From: an uncultured Thermoproteaceae archaeon
Lineage (GTDB): Archaea; Thermoproteota; Thermoprotei; Thermoproteales; Thermocladiaceae
NCBI GenBank assembly: GCA_964575955.1
Contig: CAZNTG010000006.1
Span: forward strand, 480,001-544,000
DNA length: 64,000 nucleotides
Direction of reading: 5' to 3'
Part shown: piece after piece, positions 1 to 64,000 of the stretch
Numbering within the stretch: position 1 is the first letter of the stretch
How the letters are laid out: each line of letters starts with the position of its first letter
Notes under the pieces: generated by a model
The model's database searches: none
Told to the model about the DNA's origin: nothing
Seen by the model: only the letters and a program-made list of their open reading frames with translations
Made by a program: the position numbers and the translations under genes

Positions 1-918
1 GTTCTAGACTGCCCACTAGAGATTGAAAAGCCTGAGTGGAGTACTAAGATCACAGTATCATCACCAGACCAGATAAAGGCTTTCCTAGATGAAGAGGCAA
101 AGATATTGAAGAGCTATGTTGACAAATTGAGAGAGCTTGGTGTAAATGTTGTAATATGTCAGAAAGGTATTGATGAGATTGCACAGCACTTCCTAGCTAA
201 GGCTGGCATTCTAGCTGTTAGAAGAGTAAAGAGAAGTGATATTGAGAAAGTATCAAGAGCAACAGGTGCTAAGATAATTACAAGTCTAAGAGACATCAGA
301 CCAGAAGATCTAGGTACAGCAAAACTTGTAGAAGAGAGAAAGGTTGGTGAAGAGAAGATGCTATTTATTGAAGGATGTCCAAATCCAAGAGCAGTAACAA
401 TACTCATAAGAGGTGCTGCAGATAGAATACTTGACGAAGCTGAGAGAAGTGTACAAGATGCACTACACGTAGTACGTGACATATATAGAGAACCAAAGAT
501 AGTACCTGGAGGTGGAGCATTTGAGATAGAAATTGCTAGAAGATTAAGAGAGTGGGGTAGAAAGTTGCCAGGTAAGGAGCAGCTTGCAGTACTCAGATTC
601 GCAGATGCTCTAGAACATGTACCAACAATACTAGCAATGACAGCTGGTCTAGATCCAGTAGATGCAATTGCAGAATTAAGAAAGAGACATGAAGCAGGTG
701 AGGTTGATGCAGGTGTTGATGTACTTGGATGTAAGATTGATAATATGTATAAGCTAAATGTTGTAGATCCACTACTAGTTAAGAAGAATGTTATCAAGGC
801 TGCAACAGAAGCAGCAATAATGATATTGAGAATAGATGATATAATTGCAGCAGCACCATCAAAAGGTGAAGGAAAGACTAGAAAGACAGGTGCTCCAGAA
901 GAGGAGGAGAGTAAGTAA
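1..918 (+). CDS. ths: Thermosome (group II chaperonin) subunit, 5'-truncated by the window edge
   Basis: Frame is open from base 1 ([13 protein letters not shown]...). Motifs CQKGID, RRVKRSD, PGGGAFE and [10 protein letters not shown]. Confidence 0.97.
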
Positions 919-991
919 TTTTCAACATTCTAAAAGTCGTAAATTTTGAGAGAGTAAGTTTTCTAAAACCCTCAATAAATCTACCTATACT

Positions 992-1369
992 ATGTCTTCA
1001 TCTTCAACTACTACAAAATCTAGTAAAGTTCGAGTTTTTAATCTTGAAGAAAACTTTCCAAAAACTATAGAGGAATTGATATCTGCTCTAGAGAAGAGAT
1101 CTTTACCATTTCCACCAAGATTAACTAAGTATGAGATTGCTAGAATTGTTGCCGCTAGAGCTAAACAACTAGCTATGGGTGCTAAACCTATGATAGATAT
1201 CTCAAACTTGGGAACTTATGATCCAGTAATTATTGCTCTAGAAGAACTTAAGCAAGGTAAACTACCTCTAATAATAAGTAGGAGATTACCAACAGGTCGT
1301 AGAATTGAAATTAAGGTTCAAGATCTACAAAAGTTAGAGAGAGAATATGATTTCGGCATACCATACTGA
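992..1369 (+). CDS. rpoK: RNA polymerase subunit K (Rpo6)
   Basis: LTKYEIARIVAARAKQLAMGA and LEELKQGKLPLIISRRLP. Confidence 0.95.
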   Translation: MSSSSTTTKSSKVRVFNLEENFPKTIEELISALEKRSLPFPPRLTKYEIARIVAARAKQLAMGAKPMIDISNLGTYDPVIIALEELKQGKLPLIISRRLPTGRRIEIKVQDLQKLEREYDFGIPY

Positions 1370-1371
1370 GA

Positions 1372-1758
1372 TTATATAGATGAAGACTCTACCTCTCTCT
1401 CAGTTGGTTCACTTCTCTTAATCTCAATCTTACCATCCTGTATAGATACTTCGACATAATCACCAACATCAAGCTTACCTAAAATCTCTACCTCATCCTC
1501 AGTTAGCCAAATTGTCAATCTTGGTATTGGTATCTTACCACTAGTAGCTCCAAGACCTGGAAGTGGCATAGATTTTAATAGTTGTTGAACAAGTGGCATT
1601 ACCTCTCTAGCAAGTCTAGCAATTTCATCACTACCAGCAATCACTGGTCCTGGTATTTCTCTTTCTTCAACAATGTCTATCTTTATCATTCTACTTCCAG
1701 AAAAATCGTAGACTATAGACTTACTCAATATGTATCCTCTAAATGATACTTTTGTCAT
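1372..1758 (-). CDS. Arcadin-1
   Basis: KIDIVEERE..., EVMPLVQQLLKSMP and IPRLTIWLTEDE resemble arcadin-1. Lies about 850 bp from crenactin. Confidence 0.8.
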   Translation of the reverse strand: MTKVSFRGYILSKSIVYDFSGSRMIKIDIVEEREIPGPVIAGSDEIARLAREVMPLVQQLLKSMPLPGLGATSGKIPIPRLTIWLTEDEVEILGKLDVGDYVEVSIQDGKIEIKRSEPTEREVESSSI

Positions 1759-1907
1759 ATATTATATCCACGTGTAGTTTCATTTAACTTATTTAAAAAC
1801 TTGATGTAGTATGTAGATATTTTTGGTAGATTATTAGTGAAGATTTAGAAAAGGCATTGGAAAAATTCGTCTTCTTATACAACCTTTTAACAATTTTTAG
1901 TTTTTAC

Positions 1908-2192
1908 TTATGACTTCTTTTCAAGTACTATCTCGATAGCTGCTACGTATCTCTCCTTACCTCCCTGTCCAGCTATTCTATCACTCATTAACTTCACTTC
2001 CTTTATCTCTACTAGTCCTGGCATGAATCTGTCTCTAACCATTACTGCAGTTGCTACTGCTCTTGCAACAGCTGTTCCTCTTGCCTTTAGTATTACTCTC
2101 TTACTACCAGCATTGAACTGCATTACTGTTGCTATAACGTAGTTTGTTGTTGGCTTACGACCTACTAGTATTACTGCTTCTGGTGCTGACAT
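1908..2192 (-). CDS. albA: Alba DNA/RNA-binding protein
   Basis: VGRKPTTNYV, LKARG and AIEIVLEK. The ATG at 2192 is preferred because of the TATA-like TTTAAAAA about 30 nt upstream. Confidence 0.93.
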   Translation of the reverse strand: MSAPEAVILVGRKPTTNYVIATVMQFNAGSKRVILKARGTAVARAVATAVMVRDRFMPGLVEIKEVKLMSDRIAGQGGKERYVAAIEIVLEKKS

Positions 2193-2253
2193 GTATGATC
2201 CGAGCACGTTATGCACAGTGTATTTTTAAAGTATTACCGTTTAGTTCTACTAG

Positions 2254-3920
<1,667 letters not shown>

Positions 3921-3956
3921 AAACATATATCAACAACCTAGTAGAAGATAATCACG

Positions 3957-4685
3957 ATGTCATCATTACTAATTTTAGATAAGGTAAGAACATTATTGAA
4001 AAGATGGGCAAAAGAAAATAACTTAATACTGGAAGAGCTAGGTGATAGTTCAGCAATACTTAGAGAAGGTGATAATACAATATTTATAAAATTTCTAATA
4101 TATGAAGATATACCTGACATAGATGATTTAAATAGACAAATAACATTATTAGCATCAAAAAGATCAGAATACAATAAGATGTATATATTGACAGGTAGAG
4201 ATACTGTAAGTATACTAGATGGAAAACTGTTGAAGAAGGTTGGAATTGGTGTATTAGTTGTAGACTTCGATAATGAGGAGATTAGAGAAGTCTTACAGAG
4301 TCCAGCAGTTAGTGTGAAGAAGACATATGATATAGATATATCAAAAATCGAGAATTATATAAAGAATATAGTTGAAAAATATGTTAAGAATGAAATTGAG
4401 AAAGTGTATGATCTTGTGAGAAGTATTGAAGAGAGAGTTCTAAATATAGAGAAGATGTTGAGTAATATGAAATCTTATAAACAAGATATTGAAGATATAT
4501 GGAATGTTATAGATAGACTGAAGTTAGAGATTGAAAGATTGAAAAATATGTGTACCGATACCAGTGCTAGACCTGTTAAAGAGGAAGCTGTTGAAGTATC
4601 TAGAAGAGAAGAGAAGATTGAAATGCCTGAATATCTTAAAGATAATCCATGGATTCAAATAATAGCAAACAAATCTGTAAGATAG
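3957..4685 (+). CDS. Arcadin-2 (crenactin-binding protein)
   Basis: Directly downstream of crenactin. Central coiled coil and C-terminal PEYLKDNPWIQII helix typical of arcadin-2. Confidence 0.82.
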   Translation: MSSLLILDKVRTLLKRWAKENNLILEELGDSSAILREGDNTIFIKFLIYEDIPDIDDLNRQITLLASKRSEYNKMYILTGRDTVSILDGKLLKKVGIGVLVVDFDNEEIREVLQSPAVSVKKTYDIDISKIENYIKNIVEKYVKNEIEKVYDLVRSIEERVLNIEKMLSNMKSYKQDIEDIWNVIDRLKLEIERLKNMCTDTSARPVKEEAVEVSRREEKIEMPEYLKDNPWIQIIANKSVR

Positions 4686-4686
4686 T

Positions 4687-4869
4687 ATGAGTACAGAGAT
4701 TGATAGGATAATTATAGAACTCTTAAAAAGTGAGATTTCAGATGAAGAAACATATAGATTAGCTGAAGAACTATATAGAGCATATAAGGAGGGTGGTCAG
4801 AGAAAGGTTAGAGAATACATACTTAAGTTATTAAGAGATCTCGGTATTGAAGATATAGAAAATGAGTAA
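4687..4869 (+). CDS. Arcadin-3 (small helical protein)
   Basis: 60 aa, between arcadin-2 and the SMC-like gene, containing LYRAYKEGG. Confidence 0.72.
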   Translation: MSTEIDRIIIELLKSEISDEETYRLAEELYRAYKEGGQRKVREYILKLLRDLGIEDIENE

Positions 4870-7345
4870 GTTTAGAATTAAGGAATTAGTAATTGAAAAT
4901 TTTAAAGGATATAAAGGTAGACATGTAGTACAGTTTAATCCAGGAATCATAGCAATTTACGGTCCTGTTGGTTCAGGTAAGTCAAGTATTGCACAAGCAA
5001 TAGAATATGCACTATATGGTCAACAACTTGAAATTAAAGAGAGGATAGCAAAACTTGTAGATTTAATAAATGAGGAGGCTAGTGAAGCTAGAGTTCAATT
5101 AACTTTAGAAGATTATGAAGGTAATGTAGTGAAGATAATTAGACATTTAAGAAGATATGGAGATTCTGCTAGAGAAACACTTGCAGAATTGTGGTTTAAT
5201 AATAAGAAGATAGCTTCAACAGCTAGAGAAGTTAATGAGAAGATTATAGAGATATTAAAATTAGATGAAGATGACTTCTCAAGATTTGTATTAGTTACTC
5301 ATAGAGTTTTAGAAGGACTCGTATATGGAACTCCTGCAAAGAGAAGCTTAGTAATAGATAGATTATTCGGAATTGAAATGCTTGAACAGATATACAAAGC
5401 TATACCAATAAGAAAGATTGAAGAAATCTTAGAAAGAGAGAAACAGAAATTATCATCATATAAAGAGCTACCTGAAATATTATCGAAATATGGTTCAATA
5501 CAAAATGCAAGAGAGATATTAGAAAAGATGAAGAAAGAAATTGAGGAATATAGAGAAGTTGAATCTGAGCTTCAAAGAAGACTTGAAAAATTAATTGAAC
5601 AGAGAAAACAAATTTTAGAGAAATTCTCAACAGTAGAGTCAGACTACGTTAAGTATCTTAAAATTAAAGCCGAGAGAGAAATGCTTGAAGAAGAATTAAA
5701 AAATTATCAGGAAGTATCTGAAAAAACTATTAGAGTTGAACTTGATTTAATAAAATCATTCTTAATATCTAAACTCGAAGAGTTACTATTAAGTAGAGAA
5801 GTTGAAGAACTTTCACAAATCGATACTACATCACAAAATTTAGAGGATGTTAGTATGAAAATATTTAATATTGTTAGAAGATTAGAAGATTATTTAACGA
5901 AGATTAATGAAGAAATTGAAAATTTGACAAATCTATGTGAAGAACTTAGAGCTGACTCTGAAAGACTTAGTAATGAAATTAGAATTTTAGAGAGAAGAAT
6001 TAGAGAGATAGAAGATCAGTATAGAGAGTATAAGTCTCTAATATCGAAATATGGAACTCCTGAACATATTAAACAAGAGTTAGATAGATTGAGAGAGAAG
6101 ATACAGTCTATAGAAGAGTTTGATAGACATGTTGAAGCTATAATTAGTGAAATTGTTAGAAAAGGATTGAAAAATTGTCCTATATGTGGTAGAGAGATTG
6201 ATGATAATGTACTTGAGAATATCAAATCTAGACTTGAAGAACTTAGAAAGAGGAGTAGAGTTGAAGAGTTAGAGTCTCTTCAGAAGAAGGTTGAAGAATT
6301 AGAACATGCATTATCTAAGATTAAATCATTAAAATCTATTGTTGAAGAATATGAAGAACTGTATAGTAAAGTTAAGACTTTGAGAGAGATGTATAGTAAT
6401 GTTATAGCTAAATTAGAGAATGCTGAAAAGAATAGGAGAATTCTTGAGAGACGTAGTCAGGTAATTAAAGCATTGATTGATGAGATTAGAGAGAGAATAG
6501 ACAAGGTTGATAAAAATATTGCACTACTTAGGAAGTTTAAGAAATTGAAGAGTTTGATTAGAGAGGAGAGAGAACTTGAAGAGAAGTTGAAAAGTTCAGG
6601 ACTTGATTTAAAACAGTTAACATCTCTAGAGTTAGAAATTCAAGATATTAGTAAGAGACTTGATGAAGTTAGAAATAGGTTAAATAGTTTGAGTATTGAA
6701 GTTTCTAGATTAGAGAGAATACTATCTTCAATTCCTGTTGAATCTATCGAAAAACTTCGTGATAGAGTGTATAGTCTAGAGAAGTTGTATAATCAGTTAA
6801 CTAATGTCAGATCTGCAATTAGGAAAGTACAATCTAGATTAAGAGAGAAGATGGTTGAGAAAGTTAGAGATTTAGTAGATAACTATTTCAAGCTCATGTA
6901 CCCATACTCAGACATGTCTGGTGCTGGAATTGAGTTGAGTATTAAGGAGAGACTTGGCACTCTAGTTAGTGAATATACTCTATACGGTTTGAGAGGTGGT
7001 AGACGTGTTCCAATATCTAGAATGAGTGATGGACAGAGACTTACTCTCTCACTATCATTTATGCTTTCTGTATATGTTGTTGCTAATCATAATGTAGATT
7101 TCATGATTATGGATGAACCAATGCCATATGTTGATGTTGCTATAAGATCATCATTTTCAACATTAATATCAAAGTTAGTTAAAGAGTGTCTCGTTAATCA
7201 ATTAATAATAACTTCTCAAAGTAGAGAGTTTATAGATCAAATTATTAGAGAAGCTTTGAAGAATAATATCAATACTACACTTCTAAGTATTGAGAGAGAA
7301 GACTCTCAGAGAAGGATTAAAGTTGAGAAGATTGAACATAGCTAA
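4862..7345 (+). CDS. Arcadin-4, SMC/Rad50-like coiled-coil ATPase
   Basis: Walker A GPVGSGKS, central CPICG zinc hook, signature MSDGQR and Walker B IMDEP. Confidence 0.88.
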   Translation: MSKFRIKELVIENFKGYKGRHVVQFNPGIIAIYGPVGSGKSSIAQAIEYALYGQQLEIKERIAKLVDLINEEASEARVQLTLEDYEGNVVKIIRHLRRYGDSARETLAELWFNNKKIASTAREVNEKIIEILKLDEDDFSRFVLVTHRVLEGLVYGTPAKRSLVIDRLFGIEMLEQIYKAIPIRKIEEILEREKQKLSSYKELPEILSKYGSIQNAREILEKMKKEIEEYREVESELQRRLEKLIEQRKQILEKFSTVESDYVKYLKIKAEREMLEEELKNYQEVSEKTIRVELDLIKSFLISKLEELLLSREVEELSQIDTTSQNLEDVSMKIFNIVRRLEDYLTKINEEIENLTNLCEELRADSERLSNEIRILERRIREIEDQYREYKSLISKYGTPEHIKQELDRLREKIQSIEEFDRHVEAIISEIVRKGLKNCPICGREIDDNVLENIKSRLEELRKRSRVEELESLQKKVEELEHALSKIKSLKSIVEEYEELYSKVKTLREMYSNVIAKLENAEKNRRILERRSQVIKALIDEIRERIDKVDKNIALLRKFKKLKSLIREERELEEKLKSSGLDLKQLTSLELEIQDISKRLDEVRNRLNSLSIEVSRLERILSSIPVESIEKLRDRVYSLEKLYNQLTNVRSAIRKVQSRLREKMVEKVRDLVDNYFKLMYPYSDMSGAGIELSIKERLGTLVSEYTLYGLRGGRRVPISRMSDGQRLTLSLSFMLSVYVVANHNVDFMIMDEPMPYVDVAIRSSFSTLISKLVKECLVNQLIITSQSREFIDQIIREALKNNINTTLLSIEREDSQRRIKVEKIEHS

Positions 7346-7392
7346 TCTTGTAAGTTTCCCGAACCCTTATTAACTCTCTAATATTTAGCTTC

Positions 7393-8625
7393 ATGTATAT
7401 GGGCAATTTCATATATCCAGACACCATACTGACAACGTTAGGACATGTTGATCATGGTAAAACAACTCTAGTACAGGCTTTAAGTGGTGTTTGGGTTGCT
7501 AGACATAGTGAAGAGATTAAGAGAGCTATGACTATAAAGTTGGGATATATAACAATTGGAATTTACGAATGTCAAGATGGTGAGTATAGGTATGTAAGTG
7601 ATGGACTTTTAGAAAATGGTAAATGTCCTGATGGTTCAGAACCTAGACTTGTTAGAAGAATATCTATTCTAGATGTTCCAGGACATGAAGTACTACTATC
7701 AACAATGATTGCCGGTATTGGATTTGTAGATGGTGCATTAATGATTATTGATGCATCAATGCCATGTCCACAACCACAAACTGAAGAACATTTCCTAGCT
7801 GCAACAATAATGGGTCTTAGAAGGATGATAGTTATTCAAAATAAGATTGACCTAGTACCGAAAGAGAAAGCTATTGAAAATTATCAACAAATTAAGAAAT
7901 TTCTATCAGGTACTTGGGCTGAAAATTCTCCAATAATACCAGCATCAGCATTACATAAAGTGAATATTGATGCAATAGCAACATTAATACATGAATATTT
8001 TCCAAAACATGAAGAACAGAGTTCAGGACCACCAATGATGCACGTCTTAAGAAGTTTCAATGTCAACAAACCTGGTACACCACCAGAAAAGTTGGTAGGT
8101 GGTGTTCTTGGTGGTGTTGTTGTTAGAGGACAATTGAAGGTTAATGATGAGATTTAGATAAGACCAGGACTTAAACTTGGTGCTAAACATGTACCATTAA
8201 GAACATGGATAACATCAATATCCATAGGTACAGAATTTGTAGAATATGCAAAACCTGGAGCACTCGTTGGAATAGGTACAAAACTAGACCCAGCATTAAC
8301 GAAGGCAGACTCACTTGTAGGTAGTGTTGTAGGATTACCAAATCAGTTACCACCAGTCTGGTCTGAAGTTGAGCTTGAGTATGAGTTAATCAGGAAGGAG
8401 AAGCAGTACCAGATCAGGAAAGGTGATGTATTGATGATTAATGCAGGTGCTGCAACAGTACTTGGAATGGTTAAAGATGTGAAGAAGGAGAGAATTATAA
8501 TAACATTGAGAAAAGCTATATGTGCAGAACAAGGTTCTAAAATGGTAATAACAAAACAGGTTGAGAATAGGTGGAGAATAGTTGGTTATGGAACTATAAG
8601 TGGTGGTCACGTAGTATATGAGTAG
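7393..8625 (+). CDS. eif2g: Translation initiation factor aIF2 gamma subunit, interrupted by an in-frame TAG at 8155-8157
   Basis: GHVDHGKT, DVPGHE and QNKID. The same frame continues after the TAG (IRPG...GIGTKLDPALTKADSLVG...RWRIVGYG) to TAG 8623-8625. Confidence 0.93.
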
Positions 8626-9016
8626 TAGAGTACCAGTAGTATTGTACGATACTAGTATACTAATATTGATGTTTAGAGAAAATGTTAAAGTTTTTCAAAA
8701 TGTTAAAGATATAGTAGGTCTACATATTCCTACAATCACTGAATTAACATTAAAAGAACTTGAAAAGATGTTAAAATTTAGAGAAATAAAAACTAGAAAT
8801 GCTGCAAGATTAGCATTAGAATTTGTAAAGAAGTACATGTCTATATGTAAGTGTAGTAGTGATATATGTGATGATTGTATATTTGAGATGTGTATTGAGA
8901 AGAATGTCGATTATGTAGTTACATGTGATCTAGAACTTAGAAAGAGAATTTTAGAAAATACTTCCTGTAAAGTACTCTACTATTTAGCTAGTAAGAATAG
9001 AATTGTTCTTGATTAA
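8618..9016 (+). CDS. PIN-domain protein (Fcf1/Utp24-like)
   Basis: YDTSIL, ELEK and VVTCDLELRKR. Conserved position between eif2g and rpoE1. Confidence 0.85.
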   Translation: MSSRVPVVLYDTSILILMFRENVKVFQNVKDIVGLHIPTITELTLKELEKMLKFREIKTRNAARLALEFVKKYMSICKCSSDICDDCIFEMCIEKNVDYVVTCDLELRKRILENTSCKVLYYLASKNRIVLD

Positions 9017-9066
9017 AAACGTAAACTTCATAAACACTAGCAATAGTATGCGTATGGAGATTATCC

Positions 9067-9651
9067 TTGTGGAGAGTTGTGACATTGGAAGACTATGTTA
9101 GGATTCCACCATCAAGATTTGGAGAACCACTTGACAAGGTAGCATATGAACAGCTTAGAGATAAGTATGAGGGTAAGGTTGAGCGTGATATTGGAATATT
9201 TGTTAAGATACTATCACTTGAGGTAAGTAAGAAAGGAATAATAACTTTTGGTGATGGTGCAACATATCATAAAGTTAGAGTTAAGATACTAGTATTCTCA
9301 CCACTAAATAATGAGATTGTTGAAGGTGATGTTGTTGAAACTACAGAATATGGAGCATTCATCAGAATAGGACCTGTAAGAGGACTACTACATAAAACAC
9401 AGATGATGAGTGATAACATAATATTCTACGATAAGACAAGTGGAACTTTCATAGGTGAGAAGAGTAAGAGAAGACTTGGTAAAGGTGATGTTGTTAGAGT
9501 AAGAATAGTAAGTGTAAGCTATGTACTAACATCATCAGGACTTGGACTAAGAATAAGCTTAACAGCAAGACAACCTTTCTTAGGTAAGTATGAGTGGATT
9601 GAAGAGGACATACAGGCACTACGTAAAAAGCCTGTAAAGACTGGTAAGTAG
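9067..9651 (+). CDS. rpoE1: RNA polymerase subunit E' (Rpo7)
   Basis: VRIPPSRFG, GDGATYH, S1 domain YGAFIRIGP, and RQPFLGK. Confidence 0.96.
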   Translation: MWRVVTLEDYVRIPPSRFGEPLDKVAYEQLRDKYEGKVERDIGIFVKILSLEVSKKGIITFGDGATYHKVRVKILVFSPLNNEIVEGDVVETTEYGAFIRIGPVRGLLHKTQMMSDNIIFYDKTSGTFIGEKSKRRLGKGDVVRVRIVSVSYVLTSSGLGLRISLTARQPFLGKYEWIEEDIQALRKKPVKTGK

Positions 9652-9658
9652 AGTATAG

Positions 9659-9898
9659 GTGTACAGTATGGCAACACCAAGAAGAAGAGGTAGAAAGAGA
9701 GCATTACCAGGATATAAAGCATGTAGAAACTGCAAAGCTGTAGTTCCTGAAAATGAGCCAAAATGTCCATACTGTGGATCAACAGACTTCTCAGATGAGT
9801 GGTATGGATTAATAATAATTATCGATCCTGAAAAATCAGCATTAGCAAAAGCATTAGGATTATCAAGAAAGGGAATATACGCTATAGATGTTCCGTAA
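9659..9898 (+). CDS. spt4: Transcription elongation factor Spt4 (RpoE'')
   Basis: ACRNC...CPYCGS...FSDEWYGLIIIIDPEKS. Confidence 0.95.
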   Translation: MYSMATPRRRGRKRALPGYKACRNCKAVVPENEPKCPYCGSTDFSDEWYGLIIIIDPEKSALAKALGLSRKGIYAIDVP

Positions 9899-9932
9899 AG
9901 TTTTTTAAAATATTTAAAGATTGACATGATGC

Positions 9933-10337
9933 ATGTCAATACCTGAAAATCTTGTAAAAATACTACCAGAAGGCGTTGAACCTGGAAAAATAGTGTATAA
10001 AATTGTTGAAGATAGAAGAAATCCACTACTCTTCAGAAGAGAATTAATGGTAGAGATATGGCATATAGGTCTACCAACACCAAATAGACTTGAAGTAAGA
10101 CAAAAAATAGCTGAAATGCTTGGAGTTGAGGTAGATAGAGTATTCATCAGACATATATATACAGAATTTGGATGGGGTAAGAGTAAAGTCGAAGTACATG
10201 TATATGACAATGCTGAAATTGGAAAGAAAATAGAACCACTCTACATACAGCTTAGAAATATGCCAAAAGAAGAAGCTGATAAAATTAGAGAAGAAATTAG
10301 ACAGAAGAAAGCTCAAAGAAAGAAGAAAAAGAAGTAG
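9933..10337 (+). CDS. rps24e: 30S ribosomal protein S24e
   Basis: NPLLFRRE, TPNRLEVR and IYTEFGWG. Confidence 0.93.
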   Translation: MSIPENLVKILPEGVEPGKIVYKIVEDRRNPLLFRRELMVEIWHIGLPTPNRLEVRQKIAEMLGVEVDRVFIRHIYTEFGWGKSKVEVHVYDNAEIGKKIEPLYIQLRNMPKEEADKIREEIRQKKAQRKKKKK

Positions 10338-10349
10338 CTAGAGTGAATA

Positions 10350-12647
10350 TCATACATAAGCTTTGGTGCCTACTGGTAGTTCTCTTTCACTAGATTCAGC
10401 ACCTCTTAATATTGCTTCAAAGACTTTAACTGCATTCCTTCTAGATAGATACTTATTATTATTACCACAGTATGGAGAGTATATACATTTTGGACATCCA
10501 TCGAAGCATTTACAATTTTTAACAATTTTATATGCAATCTCTATAGTTTCTCTCAACTTATACATAAGTTGTCTACAAAGTCCTGAACCTCCAAGATAAC
10601 CATCATATATGACTATCTCTCCTGTCGGGTATGATATTCCTCCTAGATCTGTCTGACCTGCACCAATGCTTATTTGAGCTGCTGTTATTAATGCATGTTC
10701 TACAGCATGGTAAGCTTTAGCTCTTTCAAGGTAGTCTAATGGTTCTATTTTTGAAAATGTTATTAGTGGGAAGTATAGTACTAGTCCTTTAGTCTTAAAT
10801 TCATATGATATTTCTTCATCTAGATATTCTTCACTTATTATCCTACTACTATACATATCTTTCAATACATATCCTTCAACTATTTCATTAATTGTAAGTT
10901 CAACATATTGGTAAGGTATTCCTAGAATTTTACCACTTTCAATTACTCTATCTATCCTAGGTATTGATGTGTATAATGGTGACGTTATGTAGTTTGTATC
11001 TTCAGGTAGTCTAACTACATATGCTCTTCTCAAATTTATATCAAGTTTCTCAACCTTGTATATTCTACCTCCATGTAGGTATATAGCGTTTGGAAATAGT
11101 TCTCTAATAGCTATTGGTAACTCTCTCTCACCTATCTTCTTCTCCTTACTACCAATTTTGATAACTATCTCTATTCTATCACCCATACCTCTCAAACTTT
11201 TCAATCTAGACACTACCTTCCTACCTCTATCAGTCAGGTATAGATACTTACCATGAACAATCTTTAGTAATCCTTCATCAACAAGATCCATAGCTACACT
11301 ATACTCAAAATCGTCTAATTCTGACAATTTTATAGGAGCATCTTCACACATTGCTAATATGTGCATTTTCGCTAATTCAACATTTCTAGGATCTATATGA
11401 AGTGGTTCTGGATTTCTATTGAAAAACTCTTCAGGATATGTTTCAAAGTATGAACTTATAGGATCATTACCTAGAATTTGAATTACATAAGATACTTGAC
11501 CTCTTCTACCAACTCTACCACTTCTCTGTAAATATCTTATATAGCTTGGAGGTACTGTAGCCATTATTGCAACATCAACATGACCAATATCAATACCAAT
11601 TTCTAATGTTGGTGTAGCTATTATAAACATTATTTCACCTTTCCTAAACTTATCTTCAATTTCTGCTCTCTCTTCTCTGGTAAGCCCTGCTCTATGTACT
11701 GCAGTCTTTCTATCAAGACCTTCCTTATCTAGATGTTTCTTAATCAATTCTACAAGTCTATGACTATCAGCAAATACTATACCTCTCTTACCAAATTTAC
11801 AAAATATTTTAACAAGCTCTACAACCTCTCTAATTTTAGGTCTTTTAGATTTTATAAGAATATGCTTAACAATTCCTCTTCTACCAACAATACCTTTAAC
11901 AATTTTACAATCTCTACCAAATATCATCTTTGAAAATTCTTCAGGATTACCAATAGTTGCACTTGTAGCTATATATTGAACATCTTTACAAAATCTTGAA
12001 AATCTACGAAGAACATAATGTACATGTGTACCAAACACACCTTCATACATGTGAAAATCATCAAGAACTACAAATTTGACATTTGGTAACATATTTTTAA
12101 ATTTATCAACATACATCAAGGCATAGTGTAACATGTCTGGATTTGTTATTAATATGTTTGGAGGATTTGAATAAATTCTCTTTCTAACATCTTCAGGTGT
12201 ATCTCCATCATAAACTTCAACAGTTAGACCAGCCTTCTCAACATATTGTCTAATTCTAATATATTGATCTCTTGCAAGTGCTTTAGTTGGGTATATTAGT
12301 ACAGCTATACCACCATCTTTCACAATTCTAGATATTATAGGTAGTATGAATGCCTCTGTCTTACCTGTACCTGTACCAGATACTATGACTGTGTCATTTC
12401 CCGATTTTATGAGTTGATAAGCTTCCCATTGATATTTTAGAAACCTTTCTATTCCTCTAGACTTGAGATACTCCTTAACACCATCAGGAATATCTGCACT
12501 ATCTATAGGTGGTCCATATTCAAATTCTACAGGATTCTCAACATGTATATACACTATGCTCCTATAATTATCACTAGCTATAGTTTTCAAAATATCATCT
12601 TTAGAAATTTCTCTAATAATCTTAAGCATCTTATCATTAAGACTCAC
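10350..12647 (-). CDS. Hrq1/SftH-like SF2 helicase with C-terminal zinc-binding DUF1998
   Basis: SGTGTGKT, YPTKALARDQ, DDFH, SATIGNP, QRSGRVGR and C-terminal CKCFDGCPKC. Confidence 0.9.
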   Translation of the reverse strand: MSLNDKMLKIIREISKDDILKTIASDNYRSIVYIHVENPVEFEYGPPIDSADIPDGVKEYLKSRGIERFLKYQWEAYQLIKSGNDTVIVSGTGTGKTEAFILPIISRIVKDGGIAVLIYPTKALARDQYIRIRQYVEKAGLTVEVYDGDTPEDVRKRIYSNPPNILITNPDMLHYALMYVDKFKNMLPNVKFVVLDDFHMYEGVFGTHVHYVLRRFSRFCKDVQYIATSATIGNPEEFSKMIFGRDCKIVKGIVGRRGIVKHILIKSKRPKIREVVELVKIFCKFGKRGIVFADSHRLVELIKKHLDKEGLDRKTAVHRAGLTREERAEIEDKFRKGEIMFIIATPTLEIGIDIGHVDVAIMATVPPSYIRYLQRSGRVGRRGQVSYVIQILGNDPISSYFETYPEEFFNRNPEPLHIDPRNVELAKMHILAMCEDAPIKLSELDDFEYSVAMDLVDEGLLKIVHGKYLYLTDRGRKVVSRLKSLRGMGDRIEIVIKIGSKEKKIGERELPIAIRELFPNAIYLHGGRIYKVEKLDINLRRAYVVRLPEDTNYITSPLYTSIPRIDRVIESGKILGIPYQYVELTINEIVEGYVLKDMYSSRIISEEYLDEEISYEFKTKGLVLYFPLITFSKIEPLDYLERAKAYHAVEHALITAAQISIGAGQTDLGGISYPTGEIVIYDGYLGGSGLCRQLMYKLRETIEIAYKIVKNCKCFDGCPKCIYSPYCGNNNKYLSRRNAVKVFEAILRGAESSERELPVGTKAYV

Positions 12648-12705
12648 AGCTATAGATAGTCTAGTAAGGTTATAATTCTAAGTCTTCCATATAGTATGAA
12701 TCTAC

Positions 12706-13191
12706 GTGAGAAGTTTAAGGATAATATCCATACTTGGAGTAATATCATTCATAGCAGCATCAACATATGTTGAGTATAGTATTGTAATACCTGAAGTAGC
12801 TAGAAAAACAAATATAACATATCTAATACATGCAACACCAATAGCTGTTATAATACTCACAATACTACTATGGCTACTACTTACAATAGTTTTAGCTATA
12901 ATATTGAGATTTATGAAACAATCAGCAATTTTTATAGATGTATTCACATCAACAGGTATGTCATTTTATGGACAGACAATATACTACATAATATTCCTAA
13001 CTGCAAGACAGATAATGAAGTCAGTACTAGTAAATAAGGTAGTATACTTTATAACAATAGTAATTTCAGGTATATTAATTGCATATTGTCTAAATAAGTT
13101 ATGTAAAATGAGTATAAGTAAATCACTAATAGCAGGAATATTAACAACATTGATAGTATATGCAATAGAAATTGTATTAACAGCCAGATAA
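12706..13191 (+). CDS. Membrane protein (about 5 TM, possibly Yip1-like)
   Basis: Hydrophobic segments throughout. Confidence 0.6.
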   Translation: MRSLRIISILGVISFIAASTYVEYSIVIPEVARKTNITYLIHATPIAVIILTILLWLLLTIVLAIILRFMKQSAIFIDVFTSTGMSFYGQTIYYIIFLTARQIMKSVLVNKVVYFITIVISGILIAYCLNKLCKMSISKSLIAGILTTLIVYAIEIVLTAR

Positions 13192-13239
13192 TCAGCGCAA
13201 ACCGTATCAATCATCTCTCAGTGAGGCCCTTCTCATCAT
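13192..13239 (-). ncRNA. C/D-box methylation guide sRNA
   Basis: Minus strand reads ATGATGA-GAAGGGCCTCA-CTGA-GAG-ATGATTG-ATACGGTTTGCG-CTGA (C, D', C', D boxes with 11-12 nt guides). Confidence 0.85.
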
Positions 13240-13258
13240 TACTAAAACATTCTGATGG

Positions 13259-13306
13259 TCAGAGTCCACCTATCTAATCATCTTTCATAGGTCCCAGTCT
13301 CATCAC
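13259..13306 (-). ncRNA. C/D-box methylation guide sRNA, overlapping the 3' end of the upstream ORF
   Basis: Minus strand reads GTGATGA-GACTGGGACCT-ATGA-AAG-ATGATTA-GATAGGTGGACT-CTGA. Confidence 0.75.
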
Positions 13307-14239
13307 TCCAGATCTAACATCTTGAACATAGTCATATATATTAATCTTGACATTACCAACAGGATATACATTAACCACATGTGGATATACGACATGGTAA
13401 ATATCTCCAGAACATCTCCTAAATTGACATATTAGAAGCATATCATCTCTAATAGATAGATGTCCTGTTATAGGATTTATACTTATACTAACTTTAACAT
13501 TAAATTTTCTACAAAATTCTCTAACTATACTATACACCTTTCTAGAATTATCATAATCTAAATTATAGATATTTAATACTTCCACATTTGGTATAGATAA
13601 CATATTTCTATATGAGCTTTCTAAATCTTTAACAAGTAGTATATGTCTTGTTGCTAATATCTTATCAATATTAATACCTATACTAAATGCAACATCTCTA
13701 ATAATCTCTCTAATTCTACTTCTAATCTTACTAGCAAGATCGTATATATCATCTTGAGGATATATTGATAGTACTGTACTTAATATTGATTCTACACCTC
13801 TTCTAGAATCTGTATATGAAATTTTTACTAATCTAGCAATTTCATCAAGTATCATATGTATTAATGTTATGTATATAGCTTCTCTATCAAAAATCTTTTC
13901 AATATACTTAAATACTAGACATGGATCAAATATTCTCCATGAGTCATGTATTCTTAATCTATTTTTAATAATTTTAATTTGTTCTCTAGTATCTAGATAT
14001 GTGTATAGTAGTAGTCCAATACTATATCTAGATATTTCAATACCTAGATTTTGTTCATAAAATTCTAATATATTTTCAATATTGTCACCTCTTATACTAC
14101 TCTTACACTCTTCAATACATTCCTCAAGTATCTTATCATTAATTTCTTTTATAAAATCATCTAGAAATTTATCAACTTCAGGTCTTGCCTTACCTATCAA
14201 TTTTTTACTCCACTTAACATGTACTATATGTGATGGCAC
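13274..14239 (-). CDS. Hypothetical protein with a putative metal-dependent hydrolase N-terminus
   Basis: Likely GTG start at 14239 (MPSHIVHVKW), about 25 nt from TTTATAAA. His/Asp pattern H..EVDKFLD..HD..HMILD. Confidence 0.55.
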   Translation of the reverse strand: MPSHIVHVKWSKKLIGKARPEVDKFLDDFIKEINDKILEECIEECKSSIRGDNIENILEFYEQNLGIEISRYSIGLLLYTYLDTREQIKIIKNRLRIHDSWRIFDPCLVFKYIEKIFDREAIYITLIHMILDEIARLVKISYTDSRRGVESILSTVLSIYPQDDIYDLASKIRSRIREIIRDVAFSIGINIDKILATRHILLVKDLESSYRNMLSIPNVEVLNIYNLDYDNSRKVYSIVREFCRKFNVKVSISINPITGHLSIRDDMLLICQFRRCSGDIYHVVYPHVVNVYPVGNVKINIYDYVQDVRSGVMRLGPMKDD

Positions 14240-14302
14240 TTCGATAAATGTTTTAGAATCATGTTTATAAATAGTAGTTCTCGAATTATTGCTTAGATAA
14301 AT

Positions 14303-14854
14303 GTGGTAGAGATGAAATACATGTCTATACACACGTCACAAGCATGTTACCTAATAATGCCCAGCATAGTCACATTAATAATCACTCATAGACCTGATGG
14401 AGGTTTTAATGCTATGACAGCTTGTTGGATAATGCCTGTATCTAGACATCCACCACTAATTGCTATAGCTATTGCACCTAGAAGATTTACATATGAATGT
14501 TTAAAATCAAACCCTGAATTTACAGTATGTATACTAGGTCCTGAACATGAAGAGATAGCTGACTATTGTGGCTCTATTTCAGGTAGAGAGGAAAATAAGA
14601 TTGAAAATTTGAAGAAGAGAGGTGTAAAGTTGATAAATCTAAACAAGGTTTCAACACCAGGAATTGAAGGTTCTCTAGCAATAATTGGATGTAGATTATG
14701 GAGAGATTATGAAGGTGGTGATCATAGAATAATTGTTGGACAAGTACTTGAATGTATAGTTAGAGAAGACAAGTTTAGAGATGTTTGGAGAGATGTTGAA
14801 CTACTATACTACTATGGCGGTGCTAGATATCTAACAGTCAAGATACCACCATGA
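14303..14854 (+). CDS. Flavin reductase family protein
   Basis: FNAMTACW, PPLIAIAI, CGSISGRE and GGDHRIIVG. Confidence 0.9.
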   Translation: MVEMKYMSIHTSQACYLIMPSIVTLIITHRPDGGFNAMTACWIMPVSRHPPLIAIAIAPRRFTYECLKSNPEFTVCILGPEHEEIADYCGSISGREENKIENLKKRGVKLINLNKVSTPGIEGSLAIIGCRLWRDYEGGDHRIIVGQVLECIVREDKFRDVWRDVELLYYYGGARYLTVKIPP

Positions 14855-15585
14855 AGAGAAAGATATTAACAATAGTAGACTCACACTGTCATCTACACGA
14901 ATTTCAAGATGTAACTATAGAGAAGCTATGTAGTAAGTATACAATAGTTGCAGTATCTGACGATGCACCAAGTAGTTTAAAGACAATTGAAATATCTAAA
15001 AAATATGATACAGTAATACCATGTGTAGGTATTCACCCATGGATGGTTGATAAGATTTCAAAAGACGAGATATACATTATAGAAAAGCTATGTAGTGAAG
15101 CTATGTGTATTGGTGAAGTTGGTCTAGATACTAAATTTGTACCAGATACAATAGATATTCAAAGAGAAATTTTTGAAAAAATGTTAAAAATAGCAAAAGA
15201 ATACTCACTACCTGTAAATCTACATTGTGCAGGTACTTGGAAAGAAGTTTATAATCTAGTATTGAAGTATGATATTGATAAAGCAATATTTCACTGGTAT
15301 ACAGGACCTCTAGATATTCTTGAAGATATTGTAAGATCAGGATATTTCATATCTATAAATCCAGCTGTTAAAATTCAGAAAAAACATCAGGAAGTTGTTA
15401 AGAAAGTTCCTTTAGAAAATATGCTACTTGAAAGTGATGGACCTTACGAGTATAGAGGTCTTAAACTTGAACCAACATTAATTGACGAGACTGTGAAGAT
15501 AATTGCAGAATTGAAGAAGGTTGATGTTAGTATTATAGTTGAGAAGTGTAGAGAGAATGTTAAAAAGATATTTAATATAGAGTAG
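14851..15585 (+). CDS. tatD: TatD family hydrolase
   Basis: DSHCH, GIHPW, IGEVGLD and LESDGPY. Confidence 0.93.
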   Translation: MKRKILTIVDSHCHLHEFQDVTIEKLCSKYTIVAVSDDAPSSLKTIEISKKYDTVIPCVGIHPWMVDKISKDEIYIIEKLCSEAMCIGEVGLDTKFVPDTIDIQREIFEKMLKIAKEYSLPVNLHCAGTWKEVYNLVLKYDIDKAIFHWYTGPLDILEDIVRSGYFISINPAVKIQKKHQEVVKKVPLENMLLESDGPYEYRGLKLEPTLIDETVKIIAELKKVDVSIIVEKCRENVKKIFNIE

Positions 15586-15588
15586 CAT

Positions 15589-16260
15589 ATGAGTGATCTA
15601 ATAATATTTGATAGTGATTATCAAATTGCTAGAAAGAGAATGGTAGAAGAACTTAAACTTGCAGGAATAATAAAATCTAAAAGAATTGAAGAAGCAATGT
15701 TAAAAGTTCCTAGAGATAGATTTGTACCACCTCACGAGAGGATGTATGCTTATGAAGATACACCACTGAGAGTAATGCTTGATCAGACAATATCAGCACC
15801 TCACATGGTAGCTATGATGTGCGAACTTCTTGATCTAAAACCTGGACTTAAAGTACTTGAGATAGGTACAGGAACAGGATATCATGCTGCTGTATGTGCA
15901 GAAGCTATGGAAAGAAAAGGAATTGTATATACGATAGAGTACTTTCCACAACTTGCACTATATGCTGTACAAAATCTAGCAATGCTAGACCTACTAGATG
16001 TTGTTAAAGTATTTACAGGAGATGGATCTAAAGGTCTTCCACAATATGCACCATATGATAGAATTCTAGTAACAGCAGCAGCACAGAAAGATATACCAAA
16101 ACCATTACTAGAACAACTATCACCAAACTATGGAATAATGGTTATTCCAGTAGAAATATCACCAGGAATACAGGTACTGTATAGAGTTATTAGAAAGGAA
16201 GACACATATGAAAAGGAGACTATAACATATGTATCTTTCGTAAGACTTAGAAGTGACTAG
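15589..16260 (+). CDS. pcm: Protein-L-isoaspartate O-methyltransferase
   Basis: QTISAPHM, VLEIGTGTGY and APYDRILVTAA. Confidence 0.95.
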   Translation: MSDLIIFDSDYQIARKRMVEELKLAGIIKSKRIEEAMLKVPRDRFVPPHERMYAYEDTPLRVMLDQTISAPHMVAMMCELLDLKPGLKVLEIGTGTGYHAAVCAEAMERKGIVYTIEYFPQLALYAVQNLAMLDLLDVVKVFTGDGSKGLPQYAPYDRILVTAAAQKDIPKPLLEQLSPNYGIMVIPVEISPGIQVLYRVIRKEDTYEKETITYVSFVRLRSD

Positions 16261-16272
16261 ACAATTATATAC

Positions 16273-17454
16273 TTGTTGAGATTCTCAAAATCACATATTG
16301 AATATATTAAAGATGATATAGGAGAAAACATATACGTAGTTCACACTCTAGATAGTGTAGTAAGACTAGAATATAGAAATAGTCATGAAATACTAGATGA
16401 GATCTATAAGAAGTTTATAACATTAGCAGAATATAAAACTATAGATGATAAAGAAGATTTTGAACTATATCTAGAATATTTAATAAATCAAATAAAGAAT
16501 GAAGATATAGTAAATAAGAAGATAGTAGTTGCATGTAGCATGGGTAAAGATAGTGCTGCAGGCTTCATAATTTTATACGAACTCTGGAATAGAGGAATAT
16601 TGAGATATAGTCCACTTGCAGTATTTACATACATGCCAATTCTTGAAGACCCAATAATACAACTTGCAGACAATTTTATATCAAAATTTGGAGAATTTCT
16701 ATACATAATACATGTGCCAAAATCAGAAATTTTAGAAAAATTAACAACAACAGGATACCCAACACTTCAAGAGAAGTGGTGTAGAGCTATAAAGATGGGT
16801 ACAATTAAAAAATTCTTGAAAAAATTCTCAAAAGACTCTATTGTATATGCTGAATGTGAGAGAATTTTTGAATCTATAAAAAGGCTAAGATCATTATATG
16901 GAAGTAGAGTAGTATTCCCAAGAAAGATAAATCCTGTACTATACTTATCTGAGAGTGACGTATTTAAAATATGTAAGATGTATAACATAGTACATGGCCT
17001 ATATAACTATGGTGCATCAAGAACATCTTGCATGCTTTGTCCATATGCATCAAATGTATGCCATATACAGCATATACACATATGTGAAAAACTTGGAATA
17101 GATATATCACCTCTGATAAAATCTCTTAGAAAATTAGTAAACTACTATAGAGATATTGGACTTGGAGAATATGTAAAAAATGAATATGATGTAATTAAGT
17201 ATGGCCTATTCTCATATAGACATACTAGAGAAGATGCATTAAATAAGATAAAGTTTATAGATAATGCAAAATATGTTGGAATCATAGAAACAATCGAAGA
17301 TTTCTCTAATAGATCTAGAAGATATTTCTACGAATATTTAGAGAAAGTTGAATATATACCTATATGGAAGACTGGTTCATGGAGAAGATGCGAAAAAATT
17401 ATTAGAGATAGAGCTAAAGTTATAATTAAACTAATAACAAATACTATTAGATAA
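16273..17454 (+). CDS. PAPS-reductase-family (PP-loop) protein with Cys motifs
   Basis: SMGKDS, WCRAIK and RTSCMLCPY. Confidence 0.75.
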   Translation: MLRFSKSHIEYIKDDIGENIYVVHTLDSVVRLEYRNSHEILDEIYKKFITLAEYKTIDDKEDFELYLEYLINQIKNEDIVNKKIVVACSMGKDSAAGFIILYELWNRGILRYSPLAVFTYMPILEDPIIQLADNFISKFGEFLYIIHVPKSEILEKLTTTGYPTLQEKWCRAIKMGTIKKFLKKFSKDSIVYAECERIFESIKRLRSLYGSRVVFPRKINPVLYLSESDVFKICKMYNIVHGLYNYGASRTSCMLCPYASNVCHIQHIHICEKLGIDISPLIKSLRKLVNYYRDIGLGEYVKNEYDVIKYGLFSYRHTREDALNKIKFIDNAKYVGIIETIEDFSNRSRRYFYEYLEKVEYIPIWKTGSWRRCEKIIRDRAKVIIKLITNTIR

Positions 17455-18751
17455 ATATCTTAACTTTCCAATACAATTTTCTGAAGGCTATATAGAGTAT
17501 GCTACCTCTAGCTAATGCATCAACAATCATTAATGACCATATAAATACTATAGGCATCTTAAGTATGTAGAATATCAATGTTGGTATAATTCTACTTACA
17601 AACATGCAAACTATATCTAATGTTGCAGAATACATGGCTCTTCCAATTCCCTGAAATGCTCCAATTTCTGCTAATGTAACTGCATGTCCTATATCACTTA
17701 ATGTTGCTAGTATTAAGTATAGTTCTGTTAATTTTATAATTTTGACATTATTTGTAAAATATGGTAAGAATATTGGTGATAGCAATATTATGAGTAGTAC
17801 AAGTCCTGATGTTAATACTATAGATATCACTATTATACTATTCAATATTTTAGTAGTATTCTCTCTACTTCTAACAACCTCACGACCAACTAAAATATTT
17901 GCAACATCTCTAAATGCTAGTATTGGTAAGTATGTGAATGTCTCAATTACTAGACCTAGCTGATATGCCACATATATATCAATTCCATATCTAGCAATTA
18001 CAGATCCATATACTGTGTATAATATCGAAATTATAACTCTCTCAATATATGAAAATAGTCCAACATGTATTAGAGACTGTATAATACTCTTATTAATCTT
18101 AAAATCTATATTAAACACATCTACATGCTTATTTAGAAAGTAGTACATTAGAGGTAATACAGCGTAGACACTTAACGATAATGCTAATCCAGCACCAAGT
18201 ATACCTAAATTAAGACTAAACATGAGTATTGGGTCTAGAATTATGTTAATAATGTCTGAAAGTATCCAACATATTGATGCTTCTCTAGTTTTTCCAAGAC
18301 TATATAATGCTGATAATAGTTGTATAAATAGTATAATTGCAGGTATACCAATAACATATCCATAGAGATATTTTAATGCTAAATTATCTACAATATTTGA
18401 AGGATATATTAATCTTAAAATTATTGGAGAAAATGTAATTATTAGAGATGAAACTCCTAACGAGAATGTTATAGATATTGTGTAGAGTTTAGAGAATATT
18501 TCTTTAAATAACTTAAGATTTCCTGAACCATATGTTTGTGATAGTAGTGTTGTGTATGAGAATAGTAATGCTCCTGTTGTTGAACCTGTAAATATAAATT
18601 CTATATATCTAGCTGTTCCAAATGCGGCAATTGCATACTTTCCTAATCTAGATATGAAGTATATGTTTACTATAGCTAGAATACTCTCAAAGATATACTG
18701 TGTAAATATTGGATATATGATCTTGAGAATGTCTCTTAAGGATGTACACAT
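17447..18751 (-). CDS. MATE family efflux transporter
   Basis: 12-TM pattern, INIILDPILMF and LGILGAGLA. Confidence 0.88.
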   Translation of the reverse strand: MCTSLRDILKIIYPIFTQYIFESILAIVNIYFISRLGKYAIAAFGTARYIEFIFTGSTTGALLFSYTTLLSQTYGSGNLKLFKEIFSKLYTISITFSLGVSSLIITFSPIILRLIYPSNIVDNLALKYLYGYVIGIPAIILFIQLLSALYSLGKTREASICWILSDIINIILDPILMFSLNLGILGAGLALSLSVYAVLPLMYYFLNKHVDVFNIDFKINKSIIQSLIHVGLFSYIERVIISILYTVYGSVIARYGIDIYVAYQLGLVIETFTYLPILAFRDVANILVGREVVRSRENTTKILNSIIVISIVLTSGLVLLIILLSPIFLPYFTNNVKIIKLTELYLILATLSDIGHAVTLAEIGAFQGIGRAMYSATLDIVCMFVSRIIPTLIFYILKMPIVFIWSLMIVDALARGSILYIAFRKLYWKVKIFI

Positions 18752-18805
18752 TTGGGTGTGTATTATATGGTTACTCTAAAAATGCGAATATGTAGAGGAC
18801 TTACC

Positions 18806-18854
18806 TCAGTATTGGTATCACTCTTCACCTATCAGCAATACCAGCCTTCATCAC
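18806..18854 (-). ncRNA. C/D-box methylation guide sRNA
   Basis: Minus strand reads GTGATGA-AGGCTGGTATTG-CTGA-TAG-GTGAAGA-GTGATACCAATA-CTGA. Intergenic. Confidence 0.9.
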
Positions 18855-18864
18855 TTTTAACATA

Positions 18865-19383
18865 CTATTCTTCAGTATTTTCCTCTTCTTCAATATCTAC
18901 CTTATCTCCAAGTCCAATGATCTTCCTATATAGTGAGTATGGGTATGCATATCTCTTAAGGTGATGAGCTACGTATATTGGTGCACCTACACGTACTGCT
19001 AGGGCTGTTGCATCACTAGGTCTTGAATCTATATAAAATACTTCACCAGTCCTATTATCGCGTAGTACTATTGTTGCAACATATATATTGTCTATCATTG
19101 CATCTATAGTAACCTTCTCAATAGTTACATCAAGCTTTTCTAATATGGTTACTAGTAGGTCGTGTGTTAGTGGTCTTGGAAAGTTTAGATTCTCGATAGC
19201 TTTTCTAATTGAGAATGCCATAGCAGAATCTATACATATTGGCAATACATAATCTCCCCAACCTTCTACTGAGAATAGCATTATTGCTCTCTCACCATCA
19301 TAATCAATGACGTCTATAAGTCTAGCTCTACCATACTGGTCTTTACCTGATTCAGAAGATCTACCACCAACCTTCTCTACCAT
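18865..19383 (-). CDS. Bifunctional nuclease family protein (DUF151)
   Basis: LPICI, PRPLTHDL and DSRPSDATALA. Confidence 0.92.
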   Translation of the reverse strand: MVEKVGGRSSESGKDQYGRARLIDVIDYDGERAIMLFSVEGWGDYVLPICIDSAMAFSIRKAIENLNFPRPLTHDLLVTILEKLDVTIEKVTIDAMIDNIYVATIVLRDNRTGEVFYIDSRPSDATALAVRVGAPIYVAHHLKRYAYPYSLYRKIIGLGDKVDIEEEENTEE

Positions 19384-19407
19384 GTATATAATACTACTTT
19401 AAACGTA

Positions 19408-20709
19408 TTATATATATTGTCCTCCAATTAATTTCTCAATCTCAACCTCTTCCTCAACCCATCTCTCAAGATCTCTAATCTTCACAACACCTTTAGAAAA
19501 TTCTCTCTTACCAACAATTATGAATTTCTTAGAGCCAATTTTTGAAGCATATTCAAGAACTGTCCTAAGACTTCTCTCTCCAAATTCTAAGATTACTTTA
19601 AAACCTTTAGAACGTAGTGAATTTGCAATTCTATATGCAACATCTCTCAATTCTCTATCACTACCTACAGTATATACGTAATAGTCAGGACCTAGCTTAG
19701 GTTTATCTAACTTACCTTGAAGTTGAAGAACTTCAACCAATCTTTCAATACCTATAGCAAATCCAAGTGCAGGAACTTTCACACCTGAATATATCTCAAT
19801 TAAATCATCATACCTACCTCCACCACCAATTGCTAAACTATACTCAGGAACGTATACCTCATATACAATACCTGTGTAGTAGTCTAAACCTCTAACAATT
19901 CCAAAATCTAGAAAGACCTTCTTAATAATACCTCTAACATCTAGCTCTTCGATTAATTTAGAAATATTATCTATTAGTGAACTATCTATCTTAAACTCAT
20001 GTAATACTTCCAAAGACTTATCTATTGGAATTACAGTATTTGCAATATTTACTAACATCTCAGCAACATCTCTACCTACATCAACATCTTGCAACATTTT
20101 TATAAGTTCTTCATTACTAACTTTACCTCTCTTATCTAATATTCTCAATATCTTCAATCTAGTATAATCTTTAGGAATGTTCAAATTATCTAGTATATTC
20201 TCAACGATTCTTCTATCGTTTAATCTAACTTCAAATTTTTCAAGACTTACCTCATCTAGAGATTTTATAAGAACTTCAATACTTTCAGCATCTGCCTGTA
20301 TTGAGCTCCATCCTATAAGCTCAATTCCATATTGATGAAATTCTCTATATCTACCATGTTGAGGTTCATCATATCTCCAAACTTTAGATATATAATACCA
20401 CCTTATTGGTTTTGGTAAATCTTTTCTATATGATACAATTCTGGCAATTGGAACTGTTAAATCAAATCTTAAACCAACTTCTCTACCTGCCTTATCTCTA
20501 AAGTAGTATATTTCGTTAATAATTTCCTCACCTGCCTTAGCTTTAAGAACTTCAAAATGTTCTAGAGCTGGTGTTTCAACTCTAAGATAGCCATAACTTT
20601 CAGCTACTTTAGAAAGTTTGTTAGATATATTAATAATTTGATAATAATCTTCAGGTAAGAGATCTCTCATACCTCTAACAGGTCTAAGATATACTTCATC
20701 TAACGGCAT
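19408..20709 (-). CDS. hisS: Histidyl-tRNA synthetase
   Basis: RGMRD, LRFDLTVP, GRYREFHQ, RGLDYYTG and GGGRYD. Confidence 0.97.
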   Translation of the reverse strand: MPLDEVYLRPVRGMRDLLPEDYYQIINISNKLSKVAESYGYLRVETPALEHFEVLKAKAGEEIINEIYYFRDKAGREVGLRFDLTVPIARIVSYRKDLPKPIRWYYISKVWRYDEPQHGRYREFHQYGIELIGWSSIQADAESIEVLIKSLDEVSLEKFEVRLNDRRIVENILDNLNIPKDYTRLKILRILDKRGKVSNEELIKMLQDVDVGRDVAEMLVNIANTVIPIDKSLEVLHEFKIDSSLIDNISKLIEELDVRGIIKKVFLDFGIVRGLDYYTGIVYEVYVPEYSLAIGGGGRYDDLIEIYSGVKVPALGFAIGIERLVEVLQLQGKLDKPKLGPDYYVYTVGSDRELRDVAYRIANSLRSKGFKVILEFGERSLRTVLEYASKIGSKKFIIVGKREFSKGVVKIRDLERWVEEEVEIEKLIGGQYI

Positions 20710-20721
20710 ACATCTCTAGTA

Positions 20722-21486
20722 TTAGAGTAGATTTTTAAGTAGTTGATATGCGTGTACAAATATGTTTCCAAGTAGAATATACATCACAAGACCTATAAAT
20801 ATACATGTAACATACGGTATGTAGTATAGAACGAGCACATTATCATTTCTAGATATCAATCCCTGATCTATATATCTTCTAAGTTCTTCAATAGGATCAT
20901 CATATACTATCTTTGTAATTGATTTTAAGATAAGTTTATCACCAACTCTAACACTACTAATAGCATATTTATGAGGATTTCTAAATACTTCTTCAACAGG
21001 AACACACATTGTAGATAACATATATAGAAACTTCTTAATACCTCTAAGTTCACTTTTCTCTCTACACTTATTAAAATTCTTAATATTGTTCAAAAGTACG
21101 TATAGTGTGTATCCCAGTATTGGTATTGATGTGTTACATATAACTGCTATAGTTGGTATATTCATAACTATATTAAACATACTATTCAATTTTTCTAATT
21201 TTGGTAAACATGCTATTGATAGTAATGCAATAGCTTTAATATCTGCACCACCAGTTATATTAAATATATAGCATAGTAATGCTACTACACCTCCAACAAT
21301 TATACTTGCAATATATTGAACTAGTAGTTTAGTACTGTTAATAATTATTAATATTGTCATTATTGTTGGTATTATTGTAAATATCCAAACTTTATCAGGT
21401 ATTATTCTAGTTTTAAAATCCATATATGCAGCTACTCCAAATATTGAGACTAGTGTAGTATATGATAGTAGCTCTAGCAAATTCAC
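20722..21486 (-). CDS. Prepilin/prearchaellin peptidase (A24 family)
   Basis: N-terminal D (AYMDFKTRIIPD) and GGADIK motifs, with TM segments. Confidence 0.85.
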   Translation of the reverse strand: MNLLELLSYTTLVSIFGVAAYMDFKTRIIPDKVWIFTIIPTIMTILIIINSTKLLVQYIASIIVGGVVALLCYIFNITGGADIKAIALLSIACLPKLEKLNSMFNIVMNIPTIAVICNTSIPILGYTLYVLLNNIKNFNKCREKSELRGIKKFLYMLSTMCVPVEEVFRNPHKYAISSVRVGDKLILKSITKIVYDDPIEELRRYIDQGLISRNDNVLVLYYIPYVTCIFIGLVMYILLGNIFVHAYQLLKNLL

Positions 21487-21531
21487 AATTTATCGTAATC
21501 TAAAATAGCTCATAGAGAATTAATATATTCT

Positions 21532-22221
21532 ATGGATGTTGAAGTTGTTATTGACAGTGAAGTACATAGTCTAGGAGTATATGTACTCTATTTCACAGCT
21601 AGAGATCTAGTGCAGAAGTATGATGAAGAACTTCTAAAATATATAGATGAATGTGTTAGATATGTTAAATCTAATTTAGATATAAACAAGTTGAAAGATA
21701 GTCCGTTCATAAGACCATTTAGAGATCTCTACTGGAAATTAGGTATTGATCCAACTAAAGTTAGACCAGCTCATGAAGCATTAATTAGGAGAATATTGAG
21801 AGGATCTGAATTACCTAAAATAAACCCTGTAGTAGATTTAGGAAATGCTGTAAGTATAAGATACATGTTGCCAATCGGAATATATGATCTAGACAGGTTA
21901 GGAAGTTCTAAACTTATCTTAAGAAAAGCTAGAGATGGAGAAGAAGTAAATCTTCTAGGTTCAGAAAAACCTGTAAAACTTGACAACAGGTACATAGTCT
22001 TAGCTACAGAGAGTGGAAAGATTGTACATGTATATCCTCACAGAGATTGTCAAGAAACCTCAGTAACTGAAAATACTAAAAACATACTATGTATTGTAGG
22101 ATCTGTAAAACCAATACAGGAAAAATATGTACATCAAGCAACTAGTGAACTTAGAGATAAGATAACTACATTCTTCAAACCTCAAAAAATATCTGATATA
22201 AACATAGCGAAAGGTATATAA
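21532..22221 (+). CDS. B3/4 domain protein (PheRS-beta-like editing domain)
   Basis: LGIDPTKVRPAHEALIRR, INPVVDLGNAVS and PIGIYDLD. Confidence 0.92.
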   Translation: MDVEVVIDSEVHSLGVYVLYFTARDLVQKYDEELLKYIDECVRYVKSNLDINKLKDSPFIRPFRDLYWKLGIDPTKVRPAHEALIRRILRGSELPKINPVVDLGNAVSIRYMLPIGIYDLDRLGSSKLILRKARDGEEVNLLGSEKPVKLDNRYIVLATESGKIVHVYPHRDCQETSVTENTKNILCIVGSVKPIQEKYVHQATSELRDKITTFFKPQKISDINIAKGI

Positions 22222-22222
22222 A
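22209..22222 (+). promoter_or_regulatory. BRE/TATA promoter of the tRNA 3'-half locus
   Basis: GAAAGG-TATATAAA (TATA at 22215-22222), 31 nt before the GC-rich leader. The tRNA-Phe in this window has a comparable 28-nt spacing. Confidence 0.6.
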
Positions 22223-22253
22223 CACACCCAGAACAGATCTCTCTAGAAATAAA

Positions 22254-22311
22254 GCCGCGGACCGCCCGAAACAGACCCGCCGACCCCGGTTCGAATCCGG
22301 GCCCGGCTACC
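22254..22311 (+). tRNA. 3' half of tRNA-Gln with GC-rich 5' leader (candidate split tRNA)
   Basis: GA-CCCGC-CGAC-CCCGG-TTCGAAT-CCGGG-CCCGGCT-A gives the anticodon-stem 3' strand, T-arm and acceptor 3' strand (U72, A73, as in archaeal Gln). No D-arm upstream; instead the leader GCCGCGGACCGCCCGAAACA. Confidence 0.78.
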
Positions 22312-22337
22312 TTAACAACTTCTACCTTATGCATACC

Positions 22338-23669
22338 CTATATCGAGACTAGTATTAGCAGTATCTTGTATATTGCATATATTATTGATATCAGTAGTGT
22401 TAATCCTAAGATTCTTATGAATAGTTTAGCTGTCTCTTTTGTAAATAGTGTTGTATATGTTAAACTTGTAATTGATATATTGTATATTGTTCTAGCATAG
22501 TTTAATGCTAAACTTCTAGGCACTATTGCAACTTCAGGTATTGCTATTAGTACTATAGATAGTGTTAATCCTCCAATTCCTGTAGCTATTAGAAATAGTA
22601 TGTAGTAATTTTTCAATAACATAGATATTATTGATGCAATTAGTGTTCCAACTTCATAACCAATTTGTGATAATGCTGAAACTCTCAATGTTCCAAGTTC
22701 TGTAACATATGTTGAGTATATTGCAGTTATCAGTATAAAACCACCCATTGTACAGGTTGAAAATATGAAGTATAGTAGTGGTTGAATATATACACTACTT
22801 ATCAATATTGGTAAGCATGTTGATAATACTAAAATTACTAGAGATATTCTACATAGATTATTACTTCTCCATACTAATGATCCTACTATAGTTCCTACAG
22901 ATCCTGATATTGCTATTATTGTTGCATATATTTGAGAAGCTTTTAATATAGATTTCATATATGGTATCCATATCATATATATCAAGTTTATACAAGAGCA
23001 GAATAGTATGTAGAACAGTAGAGATGTAACTTTACCAATCTCAACTTCAAACCTTACAGTAGATATTTGAACTGTTGATATTATAGGCTTAAATTCTGCT
23101 ATTAATAATACTGAGGTTCCAATAAGACCTACAAAACCTGAAAGTAGGTATAGGTATGTATATACTATAAGATTTCCATGAAATATCCATATTGTAATTA
23201 TTGATAGTAATATTCCAATTATAGATGTTGCAGATCCTATAGCAAATCTTTTAGATACAATATCTACAATATCTCTACCTGTAAATGATGAATATATTAA
23301 GTAGTTTAGAAATATACCTACAGGAGTTGTTATGAACATTGCAATACATGCAATGCAGATTTCAACAATTTTAAAATATATGAATAATGGTAATATCATC
23401 CAGAATATTCTCTCAAGACCATGACATACTATTGTCAATATTCTCAATATGTTATGTGAAAATGTTCCTCTCTTATAGATATATACTGCATATATTGTAG
23501 ATGCTATAGCTTGTATGAGAAATATTATTGATATTAATGTTAAATTATAACCTGCATAGCTTAACATTATTATGAAGAAACTTCTAGTAATAGCAACATA
23601 GAAACCTCCAGTACCTGCCTCAACTATTAAACTCAACTTTGGACCTATACTACGCATAGATATGAGCAC
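22338..23669 (-). CDS. MFS-type membrane protein
   Basis: About 12 hydrophobic segments, GLERIFW. Confidence 0.7.
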   Translation of the reverse strand: MLISMRSIGPKLSLIVEAGTGGFYVAITRSFFIIMLSYAGYNLTLISIIFLIQAIASTIYAVYIYKRGTFSHNILRILTIVCHGLERIFWMILPLFIYFKIVEICIACIAMFITTPVGIFLNYLIYSSFTGRDIVDIVSKRFAIGSATSIIGILLSIITIWIFHGNLIVYTYLYLLSGFVGLIGTSVLLIAEFKPIISTVQISTVRFEVEIGKVTSLLFYILFCSCINLIYMIWIPYMKSILKASQIYATIIAISGSVGTIVGSLVWRSNNLCRISLVILVLSTCLPILISSVYIQPLLYFIFSTCTMGGFILITAIYSTYVTELGTLRVSALSQIGYEVGTLIASIISMLLKNYYILFLIATGIGGLTLSIVLIAIPEVAIVPRSLALNYARTIYNISITSLTYTTLFTKETAKLFIRILGLTLLISIIYAIYKILLILVSI

Positions 23670-23718
23670 TATATGCTAAATGCAAACGCTTATTAAGCCT
23701 AGTTTATGAAGTTCTACA

Positions 23719-24252
23719 ATGCCACTAAGACCAGGAAGGTGTTATAGATATTTCAGTGGACCACCATACACTAGGATTGAGTATATACATGGAGCACCAT
23801 ATGTACAGATACCAAAATTTGATATGGGTGCTACAAGTGCTGCTGCTAGAGCAAGATTTGACACAGTTGTAAAACTTGTAGCTGAGGAGATAGGTCAGAT
23901 AAGGATGAATGCTCTAGAAGCTGCAAGACAGATGGCGTTTAAGTATTTAAACAAGGTTCTAGGTCAAGAAAACTTTTATCTAAGAATTAACGTATATCCA
24001 TTCCACGTTCTTAGAGAGAATAAGATGTTAGCAATGGCAGGTGCTGACAGACTTCAGGAAGGTATGAGATTAGCATTTGGAACACCTGTAGGTAGAGCTG
24101 TGAGAGTTGAAAGACCTGGAACAATAATAATGTTTGTAGAAGTCGAGGAGAAAAATGTTGAACATGCAAAAGAAGCTTTGAGAAGAGCTAAATCTAAACT
24201 ATCAATACCGTGCAGAATAGTTGTTGAGAAGAAAAACATGAACAATAAGTAA
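23719..24252 (+). CDS. rpl10e: 50S ribosomal protein uL16 (L10e)
   Basis: MPLRPGRCYR and ENKMLAMAGADRLQEGMRLAFG. Confidence 0.97.
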   Translation: MPLRPGRCYRYFSGPPYTRIEYIHGAPYVQIPKFDMGATSAAARARFDTVVKLVAEEIGQIRMNALEAARQMAFKYLNKVLGQENFYLRINVYPFHVLRENKMLAMAGADRLQEGMRLAFGTPVGRAVRVERPGTIIMFVEVEEKNVEHAKEALRRAKSKLSIPCRIVVEKKNMNNK

Positions 24253-24324
24253 GACAGTTCCGATAGTTTTAAATTAGTAACACCTCTACCATATCTCTAG
24301 AAGAATATAGATAGGTGAAGTATA

Positions 24325-25110
24325 ATGTGGAATGGAGTAGATACAAGACAGCTATATAGAGATAGAGTAGAGGTTGCAATAGATCTATGGGATAAAGTAC
24401 TTAGAGGACAAATAACTAGCAGATCTCAACTTGAAGAACAGCTATATGTTGAATATAAGAGGAGAGGTATAGAACCATTTAGAGGATTTAGTAAAATAAA
24501 GATATACGATAAGGAGATTGCAACAATATTCGTAATTGGGAGATATGGTCTAGGACTTGATGACGATATTATAGAATCTACAAAACACATATTCAATGTA
24601 GAGTATAGATGTGATAGAGCGTACAGATTATTGAAGAGATATGACTTTGATGTATATAACAATCCTGAACTTAAAGATACAATAAGAGAATTAATAAACG
24701 TTCCAGAGTTAGGATATGGACTTGAAGATAGAGTATTTAGACTTATGAGATATGTATTCACAGGGACATTACTAACATTCTTTCCAGAAGAAGATTTTGT
24801 ACAAACCTACAGAGCATTACAGGAAGTGTTTACAGAACTTAAAGACATATTGATAAGATATGTAAAATTCTACGTAGCTTTTAAGATAGCTGAAGGTATA
24901 GTTCTCGGTCAAATAGCTGATCCATCAGAGAGAAAGATATACAAATATGTCTACTGTGTTAAACTAAACGTTCAAAAGTGTGCACCATCAGACAGATTAA
25001 TTAGAGAAGTTGCATTGAGAGTATATAAGGTACCTAAGAGAGTAGTTGATAGATTATTTGCTGATCTATCACAAGGTTCTAGTAATATACCAACTGCAAG
25101 TTCAAAGTAG
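24325..25110 (+). CDS. Conserved crenarchaeal protein (DUF2192-like)
   Basis: IEPFRG, YDKEIATIFVIGRYGLGL and YVAFKIAE. Confidence 0.75.
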   Translation: MWNGVDTRQLYRDRVEVAIDLWDKVLRGQITSRSQLEEQLYVEYKRRGIEPFRGFSKIKIYDKEIATIFVIGRYGLGLDDDIIESTKHIFNVEYRCDRAYRLLKRYDFDVYNNPELKDTIRELINVPELGYGLEDRVFRLMRYVFTGTLLTFFPEEDFVQTYRALQEVFTELKDILIRYVKFYVAFKIAEGIVLGQIADPSERKIYKYVYCVKLNVQKCAPSDRLIREVALRVYKVPKRVVDRLFADLSQGSSNIPTASSK

Positions 25111-25120
25111 TATAAATTTT

Positions 25121-26185
25121 TCAAATCTCTTTCTCAAGTATGTATATTGTAGATATCATACCACCCTGTTCAACAAATCTCCTACCTATAATACGAAATT
25201 TCAATCTTCTTAATATCTTATCAACAATACCTCTTCTAGAAGTTATGAATACAACTCTACTTCCAACATCAATAATATTGTAAAATTCATTAAGAATCTT
25301 ACTATAGAATCTATCTAATTTATCTATTGGCTCCATCCTGACTCCATATGGAGGATTTGTAACTATTCCATCACAACTCTTTATAAATTTACTCAATCTT
25401 GTAGAGTCTGAACATATTATACAACATCTATCATATATATCAGCTTCTCTTATGTTCATTATTGATCCTAGACAATTTCTATAGTCTATATCAGTTCCAA
25501 TATATGTAGAATTTCTATAGTAGTTTAAACCTTCTATAATTATAGTTCCAGAACCACATAGTGGATCTAGTAGTAGATATCTACCGTCTGGATCATAGTC
25601 TAGAAGTACGTTCATAGCATATGCAAGTGGTGGATTTATTGTTGCTTCATGATGATATACTCTATATGGTCTATGTCTTAGAGATCTTCTAACAATTTCT
25701 ATCGATAGTATGTATCTATTTCCAATTATGTCAAACTCTATAACTACGTCAGGATTTTCTAAATCAACTATAGGTATGTAACCTCTAGTTCTCTTAACAT
25801 ATTGTCTAACATATTCTCCAAATATTTTCATAATATCCATACTTGTGAAGTTGTGATTACCTGCACGTACAGATCTTACTGCAAATGTTGTATTATGTGT
25901 TAGATATTTTACCACATCTTCAATATCTATACTATGTATTAGCTTTTCTAAATCTTCAATATTTTTACCTTCAAAAATTCCATAGTTTATAACTATGTAT
26001 GCTTTCTCTATACTTCTCATCTTTCTTATAAAGTTTAGAGATTTACATTCTAAATCTACAATAATTCTACCCCCAAGTTCTGATATACCAATCTTTTCCC
26101 AACTTCTAACGTTTATATTCATTCTATCTAATTCTCTAATAACTACATCTTCAATTCCTGGCACTGTTGTGAACATTAACTTCAT
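25121..26185 (-). CDS. THUMP-domain tRNA guanine-N2 methyltransferase (Trm14-like)
   Basis: TTVPGIED, THUMP domain, DPLCGSGTI and NPPYG. Confidence 0.88.
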   Translation of the reverse strand: MKLMFTTVPGIEDVVIRELDRMNINVRSWEKIGISELGGRIIVDLECKSLNFIRKMRSIEKAYIVINYGIFEGKNIEDLEKLIHSIDIEDVVKYLTHNTTFAVRSVRAGNHNFTSMDIMKIFGEYVRQYVKRTRGYIPIVDLENPDVVIEFDIIGNRYILSIEIVRRSLRHRPYRVYHHEATINPPLAYAMNVLLDYDPDGRYLLLDPLCGSGTIIIEGLNYYRNSTYIGTDIDYRNCLGSIMNIREADIYDRCCIICSDSTRLSKFIKSCDGIVTNPPYGVRMEPIDKLDRFYSKILNEFYNIIDVGSRVVFITSRRGIVDKILRRLKFRIIGRRFVEQGGMISTIYILEKEI

Positions 26186-26257
26186 AAAATTTTCTATAGT
26201 CCTAACATCGACACGTATTTATAAACCTCCTATTCACTATTTTAGCCGACGAAAGAG

Positions 26258-27844
26258 ATGAGTCTTGAGAGGAGTGTAGATCTGTATATTCCGGATAGTA
26301 CAGTATTCCTAGATGGTAGTTTGAAAGAGCTCATACTTAAGGGTAGTATTCGTGGTAAGGTTCTGATACATACCATCATAGTTAGGAAGTTTGAGAGTGA
26401 GTATAGGAGAGGTAGTGCACTTGGTCTTCTTGGAATTAAAGAGCTTGAAGATATTATGACTAGTGTTAAGAAGCTTGGCTTAGAAGATTATGTTAAGCTA
26501 GATTTCATATCTGAACTACCTAAAGGATATAGAATTGATGATGTTGATAAGGCTGACGAGATTTGTAGAGAACTTGCTAGAGAGTGGAATGCCATCTTAG
26601 TAACTAGTGAAGAGATGGCATACCTAATATGTACAGCTACAGGAACTAGATGTATATATACTGGTAAGCAGAAAAGGTTAGAATTTGAAAAATATTTCGA
26701 TAAACATACACTATCTGTACATTTGAAAGAAGGATGTGTACCATATGCTAAACGTGGAACACCTGGTAATTGGGCTCTAGTTCCTGTTGGTGAGAATGTA
26801 CTAACTAGAGAATACTTGGAGAGACTTGTTAGAGAGATTGTAAGTTCAAGTTTTAAGATTGAACCACTATGTAGACTTGAGATATGTAGAGAACATTCAA
26901 TTGTTGCTCAATGCGGTGAATATAGAGTTGTGATTGCAATGCCTCCAGTATCTGATGGTATTGAGATAACAATTGCAAAACCTGTAATTAGAAAGAGACT
27001 TGAAGACTATAATCTACATCCAAAGATATTTGAGAGATTGAACCAGGCTGAGGGTATTGTAATTGCAGGACAGCCAGGTGCTGGTAAGACAACATTTGCA
27101 CAAGCATTAGCAGAGTACTATATGAGACTTGGAAAGGTGGTTAAGACTATTGAAAGTCCTAGAGATATGGTTCTTCCAAATGAGATAACACAATATTCAA
27201 AAACCTACGCAACATCTGAAGAACTTCACGATCTACTACTACTATCTAGACCTGACTTCACAATATTTGACGAGATGAGAGATACTGCAGACTTTCAACT
27301 ATATATAGATCTGAGATTAGCAGGTGTTGGTATGGTAGGTGTTGTACATGCAACATCACCAATAGATGCAATTCAGAGATTCGTACATAGAGTAGATCTT
27401 GGACTACTACCATCAATAGTTGATACTGTGATATTTATGAGAAATGGAGAAGTTGAAAAAGTGTATGCACTTGAGATGGTTGTTAAAGTACCTGAAGGAT
27501 TAAGAGAAGAAGATCTTGCAAGACCTGTAGTTGTTGTTCGCGATTTCATAACTGGAGAACCTGAATATGAAATATACGTATTTGGTGAAGAGAAGTTCAT
27601 AGTACCTCTAAAGAAGACACTACCACCTAGAACAGCAATCGATAGAAAGGTTATGACACGTATTGTAAGAGCATTGAGAAAATACATACCGCCAAACGAG
27701 ATTAGAATTGAAAAAGCTGCAGATAATGTGTATATAGTTAAGATACCCGAAAGCTATATGGGTATAGCAATATCTAGAGGATTACCAAAAATTGAAGCAT
27801 TGAAAAGGAAGTTTAACGTTGATATTAGAGTAGAGCCTAGGTAG
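26258..27844 (+). CDS. PINA-type PIN/VirB11-like ATPase with C-terminal KH domain
   Basis: PDSTV PIN start, SVHLKEG, GQPGAGKT, FDEMR and GVVHATSPIDAIQRF. Confidence 0.92.
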   Translation: MSLERSVDLYIPDSTVFLDGSLKELILKGSIRGKVLIHTIIVRKFESEYRRGSALGLLGIKELEDIMTSVKKLGLEDYVKLDFISELPKGYRIDDVDKADEICRELAREWNAILVTSEEMAYLICTATGTRCIYTGKQKRLEFEKYFDKHTLSVHLKEGCVPYAKRGTPGNWALVPVGENVLTREYLERLVREIVSSSFKIEPLCRLEICREHSIVAQCGEYRVVIAMPPVSDGIEITIAKPVIRKRLEDYNLHPKIFERLNQAEGIVIAGQPGAGKTTFAQALAEYYMRLGKVVKTIESPRDMVLPNEITQYSKTYATSEELHDLLLLSRPDFTIFDEMRDTADFQLYIDLRLAGVGMVGVVHATSPIDAIQRFVHRVDLGLLPSIVDTVIFMRNGEVEKVYALEMVVKVPEGLREEDLARPVVVVRDFITGEPEYEIYVFGEEKFIVPLKKTLPPRTAIDRKVMTRIVRALRKYIPPNEIRIEKAADNVYIVKIPESYMGIAISRGLPKIEALKRKFNVDIRVEPR

Positions 27845-27909
27845 TGATTTCTATCCTACGAGCAAAAATTATATAGGAGTCTGCATGGTTAAAAATCACT
27901 TGATTAGTC

Positions 27910-28959
27910 ATGAGTATATTTGATAAATTGAGAAGGAGGAAGAGAGAAGAACAGGTACAGTATGTAGCACCTCCACCACAGTACTACTACACACAGCCAT
28001 ATCAATATCCACAGCATCAGTATGTAAATATTCCACAAGAATCTACACAATCATCAGGTCAGGTACAGACACCATATTATGAATATGCAAATCCATATCA
28101 AACATCAATTCCTCAATATCAAGTACCTGTAAATGTTCCATACCAACCTGAAGTACCACCAACACCATATGTGTACTATGATGCTAATAAGGCATGTACG
28201 GGAGTTTATGGTCTAGATATTCAACTACAGGGTGGATTTAGGAGAGGTGAAATATATCTAATAGCTGGAGAAGCAGGAATGGGTAAGACAATATTTGCAT
28301 TACAATTTCTAAAGACTGGAGCTGATAGAGGTGAGGTAGGAATATACATAACGGTTGATGAACCATCAGAAGATGTTAAGAGAGGTGTTAAAGAATCTCT
28401 AGGATGGGATTTAGAACAGTATGAAAATGCTGGAAAGTTAATATTCTTAGACTTCCGTACACATTTTAGAGTATATAATAGAGAGTCAAACATAACATTA
28501 GACCCTAGAGAGCTTGCAAAGATAATTATAGACTACATAAAGAGGTATAATGCTAAGAGACTTGTAATTGATCCAATAGCACCACTAATAATAACAAGTC
28601 ACCATGACATACTGTGGGTTAGAGAATATCTTAGAGAGCTAGTATTTCAACTTAAGAAGTTTAAAGATGTAACAACAGTATTAACATCTGAAATACCTAC
28701 AGGAGAGGAGAAGAAGATTAGTAGATTTGGAGTTGAAGAATATCTTGCAAGTGGTGTAATTGTACTTACACTAGAGGAATACTATGGAAGACTTATGAGA
28801 GTCATGTTTATTAGAAAGATGAGATGGACACCTATAAACCCTGTAAAACTAGTATTCGAGATTAGGTATAATGAAGGTATAGTAGTTTTGAGAAGACTTG
28901 ATGAATATCTTCAAGAACTTTCAAAACAGTATGGAAAACCTGTAAGACATATATGGTGA
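27910..28959 (+). CDS. RAD55/KaiC-like ATPase with a Q/P/Y-rich N-terminal extension
   Basis: TGVYGLD, GEAGMGKT, RLVIDP, GVEEYLASGVI and RKMR. Confidence 0.88.
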   Translation: MSIFDKLRRRKREEQVQYVAPPPQYYYTQPYQYPQHQYVNIPQESTQSSGQVQTPYYEYANPYQTSIPQYQVPVNVPYQPEVPPTPYVYYDANKACTGVYGLDIQLQGGFRRGEIYLIAGEAGMGKTIFALQFLKTGADRGEVGIYITVDEPSEDVKRGVKESLGWDLEQYENAGKLIFLDFRTHFRVYNRESNITLDPRELAKIIIDYIKRYNAKRLVIDPIAPLIITSHHDILWVREYLRELVFQLKKFKDVTTVLTSEIPTGEEKKISRFGVEEYLASGVIVLTLEEYYGRLMRVMFIRKMRWTPINPVKLVFEIRYNEGIVVLRRLDEYLQELSKQYGKPVRHIW

Positions 28960-28963
28960 CCTT

Positions 28964-30349
28964 ATGAAAACATTAATAGAGTCTTTCTCAAAGATAGTAT
29001 CAAAGATTAGAGGACTAGTATACATTGATGAGGAAACTCTAAAAGAGATATTAAAAGATATTCAAAGAGCATTATTGAAAGCTGATGTAAGTGTTGAAAT
29101 AGTGTACAATCTTACTAAAAATATTGAGAAGAAGTTTAAAGAATCTAAAATACCTAGTGGTGTATCTCCAAAAGACTATCTAATATACATCATATATAAT
29201 GAGATGATTAACATACTTGGTGGTGATAATCCACCTCAAGTTGACATACCTAGAAGACCGTACAAGCTAATGCTTGTAGGTATTGAAGGTTGTGGTAAAA
29301 CTACAACAGCTGCAAAATTAGCATACTTCTACACTAGGAAGAAATTGAAGGTTGGACTTATACAGACAGACATTCATAGACCTGGTGCAAAAGATCAACT
29401 TAAACAACTAGCAGATAGGATAGGTGTACCATTCTATGGCGATCCCGGTCATCATGATCCTGTTAAGATTGGTCTTGAGGGAATTGAAAATATGTTAAAG
29501 CTTGGTGTTGATCTCATAATTATAGATACTGCAGGTAGACATAAGAGTGAGCAAGAGCTTATGGATGAGATAAAGAGACTTTACGAAGCATTAAAACCTG
29601 ATGAGGTCATGTTAGTGATTGATGCAACATCAGGTAAGCAAGCTGCAGCACAGGCAGAAGCATTTATGAAGTATGTACCTATACACTCCATATTTATAAC
29701 AAAGATGGACAGTACTGCACGTGGTGGAGGTGCTCTAATGTCTGTAATAAAGACTGGAGCAAAAATCAAATTTATAGGTACAGGAGAAGATGTTGAAGAG
29801 ATAGAAATATTTAATCCAAGAAGGTTTGTATCTAGACTACTAGGTTTAGGAGACCTTGAAACATTGATAGAGAAGGTTAAAGCTATTGAAGAAGAAGAGA
29901 AGATTGTTAAAGAGATTGAAAAAGAGATTGAAGAAGGTAAATTAACATTACTAACATTTAAAAAACAGCTTGAAACAATAATGAAGCTAGGTCCACTAAG
30001 TAAAATTCTCGAATTACTACCAATGCAGGCATTTCCAACACAATTCATGAAAGGACTATCAGATGAACAACTACAAGCTACACAAGAGAAGATGCGTAAA
30101 TGGTATGCAATACTACAATCTATGACTAAAGAAGAACTACTAAATCCTGACATAATAGACTCTTCAAGAATTAGAAGAATTGCTAGAGGTTCAGGAACTA
30201 GTCCAAAAGATGTTAAAGAACTATTACAATACTACAACATGGTTAAGAGATTTATAACAGGTATAAAGAAGTCTAGGAAGAGATTACCTAAAAGCCTACT
30301 TAAACAATTTGATATTGACATAAGTGATCTAGAGAAAGTAGGTAAATGA
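28964..30349 (+). CDS. srp54: Signal recognition particle protein SRP54
   Basis: GCGKTT, DTAGRH, TKMD and M-domain SRIRRIARGSG. Confidence 0.97.
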   Translation: MKTLIESFSKIVSKIRGLVYIDEETLKEILKDIQRALLKADVSVEIVYNLTKNIEKKFKESKIPSGVSPKDYLIYIIYNEMINILGGDNPPQVDIPRRPYKLMLVGIEGCGKTTTAAKLAYFYTRKKLKVGLIQTDIHRPGAKDQLKQLADRIGVPFYGDPGHHDPVKIGLEGIENMLKLGVDLIIIDTAGRHKSEQELMDEIKRLYEALKPDEVMLVIDATSGKQAAAQAEAFMKYVPIHSIFITKMDSTARGGGALMSVIKTGAKIKFIGTGEDVEEIEIFNPRRFVSRLLGLGDLETLIEKVKAIEEEEKIVKEIEKEIEEGKLTLLTFKKQLETIMKLGPLSKILELLPMQAFPTQFMKGLSDEQLQATQEKMRKWYAILQSMTKEELLNPDIIDSSRIRRIARGSGTSPKDVKELLQYYNMVKRFITGIKKSRKRLPKSLLKQFDIDISDLEKVGK

Positions 30350-30900
30350 TAAATATACAAGATGTTATCAATAAAGTCATAAATTACCTAATTGAAAGAG
30401 GTTTTAATATAGAGAAAGTTCGTGAAAATCTACTAAATGCAAGACAAAATAGGCTCACAGTAGGAGTATGGTTCTCAGAGAAAGATTATCTAGATTGGTA
30501 TGATCCTCTAAACATAATTGATGAACTACAATTAACAAATGTAAATGCTATAATAATTATTGCACCAAGAGCATATACAATAGCTGATGAAGTATTGCAT
30601 AGTATTGATAGAGCTAGATACTGGTATGATATTTTCATAGATACGAAAGTGTATAGTGTAGAGATATCACTAATTGATAAAAACTTAGAAGAATCTATAA
30701 ATAACATACTTACAACATATATAGACCTTGTATCAAATGTAGTAGCTAGAGGATGTAGATGCCCAAGATGTCTATCAAATATGTACATAATGTACATAAA
30801 TAAGTTTTATAGTAGAATTTTGAAGTGTAGAGTAGTTGAATACATCTATAGATGTTCAAACTGTAGTCTTAAAATTCATAGACTTGAAAGATTAGAATAG
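30346..30900 (+). CDS. Hypothetical protein with C-terminal zinc ribbon
   Basis: CPRC...CSNC. Overlaps the srp54 stop. Confidence 0.65.
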   Translation: MINIQDVINKVINYLIERGFNIEKVRENLLNARQNRLTVGVWFSEKDYLDWYDPLNIIDELQLTNVNAIIIIAPRAYTIADEVLHSIDRARYWYDIFIDTKVYSVEISLIDKNLEESINNILTTYIDLVSNVVARGCRCPRCLSNMYIMYINKFYSRILKCRVVEYIYRCSNCSLKIHRLERLE

Positions 30901-30901
30901 T

Positions 30902-31651
30902 ATGATTAAAGTTGGTACTTGTGGATTAAGATCTCCAAGATCTAAATATTATAATAATCTAAATGTTGTAGAACTACAAGAAACATTTTACGATCTTCCT
31001 AATGAAGATAAGATGAGACAGTTAAGATCTGAAGCTCCTGAAAATTTTGAATTTACTGTAAAAGTTTTTCAAGCATTAACACATTCAAAATCATCTCCAA
31101 CATGGAGAAAAATTAAAACTAAACTACCTGGAAACTTAGATAATTATGGTCTACTTAGACCAACTAAAGAAAATTTTGAAATATGGAATGAATTTTTAAG
31201 AAGAGTTAAACCACTAAATGCTAAAATTTACATATTTCAAACACCATCATCACTACCATTTAATACAGATTCTATAAATTGGATTGAAGAATTTTTCAAT
31301 AATATTAAATCTAGAGATCTAGTAATTGGTTGGGAACCTAGAGGTAAATGGAATGAAAATGTTGAAATTTTGAAGAAAATACTATCTAAGTACGATATAA
31401 TACATGTTGTAGATCCATTCAGGAGAGAGCCTGTACATTATACAGATATTGTATATTTTAGACTTCATGGTATAGGTCCTGGTGAGGTAAACTATAGATA
31501 TAGATATACTGACGATGATTTAAATAAGCTTTTAAAAATATGTTTAAAGTATGTTAATGAGAGATGTGTAGTTTATGTACTTTTCAATAATGTATACATG
31601 TATGATGATGCTATTAGATTTATAAAACTTATAAATGAAGCATATAAATGA
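30902..31651 (+). CDS. DUF72 (YecE) family protein
   Basis: VGTCG, VELQETFY, WEPRG and YFRLHG. Confidence 0.92.
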   Translation: MIKVGTCGLRSPRSKYYNNLNVVELQETFYDLPNEDKMRQLRSEAPENFEFTVKVFQALTHSKSSPTWRKIKTKLPGNLDNYGLLRPTKENFEIWNEFLRRVKPLNAKIYIFQTPSSLPFNTDSINWIEEFFNNIKSRDLVIGWEPRGKWNENVEILKKILSKYDIIHVVDPFRREPVHYTDIVYFRLHGIGPGEVNYRYRYTDDDLNKLLKICLKYVNERCVVYVLFNNVYMYDDAIRFIKLINEAYK

Positions 31652-31693
31652 GCTTTAAAATCACTTATATACTCCACTAAGCATAATATACAT

Positions 31694-33088
31694 ATGTACA
31701 GGAAGTTTACTAAGATAATAGCAACTGTCGGTCCCTCAACAATGAGTAGAGATATACTACTTAGACTTGTTAGAGAGGGTGTTGATTGTTTTAGAATAAA
31801 TTTTGCACATGGAAATCCTGAGATTTGGAGTAATATCATAGCTATGATTAGAGATATTGAGGAATCTATAGATAAGCCTATTCCAATAATTGGAGATCTA
31901 CAGGGACCAACAGTTAGGACAGGTATTGTAGATTCACCATATAGTGTTAAGAAGGGGGATAAGGTTAGTATAGTACTCTCAGATAAAGGAACTTCTTCAA
32001 AATTTGAAATACCATTACCAAATAGGAAGGTTTTAGACATATTAGAGGAAGGAGATATAGTTGTTCTTGGTGCAGGTAGTGTATGGCTTAGAGTTGAAGA
32101 AGTTTTTCACGATCATGTAATATGTACAGTTCTTAACGACTCTACAATAAAGTCCGAGATGACTTTCGCAGTATTAGGAAAAGATTTACCATTACCAACA
32201 ATAACAGAGAAGGATATTAGAGATTTAGAATTTGCTATAAAATCAGATATTGACTATATTGGACTATCATTTGTAAGATCTAGAGAAGATGTTAGAATAG
32301 TTAGAGATTATTTACAAGATAGAGGTAAGTCTGATATAAAGATTATAGCAAAGATAGAAACTAGAAAAGCAGTAGAAAATCTGGACAGTATAATAAACGA
32401 GTCTGATGCTGTATTAGTAGCACGTGGAGATCTTGCAATGTATTTTCCACTTGAGAAAATTCCTGAAATTCAACTTAAGATAATTAGGAGAAGTCTATAC
32501 TATGCAAAGCCTGTAATAGTAGCAACACAGCTACTTGAATCTATGGTTGAAAAACCACTACCAACAAGATCAGAAGTTGTTGATGTAATGGTAGCTGTTA
32601 GAGAAGGTGTTGATGCTCTAATGCTTGCAGATGAGACAGCAATAGGGAAATATCCTGTTGATGCTGTTAAATGGTTGAGGAAAATTATTGAAGAAGCTGA
32701 GAGAGAGGTAAATATAGATGTAGAATATCCAAGAGGTAGTATATATGACAGATTTGCACATAGTGTTTCACATGTAGCAAATCTCCTAAATGCAAAAATA
32801 CTAATCTACACTAGAGGTGGAACAACAGCTAGAAGAGTCAGTAGATTTAGACCAAAAACACAGATATATGCAGCAACAGGAAGTGTTAAAGTTAGAAGAC
32901 AACTACAACTAATATGGGGAATAAAACCATACTTAATTGAAGATGTAGAAGATGTGTGGAATGCACTTAACAAGCTACTCGAGATATTGAAGAAAGAGGA
33001 AGAAATCTCTATTGGAGATATTGTAGTAATGACTGGAGGACTTAGAGAAGAGACAACAAACTTGATGAAGGTAATCATAGTTGACTAA
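31694..33088 (+). CDS. pyk: Pyruvate kinase
   Basis: KIIATVGP, RINFAHG, AKIE, VARGDL and ATQLLESM. Confidence 0.97.
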   Translation: MYRKFTKIIATVGPSTMSRDILLRLVREGVDCFRINFAHGNPEIWSNIIAMIRDIEESIDKPIPIIGDLQGPTVRTGIVDSPYSVKKGDKVSIVLSDKGTSSKFEIPLPNRKVLDILEEGDIVVLGAGSVWLRVEEVFHDHVICTVLNDSTIKSEMTFAVLGKDLPLPTITEKDIRDLEFAIKSDIDYIGLSFVRSREDVRIVRDYLQDRGKSDIKIIAKIETRKAVENLDSIINESDAVLVARGDLAMYFPLEKIPEIQLKIIRRSLYYAKPVIVATQLLESMVEKPLPTRSEVVDVMVAVREGVDALMLADETAIGKYPVDAVKWLRKIIEEAEREVNIDVEYPRGSIYDRFAHSVSHVANLLNAKILIYTRGGTTARRVSRFRPKTQIYAATGSVKVRRQLQLIWGIKPYLIEDVEDVWNALNKLLEILKKEEEISIGDIVVMTGGLREETTNLMKVIIVD

Positions 33089-33581
33089 TCTTCTCAACAC
33101 ACTTATCATATATACAATTCTTAAAATAGTTCTTATCAATAGACATAACGTAGCAGTCAGAACCATCAATATAATATCTTGGAATTCTTCTAATAATCTT
33201 AAAACCATACTTAGAGTATAGAGATATAGCAATATGATTATTAACCTGAACTTCTAGAAATACTTCATCAACATTATATTCATTAAAAAACATGAGTAGT
33301 GTATAGCATAGAAGTTTACTACCAATACCACAACCTTGAAACTTCTTATCTACAGCTAGATATAGAATGTGACCTCTACCATACTCTAAATTTGATATTG
33401 AAAATCCAACAACATTATTATCAATACATGCAACAAGTGAATATTTACAAATTTTAGAATATATCTCACTTATATATCTACATATTAATATTGAATCTTC
33501 TGGAAATACCTCTCTAATAATCTTAAATATGCTATCTAAATCTTCATATCTTATTCTTCTAATCTTAACTTGCATCTTCAA
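33075..33581 (-). CDS. RimI/Ard1-like GNAT acetyltransferase
   Basis: QGCGIGSKL, LEVQVNN and YYIDGSD. Confidence 0.88.
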   Translation of the reverse strand: MKMQVKIRRIRYEDLDSIFKIIREVFPEDSILICRYISEIYSKICKYSLVACIDNNVVGFSISNLEYGRGHILYLAVDKKFQGCGIGSKLLCYTLLMFFNEYNVDEVFLEVQVNNHIAISLYSKYGFKIIRRIPRYYIDGSDCYVMSIDKNYFKNCIYDKCVEKISQL

Positions 33582-34950
33582 CTAATATTTCAGATGTCTC
33601 TATCTTAGGTAGAACTGATGGTGGTAATACTATACTATTAACATCACCTATCAGATTTATATAATTTGCATCTTTTATATAAACATCGACTATTGAACTT
33701 AGGTATTTTCTATCAATATTCTTAACAATTACAGGCTTGTAATTATGTATTCTAACTACACATCCTGAACCTTTAACTTCTGGCGTACTGACAATTCCCT
33801 TAAATGTTTTTCCAATAAACTTCATATTTCTCCTTAGAGATACTCTATTACAAACTTCTACAAGTTTTCTACTTCTCTCCTTCTTTATCGGATCAGGAAT
33901 CTTATCAGGCATAAGTTCAGCTTCTGTAAATGGTCTTAAGCTAAATCTAGCAACATGAACTTTATCAAATTCTAACTCTTCTACAAGTTTTATACTTAAT
34001 TCGAAATCTTCATCAGTTTCTCCTGGAAAGCCTACAATAATATCAGTAACTATTGTACATTCAGGAATTTCTCTCCTAATCTTTCTAATAAGTTCTCTAT
34101 ACTCATCTACGGTATATTTTCTTCTCATTCTTTCAAGTACTCTATCACTACCTGACTGTACTGGAAGATGAAAGTACTTGTATATCCTATCATCATTCTT
34201 AACAATATCTAGTAATTGATCAACAATTTTACTAAATGCTTCAGGTTCTGACATACCAATCCTTATATAATACACACCTTCAACCTCTCTCAAGATTCTT
34301 TCTAATAAATCTACAAGTGTTACACCTCTATCAAAACCATAACATGCAACATCTTGACCTGTAAGATAGATCTCTCTAGCACCTCTCTCAACAGCTTTCT
34401 TAACATTTTCAACTATCTTATCAATAGGATAACTCTTAACCTTACCTTTAACATCTCTTGCAAATTTAGTAACACAAAATGTACATGAACATAGACATCC
34501 AACTTGGAGTGGTACTACATGTATATGTCCATGTATATCTGGATTATATTCAGGTAATATCTCCATCTTCCTATCATTGCTAAGATATATATTGAATACT
34601 CCCTTCTCAATATCTTCAATTATTTTATCAAAATTCTCAACATTATTAGGATCAACTATTACACACCTATTATTGAATATTCTTAATATCTCACTAATCT
34701 TAACCTTTGCTAAACATCCAGCTATTATATATGTCTTATCCGGATATTTTTGATATAGATATCTCATTCTCTTCAATTGTCTTATTTCTGAATCTTCTCT
34801 AACAGCACATGTATTTAATACTACTATTTCTGAATCTTCAACACTATTCGTAAGTCTATATCCTCTACTTAAAAATGATTGAATTATTATACTACTATCA
34901 GCCTTATTCAACCAACAACCATAAGTTTCAATATATACTTTTTTCATCAC
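33565..34950 (-). CDS. tRNA t6A37 methylthiotransferase (archaeal e-MtaB)
   Basis: ETYGCWLN, NTCAVR, radical-SAM CLCSCTFC, PVQSGSD and TRAM-like C-terminus. Confidence 0.92.
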   Translation of the reverse strand: MMKKVYIETYGCWLNKADSSIIIQSFLSRGYRLTNSVEDSEIVVLNTCAVREDSEIRQLKRMRYLYQKYPDKTYIIAGCLAKVKISEILRIFNNRCVIVDPNNVENFDKIIEDIEKGVFNIYLSNDRKMEILPEYNPDIHGHIHVVPLQVGCLCSCTFCVTKFARDVKGKVKSYPIDKIVENVKKAVERGAREIYLTGQDVACYGFDRGVTLVDLLERILREVEGVYYIRIGMSEPEAFSKIVDQLLDIVKNDDRIYKYFHLPVQSGSDRVLERMRRKYTVDEYRELIRKIRREIPECTIVTDIIVGFPGETDEDFELSIKLVEELEFDKVHVARFSLRPFTEAELMPDKIPDPIKKERSRKLVEVCNRVSLRRNMKFIGKTFKGIVSTPEVKGSGCVVRIHNYKPVIVKNIDRKYLSSIVDVYIKDANYINLIGDVNSIVLPPSVLPKIETSEILVEDAS

Positions 34951-35005
34951 TTTTAAACTCAGTGAGACTTAACATCTTAAAAACCCTACCTATACAGGTC
35001 TAGTA

Positions 35006-35884
35006 ATGAGTACTAGCTTACTAATACCTGGAGTTGTAGTTATACAACCAATATCTTATGAAAGTTTTATGATTATGAAAGTTAGTAAAGTAGTAGTTCA
35101 AAAGAGAAGTAAATATCAAAATATTGAAGTTGTAGAACTTTCTGAATATGGTAAAGCACTAGTACTTGACGGTCTTGTACAATCTACAGAAGTTGACGAG
35201 TATATATATCATGAATCTCTTGTACATCCAGCAATGATAACACATCCAAATCCTAGGAAAGTACTAATCATAGGTGGTGGTGAAGGAGCAACATTGAGAG
35301 AAGTATTAAAACATTCAACTGTTGAAGAAGCAACTATGGTAGATATTGATGCCGATGTTGTAGAAATATGTAAACAATACTTACCAGAACTTCATAGTGG
35401 TTCATTCCTAAATACTAAGGCTAGAGTAGTAATTGCAGATGGTAAAGAGTTTGTTGAAAAGACATCAGATAAATATGATGTCATTATTCTAGATCTAACA
35501 GATCCATACGCATCTGAAATAGCTTATGAACTCTACACTGAGAAATTCTATAGAAGAATATTTGAAATACTTACAGATGATGGTATAATGGTTACACAGG
35601 CTGGATCATCATTCTACTATGAAGAAGTATATGATAGAGTATTGAGTTCTATAAAAAATGTATTTCCAATAGTTAAAGAATATAATGTGTGGATACCATC
35701 CTTTGGATATGCATGTAATTTCATAATTGGAAGTAAGAGATACAGTCCTGATGATCTAAATCCTGAGGTTGTTGATAAGAGATTGAGAGATAGGGGTGTA
35801 AGTACGAGATTTTACTCAGGTAGAACACATATAGCGTTGATGAATTTGCCAATATATAGGAGAAGGAGAAGTACTACCTCATAG
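35006..35884 (+). CDS. speE: Polyamine aminopropyltransferase
   Basis: [22 protein letters not shown] and DLTDP. Confidence 0.95.
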
Positions 35885-36317
35885 GTTTCTGTCTCTTACC
35901 TTCTAGAATAGCTTTTAAACTTACACCATTAACCATCACAACTCTAAATCTAACACCTGGTAAGTCTCCATAAGCTCTACCTTCAGGACCACCAATTCTC
36001 TCTATTATAACTTCGTCATGTTCATTAATTACGTTTAGACCACCGTCATATGGTACGAATGCTGTTACTATCTTACCATTCTTAACGAGTTGTACTCTAA
36101 CACACTTTCTAACTGCTGCATTTGGTTTTCTAGCTTCAACACCAACCTTTTCAAGAACTATACCTCTAGCCATTGGTGCACCTTCTAATGGGTCAAACTT
36201 CTTTGCAAATCTTAAGACTCTACGTTTATAGTGTAGATCACTCCATCTAAACTTCTTCCTCTTCAATCTTAATTTCCTAGCTGCAAAAAGTCCAACAGGA
36301 CTCTTCTTCCCTGGCAT
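35874..36317 (-). CDS. rps12: 30S ribosomal protein uS12
   Basis: [19 protein letters not shown] and GDLPGVRF. Confidence 0.97.
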
Positions 36318-36357
36318 GTCTTTTTTAAGCCTATTTTCAGATTTTTAAAACTTTGTC

Positions 36358-36792
36358 TTAGGATAGTATTACTTTCTCAATATCGAAATATCTCTTTGCT
36401 AGTAGTTTTGCTCTACTTATATTTCGCCCCTGTCTACCTATTGCTATCGCTTTATCATCAGGATGTACTGTTGCTATTGCTACAACTCCTGATGATGGTA
36501 ATTTAGTTATTTTTACTGCAAGTACACGTGCAGGATATAGACAGTTCTTTATTAACTCTTCAGGTGTATCACCCTTCTCTACAACTTCAACATCTCTACC
36601 TATCAACTCCTTCAATCTCTTAATATTTACACCACCTCGACCAACAGCTAGGGGTGCAAATCCCTTATCAACAACAAATATTATCCTGTTATAGGTCTCG
36701 TCTATTATAGTGTCGATTGGCACAATTCCAGTTATCTTTTCGAAGAGTGCTGCATATCTGAGCTCCTCATCTGTGAGTCTTATGTTGGGCAT
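36358..36792 (-). CDS. nusA: Archaeal NusA (two KH domains)
   Basis: AVGRGGVN and AIGRQGRN. Confidence 0.94.
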   Translation of the reverse strand: MPNIRLTDEELRYAALFEKITGIVPIDTIIDETYNRIIFVVDKGFAPLAVGRGGVNIKRLKELIGRDVEVVEKGDTPEELIKNCLYPARVLAVKITKLPSSGVVAIATVHPDDKAIAIGRQGRNISRAKLLAKRYFDIEKVILS

Positions 36793-36796
36793 AGTA

Positions 36797-37099
36797 TCAT
36801 CCTCTTGCGAGTTCTAGTATTGTACTTTCTCCTGGATCGATTATTGCTAATGTAGATACTTTAAAAGGCTTTCCACATGCTGCTCCAAGTTCCCAACTAG
36901 ATCCTGGATATACTATTACAGGTATTTGAGCTAGTTTCGCATAATACTCAACATCATTTTTAATCCATGCAGGTGCATTTGCAGCAATTACAACAGCTTT
37001 AGCCTCACCTCTAAGTATTGCTTTTATAGTTTGTCTAGAACCTAGAACTACCTTTCCTGTAGACATTGCAACTTTTAGTTCTCTAGCTAAGTCTACCAT
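36797..37099 (-). CDS. rpl30e: 50S ribosomal protein L30e
   Basis: TGKVVLG, ELGAACGKPF and IDPGES. Confidence 0.96.
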   Translation of the reverse strand: MVDLARELKVAMSTGKVVLGSRQTIKAILRGEAKAVVIAANAPAWIKNDVEYYAKLAQIPVIVYPGSSWELGAACGKPFKVSTLAIIDPGESTILELARG

Positions 37100-37146
37100 A
37101 ACTATCGGCTAGCTTTTTGAAAATGTATTAAAATCTTTTCCTTAAG

Positions 37147-38313
37147 TTACAACTCCATCATTAAGTCAACCATTCCTGTTCCAATAGGTATGTACTTACC
37201 TGCAATAACACTCTCAACAACACTTCTAAATCTCTCAATCTCACCTTTCAAAGCTGCTTCTACAAGATTTCTAACAGTAACTTCAAATGCTGCTCTTGCA
37301 AGTGGACTTTCCTTCTCACCAGCAACTCCATGTCTACCAACCTGTTTAACTCTACCACTCCATGTCATTATATCTGCTACAAGCATTATATGCCTAATAT
37401 CTACAGATAGACCTTGCTCATCAAGAACCTTCTTCAACTCTCTCATAATTACTGTCCTAGCAGCTTCAATACCCAGAACATCAGCAACTTCATGAATATC
37501 GTTAGATATTGTTCTTCTATAATCAACACCATCTAACGTTAAGACAGCTTCAAGATTTGTACCTTCAGTTCTAATAATCCACTCATCTCCCTCCTTCTTA
37601 GCTAATGCCTTCTTAACATTCTTAATACCTGCAAGTCTTGTCTGAAGTACTTTATCACGAACCTTTCTCAACTTTATAGGATCAATCTCATGTAATGTTA
37701 TTACTATACTCTTACCCTCAATCTTAACATCAGCACCCTTACCCTTAATTCTATCTAATGCCTTCTTAACATCACTAATAGTTAAATTCCAATATCTTAA
37801 CTGTTCTTCATCAAGCTCTATAACTATAGTTCCAGATATGTAGTCAATATCTACAGACTTTGCAACATTTTCAATAGTTACAAGCTGAATCTTCTTCGCA
37901 ATTTCTAATGCCTTCTCACCATCTTTAGCATACTCATCCTTGAGATATATAGTCATCATTGGTCTAGATGGCTTTCTTCTAGCATCAACAATCTCAATCA
38001 TACGTGGAAGACCTAAAGCCATAGAGAATTCTCTAAGACCAGCATAGTGGAATGATCTCAAAACCATCTGTGTACTTGGTTCACCAATAGACTGTGCTGT
38101 AACAATACCAATAGCTTCTCCAGGATCAATCATAGTCTTATAGTATGTATTTATTGCTAACAAGATCAACTTCTCAAGTTGTTCACGAGTAATCTTCTTA
38201 TCACGAACCTTACTAATAATCTCATCAACATAAGATTTAGGAAGAATATTATACAACCTAGATAAGTATTGTACAATCTCTTCACTTGATAAGACTTGTG
38301 ATTGTGAAGACAT
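37147..38313 (-). CDS. rpoA2: RNA polymerase subunit A'' (Rpo1C)
   Basis: GEAIGIVTAQSIGEPSTQM, LGIEAAR and DIRHIMLVAD. Confidence 0.97.
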   Translation of the reverse strand: MSSQSQVLSSEEIVQYLSRLYNILPKSYVDEIISKVRDKKITREQLEKLILLAINTYYKTMIDPGEAIGIVTAQSIGEPSTQMVLRSFHYAGLREFSMALGLPRMIEIVDARRKPSRPMMTIYLKDEYAKDGEKALEIAKKIQLVTIENVAKSVDIDYISGTIVIELDEEQLRYWNLTISDVKKALDRIKGKGADVKIEGKSIVITLHEIDPIKLRKVRDKVLQTRLAGIKNVKKALAKKEGDEWIIRTEGTNLEAVLTLDGVDYRRTISNDIHEVADVLGIEAARTVIMRELKKVLDEQGLSVDIRHIMLVADIMTWSGRVKQVGRHGVAGEKESPLARAAFEVTVRNLVEAALKGEIERFRSVVESVIAGKYIPIGTGMVDLMMEL

Positions 38314-38357
38314 AGCCGAGAAGTGTGAGAATGTTAGAGATTAAAAATCTAGCGGTT

Positions 38358-38433
38358 TGGTGCCCCCGCCGGGATTTGAACCCGGGACCTACCGGTCTTC
38401 AGCCGGTCGCTCTCCCCGCTGAGCTACGGGGGC
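38358..38433 (-). tRNA. tRNA-Phe(GAA), intron-less, CCA encoded
   Basis: GCCCCCGTAGCTCAGCGGGGAGAGCGACCGGCTGAAGACCGGTAGGTCCCGGGTTCAAATCCCGGCGGGGGCACCA forms a full cloverleaf. TTTAAATA lies 28 nt upstream. Confidence 0.97.
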
Positions 38434-38489
38434 TAACTTCTAGTATGGCAAATCTTCAAAGTATTTAAATACCTTACTCTATGGAGTTA

Positions 38490-38539
38490 TCAGTGAGAGG
38501 AAGATTCATCAATGTTCAGTGCGACCGAAAGTTCATCAT
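38490..38539 (-). ncRNA. C/D-box methylation guide sRNA
   Basis: Minus strand reads ATGATGA-ACTTTCGGTCGCA-CTGA-ACA-TTGATGA-ATCTTCCTCTCA-CTGA. The C box contains the guaAA TGA stop. Confidence 0.9.
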
Positions 38540-39102
38540 CTACGACATATCTTTACAAAATTTCTAAAAACCTGAATACCATTCTCAGTATGTTCAACCT
38601 CAGGATGAAACTGTACTGAGTATATAGGCTTAGAGATGTGTCTCATAGCTTGAACACGTACAAAATCACTATGTGCCAATACTTTAAATAATTCAGGTTC
38701 TTTAGAAACTTCAACATTATGACTTTCCCAAGCAATGAAACTCCTACCCATACCTTCAAGAATATCATCCTCATCATCAACATATACAACAACTTCACCA
38801 AACTCAGGATTTGATCTTGACAATGATCCACCAAAGACATAAGCAATTATGTGATGACCAAGACATATACCAAGTATAGGTTTTGTAAATTTCTTAACAT
38901 AATCTATAGAATTTCCAATCTTATCTAAATCATCAGGAATGTTAAACGATCCACCACTTAGAACAATACCATCATACTTCTTCTCAACTTCTTCAACAGG
39001 TAGTTCAGGTTTAAACATTTCAGCATCTACACCAACCTCTCTCAATCTCCTATATATCAGATGATTATATTGACCTCCAAAATCTACAACTCCAATCTTC
39101 AC
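38536..39102 (-). CDS. guaAA: GMP synthase glutaminase subunit A
   Basis: DFGGQYNHLI, GICLG and QFHPE. Confidence 0.93.
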   Translation of the reverse strand: MKIGVVDFGGQYNHLIYRRLREVGVDAEMFKPELPVEEVEKKYDGIVLSGGSFNIPDDLDKIGNSIDYVKKFTKPILGICLGHHIIAYVFGGSLSRSNPEFGEVVVYVDDEDDILEGMGRSFIAWESHNVEVSKEPELFKVLAHSDFVRVQAMRHISKPIYSVQFHPEVEHTENGIQVFRNFVKICRR

Positions 39103-39503
39103 GATTGTAGATACAGATCTTCTAAATACTTTAATAGCTTTCTAATCTTTCTAATTCTCCTTCTAATAAGTCTAAGCTGTCTAGATGCCTTATTAATCTC
39201 ATATAATGTTGCTCCTCTCCTCTTCAATTCAACTATAGTTTCTAAAATCCTTCTTTCATGATTTTTCAAATACTCTAACTTACTCCTTAATCTATCAATT
39301 TCAAACTTTAAAGATCTCTTAAAAGTACTACAGCTTGGACTTAGAGTATCATTACTATCATGTCTATACTCTAAGTAGTTTAGTAATCTCTCTTCAACAA
39401 TTTTCAATTTAGATTCTTCACTAGTTATTAAATTCATAACTTTATCACAATCAATACCTCCAAGATACTTACCATACCTCTTAATGATTTCAAACATTGT
39501 CAT
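39099..39503 (-). CDS. Coiled-coil protein, C-terminal half resembling the ESCRT-III/CdvB alpha1-alpha2 hairpin
   Basis: LK-x4-RL-x3-L-x2-LK...E.IV....G...IRRRIRKI...LEDLYLQ. Similarity judged by eye only. Confidence 0.5.
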   Translation of the reverse strand: MTMFEIIKRYGKYLGGIDCDKVMNLITSEESKLKIVEERLLNYLEYRHDSNDTLSPSCSTFKRSLKFEIDRLRSKLEYLKNHERRILETIVELKRRGATLYEINKASRQLRLIRRRIRKIRKLLKYLEDLYLQS

Positions 39504-39504
39504 A

Positions 39505-39894
39505 TTACCATTCTGATATTAATGCTTTCTCAATAATCTTCTGACCTAGATAATATTCCTCTATACTCTTTTCAACATTCTTAATCTCTACATAATCAAC
39601 ATCTAGGATAGACTCATCCTCAACTTTATAATGATCTTCAACTATTGGTCTATATCTAGATATGTCATCTACATTCACAACATCTATATCGTACATCTTA
39701 ACTATATTCTTAAGACTTTCATAATCTAGAGATCTTATCTCCTTTACAAATTCTGTAACTATACTCTTAATGTTGTGCTCAATTAGTAGAAGTTTATTAT
39801 ATAGTGATTCTTCAAGTTCTTCACTACTACTCTCTAAAACTTGTTGATATTGTACATGTCTTCTACGTATCTTTTTCTCCTCCTCTAGAGACAT
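39505..39894 (-). CDS. Acidic hypothetical protein
   Basis: 129-aa ORF ending 1 nt before the next ORF's start. Confidence 0.6.
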   Translation of the reverse strand: MSLEEEKKIRRRHVQYQQVLESSSEELEESLYNKLLLIEHNIKSIVTEFVKEIRSLDYESLKNIVKMYDIDVVNVDDISRYRPIVEDHYKVEDESILDVDYVEIKNVEKSIEEYYLGQKIIEKALISEW

Positions 39895-40035
39895 ATCATT
39901 AGTTATAGTCTAGCATCTAGTTAATAGAGGGTTTGTTTCATAACGTATACGTAGTGTTTATCAAAAGTTTTCCAGTTCTCTATTGTTTAGATATGTAGAA
40001 TCTCTATTTTCTAGGTTTTTACTATATTTTTAGAA

Positions 40036-40302
40036 TTATTCTTCTTCAACTGTTGGTAATCCTCCATTTGAGTTTAATATTGCTGGTCTATAACCACCAT
40101 TCATCTTATATTCTAAAAACTTGCGAAATAGCTCTGTCTTTCCTAGATGTTTAAGCTCTTCATCATCTATATTATCTACAAATTCTTGAAATTCTTTCCA
40201 CAACATTTCATGAGCTCTGTCAAATCTACTCTTCAATCTTATATGCTTTAATAGTGCTGTTGAGTTAGTGTAAGATTTACCACATACAGGACAACGTACC
40301 AT
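40036..40302 (-). CDS. Small C2H2-type zinc-finger protein
   Basis: CPVCGK...LLKH...H. Confidence 0.75.
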   Translation of the reverse strand: MVRCPVCGKSYTNSTALLKHIRLKSRFDRAHEMLWKEFQEFVDNIDDEELKHLGKTELFRKFLEYKMNGGYRPAILNSNGGLPTVEEE

Positions 40303-40422
40303 ATCCTTCTAATACTACTACTAAGGATTTTTAACAGTAGTCTACGAAGTTCTTAGACGTATATTCCAGCTATGTTTAAAAGTTTTTGAAAAGTAGTAAA
40401 ATAGTTCACATAGTGAAGAGTA

Positions 40423-42240
40423 ATGTCAGTACAAGCATCAAAACAGGAGACTGTAGATACTAGACCACCAATAGTTGTAGTTGTTGGTCATGTAGATGTT
40501 GGAAAGACATTACTACTAGACAAGATTAGAGGTACAGCTGTAGCATTTAGAGAACCTGGAATGATTACTCAACATATAGGACTATCATTCATACCATGGC
40601 CAGCTGTTGAGAAATTTACAGCTAGACTTTTAGAGAGATTTCGATTGAGAGGTAAGATCTGGATTAAAGGTTTTCTAATGGTTGATACTCCAGGACATGC
40701 AGCTTTCTCAAATTTGAGAAGGAGAGGTGGATCTGTTGCTGATATTGCAATACTAGTTATAGATATTATGAAGGGGTTTGAAGAACAGACTTATGAGAGT
40801 TTAGCATTGATAAGGTCTAAAGGTATACCTTTCGTAGTTGCTTTAAATAAGATTGATAGAATATATGGTTGGAAGCCAAATCCAAATGCACCATTCATAG
40901 AGACTATAGAGAAGCAGGATGAGATGGTACAGGCTAGATTTGAAGAACTTCTTGGTAGAGTTATTGATGAATTTCTAAAACTTGGAATTGAAGCTGATAG
41001 ATATGACAGAGTTACAGATTGGACAAGGCAAATACCTATAGTACCTACAAGTGCACTAACTGGTGAGGGCATTCCTGATCTTCTAGTAGTACTTGCAGGT
41101 CTAACTCAGAGATTCACAAAGGATAAATTGAAAATATCTACAGGACCTGGAAAAGGTGTAATTATGGAAGTTAAAGAAGAGAAAGGTTGGGGAACAACAA
41201 TAGATGTAGTACTTTATGATGGTGTAATTAAGAAAGGAGATACAATAGTCACAATGGGACTACAAGGACCGATAATTACTAAGGTGAAGATGTTAATTAT
41301 GCCAAAACCTCTAGATGAGATGAGAGATCCTGAAGATAGGTACATGTTTATGAATGAGGTAAAGGCTGCTGCAGGTGTTAAGATTGTTGCCGAAAATCTA
41401 GAACAGGTAATACCTGGAGCACCAGTACTTGTAGTTCCTGATGAGTCTAAGATTGATGAATATGTTAAGATTGTTAAAGAGGAGGTTGAAGAAGTGAAAA
41501 TTGAAACAGATAGAGAAGGTGTTATCGCTAAAGCAGATACATTAGGAACACTTGAAGCAATGGTAACATACCTCAAAAATCAGGGCATACCTGTAAGAAA
41601 GGCAGATATTGGACCTGTAAGTAGGAGAGATGTCATTGATGCATCAATAGTTAGAAAGAGAAACCCACTCTACGGTGTAATCTTAGCATTTAATGTAAAA
41701 GTTCCACATGATGTTGAAGTTGAAGCACAGCATCACGATGTTAAGATATTTAGAAGTGAAATATTGTATAGACTTGTTGAAGATTTCTTAAAATGGTTTA
41801 ATGAGGAGAAGCAGAGATTAATAGAGAGAGAACTTGATAAATTGATAAGACCAGGAAAGATTAGAATACTTCCAGGATGTGTATTTAGAAGAAGTGAACC
41901 AGCAATTGTAGGTGTTAGAGTTCTTGAAGGTATCATAAAGCCAGGATATCCACTTGTAAGACCTGACGGTAAGATGATTGGTAAGATAATGCAAATACAG
42001 GATAAGGGTAAGAATATTCCACAAGCTAGGAAAGGTATGGAAGTTGCAATATCTATAGAAGGTAAAGTTATCGTTGGTAGACATATCAAGGAGGGAGATG
42101 AACTATACGTATACGTACCTGAAGAACATGCAGTAAAGCTATTGACAGAGTATAGAAAATACTTGACAGATGATGAGGTAGAACTGTTGAAAGAATTTTT
42201 AAAACTTAGAAAGAAGTGGAAAGAGTCTGAAGCAACTTAA
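40423..42240 (+). CDS. infB: Translation initiation factor aIF5B (IF2)
   Basis: [26 protein letters not shown] and [10 protein letters not shown]. No intein. Confidence 0.97.
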
Positions 42241-42280
42241 CTTAAGATTACTTTATAAATTCTAGACAGGTATAGTAAAT

Positions 42281-43162
42281 ATGAGTCTGTTTTGGGAACG
42301 TGTAGAGAAGAGGAGATTCAAAATTAAAGATATTGATCAATTGAAGAGTGTTGATGACGTATTTAACCAATACACAATAGAGGCACTATACGAACTAATG
42401 AATAGGGGAGTTATAGGTGATATTCATGGACCTGTAGCACAGGGTAAAGAAGCTAAAGTATTTTGGGGAGAGACACCTAAAGGTGAGGATATAGCAATAA
42501 AAATATTCTACACACTAACAGCACAGTTTATACGTGGTAGACAGAAGTACATAACCTACGATCATAGATTTGAAAATGTTAAAACTTCAAGCAAATTTAA
42601 ACTTATGGAAGTATGGTGTAGAAAGGAGTTTAGAAATTTAAAAATTGCATATGAAGCAGGTATTAGAGTACCAAGACCAATAGCATTCTACAGAAACATC
42701 CTAGTAATGGAATTCATATCTTACCAAGGTGAGAGAGGTGTACCAGCACCACTATTAAAAGAATGTCCACCAGACGATCCAGAAGAAGCATATAGAACAA
42801 TATTGAAATATGTAGAACGTGGATTTATACTCGGCAAGATAATTCACGCAGACTTAAGTGAATTTAACATAGTAAATACAGGTAAAGAATTAGTAATAAT
42901 TGATTGGGGATCTGCAATAAAAGTATCAGGACCTGAAACATACGAATTCCTACTTAGAGATATTAAAAATATTACAAGATACTTTGAAAAAGAACATGAA
43001 ATAAAAACATACGATCCTGATAAAGTCTTTAAAGTAATATTGAGAAGATTTGAATCATTTAAAAAACAGAGTAGAGACACTGTAGAAGAGAAAGATGGTT
43101 TTCTAATCATAGATGGTAAGACATTGATAGAAGAGTTAGAAGGTGAAGAGTCGAGTTCCTGA
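42281..43162 (+). CDS. rio1: RIO1 serine/threonine kinase
   Basis: GKEAKV, KEFRNL, HADLSEFN and IIDWG. Confidence 0.92.
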   Translation: MSLFWERVEKRRFKIKDIDQLKSVDDVFNQYTIEALYELMNRGVIGDIHGPVAQGKEAKVFWGETPKGEDIAIKIFYTLTAQFIRGRQKYITYDHRFENVKTSSKFKLMEVWCRKEFRNLKIAYEAGIRVPRPIAFYRNILVMEFISYQGERGVPAPLLKECPPDDPEEAYRTILKYVERGFILGKIIHADLSEFNIVNTGKELVIIDWGSAIKVSGPETYEFLLRDIKNITRYFEKEHEIKTYDPDKVFKVILRRFESFKKQSRDTVEEKDGFLIIDGKTLIEELEGEESSS

Positions 43163-43187
43163 TTTTTCTACGTTCTCTACATTCTTG

Positions 43188-43218
43188 GGGGGTGTTACCA
43201 AAAATTAGTAACACCCCC
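43188..43218. repeat. Perfect 11-bp GC-rich inverted repeat
   Basis: GGGGGTGTTAC-caaaaatta-GTAACACCCCC in the rio1/macrodomain intergenic gap. Confidence 0.85.
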
Positions 43219-43257
43219 TGAGTTAATAGAGAAAAATCAAAACCTGAAAAGATATGT

Positions 43258-43791
43258 ATGAGATGTATACTTAGAAAGGACGATGTTAAGATTGTTGTTG
43301 AGATTGGTGATCTTACAGAGTTTACTGGTGATGCTATTGTCAATCCTGCAAATACTAGACTATTGATGGGTGGTGGTGTTGCTGGTGTTATTAAGAGGAA
43401 AGGTGGTGATGAGATAGAGCGTGAAGCTATTAGTAAAGCTCCATGTCCTATCGGTAAGGCTGTTGTTACAGGAGCTGGTAAATTGAAGTGTAGATATGTT
43501 ATTCATGCACCAACTGTTGAAGAACCAGCTTCACCTTCAGATCCTGAAAAGACCTATCTAGCAACTAAGGCAGCACTTGAAGAAGCTAGAAGATTGAATA
43601 TTAGAAGCATAGCATTTCCACTCATGGGTGCTGGTGTTGGTGGTTTAACACCTGAAACATCTATAAGATCTATGGCTAAGGCATTTGTAGAATATGGTAG
43701 AGATATGGATATAAATGTCATAGTTTTGAATGAGGATGTTTTCAATAGGGTAATTAACGCACTTGTTGAAGATGGATGGATAAAAGAGTAA
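43258..43791 (+). CDS. Macrodomain (ADP-ribose-binding) protein
   Basis: GDLT, DAIVNPAN, GGGVAG and FPLMGAGVGG. Confidence 0.94.
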   Translation: MRCILRKDDVKIVVEIGDLTEFTGDAIVNPANTRLLMGGGVAGVIKRKGGDEIEREAISKAPCPIGKAVVTGAGKLKCRYVIHAPTVEEPASPSDPEKTYLATKAALEEARRLNIRSIAFPLMGAGVGGLTPETSIRSMAKAFVEYGRDMDINVIVLNEDVFNRVINALVEDGWIKE

Positions 43792-43840
43792 TTGTGTAAT
43801 ATACCAAAGTTTAATAATCCTAATACCACTAAGTAGATAT

Positions 43841-44143
43841 GTGGGAGAGACAATAAGAATAAGACTACCTGCAGAAGGAGAAATGCTTGCTAAAGTACTA
43901 GAACTTCTAGGAGATGATCGTGTACGTGTCATATGTCCTGATGGTAAGATAAGGATTGCTAGAATACCTGGAAAGTATAGAAGAAAACTTTGGTTAAGAG
44001 TTGGAGATTACGTAATCATAGTACCATGGGACTTCCAACCTGACAAAGCAGATGTTATACATAAGTATGAGAAGAATGAGATACCAGAGTTGAGAAAGTA
44101 TTTAAAAGATCAAGTTGAAAAACTTGAAGAACTAACACTGTAG
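43841..44143 (+). CDS. eif1a: Translation initiation factor aIF1A
   Basis: LLGDDR, IARIPGK and WLRVGDYVIIVPWDFQ. Confidence 0.94.
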   Translation: MGETIRIRLPAEGEMLAKVLELLGDDRVRVICPDGKIRIARIPGKYRRKLWLRVGDYVIIVPWDFQPDKADVIHKYEKNEIPELRKYLKDQVEKLEELTL

Positions 44144-44156
44144 TAAAATATCGAGA

Positions 44157-44681
44157 TTATTCACCACTTAAAGATTTTAGATATTCATCAATTAACCTTC
44201 TAAGTGTCTCAATACTAAATCCTAAATGTCTAGCAGCTTTTTCATAATCTTTATCATATATTTCCCAAACCTTATATGCAATATCTTGCATATATGTTAA
44301 TAATTCATCACTAAATTCATCATCAACATTACTAGATCTAAATCTATTCAAGATGTATGATAGATGTAGTATTGATATAGGTTTTTCATTAAAACTTTCT
44401 TCAACAAGTTTCAATATTGGTATAGGTTCAGGAATTTTAATATTAGCATTATACAACTCTCTAACTATAACATACCTCTTAACACCATCAATTATGTAGT
44501 AATCTCTATCAACGATTATTGGAGATATTATACCAATATTTTTAACACTCTCAACTAGATCTTTCAAGTTTTTAATAATATTTTCAAAATTATACCAATC
44601 TCTACGTCTTGTAGGTATTCTAGTCAACTTACACCTATTTAAGAAACCTTCGACATTCATAAGTTCAAACTCGAACTTCAT
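44157..44681 (-). CDS. ParB/Srx N-terminal domain protein with C-terminal HTH
   Basis: LVESVKNIGIISPIIV...IIDGVKRY and AARHLGFSIETLRR. Confidence 0.75.
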   Translation of the reverse strand: MKFEFELMNVEGFLNRCKLTRIPTRRRDWYNFENIIKNLKDLVESVKNIGIISPIIVDRDYYIIDGVKRYVIVRELYNANIKIPEPIPILKLVEESFNEKPISILHLSYILNRFRSSNVDDEFSDELLTYMQDIAYKVWEIYDKDYEKAARHLGFSIETLRRLIDEYLKSLSGE

Positions 44682-44764
44682 AATACTACATGATTTGAGA
44701 TGTGCTTAATATATTAATGCTTGAAGCACAATATCTAAATACTGAATAGTGTGATGTTAATGTT

Positions 44765-46150
44765 GTGAAAGAGGAAGTTATATCTATTGTAGATAAGTTA
44801 GAGAAGATTATTGAAAAATATTCAAAATCTGAGAAAGCTTTCATAGATATTCGTATTGAAGAGACATGGTTTAACTCTATTGAAAAAACTATAGAGGATT
44901 TAAGAGTTAGAGAGGGTGTTGATGTTGGTGCTGCTATTAGAGCATTTATAAATGGTTCTTGGGGTTTTATATCAACACAGAATCTAGATATTAAAAATAT
45001 TGAAGAATGTATAAAGAATGCTATAAAAATTGCAAAAGCTAGAAGTGGCGAATTGAAGATTGTTGAAGTTGATCCACTTAGAGATTATGTTAAATATCCA
45101 GTATCTATAAAGCCTGAAGATGTAGATCCTGAAGTTAAGGTTAGAGATATCTTAGAACTATTCAATACTATAAAATCTAGAGATTATGTTAAATCATGCA
45201 CAATAACATATACAGATGATAAGATTTGTAAGGTGTATATTAGTAGTGATGGTAGAGAGATAATACAGGAAATGTATTACTCATATATGAGAGTTAGCGT
45301 ATCAGGATTTAGAGAGGGTTTTCATACAACAGTTGTAGATTCTAAAGGATCTAGATATGGATATACAATATTTAAGAAGTGGAGTATTGAAAAGCTTTCA
45401 AATATAGTTCTTAAAAAACTTGAATGTCAACTATTTGGAACATTACCAAAAGGTGGTAGATTTACAGTCATAATGGCACCTGATGTAGTTGGAACATTTG
45501 TTCATGAAATATTTGGTCATCTTGCTGAAGCTGATATAACTATGAGTGGTAGTGTTGTTAAAGATTTGAAAAATTGTAAGATTGGCAGTGATCTTGTAAC
45601 TATAGTAGATAATTGTGATATTGATGATGGATTTGGAACATTTAAATATGATGATGAGGGAATAAGGACTAGAAATGCTATACTTGTTGAAAATGGAGTA
45701 TTTAGAGAGGTTATGGTTGATAGAGTATATGCAGCATCACTAAATCAAGAACCTACAGGTAATGCTAGAGCTGAAAGTTTTAGAGTTGCACCACTCATAA
45801 GGATGAGAAATACAATTCTACTACCTAGAGATTCAAAATTTGAAGAGATGATTAGAGATATCAAATTTGGATACTATCTAGTAAGTGCTAGAGGTGGTCA
45901 AGCAAATATTGATGGAACATTTCAGGTAGGTATTCAGGAAGCTTATGAGATAGTTAATGGTGAGATTGGTAGACCTGTAAGAAATATGTCAATATCTGGA
46001 AATGTTCTTGAAATATTGAAAAATATAACAATGGTTGGTAAAGATCTAGAAATTGACTATGGACTATGTGGTAAAGGTCAGATAGTGTATGTATCTGCTG
46101 GTGGTCCTCATATAAAGGTTGAAAATGTTCAAGTTGGTGGATATGTGTAG
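44765..46150 (+). CDS. tldD: TldD/PmbA family metalloprotease
   Basis: HEIFGHLAEAD, YDDEG, GNARA, RMRNT and CGKGQ. Confidence 0.93.
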   Translation: MKEEVISIVDKLEKIIEKYSKSEKAFIDIRIEETWFNSIEKTIEDLRVREGVDVGAAIRAFINGSWGFISTQNLDIKNIEECIKNAIKIAKARSGELKIVEVDPLRDYVKYPVSIKPEDVDPEVKVRDILELFNTIKSRDYVKSCTITYTDDKICKVYISSDGREIIQEMYYSYMRVSVSGFREGFHTTVVDSKGSRYGYTIFKKWSIEKLSNIVLKKLECQLFGTLPKGGRFTVIMAPDVVGTFVHEIFGHLAEADITMSGSVVKDLKNCKIGSDLVTIVDNCDIDDGFGTFKYDDEGIRTRNAILVENGVFREVMVDRVYAASLNQEPTGNARAESFRVAPLIRMRNTILLPRDSKFEEMIRDIKFGYYLVSARGGQANIDGTFQVGIQEAYEIVNGEIGRPVRNMSISGNVLEILKNITMVGKDLEIDYGLCGKGQIVYVSAGGPHIKVENVQVGGYV

Positions 46151-46152
46151 GA

Positions 46153-46437
46153 TTATGCTAATCTATCTTCAGGTACTAGAATTTCACATCTAGTTCCAAG
46201 TGCCTGTCCTGGAAGTGGTCTTCTAAAGACTACTAGTAAATGTCCTCTCTCACTCCAAACTTTTCTAACAGTACCAATAATCTCCTTACCTGTCTTTGTT
46301 CTCCAAATAACTTTACAACCAACAAATTTTGACAATATTGCTCTATCTTCAACCCCCGGCACTACTACTATGACATTATCAGGATATGCATCTGCACCTC
46401 TCCTAAATGAGTATACTAGACCTATAACTTTACGCAT
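46153..46437 (-). CDS. rpl35ae: 50S ribosomal protein L35Ae
   Basis: SFRRG and FRRPLPGQALG. ATG 46437 is 24 nt from a TATA (CTTATAAA), which removes the overlap with the upstream gene. Confidence 0.9.
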   Translation of the reverse strand: MRKVIGLVYSFRRGADAYPDNVIVVVPGVEDRAILSKFVGCKVIWRTKTGKEIIGTVRKVWSERGHLLVVFRRPLPGQALGTRCEILVPEDRLA

Positions 46438-46462
46438 TGTTAATGTTGAAAGTTGAGTAAGT

Positions 46463-47152
46463 TTATAAGCTTTCACGTCTACAGGGTGGTCTTGTAACAT
46501 CTTCAACCTTTCTACCTAGTAGAAAGCAGTATCTTGTAGAAAATCCATAATATATACATTCTCCACAGTTTGTTGGCATTCCTCTACCAATTGTTGGAAT
46601 ATATACTGAAGGTCTACGTTGAACAGTCTCTACAGGTCTTTCAACCCTAAACTCTCTCCTCTCTCCTCTAATAACAGGCTTTGGTACTACGTGTTGAATT
46701 TCCTCAGTCTCATATGGCCTAACTTCAGGAACAACTTCACTAACTTTCTCTTCAGCTAAAATCTCCTTCTTAGGTTCCTCTCTAAGATCGATACCGAGAA
46801 CATTACGAACTTCCTCAATTATTATATTCTCCAACTCTCCAATCGGTATTAAATCACCTTCACATATCTTTCTACCATTTATAATAAGTGCTGGAAGTAC
46901 GTTTACATTGTCTAGTTTTAGATGTTCTATAAGACTTTTCAAATATTCGGGAGGCTCTGTCTCACCTTTAACATACTTATAGATTAAGTCTAGAGCTTCC
47001 TCCTTAACTTTAATCATTGTTAAGTTAATCTTATCAGGATCTCCACCTCTAACTCTAACCTGATCTCTAATACGTAACATCATCTCTCTTAACTTCTGTT
47101 CAAAATCTTCATACTTGCCTAAAATAGTGTAAAACTTGACTTGCACACTCAT
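46463..47152 (-). CDS. Hypothetical protein: thioredoxin-like N-terminus, linker and C-terminal Cys cluster
   Basis: LPALIINGRKICEG and C-terminal CGECIYY...C...PPC. Confidence 0.6.
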   Translation of the reverse strand: MSVQVKFYTILGKYEDFEQKLREMMLRIRDQVRVRGGDPDKINLTMIKVKEEALDLIYKYVKGETEPPEYLKSLIEHLKLDNVNVLPALIINGRKICEGDLIPIGELENIIIEEVRNVLGIDLREEPKKEILAEEKVSEVVPEVRPYETEEIQHVVPKPVIRGERREFRVERPVETVQRRPSVYIPTIGRGMPTNCGECIYYGFSTRYCFLLGRKVEDVTRPPCRRESL

Positions 47153-47200
47153 TAATCAATATTTAATACTTGATGAATATATATCTCTACCTCTTAATCC

Positions 47201-47947
47201 TCAATAATTAGCTAAACTTTGAGTTAATACTACATCTTTCCTCTCCTTAGATATCTGCTTGAATATTCTATTAAGATATATCTTACGTTCAATAACTTCA
47301 CCATCTGGAACTACCTCATAAAATATTTGAGTTTCAAAAATTTGGATGTTGGTTACATTATTCTTCCCAACTCTATCCAAAATTTCATTAACTATATCTC
47401 CGATAGTTATACTAGACTTTTCCTGTAGTAGACTTTCAGCAATTTCAAGTTGCATATGTGGCATAACTATAAACTTACTGTCATTATTCAATGTTAGTAC
47501 TATCATATGATAACCAGGTATCAACACTCTACATAGTTCATCAATATCGACTTCTCTTCCTTCAGATATAAACATTATTTCTAAAACACAACTACCAAAT
47601 TCTGACTTATGTAATGGTGTTCTTCTAGGATCTCTAAGTGCTGCAGCTGTTGCAGCAGTCTTCAATGCTTCTAAAGTTGTTAATGTTGATGGTAGAATAC
47701 CCATAGAACCTCTAACAGTTCTTCTATACACACCATCCATTGTAGAATTTACAATCTTCTCAATAGTTACAAAAACTCCATATCTAGTAGACTTTAATTT
47801 ATATAAAACATCTTCAGGAAGATTGAAATCTTGATCATATTCAAACTCATTACCTTGTAAAGCCTTCTTTATAATACTTCTAGAGAATTGAATTATTGAA
47901 AAAGCTTCTCTAATATTGAAAGGTTTGAAAAATATCATCATCTTCAT
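47201..47947 (-). CDS. Divergent AMMECR1-domain protein
   Basis: GVFVTIEK, RGSMG, AALRDPR and QIFYE..PDGEVIE. Confidence 0.8.
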   Translation of the reverse strand: MKMMIFFKPFNIREAFSIIQFSRSIIKKALQGNEFEYDQDFNLPEDVLYKLKSTRYGVFVTIEKIVNSTMDGVYRRTVRGSMGILPSTLTTLEALKTAATAAALRDPRRTPLHKSEFGSCVLEIMFISEGREVDIDELCRVLIPGYHMIVLTLNNDSKFIVMPHMQLEIAESLLQEKSSITIGDIVNEILDRVGKNNVTNIQIFETQIFYEVVPDGEVIERKIYLNRIFKQISKERKDVVLTQSLANY

Positions 47948-48025
47948 GCATGTATACGTAACTAAGATTTAAAGCACAACATTCAAAACACTCACCTTAA
48001 TACTCTAATAAATATTCAGGTAAGT

Positions 48026-48628
48026 CTATAATAATCTAATCATGCATACTCTATCTAGAATACTAGTAACAATCCTGTCAACACTACACTTCATATTTAA
48101 CAACTTATTAATCCTATCTCTAATTTTAGCATGATGAGAACCTATCCAATAAACCTTACCACATCTAGTACATTCCCAAACATATCTAAACCTAGACGCA
48201 ACACTTCTAGGAATCTTATTTAAAACTTTAGAAACATCAACAAGTTTAAGAGATCCTCCACATGAAGTACAGTATTTAGGTACTGGTATAGTATCAGGAA
48301 TTCTATCTAAAACATCTAGTATAAATGTGAGTTGTATATCAAAATCATCACACGTAATCAATATTGACTTTAATTTTTTCCTAACTCTACATTTAAATAA
48401 TTCTACATCTCTAGTAATGACTATGTCCGTAATACTTAGGAGTGCTCTATCGTCAATGATGTTAAAAAATTCTGTCTTAACTCCAAGCATTCTTAACCAT
48501 TGAGCTAATTTTCCAAGCATTGAATCTACAATAATTTTAAAATCTTCACAATCTATACATATCTTCAAATTATGTGGATATGTTATACATATCTTATCAA
48601 TCTTTCTATTTAATATATCTATCTTCAA
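48026..48628 (-). CDS. Mut7-C RNase domain protein (DUF82)
   Basis: DSMLGKLAQWLRMLG, TRD and CTSC...CTRCGKVYWIGSH. Confidence 0.9.
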   Translation of the reverse strand: MKIDILNRKIDKICITYPHNLKICIDCEDFKIIVDSMLGKLAQWLRMLGVKTEFFNIIDDRALLSITDIVITRDVELFKCRVRKKLKSILITCDDFDIQLTFILDVLDRIPDTIPVPKYCTSCGGSLKLVDVSKVLNKIPRSVASRFRYVWECTRCGKVYWIGSHHAKIRDRINKLLNMKCSVDRIVTSILDRVCMIRLL

Positions 48629-48639
48629 TATTTAATCAC

Positions 48640-50676
48640 CTACATCTTTACAATCTTCTTAATATCGTACCAATGTAGTACATTATTACTAGTATCTTCT
48701 TTAACTATTGTTGAATTTCCTGGAATATGAATTATTATATCTTCAGGTCTAACTTTTGGTGATATATTATACTTCTCTTTTATATATTTTATGATCTTTT
48801 CTCTAATTAATTCTGAACATCTATTTTTATCTATATTTCCTGGTTTTATAATTATGTAATATTCTGCTAGTCTAGATATTGCTTCTGGAGGTGCTGATAG
48901 TATTCTAATAATCTTCTTACTCTCATGCTCGTCTACTCTAACTCCAATTGCAAGTTCTAGAGGTACACCTCTAATCCATCTTCTCTCACCATATATCATG
49001 AAGCTTCCTTTAGATAGGTATTCTCCAGCAGGTGCTTCTTTACTAACCTGTTCTCCATTAACGTAGAATACGTCTATACTAGATGCACCTATAATCCAAG
49101 CTTTAGAATTTGCTGCAGCATATTTAGCAGCTTGATATACATCATCACTAGTTACATCACTACCGGTTGAGAATAGTATAACAACAGCACCTCCAGGTAT
49201 ATCAGCGTGAAAGAATAGGTCTCTCTTCCTCAAGTATCTCCTAACAATAGCTTCATTCTGTGAAGCATCTTTACCAGCAATAACGAGCTTATTGTTAGTA
49301 GTTATAAACCATTTAAATTTTTCAAACCATTCATAAACTCCATAAACAACTTCAACAGTCTTCTCTCTAATACTTTCTAAACTAATCTCAATTCTCTTCT
49401 TAAGCTCTTCATACTTTTTATACAAATCTTCAAGAGCCTTCTTAGCATTTTCAGCTTTCTTCTTAAGCTCTTTAGATTTATTAAACATACTCTCTATAAC
49501 ATCTCTAAGACTTTGATGTATAGGTATTTTAATATTTTCATTAAATATTTGAATAACTATTGACTTTTCCTGAGGTATGTATTGTATAATCTTTACATTT
49601 TCAAATACTATACCTCTAACAAGATCTTCAAAATCTTCTCTATAATTATTCCACAACTCTCTAATTTTTGTAAGTAGATCTTCTATAACATACTTATTTT
49701 CAAGTAGTATTCTACCTTTTCTTTGATATTCTTCAGCTTTCTCTAAATATTCATTTATAAGTTTTTGAACATCTTCGATACTCTTCTCAAGCTTTCTAAT
49801 CTCACTCTCAATCTTCGATATCTTCTCTTTCTCTCTTTCTTCAAACTCTATCTTTCTAAAATACTCATCTACTGCTTCATTAAAACTTTTGAATATTATT
49901 GGTCTATACTTTTCTTCATATATTAGAAGTTTTATTGGAGTTACAGTGATGTAATTACCACTACTTTCATCAATATATATTCTTGGTTCAATTTTTCTAT
50001 CAATAACCTCTCTAAATATTTCTCTAATTCTCTCTAAAATTTTTATATAGTCATATTTAGATTCTAGATTTTCTATACCCTCTCTCTTACATGCTTCTCT
50101 AACAATATCTACAGGTATTCCTAAAACTCTAGATATTGCTCTAATCTTATCCTTAACTTCACATCTCTCTAATTCAGCTAGATATGCCTCAATACTACAG
50201 TTAAATAGATCTAGGAAGTTTCTTGGTGGTGGTACGTATTTTAGACCTATATGAATTTTTCTATCTTTTCCTTCATACTTATGTAAACACCATCTTATCT
50301 TTCCTTCAGAATCTATGAGTATTATATTTGTTGGTTCTATAAGTTCAAATATTAATTCTTGACCTGAACTTAATTTTAGATGTATTATTCTATCTATTCT
50401 AGGCATGTATAAATCTTCTATTCTACATCTCTCAACTAGGTTCTTTAAAATAGGATCTCTTTTTCTATCTTCTTCAACTATGTATCTAGTAATTCCAATT
50501 CTATGTTTTGTAAAAATTAGAAAATACTTTTCAACCTCTGTCTTAATTCTTAGTAGAAGTCCTGTATCTTCTCTATATACCTTATCTATAAATTTTCCAA
50601 CTACAATATCTCTAAGTTCCTGTACTAGTGCTAGTATGTCGAGAATGTTTAGACTTTTCTTAGGTTTTAATGACAC
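48640..50676 (-). CDS. rqcH: Ribosome quality-control factor RqcH/NEMF (NFACT domain)
   Basis: WFEKFKWF, GKDASQNE, FHADIPG and GEYLSKGSFMIYG. GTG 50676 is about 25 nt from TTTTAAAA. Confidence 0.92.
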   Translation of the reverse strand: MSLKPKKSLNILDILALVQELRDIVVGKFIDKVYREDTGLLLRIKTEVEKYFLIFTKHRIGITRYIVEEDRKRDPILKNLVERCRIEDLYMPRIDRIIHLKLSSGQELIFELIEPTNIILIDSEGKIRWCLHKYEGKDRKIHIGLKYVPPPRNFLDLFNCSIEAYLAELERCEVKDKIRAISRVLGIPVDIVREACKREGIENLESKYDYIKILERIREIFREVIDRKIEPRIYIDESSGNYITVTPIKLLIYEEKYRPIIFKSFNEAVDEYFRKIEFEEREKEKISKIESEIRKLEKSIEDVQKLINEYLEKAEEYQRKGRILLENKYVIEDLLTKIRELWNNYREDFEDLVRGIVFENVKIIQYIPQEKSIVIQIFNENIKIPIHQSLRDVIESMFNKSKELKKKAENAKKALEDLYKKYEELKKRIEISLESIREKTVEVVYGVYEWFEKFKWFITTNNKLVIAGKDASQNEAIVRRYLRKRDLFFHADIPGGAVVILFSTGSDVTSDDVYQAAKYAAANSKAWIIGASSIDVFYVNGEQVSKEAPAGEYLSKGSFMIYGERRWIRGVPLELAIGVRVDEHESKKIIRILSAPPEAISRLAEYYIIIKPGNIDKNRCSELIREKIIKYIKEKYNISPKVRPEDIIIHIPGNSTIVKEDTSNNVLHWYDIKKIVKM

Positions 50677-50713
50677 TTCAACTATGTTGTATATATTCAA
50701 TTTTTAAAAGTTA

Positions 50714-50775
50714 GGTGACAAGGGGGACCTGACAAGCCTACTCATTCAGGGGTTTACACCCCTGTCGTAGGCCAT
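50714..50775 (-). ncRNA. Kink-turn small RNA (possible non-canonical H/ACA-like guide)
   Basis: GCCUAC-GA-CAGGGGU-GUAA-ACCCCUG-AAU-GA-GUAGGC, then a 3' tail. Own TATA (TTTTTAA, 50804-50798) about 24 nt upstream. Confidence 0.72.
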
Positions 50776-50845
50776 TTCTATGATTCTCTTTCTAATGTTA
50801 AAAATCTTATTGCGTAAATAGTGTTTAAGATAGTTTGATATAGGT

Positions 50846-51394
50846 ATGGAGTATAGTGAAGCTCTTGATCTTGTTAAGAGGTATGTCAAGAATGAGAAGT
50901 TGATTAAGCATATGATTGCTGTTAGTGCAATTATGGAAAAGCTTGCAGAAGTTTTAAATGAAGATTCAAAACTTTGGAAGCTTGTAGGTCTTCTACACGA
51001 TATTGATTATGAGTTAACTCAAAATGACTTTTCAAAACATGGTATATTAGCTGTTGAAATTTTGAAAGATAAGCTTCCTGAAAATGCTCTAAGTGCTATA
51101 AAGGCTCATAATGAGATGACTGGTCATAAGGATGATTCTAAGCTAGCTATTGCACTTAGAGCTGCAGATGCTGTATCTGGACTTATAGTTGCAACTGCAC
51201 TAGTCATGCCTAATAAGAAGGTTAGTGAGGTTAAAGTTGAGACATTGTTAAAGAAGTTTAAGCAGAAAGATTTTGCTAGAGGTGTTAAGAGAGATAGAAT
51301 TTTAGAATGTGAAAAACTTGGAATTAGTCTTGAAGAATTTCTAAGAATAGCGTTAGAAGCTGTCAAAAATGTATCTCCTGAATTAGGACTCTAG
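50846..51394 (+). CDS. HD/HDIG-domain hydrolase
   Basis: KHMIAV, GLLHDIDY, HG, AHN and KDFARGV. Confidence 0.9.
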   Translation: MEYSEALDLVKRYVKNEKLIKHMIAVSAIMEKLAEVLNEDSKLWKLVGLLHDIDYELTQNDFSKHGILAVEILKDKLPENALSAIKAHNEMTGHKDDSKLAIALRAADAVSGLIVATALVMPNKKVSEVKVETLLKKFKQKDFARGVKRDRILECEKLGISLEEFLRIALEAVKNVSPELGL

Positions 51395-51473
51395 AATGAT
51401 GCTTTTAGTAGCATGAAATTCACCTAGCCTTGATTATTAAAAATGGGTACAACAAACTATAGGTCAAGAGACT

Positions 51474-52856
51474 ATGCCAAGAGGTCATGTTGCAGGTAAA
51501 ATACCACCACATGGAGGTAAGCTTGTTGAGAGAATAGTCAAGTTTAGAGAGAGAGCAGAGAGAATGATACAGGGATTACCAGCATACGAATTACAGCCAA
51601 CTAGAGATCCAAAGACAGGACTACCAATTAGACATGTAGCTCATGAAGTTGTAAGCATATGCTACGGCTTCTTCAGCCCACTCGAAGGCTTCATGACTAG
51701 AGAAGAGTTGGAAAGTGTACTCAAGGAGAGAAGACTACCAGATGGATGGCTATGGCCAATGCCAATACTATTCGACATACCTGAAGAAGATCTTAAGAAG
51801 CTTGGAATTAAGGAAGGTGACCAACTCCTACTCATGGTGCATGGAAAACCATTTGCAGTACTTGACGTAGATGAGATATACAAGTATGATCCAAAGGAGA
51901 TTGCAACAAAGACATTCGGTACTAAGGAGGCAGCACCAGGAATTGTACAGATGGACTTTGATGCTAAACACCCAGGATGGTTACAGTACTCATCAATGAC
52001 AGGAACATTCATTGGAGGTAAGGTAACTCTAGTAAATGAGCCAGTATTTGAAGAACCATATAGTAGACTTTGGACACCACCAAGAAAGGCTAGAGAAGAG
52101 ATTATTAAGAGAGGTTGGAGATTGGTAATTGCACACCAGACTAGAAATGTACCACATGTAGGTCATGAACATCTAATGAAGTTTGCAATGCTTAATGGAG
52201 ATATTGAACCATGTGATGCAGTTCTAGTAAATGCAATTATCGGTGTTAAGAGACTTGGAGACTATGTTGATGAAGCAATTTTAGAAGGTCATGAGATGGT
52301 TAACAAGGCTGGATACATAGCACCAGAACACCACATGGTAACATTCACACTATGGGACATGAAGTATGGTCATCCAGTAGAGGCAGTACTACACGCAATA
52401 ATTAGACAAAACATGGGATGTACACACCACATGTTCGGTAGAGATCACGCAGCAGTAGGAGACTACTACCATCCATATGCAGCACACACACTATGGAAAG
52501 AGGGTATTCCAGGACTTGGATTTCCAGAACCACCACACGAGACGTATAAGGGAGTACTCATAAAGCCTGTACTAATGAAAGAGATACTATACTGTAGAAA
52601 GTGTGGTGAATTAGTATACACTGGATGTTGGTGTAACCACAAGAGTGAGTGGTCTAAGTTCAGTGGAAGCTTCATTAGAAGCCTAATAATTGAAGGTGTA
52701 GAACCACCAGCACTAATAATGAGACCGGAAGTATTCCAAGTAGTAATGAAATGGTGGGAGAAGATTGGAACACCATTCGTAAACAAGACATACCTAACTA
52801 CTAGAAAGATACCCCCATTCGACTTAAAACCAATGGAGTACTCTCCAAAGAAGTAA
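51474..52856 (+). CDS. sat: Sulfate adenylyltransferase (ATP sulfurylase)
   Basis: PHGGKL, FSPLEGFM, QTRNVPHVGHE, RQNMGCTH and GRDHA. Confidence 0.96.
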   Translation: MPRGHVAGKIPPHGGKLVERIVKFRERAERMIQGLPAYELQPTRDPKTGLPIRHVAHEVVSICYGFFSPLEGFMTREELESVLKERRLPDGWLWPMPILFDIPEEDLKKLGIKEGDQLLLMVHGKPFAVLDVDEIYKYDPKEIATKTFGTKEAAPGIVQMDFDAKHPGWLQYSSMTGTFIGGKVTLVNEPVFEEPYSRLWTPPRKAREEIIKRGWRLVIAHQTRNVPHVGHEHLMKFAMLNGDIEPCDAVLVNAIIGVKRLGDYVDEAILEGHEMVNKAGYIAPEHHMVTFTLWDMKYGHPVEAVLHAIIRQNMGCTHHMFGRDHAAVGDYYHPYAAHTLWKEGIPGLGFPEPPHETYKGVLIKPVLMKEILYCRKCGELVYTGCWCNHKSEWSKFSGSFIRSLIIEGVEPPALIMRPEVFQVVMKWWEKIGTPFVNKTYLTTRKIPPFDLKPMEYSPKK

Positions 52857-52871
52857 CCTCGGGTGGGAGCC

Positions 52872-53225
52872 ATGTCCGCCCCCCAGACCTACAAGATCGA
52901 GCTTCCACTAGATAGAAGAAGAATGGAAAGAATAGAGAAAGAAGCACCAGAACTAAAGCAATACATCAAGGAAGCATTTGGAGGATTACTAAAGCTACTA
53001 GAAGTTGAAGTAACAGCAGAGCAGTGGAAGAAGATTCAGGAAGACTTTCCAGTAGCAAGAACAACACCACACGGAACAATTGAACAATTACCAAAAGCAT
53101 TTAAGGAAGCACTATTTGACGCTGTCGTAAGATTGAAGAAGCTTGATCCATCAGTGATAGACGAAGTATATAAGAATATTGAAGAGATAAAGAAGAAGGC
53201 ATACGAAGAACCACTCTTCAAGTAA
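52872..53225 (+). CDS. Small sat/apr-associated protein (DUF6955-like)
   Basis: LDRRRM, FGGLLK and AR...G.IEQLPKAF. Follows sat with an SD-like GGGTGGGA. Confidence 0.7.
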   Translation: MSAPQTYKIELPLDRRRMERIEKEAPELKQYIKEAFGGLLKLLEVEVTAEQWKKIQEDFPVARTTPHGTIEQLPKAFKEALFDAVVRLKKLDPSVIDEVYKNIEEIKKKAYEEPLFK

Positions 53226-53278
53226 AAACTAAAATTATAGAAATTCAAAATATTTTAAATAATTCTCTTCTAAATTCT

Positions 53279-54061
53279 CTATTCTACTGTCGTTCTTCTA
53301 AATAGTATTGTACATATACTTATCATAGCTATTGCAAATATTATTAAAACTAGACTATCAACACCAAGTCCAATAGATGTGTAGTTTATTAATAATGTCC
53401 TTAATGCATCTGTACTATAGGTTATTGGGTTTAGTAATGTTAGTATTTTAAACCATGTTGGCATATATTTAAGTGGATAGAATATGTTGCTGAGGAAGTT
53501 TAATGGAAGTACTATAAAGCTTACTAATGCTTGAAATGTTTCAAAACTATTTACAACAAGTGCTATTATTGTTCCAAGTCCAGCACCTACAATTCCAATA
53601 AGTATGCAGTATAGTAATGCTAGTGGTATATTCACATAGTTTAGATAACCTGTCATTACTAGTCCAAGTATCATTATTATAGATGCTTGTATTAGTGCTG
53701 TTGATACATCACCAATAATTCTACCTACAATAATACATGTTCTAGATGCAGGTGCTACAAGAACTTCTTTTAGAAATCCAAATTGTCTATCCCATATAAC
53801 GGATACACCTGCCATAAATGAAGATGTGAACATTGTCATACATACAATTCCAGGAACTAGAAATGATAGATATGAAGTTCCTAAAATTTGTCTAAATGGT
53901 AATGTTCTAAATGTTGTTGAAAATCCAACACCAAACAATACAAGCCACATAATTGGCATTAGTATAGTACTTATAGCTCTCGCTCTAGCTCTGAAAAATC
54001 TCTTAATTTGTCTAAGAGCAATTGCAGATATTATTGATAGAGAATTGTAAATACTCTTCAT
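53279..54061 (-). CDS. ABC-2 type exporter permease
   Basis: FLVPGI, DRQFGFLKEVLVAP and LNPITYSTDALR. Confidence 0.92.
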   Translation of the reverse strand: MKSIYNSLSIISAIALRQIKRFFRARARAISTILMPIMWLVLFGVGFSTTFRTLPFRQILGTSYLSFLVPGIVCMTMFTSSFMAGVSVIWDRQFGFLKEVLVAPASRTCIIVGRIIGDVSTALIQASIIMILGLVMTGYLNYVNIPLALLYCILIGIVGAGLGTIIALVVNSFETFQALVSFIVLPLNFLSNIFYPLKYMPTWFKILTLLNPITYSTDALRTLLINYTSIGLGVDSLVLIIFAIAMISICTILFRRTTVE

Positions 54062-55050
54062 AATACTCTCCTCCTATGAATCATCCTTATATGATCAAAG
54101 AATGTACCTTCCTCTTCTCTTAACTCTCTACCTGTCAAATATATAAATACGTCATTTAGCGTAGGCTTCTTATAACTAATTTCCTCAATCTGTATACCAT
54201 ACTTATGACATAGTTCAAAAATTTCAGGTAGTGCTTTTGAAGCATTTTCAACAATAATTTTAACCTTCCTATCAGATATTGGTTTAATATCTTTAACATC
54301 TTTCAAATTCTTAAAGATTCCTAATGGTGGTATATCTACAAACTTGATATAAACTACCTCTCTACCCAACGTAGATTTCAAAGATTCAGGTGTACCTTCA
54401 GCAACAATTTCACCTCTATCAATTATAGCTATCCTATCACATAGTTGTTCTGCCTCCTCCATGTAGTGTGTTGTTAGTAGTATAGTTATCTTATACTCAT
54501 CTCTAAGCATCTTAATGTAATTCCAAATCTTAACTCTACTAGCTGGATCAAGACCAAGAGTTGGCTCATCTAGAAATAGTATCTCAGGATTGTGTAATAA
54601 TGCTCTAGCAATTTCAACCCTCCTCTTCATACCACCTGATAGAGATTTTACAAGTCTATTAGCACAGTGTTTTAATTCAACAAGTTCAAGCATTTCATTT
54701 ATCCTCTTCTTAAGTTCTATAGTACTCATATTGTATATCTTACCATGAAGCCATAGATTTTCATAAACTGTTAAATTTAGATCTAGAGTAATATCTTGAA
54801 AAACTACACCAATCTTCTTTCTAACATCATCAGGATTCTTAACAACATCGAAACCAGCAACAATAGCTTTACCTGATGTTGGTTTAATAACTGTCGTTAA
54901 GATGTGTATTGTAGTTGACTTACCAGCACCGTTAGGTCCTAGAAGTCCAAATATTTCACCTCTCCTAACATTAAAGCTAATACCTCTTAATGCAACTATA
55001 TTTCCAAACTTCTTTACAAGATTTTCAACAATAATACTATGGTCTATCAT
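54058..55050 (-). CDS. ABC exporter ATPase (DrrA-like)
   Basis: GPNGAGKS, LSGGMKRR, LDEPT and TTHY. Confidence 0.95.
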   Translation of the reverse strand: MIDHSIIVENLVKKFGNIVALRGISFNVRRGEIFGLLGPNGAGKSTTIHILTTVIKPTSGKAIVAGFDVVKNPDDVRKKIGVVFQDITLDLNLTVYENLWLHGKIYNMSTIELKKRINEMLELVELKHCANRLVKSLSGGMKRRVEIARALLHNPEILFLDEPTLGLDPASRVKIWNYIKMLRDEYKITILLTTHYMEEAEQLCDRIAIIDRGEIVAEGTPESLKSTLGREVVYIKFVDIPPLGIFKNLKDVKDIKPISDRKVKIIVENASKALPEIFELCHKYGIQIEEISYKKPTLNDVFIYLTGRELREEEGTFFDHIRMIHRRRVL

Positions 55051-55058
55051 ATCAACAC

Positions 55059-55546
55059 CTACCTATACTTATCAACTATCTCATTTATTCTTCTTGATGT
55101 TTCATTTAAAATTTCTCTAATTTTGGCAAGATCATTATCATCTAGTTTATCTATATTTGATACGAGGTATTTAATACTTCTTACAAGTTCTATACCTCCA
55201 ATTTTAAGGAATTTTGATATTTTACTTGCTACTTTCATACATTCTTCAATTTCTTCTCTATGATTTTCAATATATTCAAGACCTTTCTTAGTTATCTTAT
55301 AGACTTTCAATTTTCTTTCACCAATCTCGGAGACTTCAACAAGCCCTTCCTTAACTAGCTTTTTTAAATGTGGATATATTACACCACTACTAACTCTATA
55401 TCCTATTATTTTTCTAACTCTTTAATAATTGCATATCCATGAGCCTCCTTTTCTTGCAGTATTTTTAATATTAAATTTCTAATTAATCCTCTCATAACTC
55501 TCTTGCATAATGTTCCTGTTCTCTCTATAGATATGTCTAGAGACAT
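55059..55546 (-). pseudogene. PadR-family regulator split by a 1-nt deletion (real or assembly error)
   Basis: The first frame reads MRGLIRNLILKILQEKEAHGYAIIKELEK then stops. The shifted frame continues IIGYRVSSGVIYPHLKKLVKEGLV...KVYKITKKG. The shift is in an A5 run (plus-strand T 55409-55413). Confidence 0.85.
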
Positions 55547-55554
55547 GTCTAGAG
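55533..55554. promoter_or_regulatory. Possible PadR operator
   Basis: ATGTCT-AG-AGACAT palindrome within two ATGTCTAGAG direct repeats over the padR start. Confidence 0.4.
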
Positions 55555-55705
55555 CTACTTTCTAGGATTTAAAAGTCGTTCTCTAGAAGTTCATAATTTT
55601 TCTATATTGATCATATGTGTCAAATGTACTTCACATTGAGTCTATATATTGAGGTTGTTAGAGTAGGATGATTTTTATTCTAGTCACAGATATACTATGT
55701 GAGGT

Positions 55706-56644
55706 ATGATCTGGAAATTTGAGGAGGAGGAGAGAAGTGAGGAAGTTGTTGAAGAAGGTGAGAGTGGAGAAGTATCTTCAGAAGAGGCTAGTGAGGAGAT
55801 AGAAGTTAGAGAGGAGAAGCTTGAGGAAGAGATTGAAAAATCTGCAATAGCTGAAGAGGAGGTTTCTGAAGAAGCTGTATGTCAAGTAATGTTTCCAAAA
55901 GGTAAAGACGTTAAATATCTATTTACAGCTCTTGCAAATCTTCTACATGAAGCAAATCTAGTATTCACTCCTGATGGTATTAAGATGAAGTCTATAGATC
56001 CTTCAAAAGTCTCACTACTAATACTTGATATTCCAAGTATAAATCTTGAAGAAGTTCATGTAACTAGCGAGGTCAAGGTTGGTGTTGTATTTGATATCTT
56101 GAAGAAGATTGTCAAGAGAATAAAAGCTAGAGATAAGATAGAGTTCATGGTAAAACCGGGTGTAGGTAGATTCTACCTCACAATATATAGTAAGAAGGGT
56201 AAGGAAGCTGGAATATATAGAAGATTTGGAATACCAATCATAGCTGTTGCAGAAGAAGAAATACCTGAACCAAACATATCATATTCAGCACGTGTTAGAA
56301 TGGACATTGACACATTTACAGATATTGTAGCAGCAGCTGATGAGATAAGTGATGCTGTGACATTCATAATAAAGCCAGACACATTCATAATTAAGGCAGT
56401 TGGTGAAGGTGGTAAAGGACTAGAAGCAGAATACTCTAGAACAGATGAAGCAATATACGAGTTAGAGGCTGAGGAAACATCTGAAGCAACATTCTCAACA
56501 GAGTACATACTAGACTGTACAAGACAGATGAGGCAGATATGTGAGTATGTAATTATTGAATTATCAACAAATAAGCCATTAAAATTAACATATGAGTTCT
56601 CAGTAGGGAAATTACAGTTCTACCTAGCACCAAGAGCAGTATAG
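55706..56644 (+). CDS. pcn: PCNA sliding clamp with acidic N-terminal extension
   Basis: EANLVFTPDGI, SIDPSKVSL, ATFSTEY, KPLKLTY and FYLAPR. Confidence 0.93.
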   Translation: MIWKFEEEERSEEVVEEGESGEVSSEEASEEIEVREEKLEEEIEKSAIAEEEVSEEAVCQVMFPKGKDVKYLFTALANLLHEANLVFTPDGIKMKSIDPSKVSLLILDIPSINLEEVHVTSEVKVGVVFDILKKIVKRIKARDKIEFMVKPGVGRFYLTIYSKKGKEAGIYRRFGIPIIAVAEEEIPEPNISYSARVRMDIDTFTDIVAAADEISDAVTFIIKPDTFIIKAVGEGGKGLEAEYSRTDEAIYELEAEETSEATFSTEYILDCTRQMRQICEYVIIELSTNKPLKLTYEFSVGKLQFYLAPRAV

Positions 56645-56656
56645 TTATTTAAAAGT

Positions 56657-56705
56657 TCAGCTGTTCCAGCGTTCTTCACTTATCTGACAAATGCCTCTTC
56701 ATCAT
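56657..56705 (-). ncRNA. C/D-box methylation guide sRNA
   Basis: Minus strand reads ATGATGA-AGAGGCATTTGT-CAGA-TAA-GTGAAGA-ACGCTGGAACAG-CTGA. Confidence 0.87.
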
Positions 56706-56712
56706 CTAGAAT

Positions 56713-57318
56713 TTAGATATTTAGCATTTTTATAACATCTCCTATTCCCTGTATTATCAATGACACAGACCAACCTGCAACTATCAAGCTCATAAATCTT
56801 CCAATAAATTTCAACATATCCTGCCCTAGCCTTCTCAATATTTGTTGTGAAAATTTTATTATTAAATATGTAACTCCTGAAGCTATTAATATACTTAAAA
56901 TAACTTGCCATAATGGGTATGTACTTCTCATAACTAGTACAGCTGTTATTGCTCCAGGACCAACAAGCATTGGTGTAACTATTGGAACAAATACAAACTC
57001 TTCAACATTTATACTTGCAGTTTTTGGATAACCTTCTCTTAAAATATCTATAGATACTACAAGTAGTATTATCCCACCTGCAATTTCCAAATCAGGTGTT
57101 TTTATTGAAAATACTTCAAGAATATACTGACCAGCAAGTGCAAATATTATCAATATTGAAGGAACACCAATACCAACAAGCTTATCTATCTTCTTCAAAG
57201 TCTTCTCATCTGCTTGAGATATTACAGGAGCTAGTAGTGGTATTGCACCTGTAGGATCTATAATAGCTAATAATTGAAAAGCCATGAATAGAGTATTCAT
57301 TAATGCCTTCTCAATCAT
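56713..57318 (-). CDS. MarC family membrane protein
   Basis: IIDPTGAIP, IAGGIILL and VPIVTPMLVGPGAIT. Confidence 0.92.
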   Translation of the reverse strand: MIEKALMNTLFMAFQLLAIIDPTGAIPLLAPVISQADEKTLKKIDKLVGIGVPSILIIFALAGQYILEVFSIKTPDLEIAGGIILLVVSIDILREGYPKTASINVEEFVFVPIVTPMLVGPGAITAVLVMRSTYPLWQVILSILIASGVTYLIIKFSQQILRRLGQDMLKFIGRFMSLIVAGWSVSLIIQGIGDVIKMLNI

Positions 57319-57378
57319 GATCTAGGAAATGAGAGTAGATATTTAACTATCTCATTTAAATCTTTGAATAAGTGAAAT

Positions 57379-58665
57379 ATGGATACAATACTTGAAAAAG
57401 CATTAAAAGCAATAGAAAAATACAACCTTTGTAATCATTGTCTAGGTAGACTCTTCGCAAGACTTGGATATGGAATGGAAAATTATGAACGTGGAAAAGC
57501 AATAAAAGATACACTATTCATGATATTACACTCACGGATTGATGAGAAAGAAGAAAATTTAGAATATATTAAAAAACTTGCAAAATCAGGACATGAACCA
57601 TCTATAAGATTTCTAAAGGAAGTATATAATATTGATATAGAAGTAGATAAATGCTACATATGTAGAAATGAGATTTTCAATAGAATAGAAGAAATATCAA
57701 ACAAAGTTCTAGAATTTATAAATAGTATAGATGTAGAATTCAAAACATATCATATAGGTACAAGAATTCCAAAAGAATACATAATGAGAGATATTGAAGT
57801 ATCTACAGATATAGGATCAATATGGTCTGAATCTATTAAAAGAGAGTTAAATAGAATAATTGGTAAGAAGATTAAAAATGCTTTAGGAAATTCAAAGATA
57901 TTTGAAAGATTAAATCCTGATGTTGAAATAATTGTAGATGTGTTAAGTGGAGATGTTTCTATAGAAATTAAACCAATATACGTATATTCTAGATATAGAA
58001 AGCTTATTAGAGGTGTTTCACAGGTACAGCTTAGACTTAATGTAATATCATCACTTCAAAAAATACTAAATGAACATCTATGTCCTAAGTTTAATTGTGA
58101 AGAAGTTATTGTACATGCTTCAGGACGTGAAGATGTTGATGTTAGAATGCTTGGTAATGGTAGACCTCTAATAATATCTATAGTAAGACCAAGAAAGAGA
58201 CCTAGTATAGATATTGTTAAGAATATGTTAAATATTGATAATGAACCTGTGGAGATTATTACAGAATTCTTAAAATTTAGCACAAGGTCAGATATTAAGA
58301 AGTTGAAAAGTCAAGCTACTAGACATGCAAAAATCTATAGAGCACTTGTACTATTTGATAAAGATGTTGACGATTTAAAATTAAAATCTTTAGAAGAGTA
58401 TTTTCATAATAGACAGATTATTCAATATACTCCTAGAAGAATTAAGAGAAAGTCTCCAAAGAAGAAGAGAGTTAGGATTGTGTATGAATTAAAAACTTTC
58501 AAAATTAATAGTAGACTTGTAGAGTTCTATATTAAATGTCAAGGTGGTCTATATGTTAAGGAATTTATAACAGGTGATGAAGGTAGAACTAGTCCAAGTA
58601 TTAGTGATACTCTTGGTATTAATGCAATTCCACTAACTTTAGATGTACTTGATGTTTTAGATTAA
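57379..58665 (+). CDS. pus10: tRNA pseudouridine(54/55) synthase Pus10
   Basis: LCNHCLGR, HASGREDVDVRMLGNGRP and GGLYVKEFITGDEGRT. Confidence 0.95.
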   Translation: MDTILEKALKAIEKYNLCNHCLGRLFARLGYGMENYERGKAIKDTLFMILHSRIDEKEENLEYIKKLAKSGHEPSIRFLKEVYNIDIEVDKCYICRNEIFNRIEEISNKVLEFINSIDVEFKTYHIGTRIPKEYIMRDIEVSTDIGSIWSESIKRELNRIIGKKIKNALGNSKIFERLNPDVEIIVDVLSGDVSIEIKPIYVYSRYRKLIRGVSQVQLRLNVISSLQKILNEHLCPKFNCEEVIVHASGREDVDVRMLGNGRPLIISIVRPRKRPSIDIVKNMLNIDNEPVEIITEFLKFSTRSDIKKLKSQATRHAKIYRALVLFDKDVDDLKLKSLEEYFHNRQIIQYTPRRIKRKSPKKKRVRIVYELKTFKINSRLVEFYIKCQGGLYVKEFITGDEGRTSPSISDTLGINAIPLTLDVLDVLD

Positions 58666-59126
58666 TCTAAGACTTCTGCAATAATTATCATGTATTTTCT
58701 ATTATTGCATTCTACAGTATTTAATATTTTTAATACTTTTATCTTTGTTCCACTTTTAATAGCATTGTAGTCTTCTGATAATCTACTTTGACATTTTTCA
58801 TCTATTACTGTGTATGTTGTTATAACTCCCTCAATTATGTTTGGACTATATGGTACTGCTATTTTTATTGGTAATTCCTCAACTACTACAGGTATTAGTG
58901 CTTCACCTGTTAGTAAACATTTTTCAATTCTTGGAAGATTTACTTTTCTAACTTCTACGATTCTATATCTTCTACCTATCTTAAGTTTAGACATACATGC
59001 TTGATATAGTGGACATCTTCTACATTCTTCAGGTATTGAATATATTTTAAATATATGTCCTATCTTTGCCTGTCCTTCTCCAATTAGTGTTAATATTAGT
59101 TTTCTAGTATCAGTCTTAATCTGCAC
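58662..59126 (-). CDS. UPF0179 family protein
   Basis: TLIGEGQAKIG, ECRRCPLYQAC and GRRYRIVEVR. Confidence 0.85.
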   Translation of the reverse strand: MQIKTDTRKLILTLIGEGQAKIGHIFKIYSIPEECRRCPLYQACMSKLKIGRRYRIVEVRKVNLPRIEKCLLTGEALIPVVVEELPIKIAVPYSPNIIEGVITTYTVIDEKCQSRLSEDYNAIKSGTKIKVLKILNTVECNNRKYMIIIAEVLD

Positions 59127-59183
59127 CCTTCTACTCTCTTTAGACTAGTGTTTAAGTGTTTTTCAGATAGGTAAATTAACAAC

Positions 59184-60206
59184 ATGGAGAGTATTGTTGA
59201 AGGTATGGAGAAGGTTGAGATATTGTATAAGATTGATAATGAAGAGACAAATCCAGAATGGGGATGTCCACCATATAAGAGACCTATAGATAAATATATA
59301 AAGTATGGATTTGTTGTACTTGATAAGCCTAGAGGACCTACAAGTCATGAAGTTGTTGCATGGTTGAAAAGATTGTTAAATTTGAAGAAGGCTGGTCATG
59401 CGGGTACTCTAGATCCTGGTGTTTCAGGAGTTCTTCCTGTAGCTCTTGAAGAATCTACAAAAGCTCTTCAAGCAATTGCACATAGTGTTAAGGAGTATAT
59501 TGCTGTTATGAAGCTTCATGAAGATGTTCCTGAAGATAAGATCATTGAAGTATTTAAGATGTTTGAAGGTGAGATATATCAAAAACCACCACTTAGATGT
59601 GCTGTTAAGAGACAGTTAAGAACTAAGAGAGTGTACAAACTTGAACTTCTAGAAAAGAGTGGTAAGTACTGTATTGTTAGGATGGTTGTTGAAGCTGGAA
59701 CATATGCTAGAAAATTGATTCATGATATTGGCGAGGTATTGGGATGTGGTGCTAATATGAGAGAACTTAGAAGAGTTAGAGCAGGTATTTGGACTGAGAA
59801 TGATGCTGTAACACTTAATGAGATTAGAGAAGCATATGTAATATGGAAAGAGACTGGATATGAAGATCTACTTAGAAGATATATAAGACCTGTTGAAGAG
59901 ATGGTAAAACACCTACCCAAGATATGGGTTAGAGATTCTGCAGTAGATGCACTATGCCATGGTGCTGCACTTGCAGCTCCTGGAGTTGTAAAACTTACAA
60001 ATAATATTGAGAAAGGTTGTATGGTTGCAATATTCACACTTAAAGATGAGTTAATATGTCTTGCAAGAGCTGAGATGAATTCTAAAGAAATACTTTCAGC
60101 AAGTAAGGGTATTGTTGCTAGAGTTAGTAGAGTTGTAATGCCTAGAGGAACATATCCAAAACTTTGGAAAAGTGCTAGAGAGAAAGGTGAAGTTAAGTTT
60201 CAATAG
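59184..60206 (+). CDS. cbf5: H/ACA pseudouridine synthase Cbf5 with PUA domain
   Basis: [22 protein letters not shown] and PUA domain [11 protein letters not shown]. Confidence 0.96.
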
Positions 60207-60209
60207 TAC

Positions 60210-62204
60210 TTAAGAACTTCCAAGTAGTCTACTAAACTCCTCGTAAGCTCTCTTAACTTCTTCAACACTAGCCTCATCCTCCAATGTTGATACATCTCCA
60301 AGTGGTTGACCTAGTAGTACTGCCTTTATTAGTCTCCTCATAATCTTTCCACTTCTAGTTTTTGGTAATTTAGTTACGAAGTATACTTCTGATGGTTCTG
60401 CTACAGGTCCAATAGTCTTTCTAACCCACATTTTCAACTCTTTTGCAAGTTCTGGTGATGGTGTATATCCTTGCTTAAGTACTACAAATGCTACAGGTAC
60501 CTCACCCTTCACGGGGTCTGGCTTACCTACAACAGCTGATTCTGCAACTGCTGGATGTTGTATTAATGCTGACTCTATCTCTGCAGTTCCAATTCTATGA
60601 CCAGCAACTTTCAAAACTTCATCAGCTCTACCTAGAACCCATATATACCCATCTTCATCTTTAATAGCGAAGTCACCACTATAGTATAGTAGTACTGGGA
60701 ATTTACTCCAGTAAGTCTTTATGTATCTGTCAGGATCTTTATATATTGTCAATAACATTCCTGGCCATGGTGTCTTAATTACTAGATAGCCCTTAACTCC
60801 AGGTGGGCATGGTTCACCTTTCTCATTTACAACATCTGCATCAACTCCTGGTATTGGCATTGCGTTTGTTCCTGGCTTTAGTGGAATTAGCTTTAGTCCT
60901 GGTGTGTGTGATATTAGTATTATTCCTGTCTCAGTCATCCACCATGTTGATGATGCTGCACAATCTTCATTACATAGATTCTTGAAATACCATCTCCATG
61001 CTTCTGGATTTATTGGTTCACCAACTGTGTGAGCTATTCTAAGTGTTGATAAGTCATGCTTCTTTATCCAATCTTCACCATATCTCATGAACATTCTAAT
61101 TGCTGTTGGTGATGTGTAGAATATTGTTACTCCGTATCTCTCAATTATTGACCACCACCTATCTGGTGCTGGATAGTCAGGTGCACCTTCATACCATATG
61201 AATGTTAATCCTACTAGTAGTGGTCCATATAGATTATATGAGTGTCCTGTTATCCATCCAATATCTGCAGTATTGAAGAATATGTCATCATCACGTACAT
61301 CAAATATCCACTTCATTGTTGCGTATAGACCTACAGCATATCCGCCAATATCATGTACTATTCCTTTTGGCTTACCTGTAGTTCCTGATGTGTATAGTAT
61401 GAATAGCATATCTTCACTCTTCATTCTTTCAGGTTCTACATACACGTTCTTTGGCACGTCTGCCATTAGTTCATCGAAGAAGTAGTCTCTTCCCTGAACC
61501 ATGTTTATATCTTTCAATCCTACCCTCCTTATCACTATAACTTTCTCAACTGTTGGACACTGTTTTACTGCTTCATCAACAATATCTTTCAATCTTAAAA
61601 TCTTTCCTCTCCTATACATTCCATCTGCAGTAACTACAATTCTAGATTCTGCATCTCTAATGCGTTCAGCAAGTGCTTGTGAACTAAATCCACTAAATAC
61701 TACACTATGTGCAGCACCTATTCTAACAGTCGCTAGTAGAAATGCTGCTAGTTCAGGAATCATTGGACAGTAGAATGTTATTATCTCACCTTTTCTAACT
61801 CCAAGCTTATTCTTCAACATGTATGCAATTCTATTAGTCTCTCTCCAAAGTTCGTAATATGTTAACTTCCTAACTTCTAGAGGCTCGCCCTTATCATCTA
61901 CAGGCTCTCCCTCCCATATTAATGCAATCTTATTCTTCCTACCCTGCTGAATTTGCCAATCAAGACATAGATAACTCATGTTTGTCTCAGCACCAACAAA
62001 CCACTTGTAGAATGGTGGATTTGAAGCATCTAGAACCTTATCCCACTTCTTAAACCATGGTAATTGTTCTGCTATTTTTGCCCAAAACTCTTCAATATTC
62101 TTAAGACTTTCTTCTCGTAGTTTCTTAAACTCTTCAATACTTACAGCTCTATCTCTCCAGCTCTTAGGTATGATCTTCTCACCAAATGGTAATGCTTCAG
62201 ACAT
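60210..62204 (-). CDS. acs: AMP-forming acetyl-CoA synthetase
   Basis: YTSGTTGKPKG, WWMTETG and PKTRSGKIMRR. Confidence 0.96.
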   Translation of the reverse strand: MSEALPFGEKIIPKSWRDRAVSIEEFKKLREESLKNIEEFWAKIAEQLPWFKKWDKVLDASNPPFYKWFVGAETNMSYLCLDWQIQQGRKNKIALIWEGEPVDDKGEPLEVRKLTYYELWRETNRIAYMLKNKLGVRKGEIITFYCPMIPELAAFLLATVRIGAAHSVVFSGFSSQALAERIRDAESRIVVTADGMYRRGKILRLKDIVDEAVKQCPTVEKVIVIRRVGLKDINMVQGRDYFFDELMADVPKNVYVEPERMKSEDMLFILYTSGTTGKPKGIVHDIGGYAVGLYATMKWIFDVRDDDIFFNTADIGWITGHSYNLYGPLLVGLTFIWYEGAPDYPAPDRWWSIIERYGVTIFYTSPTAIRMFMRYGEDWIKKHDLSTLRIAHTVGEPINPEAWRWYFKNLCNEDCAASSTWWMTETGIILISHTPGLKLIPLKPGTNAMPIPGVDADVVNEKGEPCPPGVKGYLVIKTPWPGMLLTIYKDPDRYIKTYWSKFPVLLYYSGDFAIKDEDGYIWVLGRADEVLKVAGHRIGTAEIESALIQHPAVAESAVVGKPDPVKGEVPVAFVVLKQGYTPSPELAKELKMWVRKTIGPVAEPSEVYFVTKLPKTRSGKIMRRLIKAVLLGQPLGDVSTLEDEASVEEVKRAYEEFSRLLGSS

Positions 62205-62332
62205 CGTCTACATATCTCAAGATGAGCTTTATTTACAATATTCGAAATCTATAATGAAAAAATGCTGTAATTATGACAGATGTTTAAGTTTATTAGGAAC
62301 AAAATTTAAACTAGAAAACACATATAACCTGC

Positions 62333-62881
62333 ATGCTAATACAGGCTGATGATTCAATACTAGTAATAATAGACGTTCAGGAAAAGCTGTTTAACGTAGT
62401 TCTAAATAGAGAAATAATGCTTAAAAATATACTAAAGCTAGTCAAAGTGTGTAAGATACTTAACATACCTATAGTAATTACAGAACAATATCCAAAAGGT
62501 ATGGGTAAGACAGTTAGAGAACTTGTTGAAGAACTCGGTCAATACTATAGACCTATAGAGAAGACAACTTTCAGCTGTTTTAGAACTGAAACATTTGTAA
62601 AAGAGCTGGAGCGTATTGGTAGAAAAACACTACTACTAGTAGGAATAGAACTTCACATATGTGTCTACCAGACAGCTATAGATGCTCTAGAAAGAGGATA
62701 TCATCCAGTAGTTATTTATGATGCAACATCATCAAGATTGGAGAAAGATTATGAAATATGTCTAAACAGGTTAATTATGAAGAATGTAGATGTAGCAACA
62801 ACAGATATGATAATCTTCGAACTTTTAAAAGATGCTTCAGATCCAAGATTTAAAGAGATCTTAAAAATAGTTAAAGAATAG
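62333..62881 (+). CDS. Isochorismatase-family hydrolase
   Basis: IDVQEKL, TEQYPKGMGKT and GIELHICVYQT. Confidence 0.92.
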   Translation: MLIQADDSILVIIDVQEKLFNVVLNREIMLKNILKLVKVCKILNIPIVITEQYPKGMGKTVRELVEELGQYYRPIEKTTFSCFRTETFVKELERIGRKTLLLVGIELHICVYQTAIDALERGYHPVVIYDATSSRLEKDYEICLNRLIMKNVDVATTDMIIFELLKDASDPRFKEILKIVKE

Positions 62882-62902
62882 TAAAATCAATAGCAGTAAG
62901 GT

Positions 62903-63967
62903 ATGAATATACTTGACATAATTAGAAACTACTCACTAAAAGATATATCAATAGCAGTACTTGCAAGTCATTCAGCATTACAAATATTGAAAGGTGCTAG
63001 AGATGAAAATTTAAGAACTCTATTAATAGTTGAGAAAGATAGACTTGAATTATATGAAGAATTTAGTAATCTAGTTGATAAGTTTTTTATAGTTGAAAAA
63101 TTTAGAGATATTACGAAGATAGTAGATTTATTGAGAAAAGAAAATGCAATACTTATACCACATGGAAGCTCTGTCGAATATGTAGGCTCTGAAACATTTC
63201 TAAACATGCCAATACCAGTATTCGGAAATAGAAAGTTGATGATCTGGGAGAGTAGTCAGAAATTGAAGATGAAATTGCTTAGAGAAGCTGGAATTAAAGT
63301 TCCTAAAGAGTATAGTATAGAGGATGAGATTGATAGACCTGTAATTGTAAAACTTCCAGGAGCTAAAGGTGGTAAATATTTCTTTATAACAAACTCTAGA
63401 GAAGAGATTATTAGAAGAATTGAGAATTATGTTAAAAGTGGTATAGTTAACAATATTGAAGATGTATTAATACAGGAATATGTTATTGGAGTTCCAATGT
63501 ATTTTCACTACTTCTATAGTCCAATGTTTAACAGAGTTGAGATTTTGGGTATAGATATTAGATATGAGACAAATATTGATGGTCTTAAGAGATTTCCACT
63601 AATAGACAAGGTTAGTGTAGAACCAACATTTATAGTTGTTGGTAACATACCTGTAGTTATTAGAGAGAAGATGCTTCAAATAGTATTGAAGTATGGTAAG
63701 ATGTTTGTTGAAAAGAGTAGAGAACTTATACCACCAGGAGCTATAGGTCCATTTTGTCTTGAGAGTATTGTTGTTGATGATAATAATGTAGTTGTATTTG
63801 AGTTTAGTGGTAGAATTGTTGCAGGTACAAACATATACATTGGTTATGGTAGTCCTTATGGTTGGCTTTATTGGAATGAGCCTATGTACATGGGTAGGAG
63901 AATATGTAGAGAGATTAAGATAGCGTGTGAGAGAGGAATAAGGAATCTCGAGCTAATTCTTACATAG
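62903..63967 (+). CDS. purP: Formate-dependent FAICAR synthetase (PurP family)
   Basis: SHSALQI, PHGS, GAKGG and FEFSGRIVAGTN. Confidence 0.92.
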   Translation: MNILDIIRNYSLKDISIAVLASHSALQILKGARDENLRTLLIVEKDRLELYEEFSNLVDKFFIVEKFRDITKIVDLLRKENAILIPHGSSVEYVGSETFLNMPIPVFGNRKLMIWESSQKLKMKLLREAGIKVPKEYSIEDEIDRPVIVKLPGAKGGKYFFITNSREEIIRRIENYVKSGIVNNIEDVLIQEYVIGVPMYFHYFYSPMFNRVEILGIDIRYETNIDGLKRFPLIDKVSVEPTFIVVGNIPVVIREKMLQIVLKYGKMFVEKSRELIPPGAIGPFCLESIVVDDNNVVVFEFSGRIVAGTNIYIGYGSPYGWLYWNEPMYMGRRICREIKIACERGIRNLELILT

Positions 63968-64000
63968 CATAGTCTTTATATTTTTTCTAAAAGAAACCTA

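Follow-up and report, generated by a model that had tools for sequence, protein, structure and literature searches.

A probable split tRNA-Gln in a Thermoproteales archaeon, with one 3'-half gene for two 5' halves and a break that may lie in the 3' bulge of an intron

The window analysed here is a stretch of 64,000 nucleotides (C6:480001-544000) from an uncultured archaeon of the Thermoproteales, whose DNA is best represented in a hydrothermal-vent metagenome. Its assembly comprises 1.52 Mb in 15 contigs with ~33% G+C and is rated 94.7% complete. This genome (G000) was compared with those of its six congeners (G001-G006). Within the window, a 116-nt gap between an ORF with a B3_4 domain and a convergent ORF holds what appears to be the 3' half of a tRNA-Gln (Table 1). 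The genes around it encode HisRS, an A24 peptidase, ribosomal protein L10e, a DUF2192 protein and a THUMP methyltransferase, and the nearer contig end is 119 kb away from the element at C6:502253. For the B3_4 protein only distant relatives were found (best 47% identity, without synteny). Positions 74-76 are encoded as CCA, CCG or AAT in the congeners.

As the preliminary description had stated, the 3' half is an orphan: a reading of the sequence and a listing of every genomic AGCCGGG revealed neither a D-arm nor a 5' acceptor strand near C6:502253 on the + strand. ARAGORN and Rfam called a tRNA-Phe alone in the window and left the 3' half uncalled, as is expected because it is only a half. 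In E-value mode, Rfam gave three chance-level matches only between 21700 and 22800 (E 1.4 to 5.4). A misassembly at the locus was ruled out on the strength of five other assemblies and of a contig from a second, independent DNA run (X2, record 10, 233 nt), which covers 22127-22359 with 0 differences.

Table 1. Features of the putative half genes and of the 3'-half locus (positions in the window unless a contig is named)
Feature	Position	Strand	Remarks
Predicted 3'-half gene of tRNA-Gln	22253-22311	+	leader 17 nt + linker 5 nt + A38 to A73, then CC
Promoter-like BRE/TATA AGCGAAAGGTATATAA	22206-22221	+	matrix from 44 tRNA upstream regions, same genome
Leader AGCCGCGGACCGCCCGA, 17 nt	22253-22269	+	perfect complement of both 5'-half trailers; strand of the predicted trans helix
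Linker AACAG	22270-22274	+	unpaired in the model; putative 3' splice site after G22274
3' exon, A38 to discriminator A73	22275-22309	+	read from sequence; same in six genomes
A38	22275	+	read from sequence
Anticodon-stem 3' strand CCCGC	22276-22280	+	read from sequence
Variable loop CGAC	22281-22284	+	read from sequence
T-arm CCCGG-TTCGAAT-CCGGG	22285-22301	+	read from sequence
Acceptor 3' strand CCCGGCT	22302-22308	+	read from sequence
Discriminator A73	22309	+	read from sequence
Encoded C74, C75	22310-22311	+	A76 not encoded: T at 22312
B3_4-domain ORF, upstream of the 3' half	21532-22221		last codons and stop overlapped by the promoter-like element
Convergent ORF	22338-23669		no Pfam match
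Predicted 5' half, anticodon CUG	C2:14922-14992	+	trailer C2:14976-14992
Predicted 5' half, anticodon UUG	C13:13368-13298	-	trailer C13:13314-13298

Two candidate 5' halves are present elsewhere in the genome, on contigs C2 and C13. The preliminary description had seen no partner half in the window and had predicted a 5' half of the form AGCCGGG...GCGGG-CT-(T/C)TG with a trailer such as GGGCGGTCCGCGGC, and both loci answer to this prediction. They start with AGCCGGGTGGTGTAGCGGCCAAGCATGGCGGGCT, carry the anticodons CTG and TTG, and end in the trailer TCGGGCGGTCCGCGGCT, which can pair without mismatch over all 17 nt of the leader; the leader had rightly been noted as G+C-rich. The suggested identity, Gln(UUG), is borne out by the UUG 5' half but is too narrow, since the CUG isoacceptor is also split and would draw on the same 3' half. 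Reverse-complement 12-mers of the leader occur at three loci only in the 1.52 Mb (the 3' half itself and the two 5' halves), indicating more than a chance resemblance. The 5' and 3' parts lie at separate loci, on contigs C2 and C13 versus C6, and one common transcript is not possible.

The helix that trailer and leader can form in trans is perfect over 17 bp in G000 and measures 15-17 bp in 13 of 13 pairs from six genomes (15 bp in G001, G002 and G004), with one internal mismatch for the extra CUG copy of G006. For this duplex an energy of -17.4 kcal/mol was calculated at 85 C, and stability is predicted over the range 85-95 C. Compensatory changes are found at both ends: G003 and G006 have G-C at the innermost position, where G000 has U-A, and at the outermost position G006 has C-G against U-A in five genomes.

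The upstream regions of 44 tRNA genes in this genome share the motif AGAGAAAGATTTAAAA, located ~46 nt before the gene. By the matrix derived from them, AGCGAAAGGTATATAA scores 13.0 (tRNA median 13.3), beats 22 of the 44 tRNA sites and stands 47 nt before the leader (tRNA median 46 nt), in agreement with the earlier claim of a BRE-TATA of its own at tRNA-like spacing; sites as good as this occur about once per 31 kb. The elements of the two 5' halves score 16.9 and 15.8 at 47 and 45 nt and beat 35 and 32 of the 44 tRNA genes, respectively. Each half gene is predicted to have its own tRNA-type promoter, within the range of the 44 tRNA genes, and TATA-like elements at similar spacing also precede the 3' halves of five congeners.

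These five congeners (G001, G002, G003, G004 and G006, out of six) possess the 3' half together with its leader, as seen among 41 genomes searched with the 3' half; no leader-covering match outside the window's genus was found in 34 genomes of other genera. The 5' half through its trailer is shared by the same five congeners only (31 family genomes searched), with two copies each in G001, G002 and G004 and three each in G003 and G006. One G003 copy ends at a contig end, and 13 complete 5' halves were compared. The three-gene system is present in six species-level genomes, namely that of the window and those of the five congeners. Mean identity across the six is 98% for the first 15 nt of the leader and 100% for the exon; it is 54% for the 30 nt upstream and 28% for the 30 nt downstream, and the HisRS proteins of the compared genomes are merely 63-69% identical. 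The linker varies among congeners (AACAG, GACAG, AAACCAC or AAACCAA; 5-7 nt). In G001, G002, G003 and G006 HisRS lies close by on the same contig as the 3' half, and the A24-peptidase and B3_4 genes between the two are matched in G003 and G006 (the peptidase also in G001). This shared gene neighbourhood on the HisRS side indicates vertical descent of the 3'-half locus.

No contiguous tRNA-Gln gene was found by Rfam or ARAGORN in the 94.7%-complete genome of the window. Of the 43 genes that the Rfam tRNA model scores over the cut-off, none is a Gln; ARAGORN adds one intron-bearing gene, read by eye as Arg(GCG), and two more intron-bearing tRNA genes are Val(CAC) and His by reading of the sequence. 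A 'Gln' with a 2389-nt intron, also reported by ARAGORN, was rejected as AT-rich, coding-like and without an Rfam match. For G000 taken alone, an intact Gln gene could still lie in the missing part because the genome is 94.7% complete. A contiguous tRNA-Gln was likewise not found in G001-G004 and G006, all of these assemblies being 69-95% complete. A scan of the genome for T-arms returned 49, five of which are outside tRNA genes: the 3' half, a degenerate Ala-like fragment and three without the look of a tRNA.

Joining exon 1-37 in silico to A38-A73 gives a normal cloverleaf in which every pair is kept, and ARAGORN identifies the product as tRNA-Gln (CUG or UUG) in all 13 combinations from six genomes, flanks and CCA having been added by hand beforehand. 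Compared with the contiguous gene of G008, a member of a sister genus, the joined CUG product shows a single difference, a base in the D-loop, and the matching stretch of the 3' exon is 100% identical to that gene. The pair A1-U72 is a mark of archaeal tRNA-Gln. The joined tRNA has 72% G+C and the genome 33%, and a high tRNA G+C in a genome of low G+C fits a hyperthermophile.

The genome also encodes enzymes for cutting and joining. EndA (186 aa) has its best solved match in 2zyz_B (2e-66) and an EndA paralog (174 aa) in 2zyz_A (PAE0789; 2.9e-7). The two paralogs match the two subunits of the solved (alpha-beta)2 enzyme 2zyz, which from its PAE locus tags we take to be that of Pyrobaculum aerophilum, and a gene for RtcB is present as well. 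Relaxed motifs are described as being cut efficiently only by (alpha-beta)2 and epsilon2 enzymes (PMC6379350, in part).

What the sequences themselves show are the half genes, their complementarity with its conservation and covariation, the promoter elements, the presence of the enzymes and no intact Gln gene that could be found. With a probability of about 0.88, we consider 22253-22311 to be the sole 3'-half gene of a split, trans-spliced tRNA-Gln, used by both the CUG and the UUG 5' halves. The preliminary description had named the lack of a complementary 5' half together with intact genes for both Gln isoacceptors elsewhere, or else a misassembly, as observations that would speak against such a gene; instead, 5' halves exist, no intact Gln was found and the independent contig shows no differences. 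Transcription of the 3' half would start from a tRNA-type promoter of its own and give leader, linker and exon (A38 to A73), and each 5' half would yield exon 1-37, an intron-like module and the 17-nt trailer. Trailer and leader would anneal to a G+C-rich helix of 15-17 bp, and the acceptor and anticodon stems would meet in trans. The splicing endonuclease would then cut after G37 in the 5' half and before A38 in the 3' half, and RtcB would ligate the exons to tRNA-Gln(CUG) or tRNA-Gln(UUG) with a common 3' half.

Relatives with cis introns suggest where the gene may have been broken. In the sixth congener, G005, the tRNA-Gln(CUG) gene is contiguous and carries an intron of 19 nt at 37/38, and the intron region (CUCU-GG^A-GCGG-GGCU-CCGC-GGAG-AG^A-CCCGC, where ^ marks the splice site) can be read as a canonical hBHBh' motif. 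In the sister genus g5 (G010, G042 and G044), the Gln introns at 37/38 follow the same plan (GG^A, CC..GG, GUAG, AA^A), and of 24 Gln genes listed from other genera, 20 are contiguous. The plan CU(C/U)U, GG^N, CC-loop-GG, GGAG, A-N, trailer recurs in each of the 13 complete 5' halves, where 32-35 and GGAG can form four of four standard pairs and the hairpin has 2-3 closing pairs. Because this plan is the same as that of the family's cis introns, the 5' half seems to be an exon with essentially the whole intron, and the 3' half has as its share only the leader, the 5-7 linker nt and the exon. With the whole intron kept by each 5' half, the break would lie in the 3' bulge and not in the intron loop. 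The cis-intron Gln genes (G005, G010, G042 and G044) resemble the split form in GG^A, the hairpin, G(G/U)AG and A(G/A)^A CCCG, but they are contiguous, whereas in the split form the trailer follows GGAG-A-N and the 3' exon stands at another locus. The 37/38 junction, already considered in the preliminary description, appears to be the sole one that yields the family's mature sequence in all genomes.

The position of G005 relative to the split-bearing genomes differs between trees. It groups with G003 and G006 in the HisRS tree (93/90; G004 absent, G003 partial), falls in a polytomy in the RtcB tree (built without G001, G002, G004 and G008, and with G005 present in 41% of the columns), and is placed outside five sampled split-bearing genomes in the best aIF5B tree (58/60; G001 absent). 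The synteny of its cis gene amounts to one weak neighbour match (C2:10280-10585, 44% over 102 aa), and G008 and G005 have HisRS alone in common with the window region. In G008 (genus g3) the tRNA-Gln(UUG) is split at another position, which would be a second, independent split in the family.

The two splice sites of the proposed substrate would differ in structure. At the 5' site, a canonical helix-bulge-helix would form inside the 5' half, with C32-U35 paired to GGAG, followed by the bulge G36 G37 ^ N and the CC...GG hairpin; the endonuclease cut falls after the second nucleotide of each bulge. The 3' site would lie one nt before the anticodon stem, in a single strand of a three-way junction made by the trans helix. 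Three helices would meet at this junction, namely the trans helix, the anticodon stem and the cis pairing CU(C/U)U/GGAG, and the 3' site would belong to the linker. This site has no 3-nt bulge beside a central helix; the junction strand that holds it is 5-7 nt long, and a 4-bp helix between 32-35 and the leader is impossible in all six genomes. As there is neither a canonical bulge nor a central helix at the 3' site, the three-way-junction substrate would be one without precedent in the literature searched. Since GGAG is invariant, the central helix shows no double covariation, and the support that variation lends it is limited to the C34/U34 change opposite G, which is one-sided.

A different structure for the same split gene would be a trans bulge-helix-bulge in which the anticodon loop pairs with the leader, either AAA with U33-U35, as the preliminary description had it, or CAGA with U33-G36. 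Known split tRNAs are drawn in this manner, with the canonical hBHBh' leading into a stem of 13-14 bp (PMC3218864, in part). The folding results seem ambiguous between cis and trans pairing of the anticodon loop. Without constraints, co-folding yields the acceptor stem and the trans helix, whereas the cloverleaf is not recovered. Folds constrained to the cloverleaf at 37 C put U33-G36 on the leader's CAGA in six of seven combinations from G000, G003 and G006, and extend the cis hairpin over part of GGAG in four of them; at the same temperature, cis pairing of 32-35 is obtained in the CUG halves of G001, G002 and G004 only, with GGGA or GGGG located 1-2 nt 5' of GGAG. However, the CAGA pairing takes in A38, and the 3' site would then be buried inside a helix rather than exposed in a bulge. 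The AAA pairing leaves a C32-C mismatch in all genomes, which the preliminary description had foreseen for position 32, and it fails for CUG with an A-C34 mismatch. The leaders of G001, G002 and G004 (AAACCAC or AAACCAA) form neither helix, whereas C32-U35 pairs at four of four positions with the GGAG of the 5' half, whose invariance and homology to the cis introns a trans bulge-helix-bulge leaves without explanation. We consider this structure unlikely.

Two other readings deny that the halves make up a working split gene. Under one, the 3' half is an att remnant or a decaying tRNA-Gln fragment and the functional gene lies elsewhere; a partial tRNA duplicate is indeed known in this genome, a degenerate 3' part of tRNA-Ala(GGC) at C10:19877-19937, 2.1 kb away from its source. 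Yet no intact Gln gene was found in G000 or five congeners, the exon is the same and the leader nearly so in six genomes with compensatory changes, and the 3' half has a predicted promoter of its own. Its neighbours are housekeeping genes, no integrase or transposase lies beside any of the three half genes, and a search of the viral contig collection with the 34-nt 3' exon gave no exact match, so that this is the least credible of the readings weighed here. Only slightly less improbable is that the products of the three genes are never joined and act as small RNAs in their own right, such as tRNA-half-like regulators pairing by the 17-nt helix. The joined product is a prediction from sequence only, which leaves room for such RNAs, but the cell would then be without any tRNA for the CAA and CAG codons, and the cloverleaf pairing kept throughout the exons and the encoded cut-and-join enzymes also speak against it. 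A speculative origin from a mobile element, by terminal inverted repeats placed into the 3' bulge, was also considered but gains no support, as there are no further copies of the 17-mer in the genome and the halves have no mobile genes beside them. A metagenome scan with the 14-mer GCCGCGGACCGCCC gave at least 120 loci with a median G+C of 68%, and no tRNA half was among the matches listed.

Split tRNA genes are rare and known from a handful of heat-loving archaea. Six features that define them are found here (separate loci, predicted promoters, complementary trailer and leader, cloverleaf of the joined exons, no contiguous gene found, and the enzymes), and membership in the split, trans-spliced archaeal tRNA genes is supported by them. 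A tally in a 2014 review gives 29 split tRNA genes with 12 anticodons in seven genomes (PMC4033280, in part). The preliminary description knew of no split tRNA-Gln in Thermoproteales, and our literature search also found none there, or at 37/38. In Nanoarchaeum equitans, tRNA-Gln(UUG) is likewise assembled from two half genes, but the junction is at 32/33 there and at 37/38 here, and only UUG is listed as split there (PMC3218864, Table 1). Given the distance between the lineages, the two Gln splits probably have independent origins.

The closest likeness in arrangement is to the tRNA-Glu of N. equitans, in which one 3' half also serves two 5' halves with differing anticodons, the junction is at 37/38, and trailer and leader are rich in G+C (PMC3218864, PMC4033280 and PMC4390854, each in part). 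It belongs to another amino acid and lineage, and the description given of its hybrid is that of a pre-tRNA whose intron has been cut in the loop, with the BHB beside the stem (excerpt of PMC4090602); the present 5' halves, unlike it, keep the whole intron hairpin and the central-helix strand. Caldivirga maquilingensis, also a free-living crenarchaeon of the Thermoproteales, has split and tri-split tRNAs for Gly, Glu and Ala, its isoacceptors share pieces and its leaders match introns of related species (PMC4390854 and PMC10714607, in part), but Gln is not included in its split set. In Desulfurococcales, the split tRNA-Asp (Aeropyrum, Thermosphaera) and tRNA-Lys (Staphylothermus) are also recent and lineage-restricted with a promoter per half, and one compensatory trans-helix change between two species was used as evidence (sections of PMC3218864). 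As described there, they differ in having the canonical hBHBh' with a 13-14 bp stem and in concerning single isoacceptors, and they were documented by RT-PCR and Northern blots, whereas the present system is known from sequence alone.

Pre-tRNAs of the known split tRNAs are described as 'cleaved at a loop in the intron' (PMC4090602, in part), and it is the position of the break, in the 3' bulge, that would set the present gene apart from them, the known ones being compared by description. We tentatively propose, at somewhat less than even odds, that this split tRNA is of a new structural type. Its gene would be broken in the 3' bulge of a 37/38 intron, each 5' half would be a complete exon-intron module with its own helix-bulge-helix, the trans helix of 15-17 bp would represent an insertion into the 3' bulge, and the 3' site would be cut in a three-way junction; cis-intron forms and a second, independent split in G008 would accompany it in the family.

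Whether tRNAs originated as halves or were broken late is a matter of debate, and split tRNAs are at the heart of it. The upkeep of the present system in six genomes with compensatory changes, together with cis-intron relatives of the same layout, speaks for a late, intron-derived split and points to the site of the break. In practical terms, standard tRNA finders report tRNA-Gln as missing in such genomes. It is also useful to know that both Gln isoacceptors would depend on one 3' half. If the three-way-junction substrate is real, it would widen the known range of the crenarchaeal splicing endonuclease. The cis-intron forms, the present split and the second split in G008, all in one family, would, if true, offer a natural series for testing the origin of split tRNAs.

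The sister genus g3 seems to possess a second and differing split of tRNA-Gln(UUG), found in genome G008, where the two parts lie in the same extracted locus and are separated by an open reading frame (see table). The 3' part begins with GGCCCACCCCCGC, whose complementarity with the 5' part spans 13 nt; it also encodes an entire anticodon arm. The only domain match of the separating frame is LAGLIDADG_WhiA, at a sub-threshold E value of 0.0079, and tRNA-Gln(CUG) of the same genome is a contiguous gene.

Features discussed in the text, with their positions

Feature	Location	Strand	Remarks
tRNA-Gln(UUG) 5' part, G008	L009 (G008:C3:35287-38324), about 198-240		terminates in ...GCATGGCGGG plus GGTGGGCC
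tRNA-Gln(UUG) 3' part, G008	L009, about 1470-1550	same as 5' part	1.27 kb downstream of 5' part; promoter predicted from sequence
ORF separating the two parts	L009, 444-1397	minus	
Second CUG 5' half, G006	L052 (G006:C45), near position 93	minus	
tRNA-Gln gene with two inserts, G021	L042:1501-1621 (G021:C26:9442-9562)		121 nt
ORF, 443 aa	window 22338-23669	minus	end 27 nt past the tRNA-Gln 3' half, on the opposite strand
HisRS match, G009	L076 (G009:C45:8301-9569)		
Degenerate copy of tRNA-Ala(GGC) 3' part, source genome	C10:19877-19937 (L079:7878-7938)	minus	
Intact tRNA-Ala(GGC), source genome	C10:22031-22107		

In the source genome, the similarity between the CUG and UUG 5' halves (L023 and L049) persists for about 22 nt past the trailer (AACACTTACAAATT...) but is not shared by the sequences upstream of them, and this pattern suggests that one half is a duplicate of the other, copied from +1 to beyond the trailer. 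A third tRNA-Gln 5' half, a second CUG copy, was observed in the congener G006; one change in its trailer generates an A-C mismatch in the predicted trans helix with the leader of the 3' half, and this copy may be a duplicate undergoing decay or else represent strain variation.

The 443-aa frame that adjoins the 3' half matched no Pfam family at E values up to 0.01, and the HisRS match of G009 carries one TAG in frame. For RtcB, the ligase proposed to join the halves, the open frames are 485 aa long in the source genome, G003 and G006. Those of G004 (L083 and L086, C43) and G008 (L089 and L090, C6) extend to 789 and 973 aa, respectively, and match in two parts, as would be expected for an intein.

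A degenerate tRNA-Ala(GGC) copy on contig C10, 2.1 kb from the intact gene, is the sort of remnant that the preliminary description had feared for the tRNA-Gln 3' half. Csx1 lies upstream, a 288-aa frame with no Pfam match is situated between copy and intact gene, and no integrase was seen. Out of the usual crenarchaeal set, tRNA-Ala(CGC) alone was not found in the source genome, and a T-arm scan of this genome revealed no orphan half for it.

Another arrangement of tRNA-Gln is found in the sister genus g5, where the gene of G021 contains two inserts. After G26 there is a segment repeating the 5' strand of the anticodon arm, with CTG, followed by the arm with TTG and a 37/38 intron that ends in GGAGAA. 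Possible readings are a UUG gene with two introns and a gene capable of giving both isoacceptors.
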